A DNA stretch of 64,000 nt from a virus. Taxonomy: Duplodnaviria; Heunggongvirae; Uroviricota; Caudoviricetes. Location: positions 53,823 through 117,822 of IMG/VR virus record IMGVR_UViG_3300021256_000058; one strand, 5' to 3'. Shown here piece after piece: positions 1-64,000 of the stretch. How positions within the stretch are numbered: the stretch's first letter is position 1; each line of letters opens with the position of its first letter. The notes under the pieces are model-generated. The model was given only the letters and a program-made list of their open reading frames with translations. It was not told the origin of the DNA and did not search any database. The position numbers and the translations under genes are program-made.

Positions 1-90
1 TTCGTCCCAGCACTCGACGATTCCATCGCCGCCGTTTTCGTAGTTCTTGAGAGCCAGCTTGTAAAATTCTTTCCATGTGAGCTCTTTCAT
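1..90 (-). CDS. Early hypothetical protein, N-terminal 30 aa only (MKELTWKEFYKLALKNYENGGDGIVECWDE...), runs off the window edge
   Basis: ATG at 90 with AAGGAG SD, downstream of a TTGACA(148-153)-N17-TACAAT(125-130) promoter; read manually, not in the ORF track. Confidence 0.75.
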   Translation of the reverse strand, partial: MKELTWKEFYKLALKNYENGGDGIVECWDE

Positions 91-134
91 TTTTGTATCT
101 CCTTTTCTCTTGATTTCTATAGGTATTGTATCAC

Positions 135-164
135 AAAAAGGGCTTGTTGTCAAGCCCTTTTTTT
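135..164. terminator. Bidirectional intrinsic terminator whose loop and stem contain the next -35 hexamer
   Basis: AAAAAGGGCTTG-TTGT-CAAGCCCTTTTTTT. Confidence 0.75.
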
Positions 165-867
165 ACTTTTCGTAAAGTCCTTTTCTCATTTTCTTGTGCT
201 GTTTGAAGCAGTACGCAAGAATCACAGATTCAATTTCAACATCTTCAAGCCCGGTGTGAGACTCGGAAAAGTCCGGATTTTTGGTGATGAAGCTGTACAG
301 GACTTCAGCAGTTGCTTTCAGTCTTCCGGTTGCGGTGAAAAGTTCGTACTTTTCGCACCACTTGCGGAAAGTCGGCATTTTGTGAACAACGTCACGAGCC
401 ATTTTCATCGTGTCCCACCATTCAGTACCGAACGGGAACCAGTAACGCTGTGCGGATTTGGTAACATAGCGGAGTGTAACATCGAGAGCGTTCTTGTCAA
501 ACCGTGCATTGTGAGCGCAAACAAATTTCACGTTGTAGGTTTTCATGTCCTCAAGCATGGTCTTTCTGATTGTTGCGGTCGTGGCAAGAATCCGGCGGCC
601 TGCCTTGATGTCTTCCCAATACTGGGGGATTTTCTTGGCGTAGTATGCAGTTTTCATCAGTTCCTTTTCATCGAGAAAGATGTCTGCATTCACGAATGAA
701 CGGCGTAGATACACATTCCCGCGCTTGTCAATGATCTGCCAACCGCAGTCATATACGAGCACGCAGCTCATGTCCATTTTTCCGGTCTCATCGACCTGAG
801 TGTTGGCGGTCTCGGTATCGAGGTCAAGGATGTGGGTGATACGCTTGTCGATCTTGTTAGCAGTCAT
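163..867 (-). CDS. DEDDh (DnaQ-like) 3'-5' exonuclease
   Basis: Motifs DLDTET, HNARFD and H..LEDVE. True start is MTANKIDK at 867 after AAGGAG; the track extension to 927 runs through the promoter. Confidence 0.8.
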   Translation of the reverse strand: MTANKIDKRITHILDLDTETANTQVDETGKMDMSCVLVYDCGWQIIDKRGNVYLRRSFVNADIFLDEKELMKTAYYAKKIPQYWEDIKAGRRILATTATIRKTMLEDMKTYNVKFVCAHNARFDKNALDVTLRYVTKSAQRYWFPFGTEWWDTMKMARDVVHKMPTFRKWCEKYELFTATGRLKATAEVLYSFITKNPDFSESHTGLEDVEIESVILAYCFKQHKKMRKGLYEK

Positions 868-956
868 TGTTTTGTTCTCCTTTGTTCTTTGTGACTTTAG
901 TATACCACAGCTTTTGGTATTTGTCAAGCACTTTTTTCATTTTTTTTATTTTTTTT

Positions 957-1046
957 GAGAGAGGAAGGCGCTTGACCGAAATTTGTATAGCGCATCCGCG
1001 TTTCCCAGAGGGGCGTTCTCTCTTTGAACTATCTCCCTCTCTCTAT
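957..1046 (-). ncRNA. Candidate ~90-nt structured small RNA
   Basis: Own promoter (-35 at 1075-1080, -10 TATTAT at 1052-1057). 5' GAGAGAGG pairs with 3' CCTCTCTC; internal hairpins GTTC/GAAC, CCC/GGG and GCGCT/AGCGC; no ATG after the SD-like GGGAG. Confidence 0.55.
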
Positions 1047-1167
1047 GTATTATAATACCACTTTTGGGAGTGAATGTCAACACTTTTTTCTTCGTCAAAT
1101 TGCACAAAAAATCAGTATGCTGCATTTCTGGCCAAAAACCGGCCGCGTGGGACGTGCGCGGCCGGCC

Positions 1168-1194
1168 AAAAAAATGCCCGACCTTTCGTCGGGC
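1168..1194 (-). terminator. Intrinsic terminator of the ~320-nt RNA unit
   Basis: GCCCGAC-GAAAG-GTCGGGC followed by ATTTTTTT on the minus strand. Confidence 0.8.
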
Positions 1195-1493
1195 TGGGAG
1201 TTCTGTGGTGACTTCCACACCGGATTATTTCGCATACCGCGCGTCGCTTGGATTTCGGGGAGCGAACCCCCGCCGCACATCTGGGCTGCGGATCACCCAA
1301 AGGGCTAAGCCCTGGTGCTGACCCTGCCACTTCAGGCCAGCCTGCCCCGTATTCCTTAGGCGCCCCGTTGGTGGCGGGCCAAAGGCGCCCCGCATCTCTG
1401 CGGTACTCCCGCCCAGTATTTTTGTCATCGCGCCCGCGGAACGGCGCTCCAGTATGAACTTGTCGCATCGTGGTGTCTCATCTCCCTTCGATG
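1168..1493 (-). ncRNA. Candidate ~320-nt GC-rich, highly structured non-coding RNA
   Basis: Perfect TTGACA(1522-1527)-N17-TATAAT(1499-1504) promoter and intrinsic terminator at 1168-1194. Many hairpins; no credible ORF fully inside the unit. Confidence 0.65.
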
Positions 1494-1561
1494 GTTTAAT
1501 TATAGCACTTGCGGCTTGATTTGTCAAGACTTTTTTTCAATTTCCGCAATTTTTTTTCGGC

Positions 1562-1735
1562 TCAGCCAATCGACCACGTGGGTCGCTCGGCCTTGTTGCG
1601 GGAGCCGTCCGCCTTGAAGAACCACATGGCGGTGTAATCGCCGTGGCGGAGAATGGTGATGAGGCCGAGGCGGGAGACCTCGTACCCGCGCCGCGTCATG
1701 GCGGCTTCGAAGCGTTCGCGTTCAGTCATGTTCAT
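1562..1735 (-). CDS. Early hypothetical protein (57 aa)
   Basis: AAGGAGG SD; own promoter (-35 at 1801-1806, -10 at 1778-1783); TGA stop. Confidence 0.75.
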   Translation of the reverse strand: MNMTERERFEAAMTRRGYEVSRLGLITILRHGDYTAMWFFKADGSRNKAERPTWSIG

Positions 1736-1984
1736 GACCTCCTTGAGAAGTGTTCTGTTCCCCTCGGAACTGTATACATGATACCACACAAATGCCGATC
1801 TGTCAATCCCCCAAGTGCATCCTTAACAATTTGTTCATAATTAATAATTATTCATTTTTCGGGAATAATTATACATTAATTACAATCGTGCTTTTTGTTG
1901 TAAAAAATTGTAACCGATTTGTAACCGCGAAATTCGCCGCGGTACGCCCGAGGGCGCGGCGCCAAAAAAAAGACCCCGACTGCA

Positions 1985-2290
1985 TCAGCAGTCGAAGTCG
2001 TAGCAACCCTCGTACGGGTTGAACCCGAATTCGAGGTCCCAGTCCGAGGGCTCGTCATCCTCGGGTTCTTCCTCATCCTCGGCCCCGCCGAAGGTGGACT
2101 CCCAGCAGGTGGGGCAGATGCCGGAGACAAGCGCCTCGCGCTCATTGGCGGAGAGGTAGGGGAAAGCGTCCTGCACGAGGACACCGTCCTGCCAATCGAG
2201 GTAATCGGCCTCGTTGACCTCGACCTCATTGGCACGCCCGCAGAAGGGGCAACGGGTGATGATGGTGACTTCCTTGTGATTAATCTTCAT
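1985..2290 (-). CDS. Zinc-binding protein (CPFC...CPTC) with acidic C-terminal tail
   Basis: Two CxxC pairs; AAGGAG SD; own promoter (-35 at 2346-2351). Confidence 0.8.
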   Translation of the reverse strand: MKINHKEVTIITRCPFCGRANEVEVNEADYLDWQDGVLVQDAFPYLSANEREALVSGICPTCWESTFGGAEDEEEPEDDEPSDWDLEFGFNPYEGCYDFDC

Positions 2291-2347
2291 TTTCGTATCT
2301 CCTTTTCTTTCTTTGTGAGTTAAGTATACCACAGGTTTCGGGATTTG

Positions 2348-2785
2348 TCAAGAGATTTTTTTCAAAATCTCCAAAATATTTTCGACTCCGTAGGCGTTGC
2401 CCGTCCACTCGGTGCGGTTGCGCTCTTCATCGTCAAACAGGATGTCCTCGGCGGACTCCGCAAAATTGGCTTTGCAGGTTCCGTACTTCACGATGTTGAT
2501 TTCATCAAACTGCACAGACCGCAGGTGCTTTTTGAGCCAAGCCTTTTTGACCTCGGTGACTCTTGCGTTGTAGTCCTCAGAGCCGGACTTGCTGAGCCAA
2601 GAGATGACCACAATCTTGTGGCCCTGCGCCTGCAGGCGGTTCAGCACTCTTGCAAGGCTGTTCATGTTCAGCATGACTTTTGCGTCCGCATAGGGCTTTA
2701 CATCCTCAGCGATGAGGTACTGGAGCCAGTTTTCGACTCCGTAGAGGTTAGCGATGGTTCCGTCCATGTCAAAGCAGATCTTCAT
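2348..2785 (-). CDS. HAD-superfamily phosphatase, 5'(3')-deoxyribonucleotidase (NT5C)-like
   Basis: N-terminal FDMDGT motif I, K..W.KKH, and ILFDD motif IV. Confidence 0.75.
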   Translation of the reverse strand: MKICFDMDGTIANLYGVENWLQYLIAEDVKPYADAKVMLNMNSLARVLNRLQAQGHKIVVISWLSKSGSEDYNARVTEVKKAWLKKHLRSVQFDEINIVKYGTCKANFAESAEDILFDDEERNRTEWTGNAYGVENILEILKKIS

Positions 2786-2835
2786 GTTTTTTAGCTCCTT
2801 TGTTTCTTTCTGAGTATAGTATAGCAGATAAACCA

Positions 2836-3246
2836 TTAATTGTCAAGAGTTTTTTTCACAAAAACTAAATATTTTTCGCAAACAGTTTTTTGATACTTAA
2901 AGCCGCGCTTTTGAAGCAAAGCCAACATTGCGACATTTTCAGCCCATGGCGTGCAACCATAGCAACCAAGATTAAGCGCAAGCGCATAGTCAAACAGGGC
3001 GGACATGATGCCCTTGCCGCGGTTTTTCTTGTTGTACACACAGCCGCGCTTTAAACCTGTGTAGCCGTGAGAAGTGGGAACAACCGCAAGAGAGCCAAGG
3101 ATGCGCGCCCCATCAACCGCAACCAGCAGGCAACCTGCATCAATGTCGGCTTTTGCCTGTTGTGTTGTATTAAAATCCATGCGCTTGTTCTGGAGTCCGC
3201 GAACCACGGACAGCTTGTCGGCCTGTGTTGCAAAACGAATCATCAT
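2836..3246 (-). CDS. GNAT-family acetyltransferase
   Basis: Acetyl-CoA motif A (NRGKGIMSALF) and C-terminal N..ML.LL.K.GF; own promoter (-35 at 3296-3301). Confidence 0.75.
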   Translation of the reverse strand: MMIRFATQADKLSVVRGLQNKRMDFNTTQQAKADIDAGCLLVAVDGARILGSLAVVPTSHGYTGLKRGCVYNKKNRGKGIMSALFDYALALNLGCYGCTPWAENVAMLALLQKRGFKYQKTVCEKYLVFVKKTLDN

Positions 3247-3406
3247 GTTACTTCCCTGCCTTTCTATTACACATTATAGCACTTTTGGGATCTCCTGTCA
3301 AGCCTTTTGCCTTCGTCATTTTGCACAAAAATTTCTGGTGGGAGTTAAATGCGCTAAACTCGCCGGCCCAGGACCGTGGGCCGCGCGCCAAAAAACGAGG
3401 CTCGGG

Positions 3407-3565
3407 TCACCAGACCCAAGCCCCTCGCTCGATCCATTCGCCAAGCGTTTCGGAGTAGTCCATCAGCTTGACCTCGATACGGTTCCGATACCATCCCATG
3501 GCCTCGCCGTGGTCCTGGGTGATCTCACCGGTTTCAGTGTTCATGTACCAAATGTGATTCTTCAT
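3407..3565 (-). CDS. Early hypothetical protein (52 aa)
   Basis: AAGGAG SD, own promoter (-35 at 3621-3626), TGA stop in a hairpin. Confidence 0.75.
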   Translation of the reverse strand: MKNHIWYMNTETGEITQDHGEAMGWYRNRIEVKLMDYSETLGEWIERGAWVW

Positions 3566-3636
3566 GTCTTGCATCTCCTTATCTCTTTTGTGACTTAAGT
3601 ATAACACAGGATTCGGGATTTGTCAATAGTTTTTTT

Positions 3637-3666
3637 AAAAAAAAGTCGCTTAGTTTCCTAAGCGAC
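3637..3666 (-). terminator. Intrinsic terminator containing the TAG stop of the ArfA-like gene
   Basis: Perfect 9-bp stem GTCGCTTAG-GAAA-CTAAGCGAC plus T8. Confidence 0.85.
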
Positions 3667-3795
3667 ACCCTGCTTGAACTTTTTGCGGTCATAGCTTCCC
3701 TTGCCCTTTTTACTCTTGAGATAGTACCCACGCTTGCGGAAAGCCATGAACTGTTCAAGCGTTTCCTTGTCCATCTTGTTAATACGTTTATCCAT
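3658..3795 (-). CDS. arfA: ArfA-like (alternative ribosome-rescue factor A) basic peptide, 45 aa under code 11
   Basis: FRKR....KSKKGKGSYDRKK resembles E. coli ArfA FRQR..KNKKGKGSYMRK at a similar position and length. AAAGGA SD, own promoter (-35 at 3850-3855); stop is TAG at 3658-3660. Motif recognition only, no HMM was run. Confidence 0.6.
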   Translation of the reverse strand: MDKRINKMDKETLEQFMAFRKRGYYLKSKKGKGSYDRKKFKQGVA

Positions 3796-3873
3796 CGACC
3801 GCACATCCTTTCTTGATTGTAAGCTAATTATACTACATCTTTTGGTGTTTGTCAAGGGGGAAGAGAAGATTTT

Positions 3874-4023
3874 TTATCTTCCCTTCCATTCCTGCATGTT
3901 GGCCAGAATGACCATCAGCATGGACTCGCTGAAAGCGTTTTCAAACTGTTCCGGAGTCTGGCCGCCGGGGATCTTGTAACCGAGACTGACAAGTTGATTA
4001 ATGATGTTTCTCTTTGCGCTCAT
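3874..4023 (-). CDS. Early hypothetical protein (49 aa, MSAKRNIINQLVSLGYKIPGG...)
   Basis: Read manually (below the track cutoff); AAGGAG SD, own promoter (-35 at 4077-4082), TAA stop. Confidence 0.75.
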   Translation of the reverse strand: MSAKRNIINQLVSLGYKIPGGQTPEQFENAFSESMLMVILANMQEWKGR

Positions 4024-4090
4024 GGTATTATCTCCTTTTCAATTTCTATAGTAATTATAACAAATTTTTTTTAAATTGTCAAGAGTTTTT

Positions 4091-4336
4091 TTAACCCCAA
4101 ATCTTAATGCAGATTTTTTCTTTCAAAGTCTTTTCTTTCCTACGGAAACCTGTAAAGTTTTCATTTGCTTCAATCATTCCCGTCTTTGCCATCTCCGCAG
4201 CGACTGCATCAATTTCTTCGGGAGTAAATTGAGAGAACCAAGAATCTTTGTATGCCCACCAGAGCCAAGAATGCCAAGCAAGATCGCTGTTTTTCAGAAG
4301 ATTATAGATCCTCATGACCATTTCATTGTTTTCCAT
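4091..4336 (-). CDS. Early hypothetical protein (81 aa, Trp-rich)
   Basis: ORF track; own promoter (-35 at 4388-4393). Confidence 0.75.
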   Translation of the reverse strand: MENNEMVMRIYNLLKNSDLAWHSWLWWAYKDSWFSQFTPEEIDAVAAEMAKTGMIEANENFTGFRRKEKTLKEKICIKIWG

Positions 4337-4422
4337 TTTTGTTCACCCCTTACCTTTCGACTATAGTATAGCGCATTTGGGTGTAAATGTCAAGAACTTT
4401 TTTTAAAAAAGAGGGACTTTTT

Positions 4423-4701
4423 TCAAAGTTCCTCTTTTTCCCAGTTAAGACGATAACCGCCGAACTTAAAAGTTCCCGCCTTTTTGAAATACTTCAAATA
4501 GATGTATTCAAAGGGATTGTGAATGAAGCGAATCCCGCACGGGCTATCCTCACGGTCATCCACCAAAAGCCGGAGCTTGTCAGGGGCATAGCCAGATTTT
4601 AAAGCGCCCTTTGGGTTGCGGATTGCGCGAGGACTGTAAAAATAGTAGTACACAGGGAAGTCAAAAGTATCAATGCATTTCAGTTCGTAGAATCCAGACA
4701 T
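4423..4701 (-). CDS. Early hypothetical protein (92 aa)
   Basis: AAGGAG SD; the only gene of the array with no consensus promoter of its own. Confidence 0.7.
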   Translation of the reverse strand: MSGFYELKCIDTFDFPVYYYFYSPRAIRNPKGALKSGYAPDKLRLLVDDREDSPCGIRFIHNPFEYIYLKYFKKAGTFKFGGYRLNWEKEEL

Positions 4702-4736
4702 TTTTTTTCTCCTTTGTTATTCTTTGATGGGACTTT

Positions 4737-4862
4737 TTACAGTCCCATCTTGCGCCGCCACTCGATGTAAGTGGCTTCGGAAACGACCTCATAACCGCCG
4801 AACTTGGGGAGGCACTCGACCTCATAGACCTGACCAGTGATAGTGGAACGAATGTACATCAT
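4737..4862 (-). CDS. Early hypothetical protein (41 aa)
   Basis: AAGGAG SD; promoter -35 at 4922-4927; the track extension runs through the promoter. Confidence 0.7.
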   Translation of the reverse strand: MMYIRSTITGQVYEVECLPKFGGYEVVSEATYIEWRRKMGL

Positions 4863-5046
4863 GTTGTGTATCTCCTTCTCTTTTGTTTTCTTGAGTATAG
4901 TATAGCACTTTCGGGAGCGTTTGTCAAGCCTTTTGGTTTCGTCAAATTGCACAAAATTTTGCGGTTAGTAGTATTCTGGCGAAAATCGGCGCGCCAGGTC
5001 CGACCGCGCGCCGCCGAATGAATAAAAATGCAAAAAAGAGTGAAGC

Positions 5047-5268
5047 TCAGAAGAGCTTCACATCTTCGGCCTTGGCGTACCGAGTGGAGAGGAACAGGCC
5101 AGCGGTGCAGTAGACCTCGTGCCGGGGTTCCTTCTCGCCCTCGATGACCGTGCGGTAGATGGCCGCATGGAGTTCGGTGGCCTTGGCTTTGGCCTGCTTC
5201 CAAGCCTCGCCCCAAGCAGTCTCACCGACGAACTCATAACCCGCAACCTCGTAAACGAACTTTTTCAT
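5047..5268 (-). CDS. Early hypothetical protein (73 aa)
   Basis: AAGGAG SD; promoter -35 at 5331-5336. Confidence 0.75.
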   Translation of the reverse strand: MKKFVYEVAGYEFVGETAWGEAWKQAKAKATELHAAIYRTVIEGEKEPRHEVYCTAGLFLSTRYAKAEDVKLF

Positions 5269-5376
5269 GTTTTAGATCTCCTTTCGTATCTCTTGTTTAC
5301 ACTTAGGATTATACATGATAAATTGATTTTTGTCAATACCTTTTTTGCATTTTCTCAAACTTTTTTCAAGGGAAGA

Positions 5377-5778
5377 TCAGAAGATCTTCCCGCCCTTGGT
5401 CTCTACGAAGATCGCTTCGTGTCCGGCCTTGGTCCACTGACGGATGTTTTTCACATCATCGTCAACAAGGATGCCGTCCTCGCGGATGAAGTCAACCTTG
5501 CGGCCAGAGCCTACGATGCAGATGAACTGCTCGGCGGTCAGCTCGGGGATGAACTTCGCCAGCCAGTCAATCTTGCCGGCCTTGCCGTCTTCATTGGCGG
5601 CCTTGGTCAGGATGTAAACCTGAGCACCAGCAGCGATGAGGGAACGGACTGCGGAAACGTTCTCTGCGAACGGCTCAAGGTTTGCCATCGCGTCACGCTT
5701 GAGAGCCACGCCGCGGTCAAGAGCAAAAGCCTTGTGAAAGTTAGCCAGAACGCCGTCCATGTCGAAGTAGTAAGTCAT
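5377..5778 (-). CDS. Second HAD-superfamily NT5C-like nucleotidase
   Basis: FDMDGV motif I, K..WL.KF, and ILVDD motif IV; promoter -35 at 5838-5843. Confidence 0.75.
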   Translation of the reverse strand: MTYYFDMDGVLANFHKAFALDRGVALKRDAMANLEPFAENVSAVRSLIAAGAQVYILTKAANEDGKAGKIDWLAKFIPELTAEQFICIVGSGRKVDFIREDGILVDDDVKNIRQWTKAGHEAIFVETKGGKIF

Positions 5779-6024
5779 CTGAGTGATCCCCTTTCTTGTC
5801 CCTTTCTGATACTGATTATACGCTCCTTTTTGCGATTTGTCAATACCCTTTTTCACATTTTTCTAAATTTTTTTATCTTTCTTTTTTGGGAAAAACTCTG
5901 CTTTTGCTTCGTCCGTTCGTTCGCTCTCTCTTTTTGCTGATGGTTGTATTTGCCGATAATTCGGCGCGCCACCACCGTGCGCGCGCCAGCGTGGCCCTTC
6001 ACGCAAAGAAAAAGGCTTGACCCT

Positions 6025-6144
6025 TTAGGCCAAGCCATTCTCTACTGCCCATGCGTACATGGCATCCATCTCTTCCTCTGTTGGTGCTGCTTGCTCCATC
6101 GTGCGCATGTCCTGCTCGTAGTTCATCAGATCGTTGTAGCTCAT
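6025..6144 (-). CDS. Small acidic early protein (39 aa)
   Basis: AAGGAG SD; promoter -35 at 6201-6206. Confidence 0.65.
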   Translation of the reverse strand: MSYNDLMNYEQDMRTMEQAAPTEEEMDAMYAWAVENGLA

Positions 6145-6214
6145 TGTGTGTATCTCCTTTGTTCTCTTGATGGTTGTATTATAACACATGTTGTGCGTCT
6201 TGTCAAGATTTTTT

Positions 6215-6800
6215 TTATTCTTTCTCTCTTTATCTCTCTGTGTGTTGTTGTACTGTTGCTGTTGTGTCTCTCTCTGTCTGTCTGTGTGTATAGCACAACA
6301 CACAGCCTTTGTGTTTGGCTGTGTGCCTCTCTCTGTCAGCGTACCATCAGCACGCCAGTGACTACGTCGTCTGTTACATCTTCTGTGCCCAGTGTGTCGA
6401 AGGTCACAATGTAGTGTGCATCTACATCCACCCAAGAGCCAACCACTTCCCACAGGTTACCATCTGTGTCCTCGAACACAGTCACATCATCATAGCTCTC
6501 ATAGATCACACACTCTCTCTCAATGTGTGTCTCTGCTTGCGGTCTGCTGTTGGTGCAAGCTACGATACCTACAATAGCTGCGATGAATACCATGCACACC
6601 AACACCACGATTACGCTGAACCTGTAGCTCTGATACTGTCTGTCTGTCATTGTCTGTTGCTCCTTTACTCTTTGTCTTTGTGTATGTATTATAACACATT
6701 CATTGTGTCTTGTCAACACTTTTCTTTGTGTGTTGTTTGTTGTTGTTGTGTGTGTCTTTGTCTGTTGCTCTTGTGACTGTCTGCGTGGCCTTGCCTGCTT
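6215..6800. repeat. Low-complexity TG/TTG/CT/TCTG microsatellite-like tracts upstream of promoters (about 6215-6335 and 6717-6790)
   Basis: Examples: tgtgttgttgtactgttgctgttgtgtctctctctgtctgtctgtgtg and tgtgttgtttgttgttgttgtgtgtgtctttgtctg. Confidence 0.7.
6336..6650 (-). CDS. Membrane-anchored or exported protein (104 aa) with one N-terminal hydrophobic segment
   Basis: SVIVVLVCMVFIAAIVGIVAC hydrophobic stretch ending in Cys (possible lipoprotein); AAGGAG SD; promoter -35 at 6711-6716. Confidence 0.7.
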   Translation of the reverse strand: MTDRQYQSYRFSVIVVLVCMVFIAAIVGIVACTNSRPQAETHIERECVIYESYDDVTVFEDTDGNLWEVVGSWVDVDAHYIVTFDTLGTEDVTDDVVTGVLMVR

Positions 6801-6810
6801 GCCTAGCAGG

Positions 6811-6990
6811 TCACAGGTCTCGGTGGCGCCTACTAAAGAGCCTAAAGAGATGTTGCAAGTCTGATAAAATAACAAAATCAGCATTTGGATGCATTCTTTT
6901 CATCTCTGCTTCTGCTTGTTTGCGTGTGCGTGCTGCTAGTGAACACAAGCGCTTCATGCCTGGCTCTTTGTAAATGCCTACATAGCCCAT
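6811..6990 (-). CDS. First gene of the early array, basic 59-aa protein (MGYVGIYKEPGMKRLCSLAARTRKQAE...)
   Basis: Read manually; downstream of promoter -35 at 7046-7051 / -10 at 7023-7028; GAAAGGG SD-like sequence. Confidence 0.6.
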   Translation of the reverse strand: MGYVGIYKEPGMKRLCSLAARTRKQAEAEMKRMHPNADFVILSDLQHLFRLFSRRHRDL

Positions 6991-7430
6991 GTTGTGTTAC
7001 CCTTTCTTTTGGTGTATTGCTGAGTATAACACAGCTCGTGAGTTTTGTCAAGAGATTCTTTGTGTAAACTTTTGTAATTTTTTTGTTACTTTTCTTTGCC
7101 TGATGTGTTGTTTCAGGATGTTACAGCTTTGTAACTTTTGGTGCTTGGCCATTGCCAAAAAGCTGCAAGACTATTTTTTAGTAAAATTCTGCTCGCGTGG
7201 CCCGATCGCGAGCAGTCGAATTGGGCCTGTTAAAAGCTTTTGGGGCGGTGGCTGGCTGCTCGCTGCGAGAGGATCCTGCGAACCCCTGGAGTATCTTAAG
7301 CGTTTATTGGCGGGTGGTTTTTGGGATTTGAAATTTTTTCGAGAAGCCGAAAATTTTGCCCTGGCCCATATAATCCCCAAAACTATTTTTAATCTCGATC
7401 ACGAAGATCTCTATCCCGGAATCATCACGA

Positions 7431-7523
7431 TCACTTCTACAAAACTCTTACTAGAAAGAGGAAAAGTATTCCCCCACCTATAATTACGGGAAAAAAGAAA
7501 TTGGGTCCCTTCTTCCTCTTCAT
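7431..7523 (-). CDS. Small single-pass membrane peptide MKRKKGPNFFFPVIIGGGILFLFLVRVL(Q)K, 28 aa in code 11 or 30 aa in code 15
   Basis: GGAAGGAA SD-like sequence, basic N-terminus plus hydrophobic helix; ends TAG-AAG-TGA. Confidence 0.45.
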
Positions 7524-7561
7524 TTCCTTCCAAAATCTCTAATCCTCCCAAAAGCGAGGAG

Positions 7562-7897
7562 TTATTTTCCTCTGGTGATATTTTCCCAGTACTTCCATTT
7601 ATACATGCGGTAACATCCGCCCATCCACTTTTTCTGATGTTCTGCATCCCAGACTTCAACAATTGTTTCATCTGTATCTGGAGCCCATCTAATAATTTTT
7701 TTACCAATCTCAGGAGCATTATCAAAATTCCTCCACTTAGGTAGATGTTCCAAAAAATCTATTACTTCATAATAACATTCTTCACAAAGATCATAATCTG
7801 TCAGCTCCTCATGCGGAGGATCTTCAAAAAATAATCCATCTTGCGTTGTAAAAGGATGGCATTCTTTACCGCATCTATCACATTTCCAAATTCTCAT
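7562..7897 (-). CDS. Hypothetical protein with CxxC...CxxC zinc ribbon and Trp-rich C-terminus
   Basis: CDRC and CEEC motifs; GAGG SD. Confidence 0.7.
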   Translation of the reverse strand: MRIWKCDRCGKECHPFTTQDGLFFEDPPHEELTDYDLCEECYYEVIDFLEHLPKWRNFDNAPEIGKKIIRWAPDTDETIVEVWDAEHQKKWMGGCYRMYKWKYWENITRGK

Positions 7898-7904
7898 ACA
7901 TGCC

Positions 7905-8162
7905 TCACTCTATTCCGCCTGCCGGCCACAGCTCGTCATATTCTTCCCAAGGAGCCATTCCATTAACTTCTTTCTTTTTGCGCTCAAGCATTTTATTAAA
8001 GCTCTCCGCAATGATCTTTCTCAAGGCTTTATTTTCCAGCTCAAGATCATCAATCTGCTCCTCCATCCAATCAATTTCCTCATTAAGTCCATCAATTGTA
8101 CGGTGCAGATTATCCACTTCCCGCAGGTCCTCCATACAATCTTTATCTTTATTAGTATCCAT
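7905..8162 (-). CDS. Acidic coiled-coil protein (85 aa)
   Basis: Heptad-like I/L pattern; AAGGAG SD. Confidence 0.7.
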   Translation of the reverse strand: MDTNKDKDCMEDLREVDNLHRTIDGLNEEIDWMEEQIDDLELENKALRKIIAESFNKMLERKKKEVNGMAPWEEYDELWPAGGIE

Positions 8163-8181
8163 GTATTATCTCCTTTTTTAA

Positions 8182-8421
8182 TTATGGATGACCAGTAGGG
8201 TCATCGTCATCATCATCCCAGCCTTCAGGCAGGACCAAATCAAGTATCATATATAAAAAATCATAAATTGCGAAAACTGGTCCACCGACCGCAAATACCA
8301 AAAAAGCTATTCCTTTCTTCCATTTTTCTTCAACAGAAGCGATAGCTTCAAAATAACTAGAAATAGATAGTGTACTCATGGTTACCCATAGCAACACCGT
8401 GATTAGTCTCCACCAATTCAT
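8182..8421 (-). CDS. Small membrane protein with 2 hydrophobic segments and an acidic tail
   Basis: Hydrophobicity pattern; start overlaps the upstream stop (TAATG). Confidence 0.7.
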   Translation of the reverse strand: MNWWRLITVLLWVTMSTLSISSYFEAIASVEEKWKKGIAFLVFAVGGPVFAIYDFLYMILDLVLPEGWDDDDDDPTGHP

Positions 8422-8777
8422 TAGTTATCCGGAAGAACAATATCCCAAGTTACATCACCATTCTTGTGCGTCACCCGTACAAGAGTTGCATCATCTACTA
8501 CAGAATCTATAAAATTAATATCGCCTTCCTTGCCCTCCTCTTCCCTATTTTGCTGATTAACCAAAAGATAGCCAATCTCGTCTAGACCCGGAGGGTCTTC
8601 TTGGCAAAGTACATACAAAGCAATACCATGCTTTTCATACGCTGATAAATCAACATACGTTCCCGTGAATGGAGCTTCAAATTGGACAATAGTAATTACC
8701 TTTTTACAAGGAAATTCTTCAATGTCCTTAATCTTTGCCATTTTCTTCATTATCCAGATTAAAAACTTAGAAAACAT
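8421..8777 (-). CDS. Hypothetical protein (118 aa), start uncertain
   Basis: ORF track; preceded by a 20-codon ORF (8782-8844) that carries the strong SD. Confidence 0.6.
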   Translation of the reverse strand: MFSKFLIWIMKKMAKIKDIEEFPCKKVITIVQFEAPFTGTYVDLSAYEKHGIALYVLCQEDPPGLDEIGYLLVNQQNREEEGKEGDINFIDSVVDDATLVRVTHKNGDVTWDIVLPDN

Positions 8778-8886
8778 GCGGTCAGCGCCCCCTATTCTGC
8801 CATGAGGCCAGCTGAATCCGCGTAAAACGAATGTATTTATTCATAATATAAGTCTCCTTTTTTAATCTTTCTTAATTTTCTAATAA

Positions 8887-8963
8887 TATTATATAATAAT
8901 TTTCAAAAAATGTCAATAGATCTTCGGACAAAACTTGACAATCGCAATTTTTTCTGGTATAAT
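8887..8963. promoter_or_regulatory. Divergent sigmaA-type promoters at the left/right operon boundary
   Basis: Leftward TTGACA(8911-8916)-N17-TATAAT; rightward TTGACA(8936-8941)-N16-TATAAT with an extended TG. Confidence 0.75.
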
Positions 8964-8989
8964 ATATTTATGAAGACTGGAGGTAAATA

Positions 8990-10036
8990 ATGATTAAACT
9001 AGATTATTCTTTACAAACTCCAGAAGAAAGAAACGAGTTAGTCAAATAGATATTGGAAGAGAATCCCGAGCCCAACGAGAAATATCTGGAAATTCTTGCT
9101 GATTACTTAATTCTTTGTATGGAGAAACAAGAGAAAAAGGAGCGCAAGATTTTGACTGATAACCGTTTGGTTACAGTGAATAAGCGTGAGACTTCATTTG
9201 AAGGACTCGTTTCCCAGTTTGAGAATGGCGAAGATGGTATATATAATTTAATTACAGATAATAAAAATACAATTTTCCAACCAAAAGTAACAATAACTAA
9301 AAAAGATTTAGAAGAAATTTAGCCATTACGCCAATTGCGCGAAGCTATTGGTATTTGGGAAGAAAAGTTAAAAACTGCGACTGGTAAAGATGCATTTATT
9401 ATTAAAAAGACTTTAATTGAATTGCGTAAAGACCAGTACGTTATTAAAAATGCCTATCGTCGTCCAATTACCTTAACTAAAATTACACATACTCGTAATG
9501 CCCTCAATTTAGATGGCGAAGAGTGGATAGATGAAGATGGTACTATTCAAACTAAAGGAGTATCTTTATTAAATCCTGAAGTATGTTCGGCAATCTTATG
9601 TAATTATTCCAAACTAAAAGAAGATAGTTATAGTAATTTTGAAAGTAATACTTGGTATATAATTCATGATTTTGAGAACATTTGCGATAAAGCCTTAGCT
9701 CCCTATCCACTTTACATGCGTTTAGTTGAATGCAAAATTGATGGTATGCAAAATATTGATATTTAGGAAACACTTTAGCTTGAGTTTGGCATAAAGCATA
9801 GCGTTGAATATATTTCCTCATTATGGCGTAAAAAAATCCCCGGATTAATTGCGGCCGCCGCTGAAGATGAATGGTTAAATTGGCATTATCTTCAAGAGGA
9901 AAAAGGTGTGTATAAAAGATGCAGTAGGTGTGGACAAATCAAATTAGCCAATAATAAATACTTTTCAAAAAATAAAACAAGTAAAGATGGATGGTATAGT
10001 ATTTGCAAGTGTTGTCGTAACAAAAAGAAAGTTTAA
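8990..10036 (+). CDS. Putative transcription regulator or DNA-binding protein (348 aa in code 15) with HTH-like segment and C-terminal CxxC zinc finger
   Basis: GGAGG SD, ATG at 8990; 4 in-frame TAG (9047, 9320, 9764, 9776) join track fragments 9053 and 9335; CSRC...CKCC; TAA stop. Confidence 0.75.
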
Positions 10037-10058
10037 TTTTTGAAAGAGGGTATGAATT

Positions 10059-11300
10059 ATGGCTGATGATTTAAATAATCAATAGTTCTATTGCACGAAA
10101 TGCAATCGTACTATGAGAGGCAGCGAATTCTATTCTTCTAATAATCTGGAAAAGTATCCGGAGGGGAAATTGCCCCAATGTAAAAAATGTATGACTATGC
10201 ATGTTGACAATTGGAACCCAGATACTTATTTATGGATATTACAAGAAATTGATGTGCCTTACGTTCCAGAAGAATGGAACAAAACATTAGCCACATACGG
10301 AAAAGATAGATCTAAAGTTACTGGTATGACTATTATAGGACGCTATCTTTCTAAAATGAAACTCAAGCAATATAAAGATTATCGTTGGAAAGATAATGAA
10401 TATTTGCAAGAGCTGGCTAATAATAAAATTGAGATTACTATGAAACGTTAGGGTTATAGCGCGTAGGAAATTTCAGAAGCTATTAATAAAGCTACTTTTG
10501 AAATGCCAGAAAAACCTTTAGAAGAACCTGAATATGCGGACAGTCCGTCCAACCCGTACGCCGCGTCTGGAAGCGAAGATTACTTTGCTGAACAAAGTGG
10601 TGGCGATGATGACCTTGGTATGGATTTAACAGACGAGGACCGCATTTATCTTAGACTTAAATGGGGTAAAGCTTACAAACCAGAAGAATGGATTAAACTT
10701 GAACAGCTTTATAATGATATGATGGAATCTTATGATATTCAGTCTGCTGGTCATATTGATACATTGAAAATGGTCTGTAAGACATCGTTGAAAACAAATT
10801 AGTTGTTAGATATTGGAGATATCGACGGCGCTCAGAAGGCTAGTAAAATGTATGATATGCTTATGAAGTCTGGTAAATTTACCGCAGCTTAGAATAAGGC
10901 TGAGTCTGGTGAATATGTTGATTCAATTTCTGAGTTAGTTGCAATTTGTGAAAAAGATGGTTTTATTCCACGATATTATACCGATGGCCCGTAGGATAAG
11001 GTAGACCGCACTCTGGAAGATTTGCAAAAATACACTCGTTCTCTAGTTCTTGAAGAAATGAACCTTGGTTCTATGATTGAGAAATCTCTTCGTCAAATTG
11101 AGCAAGAAAAAGAGAAAGAGAATGAATTCGAGGCTGAAGCCGCTGACGATGATGAAGCCTTAGAAAATGAACTTTTTGGTGGAGATGGAGAGTCACTTCT
11201 TACTGATGAAGATTTCATGGAATTAAATGACATGGAAGAAGAAGATGAAGAAGTTGATAATAATTATCTCAAATCTCTACTTGAAGAGGGAGAATTATAA
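10059..11300 (+). CDS. Probable terminase small subunit or packaging protein (413 aa in code 15) with N-terminal Zn finger
   Basis: 6 in-frame TAG join fragments 10113, 10503 and 11022; CTKC/CKKC; stop overlaps the TerL start. Function assigned from synteny. Confidence 0.7.
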
Positions 11301-13054
11301 TGGCGTTATAGGACCTTCTGGATTTATCCAATAGTAAAAAACGAAAGATTGGGTTATCTGAAGAACGTATTGAAGCTATTAAACCTTATTTGCGTGATTA
11401 CATTGCCTACTGGAGAGAGTACCCTGATATGTTTATCGACTTTCTTCAAGATGGCGGTGATTCTTCCAGAGAGAAAAAATTAAAATTTTATTTTTATCAA
11501 CGAGTATTTTTACGTGCGGCCATGCGATATAAATATGTATACATGGTATTCCCGCGTGCTTATTCAAAATCATTTCTTTCAGTAATGATTCTTATGTGTC
11601 GATGCGTTTTATACCCAAGGAGTAAACTGTTTGTTACTTCTGGTGGTAAAGAGCAAGCTGCGGGTATTATAAAAGAAAAAGTGAATGAAATTTGCACTCT
11701 TGTACCAGCCTTTGAACGAGAGCTAGATTTGCGGCCAGGCAAGACTCGTCAAATGAAGGACTATTGTATTTATATGTTTAAGAATGGTTCTTATTTTGAT
11801 AATATTGCAGCTCGTGAGAGTTCTCGTGGTAAGCGTCGTCATGGCGGCTTGGTAGAAGAGTGTGTTGGCGTTGATGGTACTATTTTGAATGAAGTTATCA
11901 TTCCTACAATGAACGTTGCTCGTTTGTGTATGGATGGTACTACTCAACCAGAAGAAACATTAAATAAATCATAGATATTTGTTACTACTGCTGGGTGGAA
12001 AAATACTTTTGCGTATGACAAACATATTCAATTCTTGGTACGTATGATTACCGAGCCCGAGAAAGCATTTATCATGGGCGGAACTTGGCGAATCCCAGTA
12101 TTAGTAAAATTATTAGATAAAAACTTTATTTTAGACTTAAAGAAGGATGGTACTTATAATGAAGCATCTTTCGACAGAGAATATGAATCTAAGTGGTCTG
12201 GAACGGTTGAGGATGCTTTTTTCAGAGGAGATATCTTCGATAGAGATAGAAAACTCCAGAAACCCGAGTATGAATATTCAGGTAAAACCTCCCTTCAAGG
12301 GTTTTATGTTCTCAGTGTCGACGTGGGGCGTAAAGGGTGCGACTCTGTCGTTTGTGTTTTTAAAGTCACTCCATAGTCGGTTGGTGTCCCTATCAAATCA
12401 TTGGTAAATATTTATACTATTTCTGATGAACATTTTGAGGACTAGGCAATTAAGATCAAAAGTTTATTTTACAAGTATAAGGCTAAGAGGGTAGTAATTG
12501 ATGCTAATGGTCTTGGTATTGGTTTAATTGACTATATGGTAAAAAGTCAAACTGATACTGAGCTTGGTATTACTTATCCAGATTTTGGCGTGTATGGCGG
12601 GACTCAAGACGATGCGGTTGACGCATATAAAAAATATAAAACTGCTAATACTGAACAAGAAGCTATGTATTTAATTAAAGCTAATGCTCCTGTTAATACT
12701 GATGCGCATGCTAACGTTTAGACGCAGATGAATGCGGGAAAAGTGAAATTCCTTATTGATGAACGTGTAGCAAAAGCAAAACTTCTTGAAACTAGAGTAG
12801 GCCAAAATATGAGACCTGAAGAAAGGGCAGAATACTTAAAACCATTTACCCTAACTTCCATATTAAAGGAAGAGATGATGAATCTTCGTGAAGAAAACGA
12901 AGGTGTCAATATTTTGCTTAAGTAGGCAAATAAGAGTATAAAAAAGGATAAGTTTTCCGCATTTGAATACGGTCTGTATTATATTAAAGTTGAAGAAGAA
13001 AATAAAAAGAAACGCAAACGTGGCAGTTTTAAAGATTTTATGTTTATGAGTTAA
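11300..13054 (+). CDS. terL: Terminase large subunit (584 aa in code 15)
   Basis: Walker A-like FPRAYSKSF, RG.RRHGGLVEE (Walker B), TTAG coupling motif, nuclease VLSVDVGRK; 6 in-frame TAG, the first at codon 4. Confidence 0.9.
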
Positions 13055-13073
13055 ATAGAAAGGAGAGGTTTGA

Positions 13074-13430
13074 ATGCGGGCTTCTAGAGGCGAAATAAAG
13101 ATTGAAGAAATCTTGAAAGAAGCTGAGCTTAACTTCAAAGAAGAGTACATCTTCCCAGATTTAAAAAGCCCAAATGGCAGACCTCTTCGTTTTGATTTTG
13201 TTGTTTTTGACGATGATGGATAGATTGATTTCTTAATTGAATATCAAGGCAGACAACATTATGAACCTAGCCAAAAGTATGGTGGTAAAAGAGGATTTTA
13301 CCAACAGTAGTTCAATGACAATCAAAAACGAAGATTCTGTGCTTTACATGATTTTAAATTAATTGAAATACCTTATACAGAAGAAAATCTTATATCTTAT
13401 GATTATATAATGCATAAAGCCGGTTATTAA
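13074..13430 (+). CDS. PD-(D/E)xK very-short-patch-type endonuclease (118 aa in code 15), absent from the ORF track
   Basis: LRFDF...LIEYQGRQHY...ND..KR.FC......LIEIPY; 2 in-frame TAG; AAGGAG SD. Confidence 0.75.
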
Positions 13431-13442
13431 GGAGGTGGCACT

Positions 13443-15158
13443 TTGGACAACGAATTAACTCGTTAGGAAGCCATCCACAGTAAAGGTTTTAGTATGACCT
13501 CAGGTGCGAGACCTCTTACCCTTTATGAAGAGGAGTTCTCTCCTAATCGTTATGGTAAGATCAAAGTTGGGGTGAAAACGCTCGACGATGCTGTTCTGAA
13601 CCTCGGTTCTCTTGCGGGAAATCGAAAGAATAGATTTGACAAGGGTACAATAATTAGAGCATTAGGCGATAAAGATTTACCACTTCTTAGGGCAATTTCA
13701 GACTATTACTTTAATGTGAGTGGTATCTATAAAAACGTATGCAATTATTATGCTAACTTATATAGATACGATTGGTACATTGTACCAGAAGTATATGATG
13801 AAAGTTACAAGAATGATAAAATTTTAGAGGATTTTACTCGTATTTTAACATATCTTGATAATTCTCATATCAAAAGCTTGTGCGGCAAGATAGCCCTTAA
13901 AGTTATAAAGTATGGCGCTTACTATGGATATATTGTTCCAGGTGGCGAAGGACTAATTCTCCAAGAATTACCTGTGGACTATTGCCGTTCAAGATTTAAT
14001 ATAGGTGATATGCCAGCAGTTGAATTTAACATGGCCTTCTTTGACGATAAGTTTCCTGATGTGGCGACTCGTATGAAGGTGTTAAAAATGTTCCCTGCGG
14101 AATTTGCCAAAGGATATGCTTTATATAAACAGAGCAAATTAGGTTATGATAAGGACTTACATCTTGGCCAAGAAAGATGGATGCATCCTTATGGCTCTGG
14201 TGAGACTCGTTTGTGGTCTCGCGAAGGTTGGTATTTACTTGAGCCGGCTAGTACGATCAAGTTTAATTTCAACGATAGTGATATGCCTGTATTTGTAAAT
14301 GCTATCCCCACTATTTTGGACTTGGATGCGGCCCAGGATCTGGATCGCCGCAAACAGATGCAAAAGTTATTGAAGATTATTGTGTAGAAGCTTCCTCTTG
14401 ATAAAAATGGAGATTTAATCTTCGATGTAGATGAAGCTGAAGATATTCATAATAATGCTGTTGCTATGTTATCTAAGGCTGTTGGTGTCGATGTTTTGAC
14501 AACGTTCGCGGATATTCTTTCATTTGATATGAGCGACAAAAATACGACAGCTTCTCAAGATGATTTAGCTAAAGTTGAACGCTCAGTATTTAACGCTCTT
14601 GGTTTATCCAAGAATATTTTTAATACTGATGGTAATTTATCTTTGGAGAAGTCTATTCTTGAAGATGAAAGCACTGTGCGTAATTTGCTTTTGCAATTTG
14701 CTGTTTTCTTTGATAAAATTTGCGCTGCAAAGAATACAAAGAAAAAGAAATATTATTTTAGACTTTATATGTTAGAAACAACTCAGTATAATTATAAAGA
14801 GTTATCTAAGTTGTATAAAGAACAAGTCCAAATTGGTTATTCTAAGATGTTACCGCAAATCGCACTTGGACATTCTTAGAGTTCAATTTTGAATACTTGC
14901 TATTTTGAAAATGAGATTCTTGATCTTCCAAGTATTATGATTCCACCTCTTATGAGTTCTACTATGAGTGGTCAGGATATTTTGGGCAGAGGTAATAAAT
15001 CGAATACGTCGAATTAGCAGAATAATACAGGAGGGAATTCTACATAGTAGACAACTACCAAAGTTGTGCAAACCTCCGAAAAAAGTGCGGGCCGTCCAGA
15101 AAAGGCGGACGACCAAAAGAGCGATAAAACTATTGCTAACAGAGAATCTATGAGCTAA
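13443..15158 (+). CDS. Portal protein (571 aa in code 15)
   Basis: TTG start with GGAGG SD; 6 TAG join fragments 13494 and 14466; C-terminal GRPEK motif; position directly after terminase. Confidence 0.8.
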
Positions 15159-15175
15159 GGAGGGAGAGATAAAAA

Positions 15176-16714
15176 TTGAAGCATGTTAGCATCAAATTAG
15201 ACACACCTTGTGAGTTTATTCAAGTTGTTCCTCTCAATCCCCTTATCTCTTAGTGTTAGATAAAGGTTTGTTATGTAGGCGATGAACCTAATCGCAACAA
15301 GAGTATTATCACAAAAGAAACTGCGCGACAGCTCGCTAATACAATTCCAGGGTGCCCGATTGTAGGATATTACAACGAGCTCGCTGGCGATTTTGAGGAG
15401 CATAACCGCACCATCGCTATTAGTGGTGGAAAGTTTCAAATGAAGGATAGTACTTTCCCCTATGGGTTTGTACCACCTAACGCAAAAGTTTGGTTCCAGA
15501 AGTTCCAAGATGATGGTGTTGTTCATGAATATCTAATGACTGAAGGCTATTTATGGACTGGTCAATATCCAGAAGTACAAAGAGTTATTGACCACGGAAA
15601 TAACCAATCTATGGAACTTGATCCAAAAACTTTAGATGCGTTTTGGACAAAAGATGATAAGGGAAAGCCTCAGTTTTTTATAATCAATGAGGCAATAATG
15701 TCTAAACTTTGTATCCTTGGTGAAGATTTCGAGCCTTGCTTCGAGGGCGCGCAGATCACTAAGGTGCAGTTTTCATTTGAGGACAGCTTTAAGGAACAGC
15801 TCTTCTCAATGATGAATCAGGTACAAGAAATTCTAAATGAAGGAGGAGCACCAGTGTTTAATACTTATGCTGTTACTATTGGTGACTCTCTGTGGAACGC
15901 TATTTATGAGAATATGGACTCTGAGAAGTATTCTATTAATGGTGTTTTCGAAGAGGACGGCCAGAAGTTTGCTGTTCTTCTAAATCGTGAGGACAATACC
16001 TATTCCCGTATGAATTTCTCTTATGAAAATGAAGTTTATAGCCATGAAGAGCTGGTTGCTCTTGAGGACTATACTCCAGCAGAAGAGCCTCAGTTCGCAC
16101 TCGCTGATGTTGAAGCCTTTGAAGTTGAATTCAAGAAAAAGCAAGAAGAAGGCGCCACAGGCGGCGAGGAAGATCCCGAGGATGATGGGGATAAAGATGA
16201 CGACAAGGAGCCCGCAGATAATGAGGGCGACAAGGAGCCTGAGTCCGATCCTGCAGAGGATGAAGACGAGAAGAAGAAAAAGAAAAATTACAATCTTGAA
16301 GAAGTCGAAGAGTATACTGAATTAAAGACTCAATTTGATGAACTCCAGAATAAGTATAGTGCTCTTGAGGCATCAACAGCTGAACTTAATAAGACTATTG
16401 AAGAGCTTACTAAGTTTAAGGCTGGTATTGAGAGAACTCAGAAAGAAGATATGATTAATAATACTTTCTATATGCTTTCTAATGAAGATAAGAAAGATGT
16501 TATTGATAATATCGACAAGTATAGTCTCGATGAAATCGAAGCAAAACTTGCAATTATCTGTGTTCGCAACAAGGTTAGTTTTGATCTTGATGACGATAAT
16601 AATGACAATGGAACTAATGGTCCTGTTGTTTATAATCTTGGTGATGATACCATAGATAGCTCTACACCTGCCTGGGTCAAAGCACTAGACTCTGTGGCAA
16701 AGAGCATGAGATAA
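15176..16714 (+). CDS. Prohead protease/scaffold protein (512 aa in code 15), with a probable nested scaffold start at 15854
   Basis: TTG start; TAG only at codons 26 and 28; protease-like N-half (PNRN.S.I, PIVG, H) and acidic coiled-coil C-half; internal AGGAGG at 15841 before an in-frame GTG. Confidence 0.75.
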
Positions 16715-16737
16715 TTCTATAAGGAGGAAATAACGAA

Positions 16738-17553
16738 ATGCTTAGTCAGTTCTTAAAGAACAAGATTACTAGCCAAGCTGGTTTTATTCAGAAAAATGGC
16801 TATGGCTACGGCCAGGTTGAGCCTAACCATCTCTCTGCTAAGAGAAACGGTCAGATCTATGCACAGCTTCCTGCTGCTGCAAACATTGCTGTTCTTGAAC
16901 AGGGCCAGTTTGTTAAGTATGACTACGCCAATGGTGTCGTGAATTTCAGCGGCCCAGGCGAGTGGATGCTTGTTTATAATGAAATTAAGCTTTATCGTGA
17001 TCATCAGCTTGATGCTGAGTTCGCAATGAAGAAAGGCGACTATGTCGCTCGTGTTTACAGCCCATTTGGTGAGGCTTATTCTATTAATCCTGCAACTGGT
17101 GCTACTGAGGCTCAGGTTGATACCGTTGGTATTGATGGCGCAGGATTCCGTCGTTCTCGTCAGTATGGCGGCACTGGTTTAATGCGTGATGACGAGACTG
17201 GTGCAGTTACTACTGGTAATTTCGAGAAAGTCACTGCTCCTGAAGATATGTATGAGCTCCATTACAATGAGAACCCATACGAAATCGAGGGTCATTATAA
17301 AGAGAAAATGATGCCAGAAGGCACCACTATGGTTCCTCGTGTATTTAAGACCATGCCTGGTGATATTTTCACCACTAATATGATCGCAGATCAAAGCGTT
17401 AGCGTTGGTCAGATTCTTGTCCCAGACGCAAGTAATAAGGGTATCCTTACTGTTAAGGCTTCTCCTGCTGCTGGCGACATGCAATGGCAGGTAGTTAAGG
17501 TTTATACCATGCCTGATCATCAGCCTGGCGTTAAAGTAATGCGTATAGCCTAA
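16738..17553 (+). CDS. Capsid-associated (decoration/head) protein, 271 aa, no TAG
   Basis: AAGGAGG SD; between scaffold and major capsid; highly-expressed codon bias. Confidence 0.65.
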   Translation: MLSQFLKNKITSQAGFIQKNGYGYGQVEPNHLSAKRNGQIYAQLPAAANIAVLEQGQFVKYDYANGVVNFSGPGEWMLVYNEIKLYRDHQLDAEFAMKKGDYVARVYSPFGEAYSINPATGATEAQVDTVGIDGAGFRRSRQYGGTGLMRDDETGAVTTGNFEKVTAPEDMYELHYNENPYEIEGHYKEKMMPEGTTMVPRVFKTMPGDIFTTNMIADQSVSVGQILVPDASNKGILTVKASPAAGDMQWQVVKVYTMPDHQPGVKVMRIA

Positions 17554-17571
17554 TGAAAGGAGTAAAAGATA

Positions 17572-18783
17572 ATGTTAGATAGAAATAATCTTGTTGCTTT
17601 AATGAAAGCAGCTATCAAAGCTGACCCTTCTGCTCCTGTGGCTTACAGCTTCAATGGACAGAATTACAACTATGACGAACTCAATGAAACTCTTCGTCAA
17701 GAGCTCAATGAGTACGCTGGTACCTACTCACAGTATCGTGAGAATAAGAACCTCATCTTTTCCATTATTGAAGAGACCCTTGATGAAGTTCTTCCTAAGA
17801 AAGTTGTCGAGCAGTACAATCAGTTTGCTGAAGTAAAGACTTTCGCTCAGGGCGATAAGCCAATCTTCCGCAGAAAGCTCGGTTCAAACGCTCGTGCAAA
17901 GCAGTTCATCACCCGTGTTGGTCTTGCTGGTATTTATGAAGCATTCAAGCTGGCTCCTGGTCAGGAAAGCTTCGAAGTACCTACCAGTGCAGTTGGTGGC
18001 GCAGCTTCTATCGGATTCGAAGAGTTCCTTGATGGTCGTGTTGATTTCGCAGAAGTCACTAAGATCGTTATGGAGGGTATCGATGAACTGATCTACAAGG
18101 AAGTTGCTCATGCACTTAAGGCTTCTATCTATCAACTTCCAGTTGCTAACTACGCTGTAGTTAATGGTTTCGATGAGAAGACCATGGATAGACTCCTCAC
18201 TGTTGCTGCTGCATACGGCGAGCCTACTATCTATTGCACATATGAATTTGCTGTAAATATGATCCCACAGGAAGCATGGCGTTATACCGAAGCTATGAAA
18301 GACGAGCTTTGGAGAACTGGTCGTCTTGCTAACTACAAGGGCCATAAGGTTATCATCCTTGAGCAGGGCTTCGAAGATGAAACCAATAGCCGCAAGGTAA
18401 TCGATCCAGGTTATTGCTTCATTATTCCTAATGGTGCTGATAGCAAGCCTGTTAAGATCGCATTTGAGGGTCAGACCATTGTTGATGAATTCAATGGTTG
18501 GGATCGTAGCCGTGAGATTCAGGTTTATAAGAAGGTCGGCGTTGTTGCAATGCTTGCTAACAACATCTGCGCTTATAAGGATACCTCTCTTGCTGGTCAG
18601 ATGAACACTTGGTTCCTCGATGGCGTAAATGGTAAGGTTTATACTTACGATGGACGCTTGAGTGGCCAGGCTGCTGAAGAGCCTTCTCAGGGTACTGAGG
18701 GCGGCAACGAAGGCGGCAATGGTGGTACCGAGGGTGGCAATGGCGGCAACGAAGGCGGTAACACCACTCCAACTAACCCATAA
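17572..18783 (+). CDS. Major capsid protein (403 aa, no TAG) with a Gly/Asn/Glu-rich C-terminal tail
   Basis: Size, synteny and codon bias; followed by a strong terminator. Confidence 0.8.
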   Translation: MLDRNNLVALMKAAIKADPSAPVAYSFNGQNYNYDELNETLRQELNEYAGTYSQYRENKNLIFSIIEETLDEVLPKKVVEQYNQFAEVKTFAQGDKPIFRRKLGSNARAKQFITRVGLAGIYEAFKLAPGQESFEVPTSAVGGAASIGFEEFLDGRVDFAEVTKIVMEGIDELIYKEVAHALKASIYQLPVANYAVVNGFDEKTMDRLLTVAAAYGEPTIYCTYEFAVNMIPQEAWRYTEAMKDELWRTGRLANYKGHKVIILEQGFEDETNSRKVIDPGYCFIIPNGADSKPVKIAFEGQTIVDEFNGWDRSREIQVYKKVGVVAMLANNICAYKDTSLAGQMNTWFLDGVNGKVYTYDGRLSGQAAEEPSQGTEGGNEGGNGGTEGGNGGNEGGNTTPTNP

Positions 18784-18794
18784 TCTGAGTTAGG

Positions 18795-18864
18795 TTGACT
18801 TTATAGTAAAATTTTGATATAATATAGGGGAGAAAGAGGATAAGCTTTTTCTCCCCTATTTTTT
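18795..18864 (+). promoter_or_regulatory. SigmaA-type promoter overlapping the capsid-operon terminator
   Basis: TTGACT(18795-18800)-N17-TATAAT(18818-18823); hairpin ATAGGGGAGAAA/TTTCTCCCCTAT at 18824-18859 plus T tract. Confidence 0.7.
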
Positions 18865-18888
18865 ACTATTGAGATAAAGGAGAACGCA

Positions 18889-19473
18889 ATGGCTGATAAA
18901 ATTGTTAATGTAAAAAACAGAAGTGCAGGCATTGTAGTATACAGAATCCCCGAAGATGGTATTCGTAGAGAGTTTGCGGCTGGTGAAACCAAGCGCATTG
19001 CTTTTTCAGAGTTAGAGAAACTTAGTTATCAATCCGGCGGTTCTGAGCTAATTGCCCAGTACTTACAGGTTCAGAGTGATGAAGCTCTTAATGAGCTAAG
19101 TATTCATAGAGAGCCTGAATATAAATATAGTGAGAAAGATGTTGCTGATCTGATTAGAGGCAGCGACAATATAGACGCATATCTTGATTGTTTGGACTTC
19201 GCTCCAGAGGGAATTATTGATATGATCAAGACTCTCGCTGTGAGACTTCCTATGGAAAATACCCAAAAGAAGAAAGCACTTAAAGATAAGACTGGTTTTG
19301 ATGTAGATGCTGCTCTGCGCAATATTGAGGCAGAACGTGCCGAAGAAGAAGCTAGCAGACAGAAGCCTCAGGTCCAGGCAAATGGACGTAGAGTACAACC
19401 TGTTACTGAGAGTGCTGCAGAAAAAGCTCCAACTAGAAGAACTACACCCAAGTATAACGTAGTCAAGAAATAA
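18889..19473 (+). CDS. Hypothetical head-morphogenesis protein (194 aa, no TAG)
   Basis: ORF track; AAGGAG SD. Confidence 0.7.
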   Translation: MADKIVNVKNRSAGIVVYRIPEDGIRREFAAGETKRIAFSELEKLSYQSGGSELIAQYLQVQSDEALNELSIHREPEYKYSEKDVADLIRGSDNIDAYLDCLDFAPEGIIDMIKTLAVRLPMENTQKKKALKDKTGFDVDAALRNIEAERAEEEASRQKPQVQANGRRVQPVTESAAEKAPTRRTTPKYNVVKK

Positions 19474-19501
19474 TTAAATCAACCAAAAGGAGATTATAAA
19501 T

Positions 19502-20086
19502 ATGGGAACACCTTTTACTGAAGTTTATAATCGCTTTCTTGGAAAAATTACAGATGATATGTATGTGGAACTAACTCCGCAAGATACTATTAGAGATTTG
19601 CGCTCCATGCTTATCGAAGCACTTCCCGGGTTTGAATTCCCAAGGGTGAACTTATACGAGTACACAATCTCTCAAGAAGAAAAACTTGAAGAGTTAGTTG
19701 ATGATGATGATTTTATCATTGGGTTTGTTTGGGATGATGAATTGACTGATGAACCTTCCACAAGTCCTATTGTAGTAGTTGAGAAGTCAGCATTTGCGGC
19801 AACTCTTACCACAGAGGAAGTTAATATCTTAGCTATTTTGATGCTATGTGCTTGGACCTAGAGATAGGTTACATCCATTGAAAACACTCGTATGAAATAT
19901 AGTGGGTCAGATTTTAAAATGACTTCACAAGCTAACCACTTGCAAAAGTTGTTAGGATTGCTCGCTGAGGCGCAGAGACAATCTCACCACATGCAGAGAC
20001 TTTATAAACGCAGAAAGATTACTAAGACAGGCAATTATGAATCTAATTGGGATGTCTTAGGTAAAGGCGTTTATTATGATAGATAA
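19502..20086 (+). CDS. Probable head-tail connector protein (194 aa in code 15)
   Basis: 2 TAG join fragments 19502 and 19892; synteny. Confidence 0.65.
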
Positions 20087-20393
20087 GTATGATGCGAGTT
20101 TTTCACCGGAAGTAATTATCTCCAGTATCATGCGTTTAATCAATTAGATATGGAAGTTAATTCCAATGCGTGAGCATAATGAGAATTGGCAAAAACAACT
20201 GAATAATGTGATAATAGAAACTGCGGGTATGAATGAAATTTTCGTTCAAGACTCGCATTTTTTATAGTTGTTAGCCAATTTAGAAGGGTTATCCGTTAAA
20301 GAGGATCTTGGCTTTGATGCTTTTAGAGCTAAGGTTTTTGAATCAATAAATATTTTATCGGGGTTGAAACATGAATTAGAGCTCATTAAGTGA
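20076..20393 (+). CDS. Hypothetical virion-assembly protein (105 aa in code 15), absent from the ORF track
   Basis: Open frame with 2 TAG and a TGA stop; overlaps both neighbours. Confidence 0.6.
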
Positions 20394-21597
20394 ATTAGAA
20401 ACTCTAAATCCACTAGTGCTCAAGGGGAATAGCGCATTGCGTCTGAACTTTTTCCGCATGATAAACCCGGTCACCGCGCGTGCGGTAGACCGCATGGCAT
20501 CAGATTCAGATTTGAATATTGCGGATAAATCAGATAGTAATGTTCCCACTAATTTATACCCTTCTACTATTCCAGGAGCTATTGATACATAGCATAGGTT
20601 GGATGCTGCTGGTGGATTTACGCAATAGGATCGTATGATTCGAGATAAGCGTCGCACTTTAGATAGAGCTGTGCAATACTCTTATCAAGGTGCTTATGTT
20701 AGAAAATATATTCCAGACACCGAAGAGGTTATGGAGGGGGAACGTGAGTATGCTCCCGTTCGTGCATTAATCAATGCTAATAAGTTAAAAGCTGATTATG
20801 ATGAAAAGATTATATCCATTGGGTATGAGTATCAGTTTGTTTCTGGCGATATTTTTGAATGGTGCAATACTAATACATACTGGTTAATTTATTTGTAGGA
20901 TTTAACTGAGCTTGCTTATTTCAGAGGCCAGATCCGCAGATGTAATTATACGATTGATTGGCTTGATGAAGACGGTAATAAGATTAGTCAAATGTGTGCA
21001 ATCCGTGGACCAGTAGAGACAAAGATTAATTACATTTAGAAGCATCAAATTAGCGTTGATACACCTAACTATTCATTAAACATTTTAATGCCATAGACTC
21101 CAGAGACATTAAAATAGTTTTAGAGATATAGTAAATTTTATTTATAGAATAGTAATATTTGTTGGCGCGTAGAAGCTATTGACTGGATTAGTACTCCTGG
21201 TATTCTTTAGGTTGTTGCTGTTGAATATTATGCTAATGAGACTGAAGACGATATTGCGAATGGTCTTGTAGGAGCATTAAAAGTAGAAGTAATTGACCCG
21301 AATAAAGGTAGAGAAGAAGAACAAGAGTTTCATATTGAAGGCGAAACATTTATTAAACCTAAGAGAAAATATCTGTATAGTGTTGACACAAGCCTTGCAG
21401 GTAATTGGTATGTTGGTAAAAAGAATTTACCTATAAAAATGGAAAAATTTTATGATGGATATGGTAATATTGATAGTCATAAAATTTATATCACTTGGAT
21501 GCAATCTTATAGTGGACAATTTGATCTTTGGTTTGGCGATGCTAATGGGCCTTTGTTTGATTATTAGAAAACTATTGTTATTTAGTCTCTATTTTGA
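20371..21597 (+). CDS. Probable head-closure/neck protein (up to 408 aa in code 15, start uncertain)
   Basis: Continuous frame with more than 10 TAG and no TAA/TGA until 21595; includes track fragment 20635. Confidence 0.65.
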
Positions 21598-21615
21598 GAA
21601 AAAGGAGTGCTGTAA

Positions 21616-22215
21616 TTGAAAATTGTAAATTATCAATTTCCAAAATCTAGTTTTCTTTCTGTTGAGAAAGATATGGCGATTATTACTAACCAAATAATGA
21701 AAAATGATAGGTTAAAAAAATTGTTGCATTATACTTCTAAAGATGCGCTCGATAGAGCACCTTTAACTGAAGATGAAACATTTGCATTATTTGGTAAAAA
21801 TATTAAAAATGTGCCTAAGCTTTATGTGGATGGCAGCGTTTTAAATTATATTATTATTAATTTTGATAATTTTACTCCTTCTGGGAATCCAGAGTTTAGA
21901 GATAATCTTATTGAATTTGATATTATTTGTCATTTTGATCAATGGCCTTTGCGTGATTTTGCATTGAGACCTTATAAAATTGCTGCTGAATTGGATACTA
22001 TGTTTAATAACAGACATCTTACTGGTATTGGTACTTTGCAATTTGTTGGGGCCAATTAGATTTTGTTGACAAATGAGTTTGCTGGATTGTGTTTAATGTA
22101 TCAAGCTACTCATGGGGAAGAAGATAAAAAGAACCCATAGAATATTTCTAATGATGAAGATTTTATTGAAAACTTTAATAAGATTTTTAATATAAGTGAG
22201 GACCTTGAGGATTAA
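21616..22215 (+). CDS. Probable tail terminator/completion protein (199 aa in code 15)
   Basis: TTG start, AAGGAG SD; 2 TAG; synteny. Confidence 0.65.
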
Positions 22216-22940
22216 TGGATCTTCGCCTTGCTTTAATGTGCGGTTCAGTTATTCCAGTTCCGGAATGCGAACTTGTACTGCATTAGCCCTCAATAAAAGA
22301 AATTTCTATGATTGGGGAAAAAGATTTCTTTCTCGGCGCGCAATGTCTTTGCATTAATAAGAGTATGTTTGAGGGCAAAGATGATTTGGCGAATACTACT
22401 AATTTTTAGATATTTATGACGATAATAAGTCATCCGACTGAGATAGAGAAAAAACGTGCTGTATAGTAGGTTTTAACTTTACTCTTTCCTGACTATCGTA
22501 CAATATTTACTCCTCGTAGTATAATTTTTTAGCGTGATGGTGAATAGCCGCACACGCTTGATGAAACAAATTTTGTTCCAGTTCAAGAATTATTTAAATA
22601 GGTTTTTTGCTAGACTACTGGGCCTATGGACTAGTAGGCATTTAATCCTGCGAATAATAAAGCAAGAGAGATTGCACAAAAACTTATGAGGGGTAGGGAG
22701 CGAGTCGCCGCCCAAAAGGGAGACTCAAATGCTAGTATACTTAGTCAGTATATTTCTATGTTGACAATTGGATTATAGTCAATGTCATTATAGGATTTAA
22801 TGGAGCTGACTATGTTCCAGTTGTACGACTTGGTTGAGAGATATCAGCTTTATGTTGCTTGGGATTTAGATATAAAGACTAAGCTGGCTGGCGGAAAACC
22901 AGATTCTCAGCCAGACAATTGGATGAAAAACATTCATTAA
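22215..22940 (+). CDS. Hypothetical tail-assembly protein (241 aa in code 15), absent from the ORF track
   Basis: 12 in-frame TAG, no other stop; start overlaps the upstream TAA. Confidence 0.7.
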
Positions 22941-22966
22941 AAATCTACTAAGGAGGAAACATACTA

Positions 22967-23905
22967 ATGAAATTCGGTGTACGCGAGATTTGCGATGTCG
23001 TTTTAAAGGCAAAGGCTACTCAAGTCATTGGTAATAAGAAGTTCTATAAGAATGAACCTGTTATCTATTTCGATACATTGAAGACCTCCAGCATGGAAGG
23101 TGCAGCTACCACTGTATACGCACAGGGCGGTCGTGGTAACTCTCGTCTGGTCGCTTGGGAAGGTGAGCGTACTGTAACCTTCACAATGGAAGACGCTCTG
23201 ATTTCTCCTGCTGGCTTCATGATCCTTTCTGGTGCTGGCCTGATTGAGGCAAGCGACAGTAAGCCAATTTATGTTCACAGCACTGAACAGCTTGTTCTTA
23301 CTGCTGAGAATGCTTCTATTACAAGTGGCGATAATGGTACTGTTGAAATTACTCTTGGTGAGACTCCTGCTCAGCCAAATGCTAATGAAGACTTTATCTA
23401 TGTTATGGTTCTTGATGGTAATGGTGAAGTTTCTACCGAGCCTTTTATTGCTACTGTAAAAGAGGGCAAGACTATCGAAATTAAGACTGGTACTATCAAC
23501 GGTCGTGCTTATACTGCTGCTGATATTGCTCAGTTCAAGATTGGCTCAGTTGTTCTTGTTGACTTCTATGTTGCACGTAAAGGCAATGCTTCTCAGATCG
23601 AAATTACTGCTGATAAATTCGGTGGCAACTATTATCTTGAGGCTTCTACTCTGTTCCGTGATACCAATGGTGTTGATATGCCTGCAGAGTTCATTATTCC
23701 TAACTGCAAGATTCAGTCCAACTTCACATTCACCATGGCTTCAAGTGGTGATCCTTCAACCTTCACATTTACCATGGACGCATTCCCTGATTATACTCGT
23801 TTCGACCCAACTAAGAAGGTTCTTGCTGCTATTCAGATCGTTGAATCTGAGAGTGATGAAGCTGACGAGATTCGTACTTCCACTGCAGCTGGCGCAGGCG
23901 AATAA
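22967..23905 (+). CDS. Major tail (tube) protein, 312 aa, no TAG
   Basis: AAGGAGG SD; MKFGVREICDV N-terminus; beta-rich; strong codon bias; synteny. Confidence 0.75.
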   Translation: MKFGVREICDVVLKAKATQVIGNKKFYKNEPVIYFDTLKTSSMEGAATTVYAQGGRGNSRLVAWEGERTVTFTMEDALISPAGFMILSGAGLIEASDSKPIYVHSTEQLVLTAENASITSGDNGTVEITLGETPAQPNANEDFIYVMVLDGNGEVSTEPFIATVKEGKTIEIKTGTINGRAYTAADIAQFKIGSVVLVDFYVARKGNASQIEITADKFGGNYYLEASTLFRDTNGVDMPAEFIIPNCKIQSNFTFTMASSGDPSTFTFTMDAFPDYTRFDPTKKVLAAIQIVESESDEADEIRTSTAAGAGE

Positions 23906-23911
23906 TCTAAT

Positions 23912-24133
23912 ATGAGAATACTCAAACACGGTACCCGAGAGGTTACTAAAAAGGCTGAAGAAGTTAAATAGGAGCCTATGAATACAGTAGAGGAGCCTGT
24001 TGTAGAACAGCCTGAAATCTTACCCGAGATCGTGGCGAGTGCGGTTTCTAAGAAGGCTAAAAGAGGACAGAGACGCCATGTTCATCCTATTGATGATGCG
24101 GCTCTGATTGATATTGAAGCTAACGAAGAATAA
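23912..24133 (+). CDS. Small acidic/basic protein (73 aa in code 15)
   Basis: One TAG at codon 20; TAA stop directly before a terminator; no clear SD. Confidence 0.55.
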
Positions 24134-24137
24134 TTTT

Positions 24138-24169
24138 ATAGGGAGAGGGAAACCTCTCCCTATTTTTTT
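24138..24169 (+). terminator. Intrinsic terminator
   Basis: ATAGGGAGAGG-GAAA-CCTCTCCCTAT plus T tract. Confidence 0.85.
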
Positions 24170-24190
24170 ATTTGCGGAAAGGGTGATTTA

Positions 24191-25528
24191 ATGGCAACAT
24201 TAGGTTCAGTTATTTAGATGCCAAAAGGCTATGCTGGCCGTAAGCCATTTTGGGATAACATGTACGGTACCCCTCCTATGCAATATAGTTTATTAAATGA
24301 TGCAGAGCCACCTGACAATGCTGCTATTCAATAGTTCCAAATCTAGAAATTGGAAGAATTGATGAAAATTGAAATCGGTAAACAAGTAGCAAGTCATGGA
24401 TAGGCAGCCGCAGAATTGAATCAGTTATTCCAATCTGGTGAAATTAATAGTGCAGTTGGAAATTATTAGAATGAAGAAAATAAAAAATTAGATGAAGTAA
24501 TTACCAAATGGATGCAGATGTTAAACTGGGGTTATTCTTTTGGTAATAATAATAATAGTAGCTATACTCAAGCTGAGTATGATCGAGTGCAATCTTATTT
24601 AGCTCAAGTGACAGCTATGTTAGAGAATATTATTAAAAATTTAAATGCTGGGTAGAATAAAATTTTAGGTAGTTATTTAACTTAGTTATAGCAATTAATG
24701 CATAAAGCAAATTTTTCTCCCGCAGATATGAAAAGTTGGATTAATCATATGACCCATCTCAAAGGTGATACTGTTGAGCAGATTGGTAGAGAATGGCTGT
24801 AGTAGAAAGGTATCCCTGGGTTAGAAACAATTGTAACTGGTGCAGTAGAATATCGTGGCAGTGGCTATGAACATTAGGGACAATTAATCCAAGACTTGAT
24901 GCTTATTCGTGTAAATAATATAAGTTTATTTGATTCAGTTTCAATTTCTTATAGAATAGCAGGAGATCCAAAAGGAACAATATATACTGTTTCATTAGGA
25001 GAATTTATTAATAAGGTTAATAATATGTCAGGCGACGAAAAACATATTATGTTAACTGATGAAGGATATGAAAATTTAATGCGTTATTCAGCGCTAAATA
25101 TACAAGCTAAAGCTGGTATTAATTAGTTGCCTTGGAACTAGAATAAAAGTACTTCTATTGCTATTAATGATTTTACTTATGAAACAGGCCCAGCTATGAG
25201 TATTGCATCTAAGCATGTATTTTAGTTGTTAAGAACGCTTGATGATGAAGAGCCAGAAGATGTTTGGGTAAAAAATACTAGTAATATTTATCAAGCTATG
25301 GCAAATTATGGATTGGCAACTGCTTTAGGAAAAGTATTACATTTGGAAGCTAATATTGGAAACTAGTATCTATTAACTCCAAGTGGATTCATTTCTTTCC
25401 CAGAAAGAATTAGACAATTATTTAAAGATGAGAAATATAAAGCATATCTTAAAGGATCAATTAAGTTTGGTAAGGGCGTTGACACACTAGGAGAAGCGCA
25501 TCCCGTTACTATTACAAATCATACTTGA
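24191..25528 (+). CDS. Hypothetical protein (445 aa in code 15), possible PD-(D/E)xK nuclease-like fold
   Basis: 15 in-frame TAG; only a 76-aa piece appears in the track; G..VE.IG..WL..KG ... QDL ... NIQAK pattern. Confidence 0.65.
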
Positions 25529-25553
25529 TTTTCCCAAAAAAATATGTTATAAT
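25525..25553 (+). promoter_or_regulatory. SigmaA-type promoter
   Basis: TTGATT-N17-TATAAT with extended TG; the -35 overlaps the upstream TGA stop. Confidence 0.65.
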
Positions 25554-25585
25554 ATATTTATATATGAGTAAAAGGAGATAGACAA

Positions 25586-26110
25586 ATGGCAAAAATTGCT
25601 TATACAAAATTGGCTCTTGCTCCAAAGAAAGATGTTAAAGTGTTTGAATATAATGGTTAGAGTATTGAAGTAATTCAATATTTGCCATTAGATCAAAAGC
25701 TTGATGTATTAACTAAAGTTATTAATAACTCTGGAGACGATCAAGGCTTTTATAATCGTGCTAAAATTGAATTTAATATTATCCTTGAAATGGTATTTGC
25801 ATATACTAATATTACATTTACTGAAAAGCAAAAAGAGAATCGTACTAAACTTTATGATGCTCTTGTTGGTAGTGGCTTTTGGAATTATGTTATGGAAGTA
25901 TTGCCAAAAGACGAATGGGATTGGTTCAATCGCATGACTCTATTTACTATTGATAAAATTTATGAGTACCGTAATTCTGTTTATGGTATTTTAGATGCTA
26001 TGAAAACTGATTATAATGATCTTGATTTAGATGCTACTAAAATTAGAGATGAACTTGCGGATGAAAATAACCTTTCACTAGTCCGCAATGTACTAGAGAA
26101 GTTGGGCTAA
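25586..26110 (+). CDS. Probable tail assembly chaperone (174 aa in code 15)
   Basis: AAGGAG SD; single TAG at codon 25; directly upstream of the tape measure gene. Confidence 0.65.
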
Positions 26111-26167
26111 TTAGAATAATACATCAGTCCTATTTTTAAAATAAAATAGGAATAATCCGAACTCTAT

Positions 26168-26201
26168 AAATGCTGCTAGATTATTCTAGCAGCATTTTTT
26201 T
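26168..26201 (+). terminator. Intrinsic terminator/attenuator just upstream of the tape measure RBS
   Basis: AAATGCTGCTAGA-TTAT-TCTAGCAGCATTT plus T tract. Confidence 0.8.
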
Positions 26202-26232
26202 ATTATATTTGAGAGAAAGGAGCTATGGTGAT

Positions 26233-29200
26233 ATGGCAAAACAATTGAATGTTGATATGCGATTTACCGCAGATACTAGTAATGCTAAAGCGCAATTACA
26301 AGATCTCCAAAGCCAATTAGATAAATTGACAAAAATATCAACATCCACTTCTGGTTTTGGTCTTACAGATAGTATAAAACAAGCTACTATAGCTGCTACA
26401 CAATTAAAAGAGCAGTTGACCGCAGCTACTAATGTTAATACTGGTACATTAGATTTAAGTAAATTTAGTGAATCACTTCGTAAAAGTGGAATGAGCTTGT
26501 CTCAATATGAAACTTAGCTATCTAAATTGGGACCAGAAGGTTCAAAAGCTTTTGCAACTTTAGCTTAGTCAATTGCGACAGCTGAAATACCATTAAAACG
26601 TAGTAATGCAATGTTGAATGAGTTCTTTACTACGTTAAAGAATACTGCTAGATGGCAAATTTCTTCAAGTATTTTACATGGCTTCATGGGAACTTTGTCA
26701 TCAGCACAAAGATACGCTCAAGATTTAAATGAATCTTTAAATAATATTAGAATTGTTACTGGTTAGAGCGTAGACCAAATGTCTCGATTTGCAGCTGAAG
26801 CAAATAAAGCTGCGCGAGAATTAAATACCACTACAACAGCTTATACTGATGCTGCTTTAATTTACTATCAGCAAGGTTTAAATGATGAAGAAGTGGCTGG
26901 TCGTACAGAAGTTACTATTAAATTAGCCAATGCAGCAGGTGAATCTGCGCAAAAAGTTTCAGATCAATTAACTGCTGTTTGGAATAACTTTTATGATGGC
27001 AGTCATTCATTAGAGTATTATGCAGATGTTATGACTGCATTAGGCGCCGCTACTGCATCTAGTACTGATGAAATTTCTGATGGTTTAGAAAAGTTTGCTT
27101 CTGTTGCACAATCTATTGGTTTATCTTATGATTATGCGGCAAGTGCTTTAGCTACTGTTACTGCTACTACTCGTCAAAGCGCCGATGTTGTTGGTACTGC
27201 TTTTAAAACTTTGTTCTCTCGTATTCAAGGTTTAAAGCTTGGTGAAACTTTAGAAGATGGCACTGATTTAAATAAATATTCTGCAGCTTTACAATCCGTT
27301 GGAGTCTCTATTAAAGATGAAAATGGCGAGTTGCGCGATATGGACGTTATTCTTGATGATTTGGGTGAAAAATGGAATTTATTAGCCCGCGATCAAAAAG
27401 TAGCATTAGCGCAAACAGTTGCAGGTGTTCGTCAATATAACCAAATGATGGCCTTAATGGAAAACTGGGATTTCTTTTAGGAAAATCTTTTAGTTGCTCG
27501 TGGGTCAGAAGGTGAATTAACTCGTTAGGCACAAGTATTCGGAGATAGTTGGGAAGCTGCTCGTAAAAGAGTATAGGCTTCTGCTGAAGCTATTTATGGT
27601 GCTTTAATTGATGACGATTTCTTTATTGGCGTAGATAATATGGTATCTGGCTTATTAGATACCGTTAATCGTTTAATAACTGGCTTTGGCGGTTTGCCTG
27701 GTATTATTTCATTACTAGGTGTTACATTAACTACTGTTTTTGGTTCTTAGTTATCTCATAGTATTGATGATATGCTAACCAATATTAAATTAAAAACAGC
27801 ATTAGGCCGTCAAGAATTAATTCAATTAAAAGAAGAAGCTAATAAAAAATTAGTTGACATGACTTAGGATACTAATACTACTTCTGGGAAAATAGCTAGT
27901 ATGGCTTATTAGTCTCAAGGTAGCGCTTAGAGCGCCGTCCTAGAAAAATAGTTAGATCTTAAAGTCCGCATGTCAGCTGAAGAAGAAAAAATTACAGCTT
28001 CATTATTAGAACAACATAATGCTTTAGTCCAAAATACTATAGCAGCAGGAAAAGAATTAGAAGTTCAAGAGCAGTTGTATAATAAAGTAAGTGCAAGAGC
28101 TGCTAAAGAGTTGGAAAAAGGATTAGCTGAACGGCAGGCAGGCTTCCGTGATTTAGAAGCTGCTGGTATTACTGGGTCTTAGAAAATAACTATTGATGTT
28201 ACACCTGGTGCTAATAATGATGCAGTATTTGCTAAATTAAGAGCCGCCTTGGATGAAACAAATAAAGCTGCTGCTGATGCAGGCTAGACATTTAAAGATT
28301 TTGCTAATTTTTAGTATGGCGGGGAAGCCGGCGAATGGATTAATCGCCTTAGAGTTGCTTTATCAAAAACAAATGTTGATGCTGTTGAGGTATAGAGAGC
28401 TTTAAATGCTATTGCCAATGTACAAGGCCCTGACGCTGCAGTAAAAGGATATAATGATGCAATAGCTAGTTTAGATAAATTAAAAAATCAATATGCTCAA
28501 GTTGCAGCCGCCAATAATCAATTTGCGAATGTAAAATTTGATACTAAAGATATAGATAGCTATAGAAATAAAATTGAAGCTATAAAATAGCAATGCAAAG
28601 ATGCTGGAATGTCTTTATCATAGGCTTTTGGTTTAGACGGTGCAAAAGCTTTAGGCGAATTTAGAGCTGCTTTAGATAAAACTGGTTAGGTTACTGAGGC
28701 TGATCTTAATAAATTAAAATCTGCTTTAGGTGCAGCTTTAGACGGTATTAATGCAGATATTGAAACTCAATTTACATAGATTTCTGCTTCTTTAAAATCT
28801 GCTCTTGGAGAAGAAGCTGCAGCTCCTATTATCGAATCTATCCGTTAGGCTTTTGATAATTTAGCAGATTCAGAACGTGTTGTTACTGAAAATTCTGAAG
28901 CATTAAGTAATAGTTAGGCAACTTTAAAATAGTATTTAGCAACTGTTAAGGGAGAAGCTACTACAGTTGGTCAAGCTTTAATTGGACTTGGTACTGCTGC
29001 AGCTAGTTTAGCAAGTATTTTTAATACATTAAAAGGCGTTGTTGATATTTGGAATGATGATGACGCTACTTTAATGCAAAAAATTACTACTTCAATGACA
29101 GCATTAGGCACTGTAACATTTGCCGCATCTAGAGCTTATAGTGCTTTAAATAAAATTAAATTAAAAGATTTAGCTGATACGCCTAAACATGTGGCCTAGT

Positions 29201-32200
29201 TAATTATTGCTGCAGCGGCAGAAAAGAAAAAAGCTGCGGCAACAGCAGCTGCTGGTGCGGCCAGTGGAGCTGCAGTAGCTCCAGAAGTTGCACATGCTGC
29301 ATCAACAGCAGCAGAAGGAGCTGCGGCAGCTGCAGCAACTCCATCAGTTGCGGCTTTGGCCGGAGCAGTCTGGACTTTATTAGCTCCATTATTGCCCGTT
29401 ATTATTGCAATTGGAGCTGTTACAGCAGCTATTGGTTATTTTGTAACTTAGGATAAAAAAGCTAGAGAAGAAATTCATAAAACTGCTGAAACTGCTAGAG
29501 AACATGCAGATGCTTTACGTGATTCTGCTGAAGCAACTAAAGAGCAGGCTGATGAATATGAAGCTGCATTAAAGAATTATAAAGAAGCGAAAAAAGCTTT
29601 TGAAGAAGGCACTGGCTCTGCTGATGAATTAAAGAATGCTCAAGAGAATCTAAATAGTATTGCAAAAGAATTAACCACTACATTAGATATTCAAGGTTTA
29701 AGTTTAGCAGAGTTAACTGGTAATTATGATGATTTAACTAGAGCTATCCGCGGTGCTACAAAAGAACAATTAGAACAAGCTTCAGAAAGTTTAAAAATAG
29801 CATAGAGTACAACTGGTAATGAATTTATTACTAGTATGTATGAAGGGAAAGGTCATCGAGTAGACGGCGGCTATAAGGTTGATTTTGGTGCTCATGCTAT
29901 TGAAGCTGGAAAATTAGATGATTATTTAACTGGAGACGAGCAATATCTTCATAAAGGATTAACTGGTTTTGATGCCTATGTTTCTGATTATAAAAATTTA
30001 GATCAGATGATTGGGGCATATGAAGAAATACAAGCTTTTTATGATAAAGTTGCTAGCTCTGGAGATATATCGTTATTGTAGACTCATACAATGACAAATA
30101 TTGCTGAATGGCTAGAAAAATCTAGAGAATATTATAATTTATATATTCAATATGGAGAATAGATTAAAGCTATTCAGCTAGAAATTACTTCTTTAAATGA
30201 AGATATAGCATTAACTTTAGAATCAGTTTCTACTTAGGAAGAGTATGCTTCAGCGAGAGAAAAGCTATTATAGTCATTAGCTGAAGAACGAGGCTTAACA
30301 GAAGAAGACGCCGAAGGCTGGGCTGCCTTAGAACAAGAAGTAGATGCATATCTTGGGACTTTAGCTAATACAGCTCCATACGCTCAAGTAGAAAAAGCTT
30401 TAACTGAGTTAGCAGATAAAACTCATATTGCTAAAGAAGAAATTGAAGAATTTCGTAAAACTTTAGATGATGAGTAGTTAGAGCAATTTTTCCAGGCAGA
30501 TTTTTAGCCAGGTACAACTACAGAAGATTGGGAAAGATAGATTAATAGGGGAGTCCGCCAATCTCGTATAAGTAATTTAGAGACATAGCGTTCAACTGCT
30601 GCTTCTGGTATTGAATTATTTAATAATAAAAAGACTAGTCCAGCTGATATTAGAAGCTGGGCTGAAGGTTTTGATTTTAGTACACTTGCTAAAACTATGA
30701 ATCTTGGCGATTTCTCCATTGTCGATTTTCTAAGTTTAAGTAGTGAAGAGCAACAAGAAGTTTTAAGTAGCTATTAGTATTGCTTAGATATGATGCTAGC
30801 TACTGAAAAATAGACTGAAATTGCTATTGAACAAAGCGAAGCTGAATCATTAGAACGTAGAAAAGCAGCTTTACAACAAAAGAATGCTGAAGAGGCTGCT
30901 CATAAAGCTGAATTATTACGTGAATTAGCATCTTTATAGGCTTAGTCAGATGCTGAGTTGACTGAAGCTGAATTAGCTAGACAAGAGGAATTATTAACTC
31001 GTTTAGCTAATATTTATAAAGAACAGTATGAAAGTATTGATGAAGCTAAACGTGCTTTTAGTGATATTGATACCGTACAGGCAGAAGCTGCTGCACAGGA
31101 AGAATTAGCTGGAGCTTATGCAGCTTTATTGGCAGAAATTGAGAAATTATCATCAGCAACTCAATAGTATGAATCAGATTTATAGTATTTAGCATTAAGC
31201 GCAGAAAGTTTGGCTAGCTTAAATTCAATGTCATTAAGTCAAGATGAATACTCAATGGGCTTAATGAATTTAGCTAACCAATACGAGAATTGTACAGAAG
31301 AAGCTAAATTATATAGTCAAGCTTTACGTGGGAATAATGAAGAGTTAAAAGCTGCTGCAGAAGATAATCTTCGTGCGTCTATTTATGCTGCAGAACTAGG
31401 AGAAGCATGTGATGTAGCTGCAGAAGATATTGAAAATTATGCAGATGCTTTAAAAGATTCCGGGAAATTTGCTAATGCTTCATCTAAAGCGTTAGTTGAA
31501 ATAGCGAAGGATCAAGCTAGATTTGATAGAGCTGTAGAGTCTTCTATTAAGAATTATGACAATTGGCTCGAAGAATTACAAATTGGTGAAAAAACTGGCG
31601 TTGTTGCTGCAAGCACTATGAAAGAATTACGTAGTGCTTATGGTGATTTGCTTGATATTGATGGAGAGAATTTTTCTAGTTCCTTCTTAAAGAGCGCTGA
31701 AAATCTTGAATTAATGCGTCAAGCTTTAGAAGGTAGCGAAGAGGCTTACTAGCAATTATAGCAAATGGCTGGTCAAGAAATTCTTGCTCATATTGGTTTA
31801 GACACTAGTTAGTATTTTACTGATTTAAATAATGTAATTTCTACTGCTGAACAATGTACCAATTAGAAATGGGCAGATATTGAAGCTGGTGCTTCATTAA
31901 ATGATCAAGCTTTTTTGGATGAATTAACTAGAATAGTTAACGCTGCTAATATGACAGCTCAATAGGCAACAGATTATTTGTCTAGCATGGGCGTAGATGC
32001 AGAAGTTGTAGAATAGACTGAAACTCAGCCTACTACAAGCGTATATACTGGTGCTACTGCTCATGTTATGACTTAGCAAGTACCAGGCACAGATCCATTA
32101 ACTGGTCAACCTAAAACTTATCAAGTACCTTCAATTTGGTATACTGCTAATACAACAGAAGTCCCAGGTCAAGAACAAATTACTGGTTTTGGTTTAAAAG

Positions 32201-35200
32201 TTGTTTCTGCTAATAAATCATCCGGTGGCGCTGTAAAAGCTGGTGGATCAGCTCCATTAGCAGGTAATGGTGGTTCTGCTCGTCCGGCTCCAAAAGGAGG
32301 CGGCGGTGGAGGCGGTGGCTCTAAAGAAAAAGAAATTAAGCATGCAGATGGAAAGAAAGATAGTGAGAAAGAGCGTTATCATACTTTACGCAATCAACTT
32401 GAAGATTTGTCTGCAGCTTATGACCGTGTCTCCAAAGCTTCTGATCGAGCTTTTGGCAAAGATAAGTTAAAACTTATTGATGGTGAAATTCAGGCAACTG
32501 ATGAACTTATCCAAAAGCAAGAAGAATATCTCCGCGCAATTAAAGCTTATCTTCCACAAGATAAAGCTATCATGGAAGCTTATGCATAGAAACTCCTTGG
32601 TTTTGGTATTCAGTATGATGAATCTGGTAATATTCAAAACTTTGATGCTTTGCAAGATGCAATGTATGCAACATACAATGCTCGTGCGGCCGCAATGGAT
32701 TCTGAATCAACTGAATGGCAAGTCTTTGAAAAAGAGTTTGAGGAACTCGAACATTGGATTGAACAATATGAAGAGACCTATGATCTTCTTCGTGATGAGG
32801 AAGATAAAATGTAGGAGTTACTCGACCAAAAGGCAGATGCTCAATTAAAGAAGATTCAGTATGCTATTGAATTGAAGTTAAATATTGCGGACGATGGTCT
32901 TGCGGTGCTTGAGTATCAGCTTGAAAATCTGGAAGACAAGGCATTTAGCGCAGCTGAATCAATTGCTCTTATGGGTGAAAAGGTTGATTTGTTGTATGAT
33001 AAGGTTGCGGCCGATCGTGAGGGTCTGGATAAGATTCTCGGTCAGCAATTATCTTCTGCTGAAATCCGTCAGTTCTATGATGGTGATATGTCAGTCCTTC
33101 AGGGCAAGCATTTCACTGAAGAATAGGTTGAAACTATCAAGGAATATAGAGATAATCTCCTTGAATTAAATAGAGAATTATTAGATGTCCGCAAAGCAGT
33201 ACAAGAAGAAGTCATGGAGACCTTCGATGAATTCAATGATAAACTTGAAGATCAAATTGATTTGTTCGATCACTACAATGCGATACTTGAAAATTATAAA
33301 AATATAATTGATATTGTTGGTAAGTCTTATTTGAAGGTAGACAGAGAGCTTCTCCGTACTTTGAATCAGGCAACTATTAATAATGCAATTAATAAAGTTA
33401 AAGGTACTAAAGATGCTTATGATGCTTTAGTATTAAGTCAGTAGGCTGCAGAAAACGCTCTTCGTGATGCGATTGCTCGCGGCAATGAGATTGATATTGA
33501 GGCATGGGAGAAAGATCTTGAAGAGATCCAGAAGAGAGTAAATGAAGCGCAAGAAGAAATGATGCAGGCTTGGGAGGATTCACTCCAGTCTTGTGCGGAA
33601 ATGTTTGAACTTGCGGTCGAAGATGCTATTGACAACTTCGAGAAAGCGATGCTCCCATTCGGATCCCTCGAAGAGTTCCAAGACGCTTATGATAAGCAGA
33701 AAGAAGTTGCAGATCAGTACCTTGATGATTATGATAAGATTTATGAATTAAGTAAATTAGCTCGTAATGTAAATAATTCAATTAATGATGCTCCAAATAT
33801 CGCTGGCAAGCAAAAGCTTGCTAAACTTCTTGAAAAGATTAATGGCTATCAAGAAGATGGCGTACAAATGAGTGAATATGAACTTGAGTATTTGCAAAAA
33901 GAATATGATTTACGCCTTGCGGAAATCGCCCTTGAGGAAGCGCAGAATGCAAAGTCTGTTGTGCGTTTGACTCGTGATAATGAAGGCAATTACAGCTATT
34001 CATATACCGCTGATACTAGTGCAGTAGATGATGCAGCTCAGAAATATGAGGATGCACTTCACGCTATGCAAGAACTCAGTTCCAACTATATTGATGATAT
34101 GAGTGATCAATTAATTGATGCAACTCAATAGATGGAAGAAGAACTTGCCGCTGTCCGTGTATAGGATTATGCCAGCATTGAAGATTACTACAAGAAGATT
34201 GATGAAATTCAGCAATATTGGCTTGACCGCATGGGTTATATGCAGGGTGAATTCCAAAAAGCTTTGGATAATAATAAGACACTATATGAGCAAGATTGGT
34301 AGAGATACGCTGATGCTACTGGCTATAAGATCAGCGCAGACGAAGATTTCGCTAAATCATATCAAGATACTGTTCTTGGTAAATTGTTTGATAGTGAAGA
34401 TGATATTATTGATTTCCAAGAAAGAGTTAATGATGCATTAGGCACCTCTGATAGCGGCTTAATTGGTGAACTGTTACAAGCTTATTTAGATTGGCAACAG
34501 AATACTGAGAATGCTATGGTTGCTGCTGGTACTTCTACTGAAGGATTCGCAGAGCACATGGATAATGCGGTTAATGGCCCAGATGGAATTGTTGATGCAA
34601 GTAATGACGCAGTAGACGCAACTCGCAACCTTACTGATTAGATGGTGTCTGGCTTTACTACAGTTATTGGCGCAGTCGACGCATGGTAGAGTCATTATAG
34701 TAAGACTATGGATGATATCATCGCAAAGAATATGTCAGTAATCGAAGCTCACAATTTGTTAGTTAAAGCATTGTCTAACGGCGATACTACTACTTCTACT
34801 TCTGGGTCTAGCTCACCAGGAGGTTCCGCATATCAATAGAGTACTAATTCTGGTGGTTCATCCAACTCTAGTGCTGGATCTTCTGGTTCTATTGGTGGAG
34901 TCGGAGTAACTGGTACCGATGGTAATAATGCTGATTTAAGTAAAGGCTCTTATGTTGATGTTAAGTCTGGCACAAAGTGGTATGCGGACAGCTGGGGTGG
35001 CTCTCCATGGGGCTGGGCCCGCAGCGGAACTATTATGTATACCGCTGAAGGCAGTCCACTCGCTTACAATATTGAAGGCTTAGGCTGGATTAAGAAGAGT
35101 GATATCGTTGGTTATGATACTGGCGGTTACACTGGCGATTGGGGCGTAGCTGGTAGACTGGCAATGCTACATGAGAAAGAGCTAGTTCTAAATGCAGAAG

Positions 35201-35469
35201 ATACTGAGAATTTCTTGTCTGCGATTGAAATGGTACGAGACATTTCTCGTATGGTTGATCTGCAGGCTCAGTGGTAGAGTACAGGGCTAGGTAGCTTAAT
35301 TGCTTCCGCAATTAAAGACACCGATCAAACACTTCAGCAAGAAGTTAATATTCATGCTGAATTTCCAAGCGTTACCGATCATAATGAGATCGAGCAGGCA
35401 TTTAATAACCTTATTAATACTGCTTCTCAGTATGCAAATAGAAAGAATCCACTTAGTGGTTTAGTATAA
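26233..35469 (+). CDS. Tail tape measure protein (3078 aa in code 15)
   Basis: The main track fragments 26170-35277 share one frame and are separated by TAG; TP901-like TMP core (AA..SAD.VG.AFKT..SR), Ala-rich helical repeats, C-terminal YDTGGY...LHEKELVLN. Confidence 0.85.
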
Positions 35470-35474
35470 GAATT

Positions 35475-35509
35475 AGGGATAGGCTAACAACCTATCCCTT
35501 TTTCTTTTT
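35475..35509 (+). terminator. Intrinsic terminator after the tape measure gene
   Basis: AGGGATAGG/CCTATCCCT plus T tract. Confidence 0.8.
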
Positions 35510-35586
35510 GGCCAAATATAAGCAATTAGATGGGCATTTTTTTGAAATATTTTAGATGATAAAAATGAGTGAAAGGAGGTTCCCTA

Positions 35587-38500
35587 GTGACTAATTATAG
35601 CGAAATACTATGTACTGCAATTGATGAAATTGTTACGCAAAAATTACAAGGTATTAATTTTGATATTACTAAATTATGTACTATTGTAAATGCGGACGAA
35701 GCTCATGCAGGTAAATACATGGTTTCCGATGGTGCTATTAAATTTGATGCTTATTGCGATAATACAGCTTATCGTGTAGGACAAAGTGTTTATGTAATGG
35801 TGCCAAAGGGAGATTATTCACAATAGAAAATAATCCTTGGTAAATATACCGCAATGAATAGCACGCCTTTTGTGTATACCGAACCTCTTGATACAATGAT
35901 CGAGATTAAAGGTAAAAGTTTCACGGGGACTAATGCTATGGTCGCTAATGGAACAGAGCCTGATGCCGAGACAGTTACTCCTACTGTAACAAAAATATAT
36001 GAAGCCAATGGGCCATTTGTTGGATTTGACCGTTTAGGTGTTTCCGCAGATTTTCAAGTATGGCTTGCGCCATTTGATACTGCTGCTGGTTCTTATGGTT
36101 TAAGATTATATTTATATACAGATGAGACTGATACTAGCACAGGTGAATCAAAAGAACGTATTTACTCAATGACATTGAGTAATTCTGATATGTATGGTAA
36201 TCCTTATAATTTTGAAGGATTTTTCACTTAGTCAAAAGTTTTCGATATTGGAGATATTAATAATATCACTAAAGTAGAAATTTATATGTTTCAAAATGGT
36301 GATTTTATTGATGGCAATTAGAATTATATCCCCCATGGTAGTGTTCTTTCTGACACTCATCAATTCCAAGTATTCTTCGATAATATTTTTATTAAGAATG
36401 TGAAATTGCTTGTCGGTTATGATGAAAACGATTTTGACAAAGACACCATTATTTTGTACAGCGATAGCTCTCCAACATACAATAATAAAAATGAAGACGC
36501 TGTAGCTAACAAGAAAATAATAAATGCTAGATGGATTCACAAGAGAGAAGATGGAAAATTTGAACTCTTGGAACAAACGGATGATGTTAATACGAAACTA
36601 AATTGGTATCGTTATAATTACGGATCTCCGGCTGCCGACCAGTATTCTGGTGTTTACTGGGAGCGAGTAAACACTGAGCGTACTGTAGAGGCAGATACTA
36701 GCGCAATTATTAAAAATCTAAACACTTATTATTTTATGTTTTATCCGGGTAATAATGAGACTACTTATATTAAAGGTATGCAAGTCCCTTATACTGATGG
36801 ATAGACTTATACAATTTATGACTATGATAGATCATTATTGAGATATTGGGCGCCAGAATGTTTAGCATATTATGGTTTGACTCAAGATACGGCTAATAAA
36901 GCCTGGGCTTATACCAGTATTAGTTCATTACATGTAGATTCCTAGACTTGGAGCGAAATTTTTTCAAGTCGTATGGTATGGCATGAATCTAATTATATTA
37001 CTTAGGTACAACGCAATCTTGGCTATGCAGATGCGCATATTGGTGGAGCAAAATATCCAGTAGGTTGTATGCATCCAATATCTTTTTGGGAACTTTTTAC
37101 TACTGCCTATAAATTTTATTGGACTTGTCCTGAAGAGTTTAAGAAAATTAATTTTAATGGAGAAGTTTTTAATGGTGGTAATGTCTTAGGTAATTGGGAA
37201 ATGTATAGAGGCAAAAACCCATATACAGAATTATCTTATGACAGTCGTGATAATACCGTTTATTTAAATGGAGATCATACCCCATTTACATTAGGAACTA
37301 ATAATTAGGCATTTAAAAATTTATTAATTAGTTTTACTAATAGTTTTGGCGAATGGGCATTAATAGAAGATGATTATAGCCGCAAGAATTTTAGACCAGT
37401 AGACAATGATGTATATGCTTATTTATATGGTCAAACACAAGAATTCTTTGCCAAAATGGATAATCCTATTTATACATATAGTTCAGACTTTTTTGATTAT
37501 TATTTTGATCCTGATATCACTAAACAATAGGAACAAATTAAATGTATTGGTTTAGTGCGGTCGGGCGATGTAAATGGTAACCCTACATATACTCCATATT
37601 TTAGTAATTTAATTACCTTTTAGAATGAGCAAGAAGTTGCTAGTCAGGCTACTATTGATGCAGCAAGTGCTTTACAGATTGTTTGTGAAGATGGTAGCGA
37701 TGGTAATTATTTTATTTATGATTAGAATGGAAAATTAAATAGTGACGGTGAAGGGCGAGGTAAATCCCGCACAATGCGAGTCCTTTATCATGGAGCTGAA
37801 ATCGATGCTACTACTGGTATTACTAAAATTGAATGGCACATACCAAAAGATTATAGTATGATGGCAGTCGATGAAGATGAGCATTGCGCGACCGCTAATA
37901 AAGTAGAAAGTTTTTACGAAGGCACTCGTAGATCATATACTTCTATTGAGCGCTTTGGTAATAACTTGCGGGCCGGCACTAATAATGTGATTAAGAGCCA
38001 ATAGTATTATATTACAGACTATTGGGCTTAGGAATATAGTAATAATACTGTTGAGTGTATTGCTACTATTGATGGAGTAGAATACACCGCAGTAAAAGAA
38101 TTTAAATTTGGTAAAGCTGGAACAACTGGTACTAATGTAACTTTTGTTTTAAGCTTTGAAGGTAATAGGAATAGTTTAAATCTTGCAGGTTTAACTAGTA
38201 ATGATGAGCCTGTAGTTGATTTAGATGATGATCCTTTGTTAGATGTTAATGATAGCGCAATAACTGCTGCAGGAGTTAGTGATGCATTTGCAAATATTCA
38301 AGCTAAATTATATGATGCTGCAAATACAGAATTAAATCTTGCTTCTCTTGGAGCTGAAGTGCAATGGGGTTGGAAGGATAACTATAATAATTCATATATG
38401 AATATTTTAACAGATCCAGAAAACCAATATCGAGTAACTGTTAACTTACTTGGTGGTAGAACTACAGTTCCTACTGATAACTATGCTATTCTACAAGCTA

Positions 38501-40734
38501 CGCTAAAGAATTGGGTTAGTACAAATGGATCTTATGATTTAATTGCTTTCTTACCTATTCCTATTAAATTAAATAATACATATAAATATATTAGTGGTAC
38601 TAAAGAAGTTATTTATGATTCAACAGGTACACCGCAATATTCTGCGCTACCATATTAGTTATATGAAGCTGCCGATGAACGAGTACCTGATTTGAGTTGG
38701 AATACCGTATCACCTAATAAAACTTCTTCAATAGGTAATAAATTTAAATATTATCATGAAATTAAAGAAACAAAAAGTGGTTTTGTATTTCAAGCATTAA
38801 ACTTCTATGTTACTGGTGGTAGTGATGCTTGTTGTGTCTATGCCACTAATAATCAAGGTCAAGTTCTCTGGTCTCAACCAATTTTAATTACATAGAATCA
38901 ATATGATTTTTCTATGTTAAATCAATGGGACGGAAATTTGACAATTGACGAAAATAATGGTACAATATTATCAAAGATGGTTGGGGCCGGTAAGAAAAAT
39001 GCCGAAGATAATACATTTTCTGGCGTTCTTATGGGCGATGTTCAAAGTGGCACTGAAAATAATTTAGTTCATGAAACTGGTATTTACGGATTTGATCATG
39101 GCGTAATGAGCTTCTAGTTGAAAGAATCCGGTAAAGCGATTTTTGGTGCTTCTGGACGCGGACAAATTACTATTGATGGTAATAAAGGTACTATTGAAAG
39201 TGCTTCTTATAATAATTCTATTGAGAATGAACGTAAGGGTATGTCAATAGATCTCGATGATGGTATTCTTGACATTATTGATAAAACATAGATAGATGAG
39301 GGTAATCGTCGTTTAGAGATTTTAATATAGCCAAAGAATCCATTCTTTAAAGTTACAAGTCCTCGTGGAACTAATTTAATTAATATTGGAACTACTGATT
39401 ATTATTTGCGTTCTGATAATTATGTCCCAAATACTGAAGGGTTAAATCTTGATCTTAAAAATGGTCGTTTAGATGCATTTAATTTTAAACTCGTATCTGG
39501 TAAGGTTGTATTCGATTCTACTGAAGGCGATCATCCATATTTCTATGTTCGTAATAGAAATGATACCAACTACTTAATTTACTTAGGACCTGATAATAAC
39601 TTTATTGCATCTAATAATTATGTATCAGGATCTTCAGGCATGATGATAGATCTTGAAAATAGTAGGATTATTGGACGTGGGCTATATATTCAAGGTACTA
39701 GTAGTGGTGGTTCTAATTTTACTTTAAATGCTTCTGATGGTTCTTATCCATTGACAGTAGGTAGTTATTTTAAAGTAGATTGGTCTGGTAAAATGGATGC
39801 TACTTAGGCGACTCTAGAACAAGCTACTATTAATCATGCAACCATTAATGATGCTACTATTAAGAATTTAAATGGTGGCACTAATGTTAATATTAATGAA
39901 AACTTTACTGTTGATCCGTCTGGCAATTGTACTGCCAATAGTTTAAATGCCTCTCAAGGTGGTACTATTGGTCCTTATAGTATTGGTAGTGGCGCTTTAA
40001 CTGGTAATGGAATTACTCTTGGGAAAAATTTTATTACTATTGGTGGTATTACATTAGAAGCTGGCGCTTGTGCCAATCGTTTATATGTAAGTGCTGGTGG
40101 CCAATTTAATGGGAACTTCGGTATTACTAGTGGTAATTTATCTATGAATGGTGGTAATATTAATAGTGTAGGTTCTATTAATTTTGGCTCTGGAGATTCT
40201 GATGGTGGCGGCAATGTAGTAAATGCTGAGCATGTTGCTCATTGGGATTCAGTGTATCGTTGGTACCATGATAATGGATGGAGAAATACTTCAGAATCAG
40301 ATTATTTAAAGAAGTCAGATGCTTCTGATTATGCTACTAAATCTTGGGTGAATTAGCAAGGTTTTATTACTTCTGTACCGTCTCATGGCCATAGCCATGA
40401 AATTTGGATAGATGGAACTAAATATTGGACAGAAACAGCTTATCCATCCTCACAACGTTATAAAGAAAATATTAATAGTTTAGAATTAAATTTGGATAAT
40501 TTTATACCTGTTGAATATAAATATACTCATAAATTTATGCAAGATCATGATGATGATAGAGTTCGTTATGGTTTTATTGCAGAAGAACTCGAATAGGTTA
40601 ATCCAGATTTAGTTATATATAATGAAGAGGGCTAGCCCGACGCGATTGATTATCAATCAATTATTGCCCTCTGCGTAAAAGAGATTCAAGATCTCAAAAA
40701 AGAAATAAACGAGTTAAAGGAGAAAATAAAATGA
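35587..40734 (+). CDS. Large tail-tip/spike protein (1715 aa in code 15) with C-terminal peptidase S74 intramolecular chaperone
   Basis: GTG start with AAGGAGG; ten track fragments in one frame; S..RYKENI...RYGFIAEEL..V.PDLV...IDY...LCVKEIQ.L..EI..LK C-terminus. Confidence 0.8.
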
Positions 40735-40931
40735 CTAATGAACAGCTTCAACAGCTTGCAAGAATTTATAATACACTTCTCACTGTAACTACTAAGGGAG
40801 AAGACACTGTAATTATGGCAGATTGCATTCGTGCATTTCAACAGGTATTGCTTGAAATCCGCGATTCAATGGGTACTGATGTAATTACTCCTGCAGAAGC
40901 AGCTCCTGATCTGCCTGCAACAGAAGAATAA
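40731..40931 (+). CDS. Small tail-associated protein (66 aa, no TAG)
   Basis: ATGA overlap with the upstream stop; AAGGAG SD. Confidence 0.7.
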   Translation: MTNEQLQQLARIYNTLLTVTTKGEDTVIMADCIRAFQQVLLEIRDSMGTDVITPAEAAPDLPATEE

Positions 40932-40952
40932 AATATAAAGGAGTAAGGGGCT

Positions 40953-43910
40953 ATGGGAAAATTATTACCTCCTAACATAGAAGGTACTATCCCAGCTTTT
41001 TACGCAAATACGGACGGGACAGTATAGATTACTGTCCCGTTTTCTATGAATAAAGCTGTAAGTAGAAACTCAGTAACTGGCTTTTCTTTAAAAATAAAGA
41101 CTGTTTAGAGCAGTTCTTATTTACACACTTGGGAGGCCGATAGCTGGGACGTAGAAAGTGCGATGGAAGCTGTCTTTACTGTGCCTTCAAGTTTATTAAC
41201 AAAATTACGAGTTGGACAATTTTATAAGATTCAACTGGCTTATATCAATGGTCTTACTCATGCAGAAACAAAATCTTTATTACAAGATAAATTAAACGCT
41301 TTTTATAATTATAAAGATGCTTATACAAATTCTGTAACACAGACAGAACTTCGTAATGCATATAATACTTATGCAGCAAGTGATAGTAGTTTTAGCCAAA
41401 TAGCGATTGGTAAATTAATTATTGCTATTGGAAATAGTGTTAGCTATAACACAGAAGATGAATGGTATGAAAATATTATTAGTTAGTTAGATATTGCTAA
41501 TAAAACTGTTGGATATTATTCAAGCGTTGGTGTTATTAAATATACTACTAGACCAGTAGTAGAAATAACAAATCTTGAAGATAAGATTATCAATTCTCAT
41601 GTTTATTAGTACACTGGTTATTATAGCCAAGCTGATGGCGATGTAACTGAACATCTTTATTCTTATAGATTTGATGTTTTTGATGCTAATGGTGATTTAT
41701 ATAAAACTACAGGCGACTGTTTGCATAATAGTAATAATGATACTAATAATTATGAGTCTTACGATAATTTCTTATTACAAGAAGATTTTGATCCAAGTGA
41801 TATTCATTCTATTAGATATTCTATAACAACTATTAATGGTGTGTCAATTAGTTCTCCTCGATATAGATTTATGCAAAAAATTTCTATTGATCCAGAGCTT
41901 GATGCAAAATTGGTTGCGACTTTAGATTATGAGAATGGCTACGTATCATTGAACCTCATCGGTAATATCAATGAAAAGACTGGAGCAGAAACTCCTGTGA
42001 CTGGTGCATTTTTAATCTCAAGAGCATCTGCGGCCAGCAATTTTATGGAATGGGACGAGGTTAGCCGATTTAAGCTCGGTGCTCAAACTCCTTCTCGTTT
42101 TTTACAGAATGATTTTACTATTGAACAAGGCTAGACTTATTAGTATTCAATCCAACAATATAATGATAATGGATTATATTCTAATCGCATCTTATCAAAT
42201 AAAATCTATGCAGATTTTGAAGATGCCTTTTTATTTGATGGAGAGCGTTAGTTGCGTATAAAATTTAACCCTAAAGTATCAACATTCAAGAATGATCTGC
42301 TTGAAGCAAAGATTGATACTATAGGTGGTAAGCATCCATTCATTTTCCGTAATGGAAATGTTATGTATAAAGAAATGGCTTTATCAGGATTAATTTCTTA
42401 TCAAATGGATGAAAATAATTTGTTTTTATCTGATGCAGATTTATTATTGGAGACTGATAAAAATAAAGAACGTACTCAAACTACTTTCTATCAGTTATAG
42501 TATGATGAAGATATTAATGCTTATGCTCAACAATATGCAATAGAGCATTATAGTCGTACTGCTATGACTGATATTGTTGATATGTATAATGACAGTAATG
42601 ATGAATATAATATAATTAAAAATTCACATTACCGTACTACACAATTAACTAATTATAATATTGCTGCTGAACGCATATTTAAACTTGCGGTTCTCGGCTG
42701 GCTGAATGATGGAAAGCCGAAACTTTTCCGTTCACCAACTGAAGGTAATTATATTGTACGTCTGCTTAATGTTTCTTTGTCCCCGAACGATACGCTCGGC
42801 CGCATGCTGCACACTTTCAGTTGTACAGCTTATGAGATCGCAGATTATAATTACCGCACACTAGATAACTATGGTCTTGTAACGATTACAAGTCCTAAAT
42901 ATACTTTCATGCGTTGGGAAACTGTAGATTTAGCTCCTGTTTCTCCGAATGGTACTATCATGTATGCTTCTGGTCGTTTGAATAGATTCCCTGCTTATAC
43001 TGTTAAATTCGAGAATTTATTGCCAGGTAGTTTATTCTATATAGATGGTAAGCCATTCCGCATTGGTGCGACTGGAGCTTATGAGGTTTCTATTGGTACA
43101 CAAATGAATATTATTTCTATCCCAGAAGATGCTAAATATACTGGGCAAATGACTTATGGCTATTATAGTGAATCACAGAACTCATTTGATACGATCGCAG
43201 AAGCTGAAGTTATTGATTATCCAATTCGTCAATTTATTGGAGAAACTTCAGAAGTGTTAGATGAGATTATAGATATCAAAAATAGTCTGGTTAAATTCTT
43301 ATATCTTCATGCTATGATTCGACCATTACGTGATGCTTATGTGCGCACAGAAAGTGGTAATCAAGTCTATTATTTGGATGCTGATTTTACAATGCCACTT
43401 GTTGCAGATCCATACTTTATGTATAGAATCTATTCACTTGAAGGCAGAGATAAGAGATTTATAAAATATTATGATGCTTATAATAAGCGTTCATATACTG
43501 ATGAAGCAACTGGGTATAAACCTTCTTTTGAAATTAATGGAGAAGTAATTTCTTTAGCAGAAATTCATTCTATTGATTTTAGAGAACCAGATAAAATTAC
43601 TTCATTAAAAGTTAATAATGGTGTTTCATTAGATTGTGGATATTAGGTATGTACAATTACCTATATGCTTGAACAAACTAATGCTGAAGTTGTTTATGCT
43701 CGTCAGCTTTGGGAGACTGCTAAAAATAATTTAGAAGAAGCTATTGCTTTTCAGAGTAGTGATAGTAATAATCAACCTGCTGATACAATGAATAGTAGAA
43801 TTGATAATTTAATGCAGCAAGAACGTACTGCTTATAAAAACTTTATTACAGTTCTTGAAAGAGAAAAGGCTATAGATGACGCTAATAGAGGGGCAGGCGA
43901 CTTATCATAA
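40953..43910 (+). CDS. Minor tail/baseplate protein (985 aa in code 15), beta-sandwich rich
   Basis: Fragments 41163, 41721, 42252, 42564 and 43665 are in one frame joined by TAG. Confidence 0.75.
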
Positions 43911-46237
43911 TGAGAAATGCTTTATATGATGAAAATTTTTTGCTTGCGCTTGAGGCGAAAAACGAACGGACGGTTTGGGCACGTGTAACGTGCCTAACCG
44001 CCCTTGAAGAACCAATAGAGTACATTGAAGGAAAAGTTACTGGTGGTTCAATTAATATTGATGGTGCTAGTGCGGTTCGTCGATCATTTAATATGACAAT
44101 GGTTGCCAAGGATGTTAATATCAATGATTTCTATTGGGGATTAAAAACTAAGGTAAAAGTTGAAATTGGATTGTCTAATACAATTGATCCAACCTATCCA
44201 GAAATTATTTGGTTTAAGCAAGGTATTTTTATTTTAACATCTTTTAGCACAGCCTTATCTACTAATAACTATACAATTAGTTTAGGCGGTAAAGATAAAA
44301 TGTGCTTGCTTAATGGCGATGTCGCGGGCAGCCTCCCGCATAGCACTGATTTTGGAGCAGAAGATGTTTATGACTCTACTACTGGGATTACAACTCGTCA
44401 CAAAATTCCTATTAAGACAATTATTAAAGAAGCTGTACATCATTTTGGGAATGAGTTATGGCAGAATATAATTATTAATGATCTTGATGATTGGGGACTT
44501 CGAGTATTAGAATACCGTGGGAATCAACCTCTTTATCTATTCCGTAATATAGATAGCGGTGTTTTTATTCAAATGACTATGAATGAAAATCAAAGCTGCT
44601 ATTATGCAGAAAGTAATGTTGAAGTAAAGGTAAACCATATTCCAGTATATGATAATTTATTTAATGAATAGAATGGATTAATCAATCAAGCGACAAGAGT
44701 TAAACTATCTTTGGCTGCTGATGCGAATACTTATACTGTTGCTAAATTAGAGTACGGTTCATTGGCTGGTAATGAGGTTATTGATCTTGTTTATCCTGAT
44801 GATTTGATTGCCAATATTGGTGAAAGTATTACATCAGTTTTAGATAAATTAGTTCAAATGCTTGGTCCTTTTGAATATTTCTATGATGTTGATGGTAGAT
44901 TTGTTTTTCAAAGAAAAAAGAATTTTATTTCTACTGATTGGAATGGCATCTCTACTGATGGCCTTGGAGAAATTTATGCTGATTCTGGAGTAAATGATCA
45001 TACTGTTTATAATTTTCAAGGAAGTACTTTAGTCACTTCTTTTAATAACGCTCCAAATCTTTTAAATCTTCGTAATGATTTTAGTGTTTGGGGAGTAAAA
45101 AAGAGCCAAAGTGGTGGCTCTGATATCCCTATTCATATGCGCTATGCTATTGATAAGAAACCAGAATATTATGTAACGTTTGACAATAAAGAGTATATGG
45201 CATCTGACAACAATGAACGTGGGATAAAATTATTTTATACTTTTCTTGGGAATGAATATGAAGAAGGCGAAGAAGATAGATTAGTAGAAGATTGCCATAT
45301 TGAGATGCGTAGATTGGCTAAATTAAACGGTTCTACCTCTTTAAAAGAAAATGCTTTTGAAGACTGGGGCTTAGATGTATTATTAAAAACAAAGGCTTTT
45401 AATATTACTGTTGCTTCTACTGGAGAGCTAATTGCAGTCTCTGTTCCTTTTCCAACTCCCAAAATGCATTCGGCCTATCTTCATGATTGGCGTGAATTGA
45501 TTTATTAGATGGCTTTGGACTATCGTAGATATAATCATAATTTAGGTATGAGCACCACAGGAGAAGGTAATGGAGATGAGTTCTTTCTAGAACTCAGTGA
45601 TCGCAATCCGCAATATCCAAATGGAAAAACTGGATATGAACAATATTATACAGACATTGAAGGCTTTTGGAGATTATTATATGATCCAAATCCCGAAGAT
45701 GTATCAAAATATGATTCTGCTACTTATTGGAATTATGATGTAAGTAAAGATCCAGCAAGTTTAATTTTCTGGATTGATTTTTTAGATGTTGATACTGATC
45801 TTGGTCAATACTCAGTGTAGGCTATTGGGGATAGGCCAAAATCCATTAATGACAATAAAGTAACAGCTATATATTATTAGGAAACCCCTACTGTTATTTT
45901 TACCACAGAAGCAGAATATAATAGTAGTGATGTAAAAACAGGTTATACTTATATATGGCTTCAACCGCATATGAAGAACCTATTTACAATAACTTCTAAA
46001 GGTAAATCTGCTAAAGAGCAGGTAGACCAAATGCTTTATGATTATTCATATTGTACAGAAAGTGCTACTATTGTTACTATTCCAATTTATCGTCTTGACC
46101 CAAATACTCGTATTTATGTAAGAGATGATAATAGTGGTATTAATGGGCAGTATATTATAAGCAAAATTACTATTCCATTGGCCTATAATGGGACAATGAA
46201 TATTACAGCCACAAAAGCTGTAGAAAGTATTATATAA
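43910..46237 (+). CDS. Tail-tip hub (Tal-like) protein (775 aa in code 15)
   Basis: Four fragments joined by TAG; EG.VTGGSINIDG.SAVRR N-terminus and IPIYRLDPN..I.V.D..SGI.G.YII C-terminus. Confidence 0.7.
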
Positions 46238-46251
46238 GGAGGAAACGGAGA

Positions 46252-46701
46252 ATGGCAAAGCAAGTTAAGCAATTTCGCTATTATGGCGAAGGCGATGCTC
46301 GCAATTACCCAGGAGCAAATGATGTTTCTAAGAACCCAATGAGACGTTCTACTTTGAAATCTGGTAGCGTATTTTCTGAATATATGCCAATTATTCAGCT
46401 AGGCATTCAGGCATATCCTGGGATTAAATTCTATATAAACAATTCGTCTAATCCTGTTATCGTTGGTCAGACCGGTATCTATGAACTCAATGTAGATGGT
46501 TTGTCTGAGATTACTTCCTTACGCTTTGACGGCACAACACTTGACGCTATTGAAAAAAGTGTAACTGGTAATACTGTAGTAGGACCGCGCACAGCCTATG
46601 ATCCTACTACTAATACCGCAGCTACTGGAATTGGAACTTCTGGTGGTATTACTAATTTTTCAATTATCGTTGATGTAATTTATGAGGATGGAGAGGAGTA
46701 A
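46252..46701 (+). CDS. Small tail protein (149 aa, no TAG)
   Basis: AAGGAGG SD; IQLGIQA.PG..F..N...I.VG.TG.YEL motif, echoed inside the 40953 gene. Confidence 0.7.
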   Translation: MAKQVKQFRYYGEGDARNYPGANDVSKNPMRRSTLKSGSVFSEYMPIIQLGIQAYPGIKFYINNSSNPVIVGQTGIYELNVDGLSEITSLRFDGTTLDAIEKSVTGNTVVGPRTAYDPTTNTAATGIGTSGGITNFSIIVDVIYEDGEE

Positions 46702-46707
46702 TAAATA

Positions 46708-49700
46708 ATGGGATTTTATGGAAATGTAAGTAACGCCCAAAATGTTACTTTTACCTTTGACCGCATTTACCCCAACTTCGCCCTCATGAGTGAAAACTGT
46801 GCGGTCGATGGTGTATACCCAGGCAGATTTGTTCTTGTTGAATATGATACAGCATTAACGATCGGTACTCGTGGTTTTCTAAGAGTATTTAGAGGTAACG
46901 ATGGTCAATATTATATTGATCCTTTAAGAACCCCAGAAACTTTATTGTATTATGGTGGGACTGATAGTAGCAATACTATTACTCACGGTCGTTTAGCTTA
47001 TTATACTGAAAATGATGACTACGATGGATTAACTGGCGAACCTGGTTTAGTTACATTTTTAATTTGTAGCAATACACAATCTGATTTATCTGGTTCTGTC
47101 CCAGCAGAATTTGTTGAAATAGTAACCAGTGACAATCGTCCTTATACTATTAACTTTAATGTTGATAAAAACTATTTGATGTATCATAAAGGTGCATCAG
47201 CTAAAGACATCGGTAGAGGCTATGATTCTACTGTTTGGGAGAAAATGTACATCAATGGCAAAGAGCAATATGTACAAATTGCTGAATTAAATTCAGTAGT
47301 TCCTACATTCGACATTGGCATGGATGCTCCTACATCATCTCCTATCATCCCTCACTGGGATACCAATAGTACAACAGTTTATTATAAAGTACACTGGCAG
47401 CCACAATGGGGTATGCGCCAGAAGGCCGCATCCACAATGGCTGGACCAAAGTTTACCGATGATGGCGTCCCAGTTGCTAATCAAATAGATGTATGGGGCG
47501 ACAATAATGCTGATTACTCTATTGATAAAACTAATTATCCAAGTGATCAGACAACTACCTGGGTCCGCAGAGAATATAATAAGACAACTGATAGATATAC
47601 CTATTACTATTACGCTAAAGAAACTGTTACTGATGAAGAAACTGGCGAAACAGAAGACCGTTGGAATTGGTATACTCAAGAACAGTTAAATGGTAATGCA
47701 GATCTAGATCAAAATATTCCGGCGGCAATTTATTTCAATGCTGCTGGTTTTGATAGTGCGGTCAGTCATTATAGTTCTGATGAACCAACAGCAAAGTTGG
47801 AAGCTAATGGTTGGGATGGTAAAGATAGAATTACCATGGATGCTTCTGGTATTAGCGGTCACCTTTATGGCAAACATGATGGTAGTATTAATAAAGATGT
47901 TGCTGAAGATATCCAAGAACTTTCTGTAATGTTGCCATCTGTTGGTGATACAATTGCAAAAGTTTGGGATATTGTTTATGGTGATCGTGAGTTAAATGGT
48001 TATACTAAGGACACAACTACTGGTGAGTGGGTACTCCCAGAAGGTGAGACAAGTTTTAAGCGTAACCAAGATATCCAGTGGGATTCTACTCAAGGATTAC
48101 GTGCAGTTACTTTAAATCCAGACTCTTTAGGATATAAATATAATACTGCACCAATAAATACATTAGCTGGTGTTATTAATAGCACTCATGATTTAATGGG
48201 TATGATCCTCGTTGAATCTGATGCTCCAATGAATGGCGAAGAGACTATTCGTAATGCAGATTTTGGTAAGATCTATTACTTTACCAGAGATGAAAAGTTC
48301 TGCCGCAAGCATAAAACTTATACTTATAGTGGACAAACTGTTGATGATTATATTTGGCGCCCTGTTGAGTTAACTGCTGACTCTTGGGAACAGAATGTTT
48401 ATTATTATATAGACGCAAATGGTTCTCTTAATGTAACTGCGGAGGACGGCTCTGCGGTGAAACTGAGCGCGGACCGTAGTTCTGAATTTGATAGTAATAA
48501 GCAATACTATGCTAAATATATTAAAGAATTTTCATATACTGCCTTAGATCATGATTTAATTGATTATGAGCCAGGCAGATATTATTACAAAGATCCTTTT
48601 GGTAACTATACATTAGCTACTGAGCCAAGTTTCTTTGTTGATAAGAATTATTATAGTTTCACCAACCCACCTGAAGGCCCATTAGAGTTTAGTGCAAGTT
48701 ATGAGCCAAATAGATATTGGTATAAACTAAATAACAATTTCTATCTTGACACAAATGAAATTATTGATGGTTCTCGAAATTATGTAACCTTTACTCCACA
48801 ACAAATTACAAAATATATTTATGGCGCCAATCTTTATTATTATAGTACTGAGACTGGCATGCATGCAGACCCGGAAGGAACTCCTACTGATGAACGTGAA
48901 TATTTTGTAAGAACTTTGGAAAAAATGGAAGGTACAGAAGATCAATACCGTGAGGTATTTACTTCGATAGGCACATGGGGTAGTGAAGGATGTACGTTAG
49001 TATAGTATACTCCTAATATGTACTATCAGCGTTTGAGCCGTCAAGAGACTAGCTCTGAGCAGACTTCTGTTGGAGATGAACCGGTTCAAACCACAGAAAT
49101 TCCGTATGAATACCGTCTATTAACAGCTCCAACTTTTGAAGGCGGAACTTCAACATTAAATTATTATGTTATTGAACCTGAAGAAGTACGGCCTGCTTTC
49201 TTGTATGTTCCTAATGTATATTATTACAAAGATGAAAATACATATTATTTAGCTTATAGCTCAGTTTTGAGCGATACTGCTGAATACTATCGTATTAACC
49301 CACAAGATATCGTTAAAGCTGAAGGCTTTTATAAAGCTAATACCTATTATATTAATGATAATGGTACTTATAGATTAGATTCTTCTTTGACAAAAGATCA
49401 TCCTTATAATGAATATTATCTTAGAGATACTTATTATGTCTTTAATGATGATTTAAATTATTATAGTCAAGGCGCCGTTTGGAACGATATTATGAATCTT
49501 ATTCCAAACACTATTACACTTGGTACTCGCACTGAAGCATACGATATGGTTGAGTTGCCTGAGTTTGCTCGCGGTATGAATACTCTCCATGGCGCTATTC
49601 TCAAGATGGCACAATTGATGGAAGTTGGCGACGCGCAGACTCGTGATAAATCTACTATGCAGGGCTGCATTAACTCAATGAATGATATTCTTAATAAGTT

Positions 49701-51648
49701 CGGAGAGTTTTCACCAAGACAATTCTTAATTGTTGATAATTATGGTAGATTAACCAGCACTGAGTGGACAACAGAGCAGCCTTATGTTGCTACTAATCAT
49801 GGCTTCTTGACAAATAATACTACTACATTAGCACCTGCAAAAGATCGTTGGATTCATCTGTCCATGGATGACAATGCTGCTTCTCCGTTGCTCACAATTC
49901 GTCATGAGTTTACTTCCGTTCCAGATACCACTTCTACCGCAAATAAAAATGCAGCCGTAGGCACTGGATTGAATAAAGGTATTACTGACGATTTGAAATT
50001 ATATACTCCAATTGTTGATAGTACTGGTCACGTTGTAGGTAAGAATGTTGAGACTGTTACTTTGCCTTATGGTTTTAAATCATTCACAGTAACGAATAGT
50101 TCAACAGATACTTCCTATACTGATGGCACTACCAATAATGTAATCGCAAATACTACACAAGATATATTAAATTTTGCTGCTGGGAATAAGTGGATACGTT
50201 TTGCAACAACTCCATTAGATGACAAAATTACTATCGCGCACGAGACTCACTCCATTGATACTGAAGCTGTTGATGGTACTGATTTTAATGCGGATGGTGC
50301 AGTTTCTTTCTTCACAGTTCAAGATTTAACATTTGATACTGCGGGACATGTTGTATCTAATAAGAATCATTCATATACATTACCTTACACTTTCAAAACT
50401 ATTGAGTTAGAAAATGTAACGACAGATACAGCTTGGTCTTAGAGTGGCGAGTCTACAACCTCTATTGTTGCAGATGGGATTACTGATACCTTTAAATTTA
50501 AGGGCGGTAATAAATGGATTCGTTTCACTAGTCATGTTAATAGTGATGAATTACTTATTGCACATGAGACACATGAAATTGATATAGCTGCAGCAACAGA
50601 GACAAATCTGAATAGTGACAGCACAGGTACTCTTATTATTCCGGATTGGAGCTATGATGTAGCTGGACATATTACTGCTAAGAAGAGTCATAGTTATACT
50701 TTGCCTTATAACTTTAAGACTATTACTCCAGGCAATACAAATTCATGGGCAGTTTCAGCTACTACAAATACCACTTCAGCTGTTGCTGATTCAGTCTACG
50801 ATACCTTAACTATTCAAGGCGACAATAACTGGATAAAGATTCGTGGCAATAACTCCAATAATGATTAGATTATTATTGGCCACGGTGCCCCAGATACCAC
50901 AGCGGCTAACTTGACCGCGAATACTGGCGCGTCCGATAGCAATATTATTACTAATGCATTTGGCTCTGCAATTACAATTCCAACATTTAAGTATGATGCT
51001 GCTGGCCATATCTCAAGCACTAGTAGCTTTACAGTTAATATCCCAGGATTGACATTACTTGATGCTGCATCTGATACTACTAGTACAGCAGAAATCCTTT
51101 CCGGTTTCAGTTATACAGCTCCTGCATAGGGAAACAATTATACTGGACAATTGCAAGCAAAAAAACGTAACGTAACTTCGCTCCTGATGACGGGGTATGA
51201 GGCTCCTCCACAGGCCGGCGCGCAGACAATCGCGGCCACTGACACCGTTGGACAAGCCTTTAATAAGTTACAAGCTAGCGTTGATGCAGTTGAAGCTTCC
51301 ATTGGTACATTAAATGGTGCTAATACAGTTACAGGATCTGTCGCAAAGAGTATTAAAGACGCAATTGATGCATTAGACAGTACCAGTTCTACTGATACTG
51401 ACACTAGTACTCATGTATTTGTAACCTCAGTCACTCAGACTGATGGTAAAGTTACTGTAAAAACAAGAGCATTAGCTAAAGCTGACATTCCTGCACTTGA
51501 TTATATTTCATCTACTGCAAAACCAACAGATGTAGTAAAATCTGGCACAGGTAGCTCTACTACTAATTATAGTAATCAAACTTATATAGACATTATTAAA
51601 GATTTAGCTGCAAGAGTAGCGACTCTTGAGGCAGCAGCTAACTCCTGA
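46708..51648 (+). CDS. Tail fibre-like protein (1646 aa in code 15) with Tyr-rich repeats and repeated GNKWI/AGH fibre segments
   Basis: Only 3 TAG (49003, 50440, 51127); TGA stop. Confidence 0.75.
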
Positions 51649-51660
51649 TCCTCCTAATTA

Positions 51661-51692
51661 ATAGACTCGGTCTAATAAGGCCGAGTCTATTT
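51661..51692 (+). terminator. Hairpin terminator
   Basis: ATAGACTCGG/CCGAGTCTAT followed by an AT-rich tract. Confidence 0.65.
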
Positions 51693-51756
51693 AATTTAAT
51701 GTAAACTTTTTCTAAATAAAATAGGAAGTCTTAGAGGAAAGGAGTGAATCAAGTTT

Positions 51757-52470
51757 ATGCCACAATCACCGTTGAATTATCCGACTGATTCGCCTAACTA
51801 TATACGAATTAGACGTGGTACTCCAAATGCGTATAAACGATTAAGATATAAAGATCCTAACACTTTATATTTTATTGCAGAGAAAGAAGCCACTACAGGT
51901 TTATTGTATATGGGCGATAAGCTGATTGCTGGTGGCGACACAAATGAATTTAATGCCGCAGAAGTATCTTTGGGTTAGTTAAAAGATGTAATCCAAGAGA
52001 ATGCAGGCGATAAAGATATTTTAGTATATGATGCTGGCACAAACAACTGGGTTAATGTAAGCATCAATGAAGTCATAAGCATCATGAAAGGCGCTACGGC
52101 TGACCTTGATGGTGAAGTTGGTCTAGTCCCGCAGCCAAAAGCCGGAGAAGAAGATATGGTTCTCCACGGGAATGGCTCCTGGGGTTTTATTGATATTGAA
52201 TACCCAACAACAGGGAATTTAGATCATGTAAAATAGAAACTTACTGATTTAGATCAGAAAGTTGGTTCACTCGATAATGCAGACTTGGCAAACCGAGTTC
52301 AAGTCATTGAGAATTTTATGGAGATACGGAAGAATACTGTTACTGGGGCTCCCGTATCAATATTAGTTAATAAGGTTGGTAATCTAGAATAGAGTTTGCG
52401 TGATACGAACTCTGAGATTACAAATATAAAGCTACGATTGACTTGGTAGCCATATGATAACAAAACATGA
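51757..52470 (+). CDS. Tail fibre-associated protein (237 aa in code 15) with Mtd_N-like N-terminus
   Basis: IRIRRGT...PNTLYF...LYMGD; GAT...G..GLVP.P.AG motif; 4 TAG. Confidence 0.65.
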
Positions 52471-52489
52471 AAAAGGAGGAAAAAGCTGA

Positions 52490-54358
52490 ATGGATGTCCT
52501 ATTTAAAAGAGGCTCACAAGCTGCTATTGAAACTCTTATAAGTACAGCGAATAGCGCCACAGAAGGCTCTTTTTATTTAACTGAAGACACTAACCGATTA
52601 TATATTGGTAAAAATATCAGCACAACCAGTACTGCTGATGTGCGTCCAGTAGCTGTTAACCAAGGTGTTATTAATGTAGCTAGCGTTGCTAATTTGCCTG
52701 CTTTAGACAGCACAGAAATGGGCCAATTCTATTACTGCGCTGCAGAGAATGTTCTTTGTGTATTAAGTGGTAAACCAGGTCTCGCACGTTGGGTACAAAT
52801 TAACCCTGACACTAATACATCAATTAAGACCCATACTATTGGTGTTAGCACAACTAGTGGCGTTGCTACAGTTACTTCTACTATTACAGAAAAAATTTCC
52901 ACAGGTGGCTCCGTATCTGATGGCGATACTTATGATCCATCCTTCACCTTACAAGGTGATAATGGTATTGATGTTTCTAATACTGGAAATGCAATTACCA
53001 TTGAAGGTGAAAAGAATGCTCTCCAAGTAGCTGCAGGCACAGGTGTTTCCGCAGACAAATCTGCTACTGTTACTTTAACATCCGATAAGTTTGATACTAC
53101 AGCAGGTGACCGCAATAGTGTTGTAACCTTTGCGGGCGGCACTGATATGAAGGTCACTGTTAGTGGTAATACTATTACTTATAGCTTTGATGGTAAAGAT
53201 ATTGGCGATGCTGATTTAATCATCAGTAATGGTGATGTTGATACTGCTGGTAGTACAGTTGGTTTCACTATCACATTGGACGATGACACTAACAGTACTC
53301 ATGGTTATTTTGATCCAACTATTCAGATAGGCACTCATAGTGATTCATTGATTCACTTTGATGGTGGTAAAGCTACTTTACCTGTTTATACCAAAGATGA
53401 AGTCGATGATAAGATTCATGACTTTGATGCTATGTCTTATAAAGGCACCATTGGTAGCACTGGTACCTATACCGCTGTTGATCTTGGTGGTACTGCTACT
53501 TCTGGAGTTTTAACTGAAGCTCACAATGGTGATACCTTTAAAGTATCTGGTTCACTTTCAGGCCCAGGTTTAACCGGTAAGTTTGTTGATGCTAATGGTA
53601 AGATTTATGGTTTAGTTGATGGCAACTCTGACTACAATCAGATCCAACTTAAGGCTGGCGACTTACTGATTATGCAAGGCACTGAGTTAGCTGATGGTAC
53701 ATTAGATCCAACAACCGTATGGTTTGATTATGTGCCTTCCGCAAATGACTATGATACTCAGTACACAGGTTATACTGTTGATAATGGTATTGAATTTAAG
53801 GAAAAAACTAGCGATGCTCCTTTAGGCGGTATCAAACTTGTTGCTTCCACCGATAATAATTCTATTACTATTACTGATAATACCAACCCAGGTACTACTA
53901 ATGTAACTAATACTGTAACTATTAAGCATAAAGAGAATTTCCAGGCAACTGGTTCTATGGTTCCTGCTGGCGACACGGCTCATGTTCCAGTTGGCGCCGA
54001 CGGTTACACTATGCAGAGAGCTACTGGTACTAGTAACTCTGAATTAGATATCCAAGTTCCACAATTCACATGGGATAAGGGTGGTCACTTAGCTAGTGTT
54101 AGTTATGTAACCTATAAAGTTGTTGATACTTATGGTGCTGGCGGTTCAGTTATTGACTATAAGGCTGAAAATATTACTTCAACAACTCCAAATGCAGCTG
54201 CGCCTAGCTTCTTGGCTTCTGCTGATTTAACAGTTGTTTCTGAGGCTGCTGATGGTACTTAGGCAAGCAAGACATTAAAATTAAAGTCTGATACTTTAGC
54301 AATGAGTCTTGATGGCACTAAGAACCTTAAGATTAATTTAGTATGGGGAACGTTCTAA
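52490..54358 (+). CDS. Tail fibre / receptor-binding-like protein (622 aa in code 15) with Mtd_N-like N-terminus
   Basis: VLFKRGS...EGSFYLTEDTNRLYIG; a single TAG at 54260; ends NLVWGTF-TAA. Confidence 0.7.
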
Positions 54359-54420
54359 GGGCAAACCTCATTAACTTGATGCGAAGAGTTTTTATATTCC
54401 TGTGAAGGAATGTTTTATAA

Positions 54421-54456
54421 GCGAAGTGAGATATTCCTCTCACTTCGCCTTTTTTT
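54421..54456 (+). terminator. Intrinsic terminator
   Basis: GCGAAGTGAG/CTCACTTCGC plus T tract. Confidence 0.85.
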
Positions 54457-54493
54457 ATTATGTAAATAAGATAGAAAGGAGATAATAGCTTTT

Positions 54494-57400
54494 ATGGATA
54501 ACGCAAGATTTAGACCTGTTCGTGGGTTAGAGGCTACTATTCAAGCAGCTCCTATCATTCCGGGTTATGTCTATTTTGCTCAAGATTCCAGAAAAATTTA
54601 TTTGGATATTGAAGATCCTGAAACTGGCACAGCTAGTCGTGTGTTGATGACATCAGCGCAGTCTGGCGGCGGTGGCGGTGGTAGCAACTCTGGTATCTTC
54701 TATGGTATTCGTGAAACTAGCGAAGAAGAAGATGAAAAGCCAACTCTTGAGTTCACTATTGCTGACATTGAAGGTGACGTGCTTCCTGGTATTGACGATC
54801 TAATTATCAATGAGCCAGATAGTTGTTTCTACCGCGTAATAGAACTAAATAATACTATTTCAGTTATCGCTAAGCGTTTAACTGTTGCAGGTAGCGGTGG
54901 AGAGTCATATACCTCTGGCGCCACTGTAGAATATGATCCAAACGCTATAAAAGCAGCATATATTGAAGGCCAAGAAAATTACTTGACCATTACTCCTTAT
55001 TCTGCTACCAATAAAGCTGGTACTTACCTCGATCCGTTCATGCAGCTAGAATGGTCTATCCGCAATAGTAATGATACTTCTATAATTTATGCTAGCGGTA
55101 GTCAAATGGTCGCAAATGGTGTGCCTATTGATTTCGAGTTCGGTACCAAGGTGTCCGCAGGTACTTCTTCCGTTTATAACCAGATTTGGTTTACATTAAC
55201 TGGTGCTAATAGCGGTACAATGAAGGCTCCTGTTAAGGCAACTGTTCTATGCGTAAAGATGACTTTATAGATGCATAAGGAGTTTGATCCTTTAACTGTT
55301 TATGGTCATAGTTTCACCATGAGCTGTAATGTTAGTGGCGCGATTGAGAAAATCTTGGTGTGGAAATTAGATAACGCTGTTGTTAGAACTGATATCCTTC
55401 CTGCTTCTGGCGATGGTAGTTCTGGCCGTCAGCAGTGTGTTGTTCAAGATGTTGAGCGCGGCGCGCACAAGGTAAAGATTGAGTTATATCAGTCACTTGC
55501 GGGTGAAAAAGGCGCTTCAGTCACACCACTAGAGTTTGAAATTGCCGTAGCTAGCAAAGATGATGAATCTACTGCTCCAATCATTTGGACTGGTAGCTAT
55601 CAATCTCAATATAATAACTATGATAGAATCGTTATTCCATTCATGGTTTATAACCCATAGAGTGAAACAAGTTTAGTTAGATTCTATAAGAATGCTGCTG
55701 AATTAAGTGTTTCTCCTGTGAATGTTACTTATACTACTGGTGTAGAATTTAGTAAGTTAGAAATTATTGATGCAACAATTTCTTCTGAAGTTGGTAAAAC
55801 TGTTCATAATACTTATCAGATTATTAGCGGTGATACTGTTAAAGAAGTTGAATTCGATGTATTACAAACTGGTAAAATGCTACTTGGTCAGCAAGATAGT
55901 TTGTTAGTAAACTTCAGCTCTGCAGGTCGTTCTAATAATGAGAGTGCGGTTAGTCGTCCAGTATGGTCTTTCAATAATCCTAATCAGAGTCTTGGCGAAG
56001 TTGTTGGCGTATTTGAAGGATTTAACTGGTATAATAATGGTTGGGTTACTGATGCAGATGGTAATACTTGCTTACGTATCAGTAATGGCGCCAGATTCTC
56101 TATTCCTATTGGACAAATCACTATGAACTCTACTACTGCAGGTAGTCAGTCATATACATTTGAATTCCAGTTTAAGATTCGTAATATTCAGAACTATGAG
56201 AAATTGATTTCTCTTGTTACTCACTATTACTTAGATGAAAATTAGACTTAGGATGATACTCAGATTTACGAACTCTATCGTAACGAGTATGCTACAGTAT
56301 ATGATACTTATGATCAATTCCTTCAGTGGTATTTGCCTACCATCGGTCGTTCTTACGATGACCTGGTTTATCGTAGTGTTGAGTCTGTTATTTCCGCAAG
56401 TACAGCATTATGTAACTATTATGATGGTACTAATGGTTTCTGCCTTGGTACTCAAGATGCATTCTTCAAGACCAACGTTGGTACTCTGACTTCTAACTAT
56501 GTTGAAGATCAGATTATTAATCTTACTTTGATCTATTCAAAGACTAAGAAGCTTGCATATATTTACTTAAATGGTGTTCTTGATGGCGCAGCTCAAATCC
56601 CTGATACGAACGCGTTTACAATTGAGAAAAACGCAATTGTATTCAACTCTGATTTCTGTGATATTGATCTTTATAAAGTGCGTGTGTATAACATCGACTT
56701 TGCTGTTGGTGAAGTACTTAATAACTACGCAGTTGACTTGAGAGATGTTCAGTTATATAATGAATCTAACTCTCTTGTTCGTGATGATGATAATTTAGAT
56801 TCTTAGGTGCTTGACTTTGATAAGATGATTACTTATAACCAAGAGCATCCTGATGAATATTTAATGCCTTATATTTTATTCCAGAATGTTGACACTGGCG
56901 CGCTTCCATATAGTAAAGCTGATGCGAAGAGCGCAGACATGACGTTTGTAAATACTGGTTTGGACCATGATTATGCAGCAGGACTTTTAGTTGAGAAAGC
57001 TAAGAATTATTCTGTTGGCGAAGTAAAAGTTGCTTGGATTACTCCTAACTTAGCAGCAGAACTCGCTGAAGCATATCCTGCCAACCAGGCTACTAGCGCT
57101 TATTGGTTCATGCTTAATGGCACTAAGACTTATGTTGCTATTAATTACAATATGTTATGGGGTCAAAATGGTGAGACTAAGTTAGATTGGAAGTTCAAGA
57201 AAAAAGCAGCAACACTTCCAGACAGTGACGAAGTCGATCCTGCAAAATCTTATGAGATTTGTGTATTTAGACATCTTGACAATGTAAGTAACTTCTATCT
57301 GCATCATGGAGCTTCTTTCCATGCTGTTGGTGGTGAAATCAAGACTCAAGGTACTTCTTCACAATTCTATCCTCGTCGTAACTATAAATATAAAGGCAAG

Positions 57401-60400
57401 GAAGTTATGATCGCTAATAAGGGCCCATTTGAGATTGATCCTATGTGGATGGAATATTTCTTCATGGATAATGATGATGTGGGTACTAATAAGTTTACTT
57501 TAAAGATCGACTTTATGGAATCTTCTGGTTCTTATAATACTGGTCTTGCAAACTTATCACAGACTGCTTATACAAAGCATCCTTTGTTCGATTATGACTT
57601 TGCTAATGATTTAAATATCAGTAACCTTCGTACTTCAATTTGGGGCTTCCCAACAATGGCGTTCCATGAAAAGGCTGATGGGTCTACTGTTTATATTGGT
57701 CGTTACAATATGAACCTTGATAAGGGATCTGACGAATGCTTTGGCTATAAGTTATTCGTTGATAATGATCCACAAGGTACAAAAGTAAAAACTAATTATG
57801 TTAAAGATAAAAAAGGCAAGATTCTTGATGTTGCAAAAGCTGCTGAGTGCTGGGAGTTCTCAGACAATAACCGTGGCTTCTGTTCCTTCCGCGATCCACA
57901 AGGTCGTTATGTTGGAGACATTAGTGATGAACCTGGTGCTTTCTTTAGTTAGAAAGTAAATGGCGTAGAGCAATCTAACGCTAAGGGTACTTGCCCAATT
58001 GTATGTGACTCTTTTGAATATCGTTATAATACTCATGGAGATGCTTTTGATTATCTATATGGTGAACCTATAAAAGATTCAGATAAAGAAGATATCGCTG
58101 ATGACCTCGGGACTGAAAACCTCGATACCATGTCTTACGAAGATAAATGCGCTAAGACCTTCGAGTGGATGAAGAACTGGGAGCGCGCCGTAAAATGGGT
58201 ATATAGCACAGATACTGAATCTGTTGGTTCTGAAGCTGACTTATTTACTCGTTATGGTCAGATTCATGACAATAAGGTTTATAAAGGACCGACAACTAAA
58301 CTGAATCCTACCACTGGTGAAAGTATTGATGCGTTAATCTTTAATGCTGTTGCAGTAGATAAAGATATTTCAGAAGTGAAAGACGCTGTTACCGCAGCTG
58401 GATTCACTGAGGCCCAGTTGAAACAGCTTTATGGTATTGTTGATGCCGAATAGAGTACCGCTACTGTTGAAGTTAAGAAATTAACTAATGACAGTTATGG
58501 TCAAGCTTATGCTGCTATTACTGGTTTTGAATATATTGATAGTACCGAAGTTGCTGGTGCAATTGCTGCTGCAAGTGAGTTTGATGCTGATACTACTTAT
58601 TTCGTTGAAGATAGTGGTGATTATGTCGAAGCAGATCCTCAGCCTACCGCAGATAATTTTGCTTCTGGTAGTTACTTCTATTATCCATTGACTATCACTT
58701 GCCATTTTAATGGTGGTGAAGTTATTGATCGTAGCGTAGTATCAACTGCTCTACAAGAAGATGTAGCAACCTATGAGACTTCTAATATTAGATCTCTCCC
58801 TGCAGTTTATGTATCTGGCAATAATAACTATTATTTCGATACTAAAGAATATCGTTTAGCAAAATTCGCAAAAGAATTTACTCAGCATTTTGATAAAGAG
58901 TATGCTTGTGTATACTTTATTATTACTGAGTTATTAATGTGTTATGACTCTCGTGGTAAAAACGCAATGTTCGCATCATGGGGACCACAAGTCGAAGGCG
59001 GAGACTACATTTGGTATCCTATCTTCTACGATTTGGATACTCAGCTCGGTATTAATAATACTGGTATTCCTTCATTTGAATACTTTACCAATGCTTCTGA
59101 AGATGGCTGCTTCTCAACTAATGATAGTATTCTTTGGACCAATATGTATAAAGTATTCTTAGATGATATTAAAAAGTATTACCAATTTTTACGTACCTCT
59201 GTAAAGACTCGCGCACATGGCAGCACTCCTGAGTCTAATAACCACGCTCCATTCGCAGGAATTGAGTATGGCGGACAGGAAGCTGTCGAACACATTGAGA
59301 ATTGGTACACTTGCAAGCCTGAAACCACTAAGTCCATTTGTATGCAAGGCCACAGACCTCTTGTTGCTATTAACATGGATGAATTTTATAAATACATCTT
59401 TATTATGATGAACGTCCCTGGCGGCGGCTATCAAGGCACTGAAGCTGGTCAGACTAAGTATGATACTTCTGGTTCATTCTTATATGCTTTGCAGGGCGAC
59501 CGTAGCTTGTCAAGACAGCAGTTCTTAAAGAGAAGAATTAACTTCATTGACTCTTGGTTGACTCGTGGTAACTATGCTGAAGGTACTGGCGTTACTATTA
59601 AGTTCCGTACTTCTGCGAACGACCCTGAGAACACTTCAGACCATTGGATCGAAGGTAGTAACAATGGTATTGGTTCATTAACTCCTAATGCTCCTTACTA
59701 TGTTACTCCAGAGACTTTCGATGACTTTGGTGATCGTGTCAAGACTCAAGAACTTGATGCTGACTTCTTCATTAAACTTACTCCATTCCAGAGAAGTTAT
59801 GTAACTCTAGCAACCGATAATGCTCCTTTACCTTCTAAAGAATATTCTGGCAGCGCAGTTCGTGTAGACTTCCCAACTAACGTTGTAACTGGTGTCCGCA
59901 CTAGCCCACGTTATGCTGAGCAGTTACTGTACGTCTATGGTGCTGACTATTTGAAGGATATCGGAGATGTAAGTTTACTGTATCCTCGTGAATTTGAAAT
60001 TGATAATGCTTCTCACTTGTAGAAGATTATTCTTGGTAATGATACACCTGGATATTTTAATAATAAATTAAAGTCACCAAAATTTGGTGCAGAAGCAAAT
60101 AGTGCAACAGGTAAACCTCTGCTTAAGGAAGTCGTATTTACCAATGTTAAGATTGATGGTGATGGTATTTATCCTCTTGACTTTGGTAGTGCTGAAAAGC
60201 TGCAAATCTTCCGTGCTCTTGGTATGAACCTTTCAACTGTTACCTTCGCTGATGGTGTTGCTTTGCACACACTACATCTTCCTTCAACTGTAACAGAATT
60301 CGTATTAAGAGAAGCACGTTCACTTGATACTATAATTGATAACTACGTAGCTCCAACACGCAATACCGATAAGAGTTGGAACGCTCAACGTGGTTTATAT

Positions 60401-62473
60401 ATTCAAGGTTTAACCGATGCAACTTCTGTTGCAACGACTACTTCTAATATCTCTCGTTTTGAGATTGTTGGAGGTTCTTTAGGTTATGGTAGCTATGATT
60501 TGTTGAAGAAACTTTATGATAAGTATGAAGCAACAAATACTGGTACTTTAACAATCGGCCTTGAAGAGGTTCATTGGACTCCATATACTAAGCTTGAAAA
60601 GGGTTATGTATATAACTCTGACGAAGCAAGCAAATATTACATTGATAATGAACATTATCAGTTAGAGTTGTTAACAGCTTATGATAATGGTCGTTACGCA
60701 TCTACTGATTTTACTACTGGAACTGGCTTAACTATCTGGAACGATTTGATTCGTTAGGGCATGTTATACATCAGAGATACGAGCGTTTCTAACGAACGTA
60801 TTGCTTCTATTAGTGATTTGCAGATGCTTATTGATTTAGCCGAAGATAGCAAATACAAAGGAACCAATAGTGCTAATACAAATATTCCAGTAATCACTGG
60901 TGATATTTACGTTGATAATAGTATTGAAGATATCGTTAATGAATCTGATATTAAGAATACGATTATTGACCAGTATTATCCAAATCTTCATATCTTTGTA
61001 ACAAATGTTCGTAAAGCATATTCAGCAAAGTTTATCAAAATTGATGGTGATAATTACGAAGTTGTTGGAACCCAGAAGGTTGACCCAGACCAGGCTGAAA
61101 CAAAGACTTGGTTTGATGATCCTTATGTTCAGTATGCTTCTCTGACTAGCCGTGATCACTATGATTTCAATGGTTGGTCAACAGCAGAAGGCGATACAAC
61201 TAAAGTAATTTATCAAGCTGTCTATCAGCCAAATATGTATTACACTTATAATCAAGCAACAAAGAGCTATGATCAAAGCAGTGAATATAACGCAAATGAG
61301 ACCTACTATTATAAGACCCCTGGACAGGATAAATATACTGTTGTTATTCTGACAACTGATAGCGATAAGATCTGGAGTGCTCAGACTTACACTGAGGGTG
61401 TCTATGAATATAACTTCTATATTATTTATAATAGACATAAATACTTAATGAAGTATTTGAATATGGATGGCAGCGTAATTACTACTTAGGAAGTTCCTTA
61501 CGGCGATTATCTTGTCCAGCCTGCGGGAATCCCTGCAGCGCCGGCCGCAATGCTGAACGCACTTCCTGTGGAAAAAACCTACGTGTTTAAGGGCTATAAC
61601 ACTGATGCTGATGCAACTGATGTTTTGGCCTTAACCGAAATTGCGTCTAGCCAGGATATGAATTTCAACGCAATCTTCTCGCAGCTTGATGTTCACGATC
61701 CTGCGGCTGTCTACCCTGAGTCCGCATTTGACTTTACTGCTGGTTCTTATACCTCAGCTTATGGCGAAACTAATAGTGATTACTATGCTAGTGGTTGGGT
61801 TCTTCGTTTGAAGAGCGACGTTGTATTAGCAGGTAAGATCACTGTTCCTGTAATGCATAATGGTGAGCCAGTTGTTGGTGTTGTTGGATTCGGTGCTGAT
61901 GGTAACTCTAATCCTAATACCGCAGGTGTAACACATATCTTCTTTGAGCGTAATGAAAATAGCCAACTCAGATACTTCGGTACTGTCGCATTCCGTGCGA
62001 TGGAGAATTTGAAGTATATTGAGATTCCAGATAGCGTAAGATTTATTGGCGATCGAGCATTGCAAGGCTGTACTTCATTGGATATTACCAATTTTGGTAA
62101 TAACGTTAATGCTTATGGTTCTTCTTGCTTCTCTAACAGTTTCATTGGTAACAATGGAACTCAGATGATTACTATTAATATTCCAGGTGACACCACTCGT
62201 ATTTACGATAGTGCATTTAGAAACTTAGGTACTTCAATGAGACCTGTTGGTATTGCACAGTTGAACTTCGGTGGTACGGGCGATCCTACTGCGATTATGT
62301 TTGTTGATCCTGAAAGCAATGGCCCATTTAGTCAGCGTTCTGCACAGTACTATATCCAGGCTGTTAACTTCTATGGAGTAACACAGGCAGAAATTGAAAG
62401 TAGAGAAAATGTCTTGCCAGGCATTAATGGTAGATTGGCAACTGGCGCTACTGTTCAATATTTGACAGCATAA
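54494..62473 (+). CDS. Giant virion-associated protein (2659 aa in code 15): Mtd_N-like start, Ig/LamG-like domains, CotH-kinase-like core, LRR (BspA-like) C-terminus
   Basis: The main fragments share one frame joined by 10 TAG; IKTQGTSS...RNYK, TLKIDFMESS...N.G.AN, D.RGKN.M...W.PIFYDLDT.LG; AF..C.SL..I.IP.SV..IG..A repeats. Confidence 0.75.
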
Positions 62474-62493
62474 TAAAAGGAGGGAAACAATAA

Positions 62494-62691
62494 ATGACTA
62501 AAACCGTAATGTATGAATATCAAGGTACTAATGGTATCATTTGTTCTCCCATCCACTTGGAAGATGTTTATTACATCCGCAAGATCAGATTGACTGCGGA
62601 AGATCCTAAACGTCTTACCAAAGATGGCAAGCATTTCTTCACACAGGTCACCGTCCCCGAGGATGAAGTCGACCAGTGGAAAGAAGTCTGA
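62494..62691 (+). CDS. Small protein (65 aa, no TAG)
   Basis: AAGGAGG SD; TGA stop. Confidence 0.7.
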   Translation: MTKTVMYEYQGTNGIICSPIHLEDVYYIRKIRLTAEDPKRLTKDGKHFFTQVTVPEDEVDQWKEV

Positions 62692-62799
62692 GGCCAAAAT
62701 AAATTATACTATTGAGTATTTTTTTGAAATATTATGAAAGGGCTGGGGAAGTTCTTCAGCCCTTCCCCCAAATAATTTTATAGAAAGGATGACAAAATA

Positions 62800-64000
62800 G
62801 TGATTACAAAGGTAACTAACGAGACTCGTCCATTATATAATTCATTATTTGAAGAAGCAGACGCTCTTCTCGAAAATACCGAAGATACTGCTATTGCAGG
62901 TCTTGATGATTATTTTTCACGTATTACTGAAATTGTCGGTGCCGCAGGCGCTAGCGCAGTAAATACAAGAACACGTAATTACGAGAAGCGTAAGTTTTTG
63001 GCATTACCTTTTAGCGAAGGCTATTTTGAGGTTGATGCTAATACAAGAACTATTTCAATCCCTGATAATTTTGCTAGAAATGGTCTTTCTGTACAGGGCG
63101 ATCAAGTTGCTGAAACTCTGTATTTCAAGATTGACAGATATTTCGATGCGCAGGATTTAGGTAATATGATCGACGAAAGTCTTATCATTGGTATCCAGTG
63201 GAGAGATAGTGCAGGAAATGAACATTTTTCAGTTTCTGACTATATTGATATTGTTTCACATCCAGGCTATGTAATTTTTAACTGGGATATTAATGAAGAA
63301 ATTACCAGAAATTCTGGGCCAATTTCTTTCTCTGTTCGTATCTATAGACTTGATGAAAATAAGAATGTTGAATATAGTTTCAGTACACTTACTGCAACTT
63401 CTTTTATTAGTTCAGCATTAAATTATGATGCAGCTGCTCTCCTCGAGGGCGAGAGTATGAACAGTTTAGTCATTGGCCGTTTAACCAATAGTCCAGCTCC
63501 AAGTGGAACAGGTTCTGCGGAAGCTCCTATTATTATTACCAATCTTCCAAGTTATCAGGATCTTGCTACAGTTACTGGCGAACGTCAGCTTGCGGTCCAG
63601 GCTTATTCTCCAGATGGCGGACGTATTTCTTACGTATGGCAGTATAAGGGATTAAATTCTGGTGACTATAGCAACTTTAGTGGTTCTAATAATAATAAGA
63701 ATTATATTCCAACTACTGACGAAGTCTTTATGGAAGATAATACCTACTATGTAAAGACTGGTACAGTTAATGGCGTAGATGCTTATCGCGCAATTAACCC
63801 ATAGAGCACAACTGAAGGCTATGACATTGGCGATAATATTGCTGAATGGATTGAAAACCAAGAAGAGATTACCGCACTTTATGAGCTTTATGCAACTGCT
63901 GTTGTTACCACTACTGGTTATTACCAAGCACTTGTAACAAATCGCCATGATGGCGCTACTAATACTATCGTTGCTGGCCCATGTATTATCCCTGGTCCTG
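62800..64000 (+). CDS. BppU-N-like baseplate/tail protein, continues past the window edge in code 15
   Basis: RTI.IP...G..VQGD..AETLYF.IDRYFD..DL motif; TAG at 63802 then an open frame to 64000. Confidence 0.65.

Follow-up and report, generated by a model that had tools for sequence, protein, structure and literature searches.

The minus strand of the window, by which we mean the whole 64,000-nt stretch of phage DNA that was analysed, contains a transcription unit that is an RNA gene and not a protein gene, as judged from the comparison of homologous sequences. The predicted RNA of about 323 nt has a fold that is kept through compensatory changes, which fit the transcribed strand only and come from few lineages. 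It is built of exchangeable modules and is carried by only some related phages. It represents a real phage RNA family that apparently has not been described. We think that the unit is probably an independent gene whose product, a stable and folded non-coding RNA, is made early and serves in the host as a trans-acting decoy or sponge. The folded, strand-specific and modular RNA gene can be read directly from the comparisons given below, while its mode of action is what we infer.

The IMG/VR record is 181,822 bp long and has direct terminal repeats. Its G+C content is 37.5%, and the window covers its bases 53,823-117,822. ARAGORN found 33 tRNA genes, all at 12.7-27.2 kb of the genome, and one of them is an amber suppressor with the anticodon CUA. 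The major capsid protein was closest to that of phAss-1 (51%), and Herelleviridae-like phages of Enterococcus and Bacillus were more distant. phAss-1 is one of a described group of gut phages which recode TAG and are presumed to infect Clostridia (PMC10607447). We conclude that the phage is a TAG-recoding, phAss-1/Herelleviridae-like phage with a gut or rumen source, and that its host is probably a member of Clostridia.

The RNA unit lies within a minus-strand region at 44-61 kb of the genome which is dense in consensus sigma-70 promoters, with nearly one promoter for each small gene. We take this layout of the early module to be similar to the host-takeover module of SPO1-type phages. Other promoter units without an ORF in the genome turned out to be mostly longer leaders followed by normal genes, or tandem promoters. 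A motif GCG(C/G)UAU..AAAU, common to the RNA and two further units (unit 2 and unit X), was rejected because it was too loosely defined. TTGTAAC repeats were seen near the RNA unit (window 1908-1930), and they are denser at 47.0-47.4 kb of the genome.

The initial annotation had described a GC-rich unit running from promoter to terminator, and this description holds. The minus strand carries a perfect sigma-70-type promoter and an intrinsic terminator (Table 1). The promoter is retained at the equivalent position in the homologues, and a promoter and a hairpin/U-run terminator are present in every variant, with terminator stems that are wholly different in sequence. In the homologous loci L061, L057, L058 and L068 the terminator stem is swapped for other perfect stems. 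The second GC hairpin is kept with compensatory changes in L055-type contigs and would serve as a back-up terminator or as an upstream element of the next promoter. The G+C content of the predicted RNA is 61%, compared with 37.5% in the genome, and the RNA is G-rich (110 G vs 89 C). The annotation also called it large, which overstates a length of only about 320 nt.

Table 1. Features of the RNA unit (window coordinates; loop sequences in single square brackets).
Feature	Position	Strand	Description
Sigma-70-type promoter	1499..1527	-	TTGACA 1527-1522, 17 nt, TG-extended TATAAT 1507-1499; 12/12 matches
Predicted transcription start A1492	1492..1492	-	7 nt past the -10 box; inferred from promoter geometry
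Purine tract AAGGGAGA, SD-like	1481..1488	-	+5 to +12 from the predicted start
5' block AUG-CGA-CAA-GUU-CAU-ACU-GGA	1448..1468	-	start + 6 codons (MRQVHT); in 12/12 distinct homologues
P0 long-range helix	1344..1459	-	GUUC 1459-1456 with GGGC 1347-1344 (consensus GRGC); closes the junction, encloses P1-P3
P1 hairpin	1430..1447	-	GCGCC-[GUUCCGCG]-GGCGC, 8-nt loop; 100% paired, one C-G to U-G change
P1b hairpin	1404..1418	-	UACU-[GGGCGGG]-AGUA, 7-nt loop
P2 hairpin	1390..1403	-	CCGCA-GAGA-UGCGG, GNRA loop; G-C to C-G double change
P3 two-part hairpin	1359..1389	-	outer GGCGCC/GGCGCC, inner UUGG/CCAA, loop CCCGCCA
Joiner CCUAAGGAAUACGG	1347..1360	-	nearly invariant: one A/G change in 12 distinct homologues
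P4 hairpin	1317..1341	-	GCUGG-CCUG-[AAGUGG]-CAGG-G-UCAGC; 5 + 4 bp, one-base bulge, hexaloop
P5 hairpin	1301..1313	-	AGGGC-UUA-GCCCU
P6 hairpin	1273..1291	-	CCGCA-[GCCCAGAUG]-UGCGG
P7 hairpin	1256..1272	-	CGGGG-[GUUCGCU]-CCCCG
3' module	1191..1272	-	95% identity over 82 nt to L057, where it is a stand-alone ~150-nt promoter-to-terminator unit
Intrinsic terminator	1168..1194	-	GCCCGAC-GAAAG-GUCGGGC 1194-1176 (7-bp GC stem) + U7 1174-1168
Second GC hairpin	1134..1167	-	9-bp stem, 9-nt loop 1167-1139 + U5 1138-1134; adjoins the first terminator

Homologues were collected by two routes. The first started from the neighbouring exonuclease-like gene and gave 53 related phage loci. BLAST, nhmmer and the covariance model found no homologue of the RNA core in those 53 loci, which were similar in promoter and terminator only. 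In the second route the 118-aa ORF of the unit was used as a protein probe, on the expectation that the same GC-rich DNA had been turned into predicted proteins in other genomes. Together with cluster members and pattern scans of metagenomes and IMG/VR, this route gave 19 loci, and the comparative set consisted of 12 distinct homologue sequences.

A BLAST search of the unit against GenBank phages gave no match. Exact-pattern scans of IMG/VR with three segments returned only L076 and L077, which are identical to L068. A scan of GTDB genomes with a 19-base pattern gave six matches, and these look like chance because none of them matches the RNA by BLAST at E<=1e-5. At the sensitivity of the GTDB pattern scan, no bacterial homologue was found. 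One of the GTDB pattern matches was also inspected by eye.

The homologues were sorted by their bodies, leaders and 3' ends. Type A comprises the window and L069 (98-99% identical). Type A' (L055, L056, L061/L062, L063, L065, L066 and L067) has the body of type A behind an unrelated promoter and leader, and L064 combines the A' body with another 3' end. Type B is L058 (= L059), type B' is L060 and type B'' is L068 (= L076 = L077). Type C, represented by L057, has only the 3' module, with its own promoter and terminator. The breakpoints of recombination lie at the start codon, behind P3/P4, ahead of P7 and close to the 3' end. Leaders, 5' domain and 3' module are exchanged between phages, and the 3' module also exists alone, which suggests RNA domains with separate functions.

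The covariance model of the RNA (R1) scored the known homologues at 169-223 bits and matched 15 loci in all. No further match came up in the 731 kb of related loci that were scanned, L002-L054 included. In the phage's own genome it found a single copy with 217 bits, in agreement with the RNA sequence itself being single-copy there, and it found none in five related phage genomes that were 89-100% complete. Since the RNA is absent from related phage genomes and loci, it is an accessory element, which occurs sporadically in the hypervariable early region. Compared with L069, which is 98% identical, the unit has at most one difference, as in 21.5% of windows of equal size, and its extra conservation is not significant.

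An alignment of the 12 distinct sequences over their 5' 180 nt gave an RNAalifold consensus of eight helices. Among the 40 consensus pairs, 99.6% of 479 cells in the model-based alignment were standard-paired, with the structure derived from and tested on the same sequences. The corresponding value was 41-50% when the 3' partners were slid by 1-3 columns. Double compensatory changes were observed in six pairs, located in P2, P3, P4 and P5, vs 0-1 after sliding. With 0.150 the covariation score was above that of shuffles (0.077), and none of 500 shuffles reached it. The covariation rests on few events, because only about four independent lineages (A, A', B/B' and B'') are informative. The folding z-score of the whole RNA against dinucleotide shuffles was modest (-1.97).

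P0 pairs in all 12 sequences, with one U-G to U-A change and no double change. P2 is CCCC-GAAA-GGGG in L068 and CCCC-GAUGA-GGGG in L060. In P3 both sides of a U-A pair have changed to give C-G in type B, and G-C has become G-U in L061. In type B, P4 has accumulated three double changes and one wobble-to-Watson-Crick change (GCUGG/UCAGC to GCCAC/GUGGC), and its loop is kept as A[A/C]G[U/C]GG. The closing pair of P5 is A-U, G-C or the intermediate G-U within type A, and the type B helix is GGGGG/CCCCC. UCCGC in the loop of P1 is complementary to GCGGG in the loop of P1b. In this contact 94% of cells are paired, and also 76-78% at slides of +/-2 because the loops are CG repeats. One C-G pair of this contact is replaced by G-C in all eight A' sequences. 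We read the contact as a putative kissing loop or pseudoknot.

The alignment contains 33 G-U cells, which become A-C mismatches if read on the opposite strand. The structure is therefore that of the RNA transcribed from the identified promoter. MAFFT/RNAalifold did not align types A and B reliably in their 3' halves, therefore we claim no consensus there. Read by eye, P6 is replaced in L057 by UCAC-[CACCUGAGA]-GUGA, and P7 is CGGGGAG/CUCCCCG in L058 and L060 and GAGAC/GUCUC in L068.

The hairpins that had been listed from the single sequence are all present (CCGCA-GAGA-UGCGG, GGCGCC..UUGG/CCAA..GGCGCC, GGGC-UUA-GCCC, GGGG-UUCGCU-CCCC and GGUG/CACC). Four of them are kept via compensatory changes, and the covariation among homologues described above bears out the idea of a structured RNA. 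Other proposed elements did not survive the comparison. A pseudoknot between the loop CCCGCCA and UGGGCGGG loses two of its six pairs in 8 of the 12 distinct homologues (the A' group), unlike the P1 loop, the alternative partner for a loop contact, which is compensated. The long-range helix UGGGCGGGAGU/ACUCCC-A-GCCCG, which was supposed to compete with the terminator, is down to 4 pairs in the A' group, and the 5' CAUCG/CGAUG hairpin is not conserved.

The 5' end combines the purine tract with the conserved block. Each of the four unrelated leader types has an SD-like tract and ATG or GTG, and it is from the start codon onwards that the types are homologous to one another. The first six codons vary only by ATG/GTG, CGA/AGA and ACT/ACG, and the peptide is kept. 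Codon 7 is GGA in the homologues and TGA in L068. In the partition function, GGGAG (type A) or GGGA (type A') pairs with CUCCC at 1196-1200, just before the terminator (p ~0.99), while the thermodynamic model gives no clear tract-CUCCC pairing in type B. The purine tract may be a 5' stabiliser or ribosome dock, or else form a terminal helix in which it supplies the 5' strand and CUCCC the other. In Bacillus, 5'-proximal SD-like tracts, including that of phage SP82, are described as stabilising RNAs via ribosome binding without translation in a passage of PMC7509114 that cites Hue et al. 1995.

The same features might mean that the RNA works via translation initiation. The SD, the start and MRQVHT would load a ribosome, which would terminate at once (L068) or run into the kissing-loop domain and stall for want of a stop ahead of the terminator. 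The RNA would then act as a ribosome trap or micro-ORF, burden trans-translation, or regulate in a way that depends on the peptide. The start signals in four unrelated leaders, the onset of homology at the start codon and the unchanged peptide fit this reading, as does the frame itself, since most homologues have no in-frame stop ahead of the terminator. However, three codon changes are too few for a test, and long stop-free frames are expected by chance at 61% G+C. Translation would not end in the same way in all homologues, since codon 7 encodes Gly in most of them and is a stop in L068. Moreover, with 12-13 nt the SD of types A and B is poorly spaced. The folding prediction pairs the purine tract in A and A' and the GTG in A', and the GUUC of the block doubles as a strand of P0. 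We rated ribosome loading below protection of the RNA because the translation outcome is not conserved and synonymous changes are too few, and we regard it as unlikely.

A more far-reaching version, for which we see little probability, is an undescribed class of modular early 'docking' RNAs in TAG-recoding phages. In these an RBS and a start would be fused to a kissing-loop domain, and as no stop precedes the terminator, they would capture host ribosomes or overload ribosome rescue during takeover. They could otherwise self-assemble via their complementary loops into an RNA-only particle like ROOL and GOLLD. Their hairpin modules would be shuffled between phages like protein domains.

The unit might also be a decaying remnant, a former gene cassette which is still transcribed and whose hairpins are a by-product of its G+C richness. 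Its sporadic distribution and mosaic breakpoints would agree with decay, and so would the modest z-score and the unexceptional conservation relative to L069. On the other side stand the double compensatory changes and the near-perfect pairing in all lineages. The stems change while the loops and joiners stay conserved, and every variant retains its promoter and terminator. This makes a remnant quite improbable.

We find it very improbable that the unit is a cis-acting nucleic-acid element, such as an R-loop replication primer or an insulator between early units. A G-rich transcript behind a strong promoter, with TTGTAAC repeats nearby, could suit such a role. However, related complete phages do not have the RNA, which would be unexpected for an origin, and the helices are kept via G-U pairs that are specific for the RNA strand. 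The defined terminators also give a discrete RNA.

Known RNA families were searched as well. In the Rfam search of the whole window at the gathering score, no family was found in the RNA unit. At E<=10 the search of positions 900-2000 gave nothing inside 1195-1490 except a chance 23-nt snoRNA match on the other strand, and the homologue contigs gave nothing at E<=1. ARAGORN found no tRNA or tmRNA in the window. The suggestion that the RNA belongs to no known family thus stands, at the gathering score and at E<=10. Among single candidates, ROOL, GOLLD, OLE, raiA and HEARO were rejected since no covariance model of these families matched (Rfam, E<=10). A tRNA, tmRNA or tRNA-like RNA was rejected on the ARAGORN and Rfam results, and the P7 loop UUCGCUC does not have the T-loop A58. 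The template RNA of a retron, DGR or DRT would go with a reverse transcriptase, but there was no RVT_1 match in the 181.8-kb genome and no second copy of the sequence, and for Y RNA or YrlA there was no TROVE (Ro60) match in the genome and no Rfam match. The absence of a reverse transcriptase and of Ro60, and the single copy, argue against the retron, DGR and Y-RNA readings.

A ribozyme or intron-derived RNA, either group I-like or of a novel self-cleaving kind, is highly unlikely in our opinion. It would account for the GC-rich fold of many helices, the GNRA loop in P2, the invariant joiner containing CCUAAG and the loop-loop contact. However, neither Intron_gpI (RF00028) nor a ribozyme family of Rfam gave a match at E<=10. 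The unit has a promoter upstream and a terminator downstream, no flanking exons and no split gene, and no P7 or guanosine site was identified. The resemblance to group I P, Q and R elements, noted before, is not supported, as the supposed segments lie inside P2, P6 and the 3' module, in hairpins with other conserved partners.

Concerning coding potential, the frame that follows the conserved start has 6, 37, 80, 95, 106, 118, 124, 135, 148, 149 or 295 codons in the different homologues, with unrelated C-termini. The lengths differ because of a 1-nt deletion (L056), two 1-nt insertions (L061/L062), a 5-nt insertion (type B) and the TGA in L068, which arises by a G-to-T change. The frame is broken or altered in L056, L061/L062, L058, L060, L064 and L068. 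Variable alignment columns fall on codon positions 1/2/3 as 18/18/19, with no excess at the third position. In the window, the 118-aa ORF (1468-1112) has its stop at 1112-1114, beyond both hairpin/U-run sites, and its composition is rich in R, G, P and A. Pfam and PHROGs searches with all ORFs of the unit gave no match. A protein search of 5.8 billion clusters and 1.84 billion representatives returned the same loci only, plus one low-identity match (P0008, 32%). The 'proteins' called in this region in public assemblies have unrelated lengths and are all merely a 'hypothetical protein'.

The initial annotation had stated that no ORF with a proper SD ends inside the unit and had named the 118-aa ORF as an objection to a non-coding RNA. 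The broken frames and the absence of a codon-position bias remove this objection, so the claim that there is no protein product is upheld. Its remark on the SD has to be corrected, since the 118-aa ORF starts 12 nt after AAGGGAGA on the minus strand, and an SD-like tract with a start is present in all leaders. The ORF runs past the terminators. An ordinary small protein gene with no known relatives, in this or another frame, would explain the 118-codon ORF behind an SD-like tract and the proteins predicted by gene callers in several public assemblies, but it is already contradicted by the comparative data (frames, codon positions, two crossed terminators, composition and database searches) and is extremely unlikely.

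The reading that we prefer is a stand-alone gene for an early RNA that acts in trans. Of the functions suggested in the initial annotation, a protein decoy or an RNA related to translation may be right. The location in the early takeover region, the dispensability of the RNA, its conserved loops and joiners and the lack of an antisense target in the phage led us to propose a trans-acting RNA that titrates a host component. In the phage genome, the conserved single-stranded segments had no antisense targets beyond chance. The host RNA polymerase would make the RNA immediately after infection, within the early module of one promoter per small gene. The 5' purine tract would protect it, either by pairing with CUCCC beside the terminator or by docking a ribosome as in SP82 and STAB-SD. 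The folded body would then act as a decoy or sponge for a host macromolecule, possibly a protein that works in transcription, translation, RNA decay or defence.

Structured RNAs without a family are rare leads to new RNA biology. Few of them are known from the early, host-takeover regions of phages, whose products usually disarm the host. The phage lineage recodes TAG, and interference with host translation is already a part of the life cycle. If a partner of the RNA were found, it could reveal an RNA-based mechanism of takeover or counter-defence in phages of gut and rumen Clostridia. The unit also illustrates that GC-rich RNA genes are routinely mis-annotated as hypothetical proteins by gene callers.

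Among the known systems, group I introns share with this RNA the GC-rich helices, a GNRA loop and short segments resembling P, Q and R, and they differ from it in their family model, exons, P7 and G-binding site. The pRNA of phi29 is likewise a non-coding phage RNA from an early promoter with loop-loop pairing, which is critical for the function of pRNA. However, our RNA has no Rfam match and belongs to a phage of different type and size. As it is absent from close relatives, an essential packaging component like pRNA is unlikely.

ROOL, GOLLD and raiA-type RNAs are stand-alone, GC-rich RNAs of many helices and of unknown function, which are often carried by phages in gut and rumen Firmicutes and in which loop-loop contacts matter for the architecture. 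The RNA described here is also stand-alone, GC-rich and multi-helical, with a loop-loop contact. However, its ~320 nt compare with about 580 and 800 nt in ROOL and GOLLD, it matches none of these RNAs in sequence or structure, and it lies ~30 kb from the tRNA cluster and does not adjoin it.

At its 5' end the RNA is similar to the early RNAs of SP82 and SPO1 and to the STAB-SD of cryIIIA, since it has an SD-like purine tract less than 15 nt from the 5' end and would be an early transcript driven by a strong sigma-A promoter, in a phage that infects a Gram-positive host. Unlike the SP82 and STAB-SD mRNAs it encodes no protein, and its tract may pair with CUCCC near the 3' end. Finally, 6S RNA, Ms1 and other regulatory RNAs that sequester proteins are abundant, stable and structured and bind a host protein, and we propose the same kind of action for the RNA of this phage. 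Its fold differs, with multi-branched short hairpins in place of a long rod with a central bubble, and it has no Rfam match.

Further features were noted around the predicted ~323-nt structured RNA, elsewhere in its genome and in related contigs (table). One is a second unit lacking an ORF, from whose TTGACA-17-TATTAT promoter an RNA of ~90 nt is predicted to be transcribed. Its 3' CCUCUCUC is complementary to its 5' GAGAGAGG and would pair with it, followed by an A/U-rich tail. The unit is 96% conserved in the related phage contigs L061, L062 and L069, and the more distant locus L028 shows 84% identity across a 70-nt stretch.

In the A'-type relatives, another GC-rich promoter-to-terminator unit of ~220 nt, which we call unit X, is positioned immediately upstream of the structured RNA. 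It had no Rfam match, and it is not present in the window's own phage genome. L064 carries a diverged second copy of X joined to the 3' end of the structured RNA, and in this copy a hairpin is compensated (CUGCGC/GCGCAG to CUGGGC/GCCCAG).

Features accompanying the structured RNA and their positions
Feature	Location	Strand	Remark
Second ORF-less unit	window 946-1080	minus	promoter TTGACA-17-TATTAT
Unit X	L056:1430-1690; L063:630-890; L066:815-1075; L064:55-310 and 700-870
GC inverted repeat and short U-run	window 1134-1167 and similar sites		immediately 3' of terminator
234-aa gene adjoining the RNA region	window 163-867	minus	phrog_20187 match
Conserved ~40-aa early protein	L057:60-230; L077:4830-4950		MIREIFSSEEAAREYARNEHGHVYRQADGTYLVLVMDD and relatives
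TTGTAAC(C) / GGTTACAA repeat clusters	window 1898-1945; G000:C1:47030-47420 (outside window); L058:3400-3560
33 tRNA genes	G000:C1:12742-27175 (outside window)	minus

The GC inverted repeat with its U-run may act either as a back-up terminator or as a regulator site. A TTTTGTGCAA box lies after the repeat and the next -35 box is ~55 nt downstream. Contigs of the L055 type keep the same layout with a different stem sequence.

Among the neighbouring protein genes, the 234-aa gene matches its PHROG with an E value of 1.5e-40 and, weakly, a DNA polymerase exonuclease subunit family; with 53 related loci, it is a useful lineage marker for these phages. Type B'' and type C contigs encode the ~40-aa early protein immediately upstream of the structured RNA. 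In the window this position is taken instead by another small gene (1729-1562).

The TTGTAAC(C) / GGTTACAA repeats cluster between early units, with two copies in the window and at least six at genome position 47.1-47.3 kb and in contig L058. The clusters look like iterons or regulator sites, and possibly mark an origin. The tRNA genes include a tRNA-CUA (amber suppressor), labelled Pyl by ARAGORN, and the set is consistent with TAG recoding in late genes.

What the first reader, a model, noticed from the sequence alone, without database searches (positions are those of the whole stretch)
3595..3855. ArfA-like ribosome-rescue gene whose TAG stop sits inside its terminator: a possible genetic-code-state switch
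Seen: of the 16 complete early genes (163-6990), this is the only one ending in TAG; all others use TAA/TGA. The TAG (3658-3660) forms part of the stem of a perfect terminator (GTCGCTTAG-GAAA-CTAAGCGAC-T8). Read as Gln, the frame continues through the hairpin, and the next stop (TAA 3595-3597) lies beyond the U-tract, so the terminated mRNA has no stop codon. The peptide carries the ArfA signature KKGKGSYxRK. Known: ArfA recruits RF2 for stop-independent release, and arfA/brfA are expressed from non-stop mRNAs that tmRNA tagging keeps low. Inference: under host code 11 a stable 45-aa factor is made early; after the switch to TAG=Gln the same mRNA becomes non-stop and the product is tmRNA-tagged. 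That would couple rescue-factor level to the code state. It could also help clear ribosomes stalled at UAG during the transition.
Basis: partly seen in the sequence, partly recalled or inferred. Interest (0 to 1): 0.92.

Follow-up and report, generated by a model that had tools for sequence, protein, structure and literature searches.

The report
Phage ArfA-like gene ending in TAG
A rumen phage that later reads the stop codon TAG as glutamine has an early 45-residue gene related to the bacterial ribosome-rescue peptide ArfA, and this gene and many of its phage relatives end in TAG far more often than their neighbours do, so its output probably changes when the code switches; no experiment has tested this.

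Summary
Window 3795..3661 (minus strand) encodes a 45-aa basic peptide with KKGKGSYDRK. Its TAG (3660-3658) lies in the 5' arm of a perfect 9-bp hairpin followed by T8. Read as Gln, the frame meets no stop before the U-tract.

The peptide belongs to a large, mostly phage-borne ArfA-like family: 109 of 117 members hit Pfam ArfA, and a family profile finds only ArfA chains in the PDB. Members often sit inside phage tRNA arrays, some beside suppressor tRNAs.

- Stops buried in terminator hairpins are the rule in this early array.
- TAG-in-terminator is kept only in strain-level relatives. Relatives at 77-89% identity keep TAG but place the next gene's ATG 1-4 nt after it.
- About two thirds of homologues in other TAG-recoded phages end in TAA or TGA.

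One family-level signal is real. TAG ends 31% of distinct family members against 4% of same-strand neighbour ORFs. It never changed in a 24-sequence clade whose synonymous sites changed 1-7 times each.

The scan had already noted phage ArfA-like genes on other DNA. The TAG link is the new part. All function is inferred.

The parts
3827..3855 (-). Consensus sigma-70 promoter (TTGACA, 17 nt, TATAAT) of the gene
   Evidence: 12 of 12 matches in the promoter scan. It is one of 18 such promoters on the minus strand of 1-7100.
3806..3810 (-). Shine-Dalgarno-like AAGGA, 10 nt before the ATG
   Evidence: Read from the sequence.
3661..3795 (-). Coding sequence of the 45-aa ArfA-like peptide
   Evidence: Translation. 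Pfam ArfA E 0.0029. Family of 117 aligned members (A2), of which 109 hit ArfA.
3682..3711 (-). Codons for KKGKGSYDRK (residues 29-38), the ArfA signature
   Evidence: K30, G31, K32, G33 and S34 are invariant in 117 sequences. This stretch aligns to ArfA residues 25-49 of PDB chains 5mdv, 5mgp and 5u4i.
3658..3660 (-). TAG stop codon, the codon the phage reassigns to Gln in its late genes
   Evidence: It is kept in every relative of 77-100% identity whose DNA was read.
3637..3666 (-). Intrinsic terminator: 9-bp stem, GAAA loop, T8 tract (3644-3637)
   Evidence: The hairpin with TAG is conserved in L228/229 and L251-253.
3595..3657 (-). Frame open after TAG (20 codons plus TAA); it runs through the terminator and the next promoter and is not conserved as a frame
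   Evidence: T-tract length varies between strains, so the frame meets TAA after 7 codons in L251-253 and after 20 here and in L228.
3598..3626 (-). Promoter of the next gene cassette (3565..3407)
   Evidence: TTGACA, 17 nt, TATACT; 11 of 12 matches.

Best explanation
This is an early phage gene for a member of a phage-borne ArfA-like family.

Shown:
- It has a consensus host-type promoter, an SD, a 45-aa basic ORF and an intrinsic terminator.
- The C-terminal half carries the ArfA motif that, in solved ArfA-ribosome structures, lies in the empty mRNA channel.
- Relatives are common in large rumen and gut phages, often inside tRNA arrays.

Inferred from the family: the peptide binds ribosomes stalled at mRNA 3' ends and helps a release factor, most likely RF2, free them. 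This would keep ribosomes available during takeover. Later, amber suppression should drive ribosomes past host UAG stops and raise the load of non-stop complexes.

Its stop is TAG, the one codon whose meaning this phage changes. Comparative data suggest that selection keeps TAG at the end of this gene.

Inferred consequence: under the host code RF1 ends the 45-aa form. Once the phage tRNA-CUA accumulates, a growing share of ribosomes read through.
- In this phage they would run to the 3' end of the terminated mRNA, a non-stop complex as with arfA and brfA. The product would then be tmRNA-tagged or released with about 8 extra residues.
- In most relatives they would add a short out-of-frame tail and run across the next gene's start.

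So output of the native peptide would be tied to the code state. The non-stop route looks like a by-product of this phage's cassette layout, not the conserved design.
For: ArfA likeness.

Family size: 152 loci and 351 cluster representatives at E<=1e-3.

Translation context: 33 of 118 distinct loci hold tRNA genes within 3 kb, and all 212 tRNAs are on the gene's strand. Suppressor tRNAs CUA, UUA or UCA lie within 3 kb in L029, L050, L051, L132, L141 and L022.

Anatomy.

Code state of the phage.

TAG enrichment:
- 37 of 118 distinct family genes end in TAG, against 32 of 819 same-strand neighbour ORFs in the same loci.
- The excess holds after collapsing to 90, 80 and 70% identity clusters: 24-26% against 4-7%, Fisher p 6e-9 to 3e-4.
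- In recoded genomes only about 5% of otherwise TAG-free ORFs have a TAG near the end.

TAG conservation: in the 24-sequence VA/GV clade, 8 synonymous third positions changed 1-7 times (mean 4.4). The stop's third base changed 0 times.

Independent cases: three cluster representatives with a Q right after the domain all translate only with TAG=Q.

Literature:
- arfA and brfA are made from non-stop mRNAs formed at a hairpin or terminator and are held down by tmRNA. Nonsense suppression creates non-stop complexes (PMC8012679, PMC3985003).
- When UAG is not terminated, tmRNA destroys products of UAG-ending genes, whereas ArfA releases them untagged (PMC6207430).
- Some TAG-recoded phages encode RF2 (bioRxiv 10.1101/2021.08.26.457843).
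Against: - The gene's own Pfam score (17.5 bits) is below the ArfA cut-off (25.5). Only the C-terminal half aligns; the N-terminal part that in ArfA contacts RF2 is not matched.
- The phage has no release-factor gene of its own.
- TAG-in-terminator is limited to strain-level relatives.
- About two thirds of recoded relatives end the gene in TAA or TGA, and TAG also occurs in standard-code relatives (G013, G020, G031). No link between TAG and code state could be shown.
- The enrichment fades at 60% clustering (5 of 28, p 0.09).
- The 45-aa tree is weak, and neighbour ORFs were called by a simple rule.
- Stops inside terminator hairpins are general in this array.
Confidence: 0.5

Rival explanations
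1. This is an ordinary early ArfA-like rescue gene and its TAG is incidental. Early genes are translated before the suppressor tRNA appears, so any stop will do. The hairpin was simply built around whatever stop was there, as at the neighbouring genes. The apparent family-wide excess of TAG is shared ancestry plus weak gene calls.
For: - Five of the 7 minus-strand terminators here enclose their gene's stop.
- Other TAG-ending ORFs exist in the same arm.
- Most recoded relatives use TAA or TGA.
- TAG shows no association with code state.
- Many TAG cases share a nearly identical DNA junction, so they are not independent.
- The enrichment is not significant at 60% clustering.
Against: - 31% against 4% TAG in the same loci, robust down to 70% clustering.
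- At least nine C-terminal sequence groups carry TAG.
- There was no TAG-to-TAA change in a clade whose comparable A/G synonymous sites each changed 3-5 times.
- Spurious neighbour ORFs would raise the background TAG share, not lower it.
Confidence: 0.3
2. The peptide binds ribosomes but is not a rescue factor. It keeps ArfA's channel-binding tail and has a different N-terminus, so it may occupy vacant mRNA channels without triggering release. That would block tmRNA-SmpB and host ArfA/BrfA-type factors, or mark or hold host ribosomes, for the phage's benefit.
For: - Only residues about 19-40 align with ArfA. The N-terminal helix (residues 10-21 in the AlphaFold model) has no detected match.
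- ArfA is reported only from beta- and gamma-proteobacteria (PMC8012679), whereas the promoters, SD sequences and MAG labels here point to Bacillota hosts.
Against: - An FRxR stretch ahead of the motif, and the overall size and layout, match ArfA.
- Placement in tRNA arrays suggests support of translation rather than inhibition.
- No evidence bears directly on either reading.
Confidence: 0.12

Closest known systems
ArfA (YhdL) of E. coli and other beta/gamma-proteobacteria; Pfam PF03889; PDB 5mdv, 5mgp, 5u4i, 5h5u
   Same: - A small basic peptide.
- The KKGKGSYxRK core preceded by FRxR, aligned to ArfA residues 25-49.
- A hairpin or terminator at the 3' end of the ORF.
- If TAG is read through, the mRNA is non-stop, as arfA mRNA is (PMC8012679).
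   Different: - The N-terminal half is not detectably similar.
- The gene has a real stop codon (TAG) ahead of the U-tract, so under the standard code it is an ordinary mRNA.
- It is phage-borne, with likely Bacillota hosts.
- Its score is below Pfam's cut-off.
BrfA (YqkK) of Bacillus subtilis
   Same: An RF2-dependent back-up rescue factor of a Bacillota host. It is made from an mRNA cut short by a rho-independent terminator before the stop and is held down by trans-translation (PMC8012679).
   Different: No sequence similarity was found or tested here, and BrfA lacks the KGKGSY motif (my own knowledge). The resemblance is in logic only.
Phage-encoded ArfA-like genes noted earlier in this scan on other genomes (e1-1850259, e1-3580223, e1-1694982, e1-5340219)
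   Same: Tiny ArfA-family genes in large tRNA-rich phages. Some have a terminator inside or at the end of the ORF.
   Different: Those notes do not report a TAG stop in a TAG-recoded phage, nor a family-wide preference for TAG. One first-reader note (e1-5402211) mentions an ArfA-like ORF behind a single TAG.
Code-change toolkits of stop-recoded phages (suppressor tRNA, aaRS, RF1 or RF2; Borges et al., bioRxiv 10.1101/2021.08.26.457843)
   Same: Genes written in the standard code that are thought to manage the switch. RF2 is found in some TAG-recoded phages, and ArfA works through RF2.
   Different: That paper does not use the word 'rescue'. This phage has no RF gene.
prfB (RF2) autoregulation through an in-frame UGA
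   Same: A translation-termination gene that carries, in its own message, the stop codon whose reading it depends on.
   Different: There the codon is internal and bypassed by a +1 frameshift, and the mechanism is proven. Here the codon is terminal and the idea is speculative.

Membership tests
ArfA (Pfam PF03889) | Score at or above Pfam's curated cut-off (25.5 bits) | tested here: not met
   17.5 bits, E 0.0029 for this protein. 109 of 117 family members hit at E<=0.01, best 3.8e-7, and one relative (P0020) carries the precomputed domain.
ArfA (Pfam PF03889) | KGKGSYxRK motif in a short basic C-terminal region, the part that occupies the empty mRNA channel | tested here: met
   KKGKGSYDRK at residues 29-38. 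K30, G31, K32, G33 and S34 are invariant in 117 sequences. The stretch aligns to ArfA PDB chains at E 2.6e-5 with no unrelated hit below E 0.1.
ArfA (Pfam PF03889) | N-terminal region that contacts and activates RF2 | tested here: inconclusive
   HMM alignments start at about residue 19 (FRKR) and nothing upstream aligns. The complex prediction with B. subtilis RF2 gave no verdict.
ArfA (Pfam PF03889) | Made from a non-stop mRNA (hairpin or terminator inside the ORF) and regulated by tmRNA | tested here: not met
   Under code 11 the TAG precedes the U-tract, so the mRNA has a stop. Only with TAG=Gln does the ORF run through the terminator. Most relatives have no terminator there.
ArfA (Pfam PF03889) | RF2-dependent release on non-stop ribosomes; synthetic lethality with ssrA | not testable with these tools
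   Needs biochemistry or genetics.
TAG=Gln (code 15) recoded phage, early code-neutral gene | Late genes full of in-frame TAG, a phage tRNA-CUA, and early genes free of internal TAG | tested here: met
   None of the 16 early genes in the window has an internal TAG.

The most novel reading that the evidence does not exclude
The terminal UAG may be a built-in sensor, much as the in-frame UGA of prfB is for RF2. On this reading, selection across a whole family of phage ArfA-like genes keeps the one stop codon that only RF1 and the phage's own suppressor tRNA read. The yield of active rescue peptide, and in relatives translation of the coupled downstream gene, would then track how UAG is being decoded in the infected cell. 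That would make the gene a working part of the code-switch machinery of amber-recoded phages rather than a passenger.
Probability: 0.15. Interest if true: 0.85.

Novelty: new variant of a known kind. Interest (0 to 1): 0.6.

Why it matters
How stop-recoded phages cope with the transition from the host code to their own is an open question. Known toolkits list suppressor tRNAs, synthetases and release factors, but not rescue factors. Amber suppression is known to create non-stop ribosomes, and tmRNA is known to destroy products of UAG-ending genes when UAG is not terminated.

A phage-borne ArfA-like peptide that sits in tRNA and suppressor arrays would link ribosome rescue to code change. It ends, unusually often, in the very codon being reassigned. 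That offers a small, testable reporter of the switch.

If the TAG preference is only ancestry, this is simply one more phage ArfA-like gene.

Tried and rejected
- Complex prediction of the peptide with B. subtilis RF2: no verdict, score 0.00.
- AlphaFold2 model: mean pLDDT 81, helices at 3-6, 10-21 and 37-42. Foldseek against the PDB found no match; a 45-aa peptide that folds on the ribosome is a poor query.
- NCBIfam: no hit. PHROGs: only weak hits to families of unknown function. Rfam on the whole window: nothing.
- GenBank phage records: no megablast match to 1-8000 and no tblastn match to the peptide.
- Own genome: no RF-1 domain and no PTH2. Aragorn run with tmRNA detection on listed no tmRNA.
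- RNA-library contigs (X3, X4, X5, X8) cover 3668-4333 and none crosses the hairpin. However, they are assemblies, they stop at four different places, and no DNA run or silent stretch was laid. This is not usable as evidence for a 3' end or for expression.
- Link between a TAG stop and the recoded state: 6 of about 17 recoded genomes (own phage plus 5 relatives) against 3 of about 10 standard-code genomes (2 lineages). No signal. Metagenome records of further TAG cases are not held.
- A second viral scan with the larger alignment returned the same contigs, so there was no independent replicate.
- L073 first looked like an ORF running through a terminator. It is a palindrome around the -35 box of the next promoter.
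- Pfam on the two flanking genes and on three other TAG-ending ORFs of the genome: nothing.

Full report
**What is there**

On the minus strand, a consensus promoter (TTGACA, 17 nt, TATAAT; 3855-3827) and an AAGGA box precede an ATG at 3795. The ORF (window:3661-3795:-) is 45 residues, very basic, and carries KKGKGSYDRK at residues 29-38.

It ends in TAG (3660-3658). That TAG forms the last three bases of the 5' arm of a perfect hairpin, GTCGCTTAG-GAAA-CTAAGCGAC, followed by T8. Past the TAG the frame stays open for 20 codons, through the U-tract and the next promoter, to TAA 3597-3595.

The window's minus-strand array (163-6990) has 16 complete genes. Their stops are TGA x9, TAA x6 and this one TAG.

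**The phage**

- The window is part of a complete 181,822-bp genome with terminal repeats.
- From 8990 on, the plus strand is readable only with TAG as a sense codon. One ORF of 3099 aa has 57 TAGs.
- The genome has 33 tRNA genes, including a tRNA-CUA about 43 kb further down the same leftward arm.
- It has no release-factor domain, no PTH2 and no tmRNA.
- Earlier notes of this scan reached the same reading of the code (e1-1678123, e1-5413036).

**Is it ArfA-like?**

- Alone, the peptide hits only Pfam ArfA, at E 0.0029 and 17.5 bits, below the 25.5-bit cut-off.
- It has many relatives: 21 by word search, 152 loci in viral, metagenome and MAG collections, and 351 cluster representatives at E<=1e-3 in an exhaustive profile search.
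- Of 117 aligned members, 109 hit ArfA at E<=0.01, with best E 3.8e-7.
- The family profile finds only ArfA chains in the PDB (E 2.6e-5), aligned to ArfA residues 25-49.
- With the smaller profile, FRkR ahead of the motif also pairs with ArfA's FRQR.
- The N-terminal half, which in ArfA deals with RF2, is not matched.

I therefore call it an ArfA-like family sharing the channel-binding half. Membership in the strict sense is not shown.

The contexts point to translation. 33 of 118 distinct loci hold tRNA genes within 3 kb, and 22 hold three or more. All 212 tRNAs are on the gene's strand. Suppressor tRNAs (CUA, UUA, UCA) lie within 3 kb in six loci.

**Is the TAG-in-terminator special?**

Not as a layout. 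Five of the seven minus-strand terminators in this array enclose their gene's stop codon. Any TAG-ended gene here would therefore become non-stop on read-through.

The hairpin with TAG is kept only in near-identical strains:
- L228/229 are 98% identical.
- L251-253 come from 50-180 kb contigs.
- T-tract length differs between them, so the read-through frame ends after 7 or 20 codons. The extension is thus not a conserved coding region.

The next relatives (77-89% identity: L230-235, L254-256) keep TAG but have no terminator. The next gene's ATG follows 1-4 nt later, with its SD inside the last codons.

**Is the TAG itself special?**

The comparative data favour this.
- Among 118 distinct family proteins the stops are TAA 55, TAG 37 and TGA 26.
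- Same-strand neighbour ORFs in the very same loci end in TAG in 32 of 819 cases (3.9%), or 5.3% if long read-through cases are counted.
- After collapsing the family to 90, 80 or 70% identity clusters, TAG stays at 24-26% against 4-7% (Fisher p 6e-9 to 3e-4). At 60% clustering it is 5 of 28 (p 0.09).
- At least nine groups with different C-termini carry TAG. A parsimony count on a weak tree gives 17 changes between TAG and other stops.
- In the clade to which this gene belongs (24 distinct sequences ending ..VA or ..GV), eight synonymous third positions changed 1-7 times, and the four A/G sites 3-5 times. The third base of the stop never changed. With a Poisson mean near 4, zero changes has a chance of about 0.01-0.02.
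- Three further cluster representatives with a Q just after the domain all proved to be TAG read as Gln by the gene caller.

**Does TAG go with recoding?**

I sampled 40-60 kb from each of 26 related viral genomes, plus more from four, and classed them by ORF gain under TAG=Gln and by suppressor tRNAs.

About 17 genomes, including this one, are TAG-recoded.
- In six the ArfA-like gene ends in TAG: own, G002, G003, G006, G008 and G016.
- In eleven it ends in TAA or TGA.

About ten genomes use the standard code. Three of them (two lineages) end it in TAG.

So homologues in recoded phages do not uniformly keep TAG, and no link to code state is shown. In recoded genomes only about 5% of otherwise TAG-free ORFs have a TAG near their end (30 of 605). 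Six of 17 is therefore high, but the lineages are few.

**How it most likely works**

Shown: the anatomy, the family, its contexts and the TAG bias.

Inferred from ArfA biology (PMC8012679): the basic tail enters the vacant mRNA channel of a ribosome stalled at an mRNA end, and a release factor, probably RF2, frees the chain.

This is plausible for a phage that will suppress UAG.
- Suppressor tRNAs push ribosomes past stops and create non-stop complexes (Ueda 2002, as cited in PMC3985003 and PMC8012679).
- When UAG is not terminated, tmRNA destroys the products of UAG-ending genes, whereas ArfA releases them untagged (PMC6207430).
- Some TAG-recoded phages even carry RF2 (10.1101/2021.08.26.457843); that paper does not mention rescue.

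Inferred for the TAG: early on, RF1 ends the 45-aa form. Once tRNA-CUA is present, a share of ribosomes read through.
- In this phage they would reach the 3' end of the terminated RNA, giving arfA-style control.
- In relatives they would add a short tail and pass over the next start codon.

I put 0.5 on this package. Within it, I put about 0.8 on 'ArfA-like ribosome binder', about 0.55 on 'TAG is selected', and about 0.25 on 'the non-stop route is itself a selected switch'.

**Rivals**

- TAG is incidental and the bias is ancestry (0.3).
- The peptide is a channel blocker rather than a rescuer (0.12).
- The boldest reading still open is a prfB-like sensor of UAG decoding (0.15).

**Novelty**

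Phage ArfA-like genes were already noted in this scan on other DNA (e1-1850259, e1-3580223, e1-1694982, e1-5340219), and one ArfA-like ORF next to a TAG was noted too (e1-5402211). Amber-gated rescue-type hydrolase genes were also reported (e1-3292361, e1-1835197).

I found no paper that links ArfA-like genes with recoded phages. The new part is the TAG preference of this family and its placement beside suppressor tRNAs. I class it as a new variant of a known kind.

**Limits**

- Neighbour genes were called by a simple rule (SD plus longest ORF).
- The family tree rests on 45 residues.
- Code state rests on samples of each genome.
- Nothing here is experimental.

Noticed in passing
window 1-7100, minus strand: There are 18 near-consensus sigma-70 promoters (TTGACA, 17 nt, TATAAT), each driving one short gene. 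G+C is 43-49% here against 33-40% in the TAG-recoded late arm. The early array looks compositionally foreign to the rest of the genome.
   Followed up: partly
window about 1176-1527 and about 950-1080, minus strand: Two promoter-to-terminator units have no convincing ORF. One is G+C-rich and about 320 nt; the other is about 100 nt with a long terminal stem. Neither has an Rfam match. The first was also flagged by another first-reader note (e1-5413037).
   Followed up: no
L029, L050, L051, L132, L141, L022 (related phage contigs): ArfA-like genes sit inside phage tRNA arrays, with suppressor tRNAs within 3 kb. These include tRNA-UUA (L132, L141) and tRNA-UCA (L022) besides tRNA-CUA. L132 has both CUA and UUA.
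   Followed up: partly
L078-L134, L230-L235: A nearly identical DNA junction, GAGGTGGCG-TAG-G-ATG, ends the ArfA-like gene and starts the next gene, yet the downstream genes differ between loci. This looks like a recombination joint or a conserved coupling signal.
   Followed up: no
L053, L054, L056, L057 (around each gene's stop): At the same two codons after ..KKGV, relatives carry TAG TAG (L053, L057), TAG CAG (L054) or CAG TAA (L056). A TAG/CAG exchange at one site is the usual footprint of TAG=Gln.
   Followed up: no
own genome G000:C1 52986-53270, 31882-32646, 1302-1634 (outside the window): Three more ORFs of the leftward arm end in TAG, with 21, 3 and 8 further codons to the next TAA or TGA. 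None has a Pfam hit.
   Followed up: partly
family loci, base after the stop: The base after TAG is a purine in 30 of 37 cases (G in 20). After TAA or TGA it is a purine in 39 of 81. This may only reflect the ATG that follows.
   Followed up: no
L030, L039, L040, L042: In a standard-code lineage the last codons of the ArfA-like gene (..FDFPACA, then TAG) double as a promoter (TTGATT, 17 nt, TATAAT) for a tRNA-Val gene 21-24 nt downstream.
   Followed up: no
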